This document shows, one piece after another, positions 1 to 64,000 of a stretch of DNA of 64,000 nucleotides. This DNA comes from Stylophora pistillata (lineage: Eukaryota): contig NW_019218191.1 in the NCBI RefSeq assembly GCF_002571385.2, positions 169,379 to 233,378 on the forward strand, in the 5' to 3' direction. How positions within the stretch are numbered: the stretch's first letter is position 1; every line of letters begins with the position of its first letter. Under the pieces are notes generated by a model. That model did not search any database. It saw only the letters and a program-made list of their open reading frames with translations, and was not told the origin of the DNA. Made by a program: the position numbers and the translations under genes.

Positions 1-174
1 TCCTCCATTTAAGAAGATCATTCTCTGTAATGCTAAATGAACAGTAAGAGCTGCGTCGTCAACACTGCGCCCCAGTGCTCTACCGAGGACATCAAGGTCT
101 CTCTGTAAGTGCTGCCATAAGAATTGCCCCTCACACTGAGACGGGCATGGAGGTGTGATCAGCTGTGCGATTTC
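1..174 (-). CDS. RNF213: RNF213-like exon (runs off window)
   Basis: AG acceptor at 175-176; EIAQLITPP...FLWQHLQRDLDVLGRALGRSVDD. Confidence 0.85.
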
Positions 175-3100
175 CTTTGAAGAGAATTTAGAGATCTGTT
201 AATATAGTCAAGAGTGAGAGTAAAAATTTTGAAAAAGATTTTTGAGCTTTCCAAGATTACCAACATAGTATCATTGATGTCTAATCCATCAGAATCAGCG
301 ACTTAACGAGTGACACAAAGGCGGATTTTAACAGCATGAAACTTTCATAAATAAGACTGCCCATAATCGTGAAAAAAAATTCTGACAAATTTAATGATAC
401 GTGAAGCGTAGCATTCTGTCTTTTTATCTAAACACCTACAGCCTGAATAAAAATTAATTACTCTTGAAGCTTCAGTCAATGACAAAGTTCCTCTTTTGCT
501 TACTCGCTGACCGCGAGCAAATAATCACCTGGGGATATTTGGAGGCTCCCATGACCATAGCCGATTGCATTAAAGTCCTCAAGAGACTGCACACTACCGG
601 TGGCATGTCTCTCTGCGGCTCAGCGTGAGTAGGTCTAGAACCGGGTACTCCGAGGGCGTGACCAGTCTTCGTCCTGTCTTTCCTGGAAGTTCATTATTTT
701 GAGATAGATATCAGTAAAATGAGCAATGACGCTTCCTTTTTTACCTGCTGTAAACGTTTTAGGGTGATTCTGGACTCAAACTAAACCAGAATGTAGTGCA
801 GTAACATAGAGTACTTAAGGGATGACAAAGACAATATTTTCAAGTTACCTGTTAGAAACTTTAGATACTTCTGAAAACGTGAGCTGCTCCCCTCCTAAGA
901 CCCTTCCACATCCAGGACAAGTGCTCTTCTCCATTGGTTTCGAGCACTATTCCAGAACATACAAAATACACGTAAGCAAATACAGCAACAAGGGTTGACT
1001 GTGCGTTACATATATTAGAATGATTCATGACAACGACAGTAAAGAAAAATTCGATGTTTCGATAAAATCAGTTTAAAACCGTCCTAAACCAAAAGAGCTT
1101 CCCCTCTCATAAACAAACACACCCTTCCATCCCTCCTTGGTTTTTGTCGTCATGACACAGTGACTTAGTACACGGTTCATGAGCCGGCACACCGTGTAAA
1201 AACTTACCTCCCCAATAAAATACGGATGTCTGCAGTTGAGATTGCTGCACTCTGACAAGGAAAGAAAAAAATTACGTAGTGTAGGATTCATGTACGTCAG
1301 GCAACGGAATGGGAGACTTACTTGTTTTCTTCTTGCTCTATGCAGTCGTTTTTTATAATAATTGTATAGATACTTTGAAACAAAGTAACATCTTACAAAA
1401 ACATTTCAGAAAAAAAAAAACAACAACAACAACACTTACCATACCACTCTCCGACCCAACCTGTTCCCTTCATAGTTTCAGCTATGACATTAATGCACTC
1501 GAGATAGTTATCCTCAGGCATTGTTGGTAGAAACGAATTCTGTACAGAACCAATAATTATATGGGAGGTATGTTTTAATGCAGACACTCACATCAAAGTG
1601 GCTGTGAACCACTGAACTTGCAAAATAAATCATAAAGGGACGAGCAAATCGAACTTTGTATTTTAAAACCTTTTTTTAATGAAAGTTATCTTTTATCCCT
1701 GTGGTCTACTCCCAGAAAGCACGTTTCCAGTTTCACATTCTATCTGCATACTTAGCGCATTGGATTGCGCTTATCCTTTAAAAAGAACTGTCGAGGGACT
1801 GGCCTTAAGTGGCAGCATGTTTCGAGATACATTGTCTTTCTTTTTCTTTTCTAATTACTATCTTCTTCATAACATATGTTTTTCTCTTTGCGCTCCGAAC
1901 GTCACCAGTTTTTGGACAGTAATCACCATTCGAGAAACAAATTATCAAAGAGCAGCGTTTGTCTTTTCTTCACCTACTTTTGAGAACTTTCTGGGTTTTA
2001 GTCATTCTAGGGTTAAAATTTTGACCAATTTTCAGCTATCAGTTGAGCCCCACACGAGATCTTAACTCACGAAAGCCTAATACGCTAGTCGGCGGGGCCT
2101 ACCAAAAGGTTAACAGAAATGGAAGAAACGAGTGATTGAGTGATGGTTGGAAGGACGAATTTGGGCCATTACAACAACTTAACAAGTTGGAAATTCCTTT
2201 CAGCCATTCTCCGAGTTAAGAAGGAACACAACATCGAGAACACATCCTCCTTTCCAATTCTAATCTTAAATATTGAACATGGAAGCTAAAATAAGTCAAC
2301 CAGAAATTGACCAAAGGTTAGGAGGTTAAATTTTCTGGAGAACAAAAATTCTCTTTATTATCGTGTATTATGGTTATTTCGCCGTTTATGAACATGTACA
2401 TACGTTCATGGTCGATGGATCCGACATAAGGGCGAAGAGAGGTTGAGCCAAGGATCCTGAACCAACGCACTGTAAGGCTACCGCTGTGTGGATCACAATT
2501 TCAGCCAAGGTCTGCTCCTGTGGGCTTTTACCATTGTAGATTTGAAGTTCCCAGAGATGTCCTCCTTGACGGTTCGCAAGAAGTTCTTTGGCGAAAGGTT
2601 GGGCCTGCATTCGAGTCAGCGAAATTCAATTTTAAAAAATTTAATAGCCATGTTCTCACAACATACATGCATTTTTCTTTTTTTAATTTGTCTCACCGTT
2701 TCAGAAAAGTGTCCTCCATTTGTTATAAAATCATCAAGCTTTTTCCTCACCTGAAAGGTAAAAATAAACCAACAAATACTGGTCTTCTCTGAATGCAGCA
2801 CAGGGCTTGAAATTACAGCCGATTAACTAAGAATGTCCGGTCAAAATTAGGCAGCATTGAGATTGATCCTCACGTACAGGTCAAGAAATGCTTTAAAAAT
2901 CTTCTTGTTTTATATTTAAACATATTTGAACAGCGTGTCGTGGGGAGGGGGGGGGCACTATCACAGCGAAAAGACGTAATCGATGTTTGTATGGCCAAAA
3001 GTGAGTTCTGTTCGGGGAAAATTAGGTTTGACCGGACAATTTGTTATGAACTACTTAAATTAGAAGTGTTTTGGAACTGCGAAAATAAGGAATGTTCTGG

Positions 3101-6100
3101 AATTGTTTGGGCCTGTTAGATTATCTTCAAATCCTTATGCGAGTCTTGTGAGCCTTGGTTGATTATTTGCTTGCCAGAAAACACATTTATTGTTAACTTT
3201 TAAATAATATGTCCTTGACCGTTGTGAGAGAGCTTCATTCTCGTACGATAATCGTCATCGCTAATCTTGTTTAGGTGCGTCCTTGACCTGGCTTAGAAGC
3301 CCCAACGGGAGATTTTGTTTAGGTTTTTGTTCTCGGAGATTGGTTCACTTCGAATGTCTTATGAGATTGTTTTGGTTAGCATTCTAAAACTATGCTGACT
3401 GTACCAAGGTCAGCGGTCCCGTAAACCAAAACAAGATTACCGATCGGGACTATGTACTTTGAGCTGACTCAGTAGAATGGAAAGAGAGTCTCAGGGAGTA
3501 AAATAGGGTTCCTAAACAGAATCCTGGTGCCTCTCATTTGCGCGTGGTGCTCAAGTTAGTTTACCCTAACAGTCCAAACAATTAAACCGGCACCAAGTGA
3601 GACATTATTTGAAGCCCTAAAGCAAATAAAAAAGTATCGAACTAGTGCGCGTTAAAGGCGGACATGTATTCCAAGAAAAGTTACTGCAAAAAGAAGGAGG
3701 CCCACGCGTCACGTGTGCTTACCTCCTGGGACAAATTCTGTGTCTGAACTGGTGAAACATTTTCCATTGTTAGTTCACGGTACATCGCGAGGAGAAGAGG
3801 TACATTGTTGTAGACAACTTGTGATCCAGCTTCCTGCAGAAACATTGTTACACGCTGTAACTGTCTGACTAGTACCTTTTCCAACGCTTCAATTGTGAGA
3901 TGTCCGATGGTTGACGGGGCCGTCATTGATTAAAATGTATTCAAACTTCGCTAAACGAAATATCTTTAGTCTGTTAAACTACTTGTGGTTCAGTTACTGA
4001 GTCGTTGTAAAGGCAAACCAAACTAATTATCCAAGCTCAATCAAGTCGATAACATTGAGTTTCGTTTATCAGAAATCCTTCTCTGATGGAATTAATTTAA
4101 AGGGGTACTAAGGAATTATACCATATTTGTGATAATACTGAATAACGCACGCCGTAGACATTGCAGCTTAACCTATTCACTGATTAAGAAGATGAACGTG
4201 GGTGAACACGAACCGTAATGACAGAGACAATGTCTTGGATGTTCCCACTGATGACAGTTTTGGCCAATCCCTCACGGACAGCACGGTAATGGTCTCCATG
4301 AACAAGAAACCTGTCTAGGATCACATCCTCCTACAGATCGAAGATCAAAAATTATTACTAAGCAACATGTTTGATCTAAGGTCAAATGTAAAGAGTTAGC
4401 CGGCCTACACGTTAAAGAGAGACATTCTATAGTGGGTCAGACGAAAGACAGAGGAAGCGACAAATCGGAACTTTCAAAATATTTTTTTGGCTCCTTGAGA
4501 TCTCGACCTTTGCGCTTTAGAAACATTTGCGGTGATTGTTAAGTGATATTCACGAGGTTTGAGTAGGTTTTGCTCCTAAGTGAGTAAATGGAAAGTCAGT
4601 TCACTTAGTGAATGGTTTGGCTTGCGAAAAGATTGCCCGTAGCACAGTAAGTAAACCACCTGACTACCAAGTAAGATCTTGCCACGGTTTGAATTATCCT
4701 AGGATTCAGGTCTTCTTTTCCTGTCACACACTTAAGACGTATGCATAGCACTTTCTCTTAAGATTCAGTTCTCACACATTTCCTGAAATCCATTCAATAA
4801 TCATCAGTCGAGTAAAGCAATGATCCCCGCAGGTGAGCTACTAGATAAGCAATTACAGAAAAAAAGGTTGAAAAAGTGCGGCTTCGTATTAGTAAGTTGA
4901 TAGTAGCGCCCAAATGGTAGCTGTGAGACACGGGTTTGAATCCGGTCGAACCCTGAATTTTTTCAAGCTTCTTTTCTGCAATTGCTTAAATTGCAGATCA
5001 CGTGTAAGGATTGTTGCTTTACTTCAATTTCATCCGCAGGTCAAATGAAATTAATTTCATTGCAATTTTAATCATTTGTCGTCTACCTGCTGTCGAGTCT
5101 CTGAGGGTAGAATCCATTCTAGTTCCTTAAATTGACCCAAAGTCCGAACACAGTCCAAGCCATACCGCCTGACAAGCTGTTTAAGTAGGTAGAGCTGCGG
5201 TGTGGAACTCGACATTTCCAAGCAAAGCTTCCTTGCAGACACTAATAACTTTGTTACTTCTCTTTTAACTTTTTCGTCTCTGTAGCTACTGTCTCCCTCA
5301 ATAAATAACTTGTAAAGGAGCTCTACAACCAATGATAAGACGAAACGTCCCTTAGCAACTCCCTCCAGAGAACGAGCGCTCATCTCAGCAGAATCCTCGT
5401 CAATGTGCGTAAGAGCTGTGACTGTCCCTTCGCAATTCTCTGTGGCATGTTTGAGTTTTAATGTCAACCTCCTGTCTGCAAACTTGGCTTGATACTGGCT
5501 CACAAATAAGTCCTGAATAGAAAAAACCATGTAAATGTGAAGAAAACTCAGATTTTATGGCGGAATGCATTCAATATAGAGAAAAGTGACATACGTAACA
5601 TTCGCGAATGTAAGGTAAATTTGATTTCAGTTGATTTACTTTTTATCATGTTACTAACCAGCCGGGAGGTCATTATTAGGAAAAACTTTGCCCGAGGTCT
5701 TCGTCGAACATTTTTATTTGCGTAATGAAGGTGATTTACAAGGCTTCCCAGCAAACTTTGCAATTTTTTTTTATAACTACCTACCACGATCAATGAGAGA
5801 GTACGTAAGAAAAAGGAGCATGTACACATTTGAATGACCAACAGCACTGGTTTTGCGAACAAACTCGAGTTAAATGGATCACGACGATTGTTCTCTTCAA
5901 AAGCAGTCAATGATCTTGCGGAATGTTTTATTCACTTACATCCACGATTTATCTACGAAGATTTTTCTCTGTTCAGTTTTAAATGGCAAGGAAATTCACC
6001 GTAAGTATATTGAAATGTATGTTTTGAAGTTCTTTAAGTCTGTCCGTTCATTTAGTACAATGAAGTGAAAAAAATCTTCTATTTCTTCTCGCGAAAAACC

Positions 6101-9100
6101 GAAGTCAAGTGAGACCCTTTCTCTATACGGAAAGGGATTTAATCCGGCTCTTAGCAATTGATTCACTTCGGTTACTGTTGTTACACTGTGGAAGATATCA
6201 GTTCACGTACCTCCCTGCACTGAACATACAAAAGGGAGACTTCCTTGATATGCGAAGGTTCTCGTTTTAAGTTCTTAGCCCCTTTCAAGAAGTCTCCTAA
6301 ATGATTTTTCACCAGCTCTGTTCTATTTAAGAAAAAATAAGAGACAATCAAGTTTATACTTCCTCCTTTATGAAGTGATAAGAGGTATCACAAGTACAAT
6401 CAATTTGGCTTTGTAAAGAGTACAACAAAGGTCTAGGCTTTGTAAAGAGGACAACGAAGGTCTAGGTTCTGTAATCAACTGAGAAATATATTAAAAGAAG
6501 ATAGGATTTATCCCTAATGTTAGTTACCTTGAACGTAATAACAACTGGAGAAGAAATGAACACACCACAGGAGTGGGGTCAATAGCATGATCAGGGAATG
6601 GAGAGAAATCCTTTGTCTGAGATGATTGATGACCGACGACATAATGCATAAGTAGAGTGATAGCTTCCTGTTCAAGGTCCTTTGACACCGAGTCACCAAA
6701 ACAGAATATTGACACCAGCTCCATGAAAAAGGCATTACATCGGCGGCGTAACTCGGTTGCCGCCTTTTCATTGGTCCTGTAGTCACAAAGAAACCATGAA
6801 GCAATGTAAAAAAATAACAGAATTGATGTGCAGTCCTTTGGGTCCATAACGACGTATTTAAATTTTACTCTTCCTCTGAGACCGAAGAAGACTGAGATTC
6901 TATGCGATACGTACCAACTGAACCGTGTACTACAGAATAAAAAATAATGAACAATAGTTATGTCTGCCCCTCTAGGCGTATTTACGACCCTAAACCTGTC
7001 ATGGTTGCGCTATTTTACCTCTGCCTAACGTCTTCACTGTAGTTAACTAAGAATTTTTCCAAGGCCTGCAGTGATCTCAGCGAAGAAAAGTCTGTTTCAT
7101 CCCCCAAAGCCTTTAACGGAAAGAAGACATGTTGTTGAGTTTCAATTTACGACTTAGCATTTCCATTTTTTACTTTCAAATTAAGAGTAAATTCGTGCAA
7201 AAATCAAACATTGAATGGCAAAGTTAAAAAACTAAAATTCGCTGTTCTCTTGCATACAAGTAGCCTTTAGAAAGTATACAATTGCTGTGCACATTTTTTC
7301 CTTAAAAAAATTATTTGCTTCCGAAAAAACCAAAACGTTTTGTATTCAGTCCTGGGATCGATTTGGCGACACCGAACAGGATTAAAATAGGTCATGATTC
7401 ACTCGACTCGCGTATCAGAAAAACTGCGCTAGAAAAAGCTATCACAGTTCCAAGTTGTTGTACAACTTGTCATAGTCTAAACACCGTGATTTCATAAAGA
7501 TTAGATTAAATCCAGTATTCAAGAGAAGTCAAAAGTTTATGGCTCTCCCGTGTTGGGTAAAACGGTAGGCGAAAAACAACGATAATTTTTAGCATGTGCC
7601 TTTCCTCAGAATTTCGTAAGATTACGAATGATAATGCTAGAATTGATGATCTTTCAGAATACGTAAAGTTTAGTTTGGGGAAATGAATTTGGAATTTTTT
7701 ACAATTTTTGGAAAATCGTGAAGAAAGACAAAAAACTCAAGCCATTCTGATATGTACATGTGACCATCAAGATATTGATATAACAAAAATTAACACGACT
7801 CCGATGCATATAGCAAAGTAAATACAATAACCTTAACTCAAATATTATATTCTTAGCTGTTCAGATGAGTCCAGAGATTCAGTCCGTTTTGTTGTTTTCT
7901 CCATTCTGCGGTCTCCGTAAGTTTGACATCTACACCGTCGCGTTACGTCGCGGCTCATTATCTCGGGTATTGTCATTCTTAATCTTACGAAATTCTAAAC
8001 AAAGGCACAGGCTCAAAATAGTCGTTATTTTTCGTCTACCGTTTTACAGAGCACGGGGAGAGCCATAACTTCTTTGCTTCCCTTGAATACTCAGACAAAT
8101 CTAATGTTTATGAAATCATGGTGTTTAGACCATGGTAAGTTATTCAACAAATTGAAACTATGACGGCTTTTTCTAGCGAAGCAGTTTTGACAAGCGAGTC
8201 AAGAGAATCATGACTCATTTCCACCCTGTTTACTCGTGTTTGGGATCGCCAAATTGTGCTTAAGTTGAAAACGGCTTCCATCGTTTTTCTCGTGAATTAA
8301 GAGACATTTCAAGGAAAAAAACTGTATAGCATTCATCTACTTACCAAAGGCTATCTATATGCAAAAGACGAGTGAATTTGATTTTTTCAGCTTTGCCGAA
8401 GATTTGCGATTTTGTTTCATTCTTGCACGGATCTGCTCTTAAAAGAAAAACTGTTTACTGGTATAGTTACCTAACTAACTATACGCACCTTCCACAAAAT
8501 AGTTACATTCTCGGAGTTGGCTTTTTCATCTTCCTCAGCGAACAAAGTCACGTGCTCTATAAAGAGTCTGACGGCTCCGATTCGCTGCCACATGGACCTG
8601 ATCCACACGAGAACAACATGATCGCTTTTAGCATCTAGTTAATACTTTAAAAGAAAACCAATATCGGAATTTCTCTTTAACGTATGGATCCCCTTATAAC
8701 AAGGTACTAAAAATATTGTATTAATAAGATAGAGGAAAGCTTTTTTTTTTCGGGAACCAAACAAAAAATTTTCAAGGCCCTGAGAACTTATTCTCATGAG
8801 ACATCTCCCATATCTGGAATCATTTCCCGCTACATCCGCAGCCTCGGCACCAATAACGCATTCCCAAGATAATTTTAAACGATCTCAATATAAAAGAGAC
8901 CTTGAAAATCTTGAGGTCAATTATTTACGATTTAAATGACCTTTAAGGGTTGTGCATGCATTGACTGACAATACATGCACGGTTGACCGACTGACTCATT
9001 TTTCAGACAAATCCTCAGGTATAGGACACTGTGAGCGAGTGAGCGATTATACAAAACCCTATTAATGGCTTGACGGATTATCAACAGCAAACTACGTCAG

Positions 9101-12100
9101 CACCTTTAGTCGACTTCTGCTCTTGCCTCGGTCAAACCCAAGCTTTAGCGGACAAATTGGATGTTACGTTACCTGCAGCGATCAAGCAGTACTGTCGATC
9201 TCTCTCCATAGTTTGAACATTTCTCCGTGACAGGTCCGAACCTCTCTTTCCTTATCATGTCTTCCACCGCTGGTCTCATAGACAAAACTCTGTCACACCA
9301 AATTTGTCTTGTGTCCGGAAAAAGCAACATTTCTCGTGATGGCTCGATCGCTTCAAGACAAATTTGCAATGCTACCACATCCAAAAGCTGTAAAATGATA
9401 GTAGTAATAATAATAATAGCAATAATAATAATAATAATAATAATGATAATAATAATAACAATAGTAGTAACAATGATAATAATGATAATGACAACAACAA
9501 TACAGTACAGTCAATCAATCTTTAATTTACAGACGAGGCACACTAACAAGTGCAACTCAGATTAAGTTTAACTTATTATGTAGCAAAGGAAGGGACAAAA
9601 TCAGAAAGACCCAAGGTGTAGCAAGGGGCGAGAAGGGCTCGTGGTGGGCATGACATCATTGCAGCGGTAACAATCATCTGAAGTAAGAAAACAACCTAGC
9701 ATGCCAAGGACCTCTAATACACTAGTTTTCAAACCACTCCCATACCCGAAAAACCCTACCAATTACCCGATTGCTATCGTAGAAAATACTTTGACGAAAG
9801 GTATGACAAAGACTCAAAAGATATTAAGTTCACCGTTTCTCGGGCATACTTGAAATTTTCAAGGAAAAATGTTAATGGTTAAATTTTAATTATGTACTAT
9901 TATCAACCGTTTTGTTCATGCACTGAATTACAAAACTCGAGTAACTCACCACTTCTGGCTCACTTCCTTGAAGTACTTCACGTAGTCGCGGGATAAGACT
10001 TGGATTCATTTTGACAATTGTATCAAAATACTTTAAACGGTGTTGAACTCTACTGTGTGCGACATGAACGAGAGCTATGTCAATCGACTCGTTATCATCT
10101 TCATCATCCAGGATACCAAGTTCTCTCGCAGACGAAAGAATCGCTTCGTACACAAGCTGAAAAACAACATGAACAAAAAAAAGAAAATGTAGCCTTAACC
10201 GCGTTTCAGTTGCACTGAGGTAAGTCTCAGTTACCCCGGAATAAAATAACTGTTTTCTCCAACTAGTTTATCTATGGATCGATTTCCGTCTTGTATAAAA
10301 CATATTTGATATATCTGCATCTTTAATGACCACATCAAGTTTTCCAGACAACAACTTATACAGGGTATTCAACACCTTCAACCTTTTTCAGGTTGGGGTC
10401 AGAGTCCATTTAATTTAAAAAGTAAACTTTCAACGCGAAACAGTCCTTAAAATAAATCTCAAACACAAATAGATTCGTAGATTTATTCGAACTGTTTTTG
10501 TCCTAGTCGCACCCATCGCTCAAGTTAATCACGCAATATGTTTCCAGCCGGGGGAGGAGCGAGTCAAATGACTATCCTAGAGTACATTCTAAGGGGTAGT
10601 TTTAGAGTTCAATTAGTGGGAGTGTGGCTATTAATGTTATGAAAAGTATCGTGAAACCTCGTATTCATTATCGTTTGAAGGTTTGTGCACCATGTGTACG
10701 AAATCCATCAGGTATTGCGAAGCAACGGAGTCTTCATGGCGTAATTCCTTGAAGAGAAGTCCCAGTTGCGAATTGTCGATCATATCACGTAATGCGACCA
10801 ACAGGGTGGTACTAGAACCGGGTAAAGCTGAGGACAAAGCAGTAATTTAAAAAACTAATGGTTAGCCACGGAACTAGATTTCATCGCTTTAGCACTTCAG
10901 AGTTACTTCTTAGTTTTTAACACAATACTGATCTTTCTTCGTAAGCGATAGAAAACGCTAGGAAAAGGCGATTAGCCTTAAGTTAGTATTACTCTTGACA
11001 CTTTTTTATTAAGACTTAGAATGAACAAAATGTCAGAAACATAGTAGACAAGTTACAATTTTAAAAAAGGACACGCCGAGCAAATTTGAAAAAAAGCCAA
11101 GAATAGGGCAAAATGAAAGAAAATCGAAGACAAGTTCATTACCTGAGGTGCTAGATGCCTCTTTAACCATGTTCTCCACGCGTTCCTTTATAAGGAACGA
11201 AAATGGAAACCGGCTACAGAACTTGTGACCCTCAGCTCCAGAGCCAATGACTTGAACACGTTCCCGCACAGAATTAGTAGCAGGTGATATCATTTCGCTG
11301 TAACTCAGTTCTGAAAAGGTAGGGTCAGCTAAAATCTTCAACCACAGCTTTGAAACCCAACTATTGTCACTCTTTACCAAGTCCAAGTTCATGTCCCTGT
11401 CTGCAAATGCGATGATCTCAGCCAAAATGGGCACCACCACTGAATACATTCTTTGCAAAAGGGCCTTTCTAAAGGTGCCCCACTCTTGCACCCCTGTTCC
11501 AGAGAGAGCTTCTGAGTGAAGCCATATCTGTGCATCGTATGCAGTAGCCTCTTTTTCCATTAAGAGGTAGTATGTCCTTTGTACTAATACGCTTGCAAAT
11601 GACTCCTCATCTTTACGAATAAACGGCAAAGATTAAACAGAGAAAAAAGTTACCGAAAAGATTTTACTTCGAAACTACGTGATGCTCTATTCCGCATCAT
11701 CTCTTAATTTATTCTAAATGAAGCTATTATCCTTTCTCCATTACCTTGAAACATAAGTGCGGTTAAAAAAAGAAAACCGCCGAATTCATATCGCATTCGG
11801 ACAAAAAAAATTATTTGCTGCTCCTTCAAAAGAATAATGCACTTACCCAAACTCAGATAAACTCAAAGACGACAGCTCCGATTCGATATACACACATGAA
11901 TCCGAATTTGTTGGGAAACTGTATAAATATTCACATATATATCCCTCTAACAAATCTGAATAAGTAACACTTGAAAAATACGTATAGAAATTAGAGGCTC
12001 TATTAAATCTTTTGAAAAACCATACTTAATAAAGATTTCATTTTCTTGAAATGCTATCAGTATATCATTGGCAAGTTCGGTAGAAATATATTGTGCTCAC

Positions 12101-64000: not shown

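What the first reader, a model, noticed from the sequence alone, without database searches (positions are those of the whole stretch)
1..60064. Non-canonical RNF213-type ubiquitin machine: intact AAA+ motor, no RING, altered RZ finger, UBA-like insert
Seen: ~3,950 uninterrupted codons over 61 exons with intact AAA2/3/4 nucleotide-binding motifs but a remodelled E3 end. Known: vertebrate RNF213 ubiquitylates LPS and pathogen vacuoles via the RZ finger, independently of its RING. Inference: this is an invertebrate (probably coral) paralogue with a distinct architecture, possibly an ATP-driven sensor or ubiquitin-binding scaffold with changed or lost ligase chemistry.
Basis: partly seen in the sequence, partly recalled or inferred. 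Interest (0 to 1): 0.75.

Follow-up and report, generated by a model that had tools for sequence, protein, structure and literature searches.

The report
RING-less coral RNF213 with ancestral UBA
This is an intact, expressed coral copy of the giant immune enzyme RNF213 that lacks the RING finger, which is dispensable in mammals; it keeps its ATP motor and catalytic cysteine, so it likely still attaches ubiquitin, and it carries a UBA-fold (ubiquitin-binding type) domain that is common in invertebrate copies and that the main vertebrate copy likely lost.

Summary
The anatomy is confirmed: 61 exons on the minus strand, 60 GT-AG introns, 3,948 codons, no stop. The AAA3 and AAA4 motifs match mammals, and spliced RNA from three studies joins exon 49 directly to exon 50, where the RING would lie.

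The reading of a unique protein with lost chemistry is weaker. The gene belongs to a RING-less clade spanning both main stony-coral lineages. In RING-bearing coral paralogues the RING sits on one symmetric 186-nt exon, which is missing here.

The RZ finger keeps the catalytic cysteine and all four zinc-ligand positions, plus a clade-wide extra cysteine. The leucine replacing the putative general-base histidine is real but not fixed: histidine appears in all four runs laid.

The UBA fold is real but no coral novelty. It occurs in 47 of 107 relatives and is missing from canonical vertebrate RNF213.

Best reading: an ATP-gated, RZ-dependent ubiquitin ligase (0.7). The scan noted RING-less RNF213 relatives before in fungi and protists (unchecked here), not this clade. 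Eight paper searches found no description of the UBA, the RING exon or the four-cysteine RZ. This is a new variant of a known kind.

The parts
1..60064 (-). RNF213-family gene, 61 exons, 3,948 codons in the window; both ends of the gene lie outside the modelled part
   Evidence: RNA joints for the 3' part
46995..47132 (-). UBA-fold three-helix domain (model residues about 989-1034) inside exon 10 (46873-47693), in a 186-residue linker just before AAA1
44737..44760 (-). AAA2 Walker A (lysine kept; Walker B lacks the catalytic Glu, as in mammals)
   Evidence: PMC7311170 passages
32802..32825 (-). AAA3 Walker A
31999..32019 (-). AAA3 Walker B
29215..29238 (-). AAA4 Walker A
27680..27700 (-). AAA4 Walker B
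6777..7018 (-). Intron 49 (242 nt, phase 2): the site where RING-bearing coral paralogues have a 186-nt RING exon flanked by phase-2 introns; no RING remnant here
1440..1539 (-). Exon 57: linker and amphipathic helix that precede the RZ finger
   Evidence: role of this helix in ZNFX1 and RNF213
1208..1251 (-). Exon 58: first zinc knuckle of the RZ finger, C-x4-C-x-H (Cys 1247-1249, clade-wide extra Cys 1232-1234, canonical His 1226-1228)
849..946 (-). Exon 59: catalytic Cys (944-946), second knuckle CxxC (917-919, 908-910) and putative general-base position
881..883 (-). Leu codon at the putative general-base His; reads and contigs show both Leu and His (single base, 882)

Best explanation
This is an intact, spliced and expressed member of a RING-less stony-coral clade of RNF213 that likely still works as an ATP-gated ubiquitin ligase through the catalytic cysteine of its RZ finger, probably in cell-autonomous defence. 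Shown here: the open frame, the mammal-like AAA2/3/4 motifs, the absence of the RING from DNA and RNA, the kept catalytic Cys and zinc-ligand positions, a UBA fold before AAA1, and both His and Leu at the putative base. Inferred from mammalian work: ATP binding at AAA3/4 switches on the E3 module, an E2~ubiquitin docks on the C-terminal domain (outside the window, present in clade relatives), ubiquitin passes to the RZ cysteine and then to a substrate. Inferred from comparison: the RING was lost by deletion of one symmetric exon; the first zinc knuckle now likely uses Cys-x-Cys in place of Cys/His; the Leu form is likely a weaker ligase rather than a dead one; the UBA was likely present in the animal ancestor and may help hold ubiquitin or ubiquitylated targets. 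Substrate and E2 are untested.
For: 3,948 codons without a stop, 60 of 60 introns GT-AG. Spliced RNA in three studies, strand consistent with minus-strand transcription, no exonic indel among the 12 listed, 5 more not shown. AAA3/4 motifs match mammals; ATP binding there is what activates mouse RNF213. Catalytic Cys and the second CxxC are present in 10 of 10 complete clade RZ fingers, the extra Cys in 10 of 10, the canonical zinc His in 6 of 10 and Tyr in 4 of 10. A profile built from 166 canonical RZ cores, the clade left out, scores the window's RZ at 41 bits, E 1e-13; the close relative P0005 passes Pfam PF20173 (51.9 bits, cut-off 27). Deleting the RING does not impair ubiquitylation of bacteria in cells (PMC11549300). 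Mouse His4483Ala gives lower, not absent, activity (PMC12075652), and this position is not His in 44 of 189 complete RZ fingers, Tyr in 28. His is read at 882 in 9 of 34 reads (X21), 9 of 10 (X24) and in the covering contigs of X14 and X2. RING on one 186-nt exon with phase-2 introns in L003, L004 and L005, with the same neighbouring exons as the window.
Against: No activity was measured. The E2-docking C-terminal domain is outside the window; in clade relatives the mouse residues Trp5097 and Glu5108, whose mutation kills activity, align with Met and with Pro, Ala or Glu. The same loss of Trp is seen in RING-bearing corals and in molluscs, so it is not clade-specific, but invertebrate E2 docking is unproven. 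The window's own allele lacks the putative base, and Leu is the majority in X21 (25 of 34 reads). Among the 31 exonic differences in the 40 rows listed (198 more not shown), 18 change the residue and 13 do not, which is only modest constraint and mixes alleles with paralogues. The window's UBA has no Pfam hit and has an acidic residue where UBA domains usually have the Met of the MGF loop (motif recalled). An immune role rests on homology; no infection data were examined.
Confidence: 0.7

Rival explanations
1. The clade has become a non-catalytic or nearly non-catalytic ATP-switched sensor or scaffold that binds ubiquitin through the UBA and relies on an active paralogue.
For: RING gone, base His replaced in the window and in P0008 (2 of 10), E2-docking Trp and Glu not kept in clade relatives, several paralogues per genome (at least 10 Stylophora entries).
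Against: Catalytic Cys invariant in 10 of 10 clade RZ fingers across robust and complex corals; His forms are expressed; the UBA is also present in RING-bearing relatives, so it does not mark a switch of function.
Confidence: 0.15
2. The clade is an active ligase, but this particular copy or allele is decaying (relaxed selection after duplication), the Leu being an early loss-of-function change.
For: Leu at the putative base; 18 of 31 listed exonic differences are non-synonymous; large insertions in introns 20, 35 and 48.
Against: No stop or frameshift over 3,948 codons; short terminal branch (0.036) and 92% identity to the Stylophora orthologue over the AAA core; expressed in three studies.
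Confidence: 0.1
3. The missing RING or the odd RZ is an artefact of assembly or gene modelling.
For: The window has five N runs; some public models in this family are wrong (P0096 includes intron sequence; P0009, P0010 and P0020 lack or add pieces).
Against: RNA joins exon 49 to 50 directly in 3 of 3 RNA runs and reads carry the Leu codon; no N lies in 1-20942; the same traits occur in proteins from five coral genera.
Confidence: 0.02

Closest known systems
Mammalian RNF213 / mysterin (PDB 6TAX, 7OIK, 8S24, 9G08, 9JW1)
   Same: Colinear stalk, linker, six-AAA core, hinge and E3 module (P0005 scores over 2,200 bits); AAA2 binding-only and AAA3/4 catalytic motifs; RZ catalytic Cys, zinc His and CxxC kept.
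   Different: No RING; a linker of 186 residues with a UBA fold before AAA1 instead of about 50; RZ first knuckle with an extra Cys and an insertion; base His variable; E2-docking Trp and Glu not kept in clade relatives; N-terminus (CBM20 in human) not in the window.
Stony-coral 'rnf213-alpha-like' / 'RZ-type domain-containing' database proteins (P0001-P0011, P0020, P0096)
   Same: Same clade (support 100 in three trees): RING-less, Cys-x-Cys first knuckle, UBA linker of 184-193 residues. Already in public annotation under automatic names.
   Different: The window has Leu at the base position; it shares the C-x4-C spacing only with P0005. None has been characterised in the papers I found.
RING-bearing coral paralogues (P0012, P0013, P0016; loci L003-L005)
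   Same: Same exon pattern around the RING site; UBA-like domain present in P0012 and P0013.
   Different: They keep the 186-nt RING exon and a canonical Cys/His first knuckle, and have Tyr at the base position.
Vertebrate RNF213 paralogue clade (P0091 Aquila, P0092 Pelecanus, P0093 Neoarius, P0161, P0178)
   Same: Long linker, UBA-like hit in 4 of these 5, and a Cys-x-Cys first knuckle in 4 of 5.
   Different: RING kept; separate branch, so the four-cysteine knuckle likely arose independently.
ZNFX1 RZ finger; UBA domains of USP5, UBAC1, UBASH3A and UBXN1
   Same: RZ catalytic layout; UBA three-helix fold.
   Different: ZNFX1 is an RNA helicase with a Miz domain; the coral UBA is divergent (12-28% identity to solved UBA domains) and its binding is untested.

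Membership tests
RNF213 family | Dynein-like AAA core with catalytic AAA3/AAA4 and binding-only AAA2 | tested here: met
RNF213 family | Colinear stalk, linker, hinge and E3 scaffold | tested here: met
RNF213 family | RZ finger with catalytic Cys and four zinc-ligand positions | tested here: met
   extra Cys and insertion make the actual ligand set uncertain
RNF213 family | General-base His in the RZ finger | tested here: inconclusive
   Leu in the window; both His and Leu in reads; His in 145 of 189 complete RZ fingers
RNF213 family | C-terminal E2-docking domain | not testable with these tools
   Outside the window and no genome held; present in clade relatives with changed docking residues
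RNF213 family | ATP-dependent transthiolation activity | not testable with these tools
   needs biochemistry
Canonical (vertebrate-type) RNF213 with RING | C3HC4 RING inserted in the E3 module | tested here: not met
Canonical (vertebrate-type) RNF213 with RING | N-terminal CBM20 domain | not testable with these tools
   5' end of the gene is not in the model
UBA domain | Three-helix UBA fold | tested here: met
   model pLDDT 74; best match USP5 UBA Z 5.9, rmsd 2.5 over 53 residues, most top rows UBA/CUE, though such Z values are middling; profile hits four UBA chains at E under 0.001; Foldseek gave nothing at E under 0.001
UBA domain | Pfam UBA match of the window's own sequence | tested here: not met
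   0 hits; 15 of 37 aligned members hit UBA_7 and 8 of 37 hit UBA at E up to 0.1
UBA domain | Binds ubiquitin | not tested

The most novel reading that the evidence does not exclude
The ancestral animal RNF213 carried a built-in ubiquitin reader next to its motor, so that it binds the ubiquitin it deposits and recruits or activates further copies. This would be a direct mechanism for the self-amplifying coats seen on pathogens, which canonical vertebrate RNF213 achieves without this domain. In stony corals a RING-less clade with a four-cysteine RZ finger would tune this loop through a His/Leu switch at the catalytic base that is kept in the population, giving high- and low-output or substrate-shifted ligase forms.
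Probability: 0.2. Interest if true: 0.72.

Novelty: new variant of a known kind. Interest (0 to 1): 0.45.

Why it matters
The role of the RNF213 RING, a hotspot of moyamoya mutations, and the way ubiquitin deposition amplifies RNF213 coats are both stated as open in the papers read. This gene offers natural test cases: an old RING-less clade beside RING-bearing paralogues in the same genomes, a RING on one removable exon, a UBA domain that most invertebrate copies have and canonical vertebrate RNF213 lacks, a variant zinc knuckle, and a natural His/Leu change at the proposed catalytic base. It also bears on coral innate immunity. The core machine is known, the proteins are already in databases, and nothing here shows new chemistry, which caps the interest.

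Tried and rejected
1. Extra exons suggested by P0096 at 34746-34799 and 32469-32639: rejected; they break the frame or hit stops and are absent from P0005 and P0011.
2. My first reading that bird and fish paralogues P0091-P0093 are RING-less, taken from precomputed Pfam lists: wrong; they have a RING-length, cysteine-rich spacer.
3. A RING remnant in intron 49 or elsewhere in the window: none.
4. Pfam on the UBA exon and Foldseek on its model: nothing significant; support comes from the profile and from VIA-align.
5. One single RING loss for all hexacoral RING-less copies: weakly rejected (p-AU 0.027 on 16 chosen rows, quick tree, group named after earlier trees were seen). The four hexacoral lineages are unresolved and two trees disagree, so the number of losses is open.
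6. A regular-expression count of RINGs (72 of 125) misses degenerate mollusc RINGs, so spacer length was used instead.
7. dN/dS was not computed: no orthologue coding DNA was obtained. The metagenome scan returned 9 loci, all of the RING-bearing lineage type.
8. No complex was predicted: no ubiquitin or E2 sequence was at hand, and UBA-ubiquitin is a textbook pair.
9. No RZ model was made, since the folding tool returns no zinc geometry.
11. Paper searches returned mostly unrelated work.

Full report
1. Observation. No whole genome is held for this window, so the gene was modelled from homologues. Protein searches with an exon and with a coral relative returned 3 and 95 proteins; a whole-library search returned 150 more rows. 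tblastn and a spliced aligner gave one model: 61 exons on the minus strand, 60 of 60 introns GT-AG, 3,948 codons, no stop. The exons are 60064-59746, 59183-59088, 57452-57336, 57119-56900, 56574-56254, 54739-54135, 53887-53728, 53052-52823, 51930-51595, 47693-46873, 46630-46470, 46230-46156, 45911-45805, 45490-45340, 45254-45038, 44785-44515, 43914-43741, 43366-43258, 42912-42741, 42433-42238, 35436-35321, 34418-34224, 33122-33000, 32850-32733, 32115-31880, 31545-31463, 30944-30811, 30508-30413, 30300-30154, 29842-29676, 29362-29140, 27817-27462, 27224-27066, 26963-26816, 25787-25702, 17092-16957, 16503-16396, 16017-15932, 15554-15369, 14433-14295, 14028-13813, 13535-13399, 12607-12117, 11610-11143, 10827-10658, 10156-9950, 9387-9173, 8597-8489, 7110-7019, 6776-6528, 6322-6211, 5512-5087, 4330-4214, 3833-3723, 2750-2697, 2604-2404, 1539-1440, 1251-1208, 946-849, 682-529 and 174-1. 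Both ends of the gene are missing from the model. The closest proteins are from Stylophora pistillata: P0096 at 89%, P0005 at 82% and P0011 at 74%. The organism is likely a pocilloporid coral (inference).

2. Expression. Of 24 runs listed, four were laid on 1-8700: two raw RNA runs, one RNA contig set and one contig set of unrecorded kind that shows no spliced joints. Depth follows the exons. Eleven of the 13 introns in that stretch appear as joints in all three RNA runs; intron 58 is supported by loose ends (12 reads in X21, one contig in X14); intron 57 is not listed. Some reads come from a paralogue (clustered differences at 3760-3795 and loose ends at 4213). The rest of the gene, including the UBA exon, was not tested with RNA.

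3. Motor. AAA3 and AAA4 Walker A, Walker B and sensor motifs match mammalian RNF213; AAA2 keeps its lysine and lacks the catalytic glutamate. This is the pattern described for mouse (PMC7311170, passages). ATP binding at AAA3/4 is necessary and sufficient for E3 activity in mouse (10.1101/2021.05.10.443411, section 4).

4. RING. Among 139 proteins of 2,000 residues or more, 125 had both anchors around the RING site. In 25 (the window included) the spacer is 24 residues or less, in 99 it is 52-95, and one model holds a large foreign insert. Of 21 named cnidarian proteins, 18 are RING-less; the query was RING-less, so this is biased. Short spacers also occur in Capitella, a scallop and four unnamed proteins, some of which may be modelling errors or splice forms. 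RNA joins exon 49 to exon 50 directly and no remnant is found. A metagenome scan with a RING-bearing coral stretch gave 9 loci. In L003, L004 and L005 the RING lies on one 186-nt exon between two phase-2 introns; L004 and L005 show the upstream 109-nt and 101-nt exons that match the window's exons 48 (109 nt) and 49 (92 nt). L009 has a damaged RING exon, L001 is intronless and lacks the RING, and L002, L006, L007 and L008 do not show the exon. Loss of one symmetric exon therefore explains the missing RING (inference). Three database models (P0014, P0150, P0214) lack the same module at the same joint. In mammals the RING is dispensable for auto-ubiquitylation and for ubiquitylation of bacteria, and partly needed on Toxoplasma vacuoles (PMC11549300, passages).

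5. RZ finger. Mouse uses Cys, His, Cys, Cys for zinc and a separate Cys as nucleophile. The window keeps all five positions. It adds a Cys two residues before the zinc His and a short insertion, giving C-x4-C-x-H. Of 214 proteins with a hit in this region, 189 have a complete finger: 167 canonical, 14 with the extra Cys and no His, 6 with both, 2 unclear. In the window's clade the extra Cys is in 10 of 10, while the His is replaced by Tyr in 4 of 10, so the clade likely binds zinc with four cysteines (inference; geometry not modelled). The same swap occurs in a separate vertebrate paralogue clade and in scattered unnamed proteins. The putative general base is Leu in the window. This is one base from His, and both occur: His in 9 of 34 reads (X21), 9 of 10 (X24) and in the covering contigs of X14 and X2, with His reads differing from the window at as few as 0-1 other places. 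Alleles and very recent duplicates cannot be told apart here. The position is His in 145 of 189 fingers and Tyr in 28. Mouse His4483Ala has lower activity, given as '<10x' (PMC12075652, passages). The helix before the finger, which binds ubiquitin in ZNFX1 (10.1101/2025.10.14.682297, section 11), is present as an amphipathic stretch; the key residue was not mapped. Against the ligase reading: the E2-docking Trp and Glu of mouse are not kept in clade relatives, and the Trp is also missing in RING-bearing corals and molluscs.

6. UBA. The segment lies in exon 10, between the positions matching about 1779 and 1822 of human chain 8S24, at the junction of linker and AAA1. Of 107 proteins with both anchors, 54 have a linker over 90 residues and 47 of these match an iterated profile started from the window's segment; none of the 53 short linkers does. 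Hits include RING-bearing and RING-less corals, an anemone, many molluscs, a hemichordate, an echinoderm and the bird paralogues. The sponge protein P0034, missed by the profile, has its own Pfam UBA there (E 1.5e-6). Canonical mammal, bird, reptile and fish RNF213 have linkers of about 44-88 residues and no hit. An alignment of 37 of these segments hits four solved UBA chains at E under 0.001; 15 of 37 members match Pfam UBA_7, the window's own does not. The model is a three-helix bundle plus two helices, mean pLDDT 74; its best structural match is the USP5 UBA (Z 5.9, rmsd 2.5, 53 residues), a middling score, and Foldseek finds nothing significant. The domain was likely present in the animal ancestor and lost in canonical vertebrate RNF213 (inference from the tree). 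Binding is untested.

7. Clade. FastTree on 82 of 88 chosen AAA cores and IQ-TREE quick trees on 23 and 16 rows all give a fully supported clade of the window with Stylophora, Pocillopora, Acropora and Montipora proteins. It thus spans robust and complex corals. Desmophyllum proteins share the traits but were too short for the tree. Its relation to the other hexacoral lineages is unresolved.

8. Mechanism and rivals. Best reading (0.7): an ATP-gated transthiolating ligase acting through the RZ cysteine, the natural equivalent of the mammalian RING deletion, with a likely weaker Leu form. Rivals: non-catalytic scaffold (0.15), decaying copy (0.1), artefact (0.02).

9. Literature. Read: 10.1101/2021.05.10.443411 (abstract, sections 4, 5 part 1 of 2, and 7); passages of PMC11549300, PMC12075652, PMC7311170, PMC13104285 and PMC9993606; passages and section 11 of 10.1101/2025.10.14.682297. 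Coral RNF213 appears there only as a proteomic hit, and a bivalve paper reports family expansion. Eight searches (listings only, at most 25 shown each) showed no paper on a UBA in RNF213, a RING cassette exon or a four-cysteine RZ. Otten et al. 2021 is not held, and no supplementary alignments were seen; they may show invertebrate RZ or RING variation. The scan's earlier notes report RING-less RNF213 relatives in fungi and protists, one with an altered zinc site (unchecked here), and nothing on this clade or its UBA.

10. Verdict. A real, well-supported variant of a known machine, shared by a coral clade and already present in databases under automatic names. The comparative points (ancestral UBA, removable RING exon, four-cysteine RZ, His/Leu variation) are useful and testable but do not amount to a new kind of system. 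Interest 0.45.

Noticed in passing
window 35437-42237 (intron 20), frames at 38190-38723, 39086-39609, 39527-40045, 40046-40747 on the minus strand: GC-richer, frameshifted open frames that look like a broken DIRS-type retrotransposon (reverse transcriptase and RNase H-like). The label is recalled from motifs; Pfam gave no hit at E 0.001.
   Followed up: partly
window 17922-18804 (intron 35, 8.6 kb): Degenerate tandem array, period about 42, 19 copies.
   Followed up: no
window 7182-8469 (intron 48): High-copy repeat (contig depth in the thousands) that is absent from one contig of run X2: a likely insertion polymorphism.
   Followed up: no
P0008 (Acropora muricata), residues 17-375: A member of the same RING-less clade carries an N-terminal GT4-conflict glycosyltransferase (E 1e-32) and a weak TRADD-N-like match; P0011 has a weak N-terminal zinc ribbon. 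The clade's N-termini may be swapped sensor or effector modules, or these may be gene-model fusions.
   Followed up: partly
P0091 (Aquila), P0092 (Pelecanus), P0093 (Neoarius), P0145, P0161, P0178: A separate RNF213 paralogue clade that includes bird and fish proteins keeps the long UBA-type linker and the RING, mostly with a four-cysteine RZ knuckle.
   Followed up: partly
L001:749-1483: Intronless contig of the RING-bearing lineage type that lacks the RING and repeats part of the upstream exon; possibly a transcript or an assembly error.
   Followed up: no
L009:2029-2222: RING exon of a paralogue with a stop and lost cysteines: a RING or whole gene in decay.
   Followed up: no
window 34746-34799 and 32469-32639: Intron sequence conserved with Stylophora, where the public model P0096 annotates it as exons.
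   Followed up: yes
window 49787-50212 (+), 61019-61447 (-), 36196-36825 (+): Short frames resembling ends of LINE-type elements (recalled resemblance); no Pfam hit.
   Followed up: partly
window 28628-28727: Degenerate telomere-like TAACCC array inside intron 31.
   Followed up: no

What the first reader, a model, noticed from the sequence alone, without database searches (positions are those of the whole stretch)
849..946. RZ finger keeps the catalytic Cys but the conserved GGxxH His is Leu
Spliced sequence reads HPYFIGE-C-SKPMEKST-CPGC-GRVLGGEQ-L. The RZ consensus (human GECGRPMEQSICIDCHAPIGGIDH, recalled) ends in a His proposed as the general base for ubiquitin discharge from the GEC cysteine. 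The codon here is CTC (881-883), one change from CAC. Inference: an enzyme that loads ubiquitin but discharges it poorly, or that has a different acceptor preference.
Basis: partly seen in the sequence, partly recalled or inferred. Interest (0 to 1): 0.72.

Follow-up and report, generated by a model that had tools for sequence, protein, structure and literature searches.

The report
Coral RNF213 catalytic histidine/leucine polymorphism
An expressed coral relative of the human immune ubiquitin ligase RNF213 has leucine in place of a catalytic histidine in this assembly, while other samples of the species read histidine there, so it is likely a segregating variant that would weaken the enzyme's last step rather than a new kind of enzyme.

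Summary
Observation confirmed. Exon 946-849 (minus strand) of a coral RNF213-like gene keeps the catalytic Cys and has CTC (Leu) 21 residues later, the register of human His4537. It is not an assembly error and not fixed. RNA reads give Leu in 25 of 34 (run X21) and 1 of 10 (X24); the contigs of two other runs give CAC (His), one across the same intron. The gene is spliced, expressed and open over 57 modelled exons (3690 aa, 76% to a Pocillopora protein). It has no RING, so the RZ finger is the only ligase site seen. All 18 sequences of the coral subfamily keep His. Among 147 wider RZ hits 120 have His, 20 Tyr, 7 other and none Leu. Best reading: a likely hypomorphic allele, tolerated beside His-bearing copies. 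Allele versus near-identical duplicate is unresolved. Side result: Tyr recurs at this position (at least 6 changes on the tree); my searches found no report of it.

The parts
849..946 (-). Exon with the second half of the RZ finger: catalytic Cys, CxxC, GG and the His/Leu position
   Evidence: Splice sites; RNA joints; PF20173 E 1.5e-5
881..883 (-). Codon CTC (Leu) at the general-base position; CAC (His) in other reads and contigs
   Evidence: row 882: His in 9 of 34 (X21), 9 of 10 (X24), and the one covering contig of X4 and of X9; codon effect
944..946 (-). Cys codon equivalent to the catalytic C4516 (human) / C4462 (mouse)
   Evidence: Alignment; role
908..919 (-). CxxC, third and fourth zinc ligands by alignment
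1208..1251 (-). Exon with the first zinc knuckle, C-x4-C-x-H (Cys 1249-1247, Cys 1234-1232, His 1228-1226); closest coral relatives have C-x2-C
   Evidence: joint 946/1208 in RNA
1440..1539 (-). Exon with the helix ahead of the RZ finger (predicted ubiquitin-binding helix in RNF213/ZNFX1)
   Evidence: tblastn; joint 1539/2404 in RNA; role; helix 14-29 in the model of relative P0004
529..682 (-). Exon following the RZ finger; codon 567-565 is Gln in the window but His in all four runs
1..56578 (-). RNF213-like gene, 57 modelled exons, 3690 aa without stop, running off the window's low end; about 556 further residues of P0173, including the C-terminal domain, lie outside
   Evidence: 76% identity to P0173 over 3674 aligned residues
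27462..32850 (-). Exons with the two catalytic AAA+ units; both Walker A and both Walker B motifs present
6777..7018 (-). 242-base intron at the place where RING-bearing homologs carry the RING; no RING in any of its three minus-strand frames

Best explanation
This is an expressed, RING-less coral RNF213-like gene whose general-base position reads Leu in some samples and His in others, most likely as two alleles of one locus, and the Leu form is predicted to accept ubiquitin on its cysteine but pass it on slowly. Shown: the Leu codon, its register, splicing, expression, both bases in reads, an open frame with Walker motifs, no RING, and His in all close relatives. Inferred from mammalian enzymes: ATP-gated transfer of ubiquitin from the E2 to the RZ Cys should still occur; without the His the incoming nucleophile is not deprotonated, so transfer would drop, most for hydroxyl acceptors such as lipid A or sugars and less for lysine. 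Inferred from read patterns: His-bearing copies in the same species buffer the loss, so the allele persists as a tolerated hypomorph.
For:: Leu in 25 of 34 reads of X21 and 1 of 10 of X24 (by subtraction from the listed His reads), two studies apart from the assembly. His in X4's contig 546-950, which spans the intron with 5 other letters in 405, and in X9's RNA contig with 1 other letter in this exon; these look like the same locus. X4 single-contig depth is 110-180 with one bubble at 57 + 40, as for one diploid locus, while the 565G state has depth 367, as for several further copies. X24 has a third form (9 reads) with a different loop that keeps His. Subfamily: 18 of 18 His (13 proteins, 5 loci; 10 distinct loop types). 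Leu in 0 of 147 wider hits. No general decay: 10 mismatches at 85 conserved columns (alignment-start gaps set aside) against 9, 13, 10, 10 in four relatives. Mechanism.
Against: Reads could not be phased: linkage of 882 with 106, 565, 619, 631 is by frequency only. Leu:His ratios of 25:9 and 1:9 differ between runs (Fisher p 5e-4) and neither is 1:1, which fits paralogs with different expression, or pooled samples, as well as alleles. X4 and X9 are contigs, which drop variants. The X24 Leu evidence is one read. Only about 2% and 6% of the two raw runs were read. The Leu form is the main transcript in X21, which is not what a merely tolerated defect needs. 27 of 147 RZ hits lack the His, so some RZ fingers may work without it. 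No activity was measured, and mouse His-to-Ala lowered rather than abolished activity.
Confidence: 0.55

Rival explanations
1. Leu marks a separate, very recent duplicate of the gene (fixed, or present in some colonies only) that is losing or changing its ligase activity while a His copy stays active.
For: Both forms occur in both raw runs at skewed, opposite ratios. Further copies exist in the species (third form in X24; depth 367 at 565G in X4). Porites harrisoni has two annotated members of one cluster, both on a 570,697-base contig.
Against: X4's DNA contig and X9's RNA contig match the window at 98.8% across intron and exon yet carry His; X4 depth over the introns fits one diploid locus; X9 shares X21's major states at 565, 2435, 2512, 2553, 2706 but has His. 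Only one RZ exon in the window.
Confidence: 0.2
2. The Leu form is a selected, balanced variant: it shifts the ligase from hydroxyl acceptors (lipid A, glycans) to lysine, or acts as a low-activity subunit that damps coat formation on resident microbes.
For: HOIL-1 H510A loses Ser and sugar transfer and gains Lys transfer. Leu is seen in the assembly and two further studies, is the main transcript in X21, and by frequency sits on more than one background (58, 619, 631 differ). The rest of the gene is under constraint. RNF213 is reported induced in cnidarian immune cells and differs between coral colour morphs.
Against: Leu is absent from 147 wider hits and 18 subfamily sequences; the recurrent substitute is Tyr. 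No allele frequencies or diversity data. ZNFX1 H1881N lost its transthiolating activity altogether.
Confidence: 0.12
3. The change is near neutral because this RZ finger does not need the His.
For: 27 of 147 hits keep the catalytic Cys and CxxC without the His; at least 8 changes forced on a 51-row tree; mouse His-to-Ala kept some activity; the loop after this position has also drifted in this locus, in His and Leu forms alike.
Against: 18 of 18 subfamily sequences, down to about 57% identity over the C-terminal region, keep His; substitutes are mostly Tyr, and never Arg, Gln, Asn, Pro or Leu, which single-base drift would also give.
Confidence: 0.1
4. The CTC is an assembly error and the true codon is CAC.
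For: All four runs hold His reads or contigs; the window has other states seen in none of them (565, 2512).
Against: 25 of 34 raw reads in X21 and 1 of 10 in X24 agree with the window's base. A T/A change is not a known editing type, and a DNA-like run carries the other base.
Confidence: 0.02

Closest known systems
Mammalian RNF213 / mysterin (PDB 9g08, 8s24, 9jw1, 7oik, 6tax)
   Same: Stalk, AAA+ core with two Walker A/B pairs, E3 module, RZ finger with GEC cysteine, CxxC and GG in the same register.
   Different: No RING; first zinc knuckle C-x4-C-x-H rather than C-x3-H; general-base His is Leu in this allele; the C-terminal E2-docking domain lies outside the window and was not seen.
Coral 'rnf213-alpha(-like)' proteins: Pocillopora verrucosa XP_066021905.1 and XP_058970756.1, Stylophora pistillata XP_022800358.1, Desmophyllum pertusum KAJ7339378.1
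   Same: 68-76% identity, one clade with support 100 (quick tree), no RING in P0173 or P0003, second Cys in the first knuckle.
   Different: All keep the His; their knuckle is C-x2-C, the window has two extra residues.
ZNFX1 RZ finger (C1860/H1881)
   Same: Same Cys/His dyad by the papers.
   Different: SF1 helicase with a separate RING-like E2-binding domain; the window's gene has the AAA+ architecture.
Engineered general-base mutants: mouse RNF213 H4483A, ZNFX1 H1881N, HOIL-1 H510A
   Same: Catalytic Cys kept, base removed; the models for how the Leu form would behave.
   Different: Laboratory mutants; here the change is natural and expressed. HOIL-1 is an RBR ligase with another fold, so it is an analogy only.
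Natural His-less RZ fingers found here, e.g. Saccoglossus kowalevskii XP_006816196 and Megalops atlanticus KAG7491182.1 (both Tyr)
   Same: Cys and CxxC kept, His replaced.
   Different: Tyr, not Leu; these two carry a RING; whether they are fixed or active is unknown.

Membership tests
RNF213/mysterin-like proteins | Collinear homology over stalk, AAA+ core and E3 module | tested here: met
   3684 of 3711 residues of P0173 (8-3718) covered by tblastn; 76% identity of the model; 11 long homologs map in order
RNF213/mysterin-like proteins | Walker A and B motifs in two AAA+ units | tested here: met
   All four motifs present, as in P0173
RNF213/mysterin-like proteins | RING finger (present in mammals, dispensable for LPS and auto-ubiquitylation) | tested here: not met
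   Gap against four RING-bearing homologs; none in the intron; also absent in P0173 and P0003
RNF213/mysterin-like proteins | C-terminal E2-docking domain | not testable with these tools
   Lies beyond the window's end; no genome is held
RZ finger (Pfam PF20173) | Profile match at the curated cut-off | tested here: inconclusive
   Half-domain exon scores 25 of 27 bits, E 1.5e-5; whole fingers of relatives pass at 47-55 bits; the spliced finger was not scanned
RZ finger (Pfam PF20173) | Third and fourth zinc ligands, CxxC | tested here: met
RZ finger (Pfam PF20173) | First two zinc ligands, C-x3-H | tested here: inconclusive
   Window has C-x4-C-x-H; the His is 7 before the catalytic Cys as in human, but three of four close relatives have Tyr there and keep the second Cys; which residue binds zinc was not determined
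RZ finger (Pfam PF20173) | Fold of the domain | tested here: inconclusive
   Model of relative P0004 only: helix plus short strands, pLDDT 72.5; no PDB match at E <= 0.001
Active RZ-type transthiolating E3 (Cys/His dyad) | Catalytic Cys in GEC | tested here: met
   Codon 946-944
Active RZ-type transthiolating E3 (Cys/His dyad) | His 21 residues after the Cys | tested here: not met
   Leu in the window's allele; met by the CAC form in all four runs. The Leu form is therefore not filed as a canonical dyad enzyme
Active RZ-type transthiolating E3 (Cys/His dyad) | Measured transthiolation and discharge | not testable with these tools
   Needs biochemistry

The most novel reading that the evidence does not exclude
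A reef coral carries a common, expressed, balanced polymorphism at the catalytic base of a RING-less RNF213, which switches it between tagging microbial lipids and sugars and tagging lysines only, and so tunes how colonies treat intracellular microbes; the recurrent His-to-Tyr RZ fingers across eukaryotic RNF213 relatives are a wider, unreported class of such acceptor switches.
Probability: 0.12. Interest if true: 0.75.

Novelty: new variant of a known kind. Interest (0 to 1): 0.42.

Why it matters
The role of the RZ histidine rests on a few laboratory mutants, and whether it sets hydroxyl versus lysine specificity in RNF213 is open. A natural His/Leu pair in a nearly identical, RING-less protein is a ready test of that, and a genotypable marker at an immune gene of a coral. 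The survey also shows the residue called highly conserved is replaced in 27 of 147 clusters, mostly by Tyr. If the allele is just a tolerated defect in a multi-copy family, the interest is modest.

Tried and rejected
No whole genome is held, so paralogs could not be counted. An exact DNA pattern around the codon found 0 matches in metagenome contigs; a protein-based scan gave 6 loci, none of this species' exon, all His. Alternative splicing that would supply a His: not seen among the listed joints; the donor at 879 picked by my scoring script was an artefact and was replaced by the RNA-supported joint. Pseudogene: rejected, frame open and expressed, though junctions were chosen to avoid stops, so the model shows compatibility, not proof; RNA confirms only junctions within 1-2800. 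General relaxed selection: no excess at conserved columns. RNA editing: wrong type of change. Link between RING presence and His loss: none by a crude pattern (4 of 15 against 7 of 35, p 0.71; the pattern missed at least two RINGs that Pfam finds). A compensating His near the Cys: none in the exon. Fold search of a relative's model: only weak zinc-ribbon rows. The careful tree did not finish; the quick tree was used. Paper search was swamped by general terms and is uninformative. Scan notes for this genome and by sequence were empty.

Full report
Observation. Positions 946-849 are one minus-strand exon between an AG and a GT. It starts with the Cys that follows the GE of the upstream exon 1251-1208, holds a CxxC, and reads GGEQL; the Leu codon is CTC at 883-881. 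The spacing from Cys to Leu is 21. In the human chain retrieved from the PDB the spacing from the GEC Cys to the His of GGIDH is also 21, matching C4516 and H4537 (PMC11549300, passages). The exon alone matches Pfam PF20173 at E 1.5e-5, 25 bits against a cut-off of 27. The register is therefore not in doubt.

The gene. Runs holding this stretch are labelled as one organism or as coral metagenomes, and the closest named proteins are from Pocillopora, Stylophora and Desmophyllum, so the source is taken to be a stony coral. One RNF213-like gene fills the window on the minus strand. tblastn covers 3684 of 3711 residues of the Pocillopora protein P0173. A model of 57 exons from 56578 to 1 gives 3690 residues with no stop and 76% identity over 3674 aligned positions, with both Walker A and both Walker B motifs. 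Junctions were chosen to avoid stops, and RNA confirms only those inside 1-2800, so this shows that an intact frame is possible and likely. About 556 residues of P0173, with the E2-docking end, lie beyond the window. There is no RING: the model has a gap against four RING-bearing homologs, the 242-base intron there encodes none, and P0173 and P0003 have none. The RZ finger is the only ligase site seen. Earlier scan notes list RING-less relatives in fungi and protists (unchecked), so that feature is probably not new.

Is the Leu real? I laid 4 of the 24 listed runs on 1-2800. Reads follow the exons, on the strand expected for a minus-strand transcript in most stranded libraries, and confirm the joints 946/1208 and 681/848. 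At 882 the His base is in 9 of 34 reads of X21 and 9 of 10 of X24; by subtraction 25 and 1 agree with the window. The one covering contig of X4 and of X9 has His. So CTC is not an assembly error, and it is not fixed. X4's contig spans 546-950, intron included, with 5 other letters in 405; X9's contig has 1 other letter in this exon. X4 and X9 share the state 565A with X21's major form, while a 565G state has depth 367 in X4 against 110-180 for single contigs and 57 + 40 at a bubble. I read 565A as the window's locus and 565G as further copies. X24 also has 9 reads of a third form with a different loop that keeps His. This favours two alleles at one locus in a multi-copy family. Against it: nothing is phased, the ratios 25:9 and 1:9 differ (p 5e-4) and could reflect paralogs or pooled samples, contigs drop variants, and only about 2% and 6% of the raw runs were read. 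Two further His-to-Gln states of the window (565, 2512) occur in none of the four runs; they may be private or errors.

The column in relatives. In the coral subfamily all 18 sequences that cover the position have His: 13 proteins and 5 loci, falling into 10 distinct loop types (the tree places four of them with the window at support 100, the rest are assigned by likeness). A profile search of 1.84 billion cluster representatives gave 1469 hits; of the best 150, 147 cover the column with the catalytic Cys and CxxC intact: 120 His, 20 Tyr, 2 Glu, 2 Ser, 1 Ala, 1 Phe, 1 Asp, 0 Leu (three rows dropped as not covering). On a quick tree of the 51 rows long enough, non-His states need 10 changes, 8 forced by strongly supported branches, and Tyr alone needs 7, 6 forced. 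Arg is one transition from His as Tyr is, yet never appears; 6 of 6 one way has p 0.016, a rough figure that counts every change as a gain. Tyr thus looks like a preferred substitute, and Leu is not part of that class. Named Tyr cases are from Saccoglossus and Megalops. The first knuckle also varies: 16 of 147 have a second Cys and no His. The window shows no general decay, with 10 mismatches at 85 conserved columns against 9-13 in four relatives.

How it likely works. In mouse RNF213 Cys4462 takes ubiquitin from the E2, and His4483Ala gave 'lower (<10x)' autoubiquitination, read by the authors as a general base (PMC12075652, passages and section 11; 10.1101/2021.05.10.443411, passages). ZNFX1 H1881N lost its transthiolating activity (10.1101/2025.09.05.674436, passages; see also 10.1101/2025.10.14.682297, passages). 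HOIL-1 H510A keeps E2 discharge, loses serine and sugar transfer and gains lysine transfer (10.1101/2024.11.29.626046, passages). By inference the Leu form loads ubiquitin and discharges slowly, with hydroxyl acceptors such as lipid A hit hardest. With no RING to fall back on, it would be a hypomorph covered by His-bearing copies. None of this was measured. An immune setting is plausible: RNF213 is listed as induced in activated cnidarian immune cells (PMC13319465, one passage) and as differing between coral colour morphs (PMC13104285, passages).

Comparison and verdict. It is an RNF213-like protein of a RING-less coral subfamily already annotated in databases. The Leu form fails the Cys/His dyad test, so it is not filed as a canonical RZ ligase, though it would work like the engineered base mutants. 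Searches for a natural His-less RZ finger (listings, plus the passages named above) showed none; subscription journals and supplements, notably Supplementary Fig. 11a of PMC12075652, were not seen. A model of a relative's finger (pLDDT 72.5) found no PDB match at E <= 0.001 and adds nothing. Confidence: tolerated hypomorphic allele 0.55, recent duplicate 0.2, selected switch 0.12, neutral 0.1, error 0.02. Interest 0.42: real, testable and apparently unreported, but one polymorphic codon in a multi-copy family.

Noticed in passing
P0034, P0040, P0046, P0055, P0057, P0058, P0071, P0097, P0135, P0164 and ten more hits: Tyr replaces the RZ general-base His in 20 of 147 clusters, with at least 6 forced changes among the 10 Tyr rows on the tree; Arg, Gln, Asn never appear. 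Possibly a functional alternative dyad.
   Followed up: partly
window 1226-1249 (-): First zinc knuckle is C-x4-C-x-H; close coral relatives have C-x2-C with His or Tyr after it; 16 of 147 wider hits have a second Cys and no His, suggesting a four-Cys RZ type.
   Followed up: partly
window 6777-7018 (-): No RING at the place where homologs carry it; shared with Pocillopora P0173 and Desmophyllum P0003.
   Followed up: yes
window 565, 2512, 6561: Gln codons at 565 and 2512 where all four runs read His, and Cys at 6561 where 95% of distant homologs have Arg (not covered by reads): private changes of this haplotype or assembly errors.
   Followed up: partly
run X24 against window 685-887: A third expressed form (9 reads; 1 in X21) with a different loop after the GG that keeps His: a paralog or divergent haplotype.
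   Followed up: partly
window about 36200-41100: Broken, GC-richer reading frames inside the intron 42237-35437 that look like a DIRS-type retrotransposon (label recalled from motifs; six frames gave no Pfam family at 1e-3).
   Followed up: partly
window 1592-1625: Loose read ends on both sides and reads on both strands in X21 and X24, inside an intron: probably a short repeat shared with another transcript.
   Followed up: no
window about 17850-18900: Repetitive, stop-poor intronic stretch giving overlapping long frames on both strands; probably a tandem repeat.
   Followed up: no
window 49787-50212 and 61019-61447: Frames resembling the ends of non-LTR retroelement proteins (recalled resemblance; the second had no Pfam hit).
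   Followed up: no
P0182 (Saccoglossus, 4321 aa): Tyr-type RNF213-like model ends in EGF, F5/8 type C and C-type lectin domains; may be a fused gene prediction.
   Followed up: no

What the first reader, a model, noticed from the sequence alone, without database searches (positions are those of the whole stretch)
6528..7110. RING domain is cleanly absent at its expected position
Exon 7019-7110 (...LEKFLVNYSEDVRQ) joins in phase to exon 6528-6776 (RTNEKAATELRRRCNAFFMELVS). In human RNF213 the RING lies between the equivalent helices, just before FRQMCNSFFVDLVS (recalled). I found no CxxC-rich frame in the 242-bp intervening intron. The phase 2-2 junction is compatible with gain or loss of RING as a symmetric exon cassette.
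Basis: partly seen in the sequence, partly recalled or inferred. Interest (0 to 1): 0.72.

Follow-up and report, generated by a model that had tools for sequence, protein, structure and literature searches.

The report
Coral RNF213 that lost its RING
This stony coral splices a copy of the giant immune enzyme RNF213 without the RING domain it is named for, while related corals carry versions with and without it, so the RING exon was likely deleted long ago, which would give a natural test of what that domain does.

Summary
Confirmed. Exons 7019-7110 and 6528-6776 are joined across a 242-bp GT-AG intron by raw RNA reads of two runs and one RNA contig. No RING was found in the intron, the window or the 5,519-aa gene model. 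About 65 residues holding the human RING are missing at this point. In relatives the RING is one exon with a phase-2 acceptor in 26 of 26 intron-containing loci and a phase-2 donor in 24 of 26. Sponge, anemone, coral paralogues and bilaterians have it there, so this is a loss, not a gain. The gene belongs to an old RING-less coral paralogue clade; three named coral species hold both kinds. One other coral locus shows the likely route: dead donor, stop codon, exon skipped in a spliced contig. The clade also has an altered RZ zinc finger, and this copy has Leu at the catalytic His position. The RING is known to be dispensable in engineered mutants; I found no paper on natural RING-less RNF213. 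Enzyme activity is untested.

The parts
7019..7110 (-). Exon ending the helix before the missing RING; phase-2 donor at 7018; three codons shorter than in RING-bearing coral paralogues
6777..7018 (-). 242-nt GT-AG intron where relatives have intron + RING exon + intron; no RING remnant at protein or DNA level
6528..6776 (-). Exon starting the post-RING helix (FFMELVS motif); phase-2 acceptor 46 nt before the FF codons, the same position as in most related loci
8489..8597 (-). Preceding E3-module exon, spliced to 7110 in RNA (5 and 6 reads, one contig)
1..60066 (-). RNF213-like gene, 61 coding exons in the window encoding residues 1562-5519 of P0212; continues beyond both ends
27461..32849 (-). 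Exons with the Walker A and B motifs of the two catalytic AAA units, intact
849..1539 (-). Three exons (1440-1539, 1208-1251, 849-946) encoding the RZ finger: catalytic Cys and both C-terminal zinc Cys kept, extra Cys of the RING-less clade present
   Evidence: Pfam PF20173 on record for P0212
881..883 (-). Leu codon at the position of the RZ general-base His; an RNA contig piece over 848-948 shows no other letter
7217..8397 (.). High-copy foldback repeat in the upstream intron 7111-8488; not part of the RING site

Best explanation
This is a spliced, intact RNF213-family gene of a stony coral that lacks the RING exon, likely because an ancestral phase 2-2 RING exon was dropped after gene duplication, and its protein is predicted to be an ATP-gated ubiquitin ligase working through the RZ finger alone, likely weakened in this copy by loss of the catalytic His. 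Shown: the splice, the absence of a RING, the single symmetric RING exon in relatives, the RING-less clade and the kept AAA motifs and RZ catalytic Cys. Inferred: the order of events (duplication, skipping of the exon with frame kept, decay, deletion), the two flanking helices closing with a short turn, and the activity. The simplest reason for the loss is that the RING is not needed for RZ-based ubiquitin transfer and a RING-bearing paralogue remained in the genome.
For: Junction reads in two raw RNA runs of two studies and one RNA contig. RING exon acceptor phase 2 in 26 of 26 intron-containing RING loci, donor phase 2 in 24 of 26, next acceptor phase 2 in 26 of 26 (21 sequence clusters; 6 more RING loci are intronless); upstream donor phase 2 in the 8 loci where the script found that exon, plus L024. 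RING at the same place in Corticium, Nematostella, four stony-coral proteins and many bilaterians. Tree without RING columns: the window's clade (6 rows, Pocilloporidae, Desmophyllum, Acroporidae) 100/100, inside a cnidarian clade 100/100 with RING-bearing members and RING-bearing outgroups (14 rows in the quick tree). Stylophora pistillata, Oculina patagonica and Acropora muricata each hold both kinds. Locus L024/L025 has a RING exon with GT changed to AT and an in-frame stop, and contig L023 of the same gene splices past it. dN/dS about 0.12 over the 112 junction codons against L001 and L008. Model: helix 119-139, two-residue turn at the junction, helix 142-164, pLDDT 82-84 there; best fold matches are RNF213 (TM 0.61-0.68; Z 15.2, rmsd 4.6, 356 aligned). 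Mouse RNF213 with residues 3941-3999 replaced keeps auto-ubiquitination (PMC7311170, passages); RING removal leaves bacterial ubiquitylation intact (PMC11549300, passages).
Against: No activity was measured. The general-base position is Leu here (His in 17 of 20 clade members and 86 of 115 others; Tyr in 24 others), and the mouse His-to-Ala change lowers activity (PMC12075652, passage), so this copy may be a poor ligase. The C-terminal E2-docking region lies off the contig. The number of losses in hexacorals is unresolved: two on the best tree, one not rejected (AU p 0.255). RING absence in most other corals rests on gene models, and models can skip this exon in frame (Saccoglossus P0048 has it, P0162 of the same cluster lacks it); only six RING-less loci were checked as DNA. 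RING inactivation did partly impair ubiquitylation of Toxoplasma vacuoles, so the domain is not inert.
Confidence: 0.78

Rival explanations
1. The loss was selected as an escape: bacterial effectors grip RNF213 by its RING, so dropping the exon removes the handle while the RZ finger keeps working.
For: Shigella IpaH1.4 binds the RING to degrade RNF213 (PMC12440826, abstract and Discussion). RING-less forms arose more than once (coral clades, Hydra model P0163, decaying L024) and the window's clade is expanded, with several copies per genome.
Against: No RING-binding effector of a coral microbe is known to me and none was looked for; a symmetric exon is easy to lose without selection; RING-bearing paralogues persist.
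Confidence: 0.2
2. This copy is no longer a working ligase but a sensor, scaffold or decoy that joins coats built by active paralogues; RING loss and the His-to-Leu change are steps in losing catalysis.
For: Leu at the general-base position, unique among 135 RZ fingers aligned, carried by an RNA contig; RNF213 coats form cooperatively (PMC11549300, abstract).
Against: The catalytic Cys and zinc Cys are kept; the nearest paralogue P0211 and 17 of 20 clade members keep the His, so the change is recent and separate from the RING loss; 29 of 115 other RZ fingers also lack the His.
Confidence: 0.25
3. The RING-less state is ancestral and the RING was inserted as a symmetric cassette in other lineages.
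For: A phase 2-2 exon could be gained as easily as lost; Hydra, an anemone (Actinostola) and most coral proteins retrieved lack it.
Against: It needs repeated insertion at one site: the sponge, Nematostella, coral clade C and bilaterians all have it between the same helices, and coral and other animal loci share exon borders, the donor lying 47-50 nt after the last Cys in 22 of 26 loci. No non-animal outgroup was identified, so the origin before animals is open.
Confidence: 0.04
4. Assembly or annotation artefact: a RING exon is missing from the assembly or is an alternative exon not modelled.
For: Gene models do skip this exon in other animals; the assembly has N gaps elsewhere; the read tables hide some weaker rows.
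Against: No N in the intron; contig of an independent run matches 6785-7102 without gap; RNA joins the exons directly with no letters between; six related RING-less coral loci have RING-free introns of 215-3,548 nt.
Confidence: 0.02

Closest known systems
Mammalian RNF213 / mysterin (PDB 6TAX, 7OIK, 9G08, 9JW1)
   Same: Dynein-like AAA core with both Walker A/B pairs, E3 helical scaffold, RZ finger with catalytic Cys, size above 5,000 aa.
   Different: No RING (about 65 residues fewer at that site); RZ finger with an extra Cys and Leu at the general-base position.
Engineered mouse RNF213 delta-RING (3941-3999 replaced by a five-residue linker; PMC7311170)
   Same: Same domain removed from nearly the same stretch, scaffold left intact.
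   Different: Natural, old, made by exon loss and kept under purifying selection beside a RING-bearing paralogue.
RING-bearing hexacoral RNF213 (P0225, P0228, P0229, P0231; Nematostella P0233)
   Same: About 44% identical over the junction region; same flanking intron positions and phases.
   Different: Keep the RING exon and the standard Cys-His RZ start; three of the four coral ones have Tyr at the general-base position.
ZNFX1 (the other RZ-finger E3)
   Same: RZ finger with catalytic Cys and His coupled to an NTPase (10.1101/2025.09.05.674436, passages).
   Different: SF1 helicase scaffold with a second, RING-like activity; unrelated to the AAA and E3 scaffold here.

Membership tests
RNF213 / mysterin | Dynein-like AAA core with Walker A and B motifs in two units | tested here: met
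   Motifs at P0212 3340, 3402, 3700 identical in pattern to mammal P0301; fourth motif visible; Pfam AAA families on record
RNF213 / mysterin | Helical E3 scaffold homologous to solved structures | tested here: met
   Sequence E 1e-17; Foldseek top 7 all RNF213; VIA Z 15.2, rmsd 4.6, 356 aligned
RNF213 / mysterin | RZ finger with catalytic Cys | tested here: met
   Cys kept in 20 of 20 clade members and 115 of 115 others; PF20173 on record
RNF213 / mysterin | General-base His of the RZ dyad | tested here: not met
   Leu at 881-883; position also variable elsewhere (His in 103 of 135)
RNF213 / mysterin (canonical, RING-bearing form) | C3HC4 RING between the two E3 helices | tested here: not met
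   so filed as a RING-less paralogue of the family, not as canonical RNF213
RNF213 / mysterin | C-terminal E2-docking domain | not testable with these tools
   Gene runs off window base 1 and no genome is held; relatives P0199 and P0197 extend about 550 aa further
RNF213 / mysterin | ATP-stimulated ubiquitin transfer to LPS or protein | not testable with these tools
   needs biochemistry
RING-type E3 ligases | Cross-brace RING zinc finger anywhere in the protein | tested here: not met
   Only two CxxC in 5,519 aa; RING profile negative; unseen C-terminus judged from relatives only
Symmetric (phase 2-2) exon cassette | Domain on one exon with equal phase at both ends in carriers, and one intron of that phase in non-carriers | tested here: met
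   vertebrate exon borders were not tested

The most novel reading that the evidence does not exclude
Stony corals run a dedicated RZ-only RNF213 subfamily: the RING exon was shed as a cassette and the RZ finger was rewired to a four-cysteine zinc site (extra Cys in 19 of 20 members, ligand His replaced by Tyr or Phe in 10 of 20, against His in 113 of 115 others). The expanded RING-less copies would tag bacteria while offering no grip to RING-binding effectors, and the RING-bearing paralogue would keep the signalling role. The RING exon is then an on/off module that animals discard again and again, one case being caught half-way in L024.
Probability: 0.2. Interest if true: 0.78.

Novelty: new variant of a known kind. 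Interest (0 to 1): 0.52.

Why it matters
The role of the RNF213 RING is an open question: it is dispensable for LPS and self ubiquitylation, yet is hit by Moyamoya mutations and is the handle for a bacterial effector (PMC12440826, Discussion). Corals that keep RING-bearing and RING-less paralogues side by side give a natural comparison of partners, induction and activity. The finding also shows that proteins annotated as RNF213-like in corals often have no RING, that gene models skipping this exon mislead in other animals, and that the RZ finger has natural variants in zinc ligands and in the catalytic His worth assaying. It is a domain-loss variant of a known enzyme, already visible in public domain annotations, not a new kind of system.

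Tried and rejected
Searches used the exon in the wrong frame: the empty PDB result and the 9 off-frame ORFs say nothing and were redone. Pfam on 28 single open frames gave no useful hit because RNF213 exons are short; exon 5075-5554 alone found no RNF213 chain. No whole genome is held, so paralogues of this organism could not be counted. A DNA profile from three coral RING exons found no remnant in the window or in the RING-less loci scanned (best E 6). The first RZ tally was one residue off and was replaced. The 56-row tree is only the quick tree, with long branches meeting for Hydra, so Hydra's loss is not placed. Of 80 loci, 4 (L052, L058, L067, L072) were dropped because the match is cut; the script picked a wrong stretch in 4 of 18 loci and found none in 6. 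The tally 117 with RING and 37 without includes isoforms, partial RINGs (P0070, P0150) and models that may skip the exon, so it is no measure of frequency. Two false hits (P0119, P0138) were ignored. The foldback repeat lies in the neighbouring intron and was rejected as the cause of an ancient loss. Look-ups of earlier scan findings returned nothing. Paper searches listed no study of natural RING-less RNF213; only listings were seen for most hits.

Full report
Observation. The finding lies in a large minus-strand gene of a coral: the stretch is held by runs of one organism and of coral metagenomes, and its nearest named proteins are from Stylophora and Pocillopora. The annotated product P0212 (5,519 aa) maps to 61 exons from 60066 to base 1 with 3,956 of 3,958 residues identical. 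Exon 7019-7110 and exon 6528-6776 join in one open frame across a 242-nt GT-AG intron, splitting an Arg codon after two bases. Raw RNA reads show the joint in X21 (9 reads, 8 starts) and X24 (12 reads, 10 starts), and RNA contigs show it in X10; X1 shows none and has a contig identical to 6785-7102. Reads were accepted from 90% likeness, so some may come from close paralogues, and weaker rows of the tables were not shown.

No RING. The intron has no CxxC in its sense frames. A RING profile from 27 homologues reaches 8.0 bits at best in the whole window, against 33-57 for RINGs outside the seed. A DNA profile of three coral RING exons finds no remnant. P0212 has CxxC only at 1939 and 5387. The downstream exon matches the helix after the RING in solved RNF213 chains, and the flanks that are 10 residues apart here are 75 apart in the human chain. 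From the LWKAL-like helix to the FFME motif there are 49 residues here, 46-53 in other RING-less cnidarian proteins, and 112-117 in RING-bearing ones. A model of the 401-residue region (mean pLDDT 83.5) ends one helix at the junction Arg and starts the next after two residues; its best fold matches are RNF213. The unseen C-terminal 550 or so residues are judged only from relatives.

The cassette. A scan of metagenome contigs gave 80 loci; 76 were analysed. In 65 of 76 the best acceptor before the anchor exon is phase 2 at 43-46 nt before the FF codons; the other 11 are one spliced contig, nine loci that appear to lack the intron and one where the scorer chose another AG. Of 32 loci with a RING, 6 are intronless there. 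In the other 26 (21 clusters) the RING is one exon: acceptor phase 2 in 26, donor phase 2 in 24, lengths 174-204 nt in those 24. Splice sites were chosen by a simple score of my own, not by reads. The upstream donor is phase 2 in the 8 loci where it was located and in L024. The two exceptions, L024 and L025, are one gene whose RING donor reads AT where L011 reads GT, and whose RING has an in-frame stop; contig L023 matches four exons of that gene at 97-100% and goes from a duplicated mini-exon straight to the anchor exon. I infer that L023 is a partly spliced RNA. This is an independent case of the likely route: donor lost, exon skipped in frame, exon decays. Six RING-less coral loci have one phase-2 intron of 215-3,548 nt at the site and no RING signal. 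Vertebrate exon borders were not examined.

Loss, not gain. The RING sits at this site in Corticium, Nematostella, Oculina, Stylophora, Acropora muricata, Montipora foliosa, Lingula, Mytilus, Limulus, hemichordates, amphioxus, fish and mammals. A tree of 20 long proteins chosen by me, RING columns removed (2,037 columns, LG+G4, one search), gives a cnidarian clade (100/100) with four unresolved branches: Nematostella with RING, coral clade C with RING, RING-less clade B (Actinostola, Oculina, Stylophora) and RING-less clade A, which holds the window. The best tree needs two losses; one shared loss is not rejected (AU p 0.255). Clade A spans Pocilloporidae, Desmophyllum and Acroporidae, so the loss predates the split of robust and complex corals (that these families lie on both sides of that split is recalled knowledge). 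Stylophora pistillata, Oculina patagonica and Acropora muricata each have both kinds. The two junction exons show dN/dS of 0.115 and 0.117 against L001 and L008, a long-term average. Caution: gene models can skip this exon; Saccoglossus P0048 and P0162 of one cluster differ exactly so, so RING-less models in amphioxus, birds and Hydra are unverified.

How it likely works. The Walker motifs are intact. The RZ catalytic Cys is kept in all 135 fingers aligned. Clade A adds a Cys in 19 of 20 and replaces the zinc-ligand His in 10 of 20, which suggests a four-Cys site (inference). The window copy alone has Leu at the general-base position, and an X10 contig piece over it has no other letter. In mouse, Cys4462 and His4483 form the catalytic pair and the His-to-Ala change lowers auto-ubiquitination (PMC12075652; passages and Discussion). 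Replacing mouse residues 3941-3999 leaves wild-type-like activity (PMC7311170; passages), and RING removal does not affect ubiquitylation of Salmonella or Listeria but partly impairs that of Toxoplasma vacuoles (PMC11549300; passages). I therefore read the protein as an ATP-gated, RZ-only ubiquitin ligase of innate defence, likely weaker than its His-bearing paralogues. An RNF213 is induced by poly(I:C) in Nematostella cells (PMC13319465; one passage), paralogue not stated in what I saw. Neutral loss after duplication is the simplest cause; escape from RING-binding effectors is possible by analogy with IpaH1.4 (PMC12440826; abstract and Discussion; PMC12662631, passages) but has no coral evidence.

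Novelty. Eight paper searches listed no description of natural RING-less RNF213; 'RING-less' with RNF213 gave only the engineered mutant. Passages were also read in PMC13104285, PMC9993606, PMC10465799 and 10.1101/2025.09.05.674436; they mention coral and bivalve RNF213 abundance or expansion, not domain loss. The library lacks most subscription papers; Otten 2021 and Ahel 2021 were not read and are known only through citing papers; no supplement was opened, and RZ alignments in supplements may bear on the His and zinc-ligand claims. Public domain annotations already show these proteins without RING. Verdict: a real, well-supported domain-loss variant of a known enzyme, of interest because it makes the role of the RING testable; interest 0.52.

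Noticed in passing
window 7217-8397: Foldback or MITE-like element with long inverted arms (76-81% complementary) and depth about 6,700-12,700 against 100-200 nearby in X1; an X1 contig joins 7182 to 8469 with 39 other letters, likely an allele or copy without it.
   Followed up: partly
window 849-1539 and relatives: RZ finger of the RING-less clade has an extra Cys in 19 of 20 proteins and Tyr or Phe for the zinc-ligand His in 10 of 20, suggesting a four-Cys zinc site.
   Followed up: partly
L024:794-2780, L025, L023: RING-bearing-clade coral gene with a dead RING exon (GT to AT donor, in-frame stop), a 72-nt duplicated mini-exon, and a spliced contig that skips the RING; the gene may be decaying as a whole.
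   Followed up: yes
L049, L059, L074-L076, L078: RNF213-like loci with a RING and no introns around it, in unnamed organisms.
   Followed up: no
L027, L039, L073: Distant loci whose frame runs from the upstream helix into the anchor without RING or intron: possibly another RING-less lineage.
   Followed up: no
P0069 (Glandiceps), P0036 (fish): P0069 has two RING-like units in tandem before the anchor; P0036 repeats the whole E3 region. Either tandem exon duplication or model fusion.
   Followed up: no
window 61022-61447 (-), 37027-41074, 17922-18804: A 142-aa frame that looks like the end of a non-LTR retroelement protein (judged by eye), a GC-richer block of long overlapping frames inside intron 35437-42237, and a 0.9-kb minisatellite inside intron 17095-25703.
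   Followed up: no
P0212 residues 1-1561 (outside the window): The N-terminal part holds two similar blocks (about 715-900 and 1110-1300) that may be duplicated carbohydrate-binding-like modules; seen by eye.
   Followed up: no
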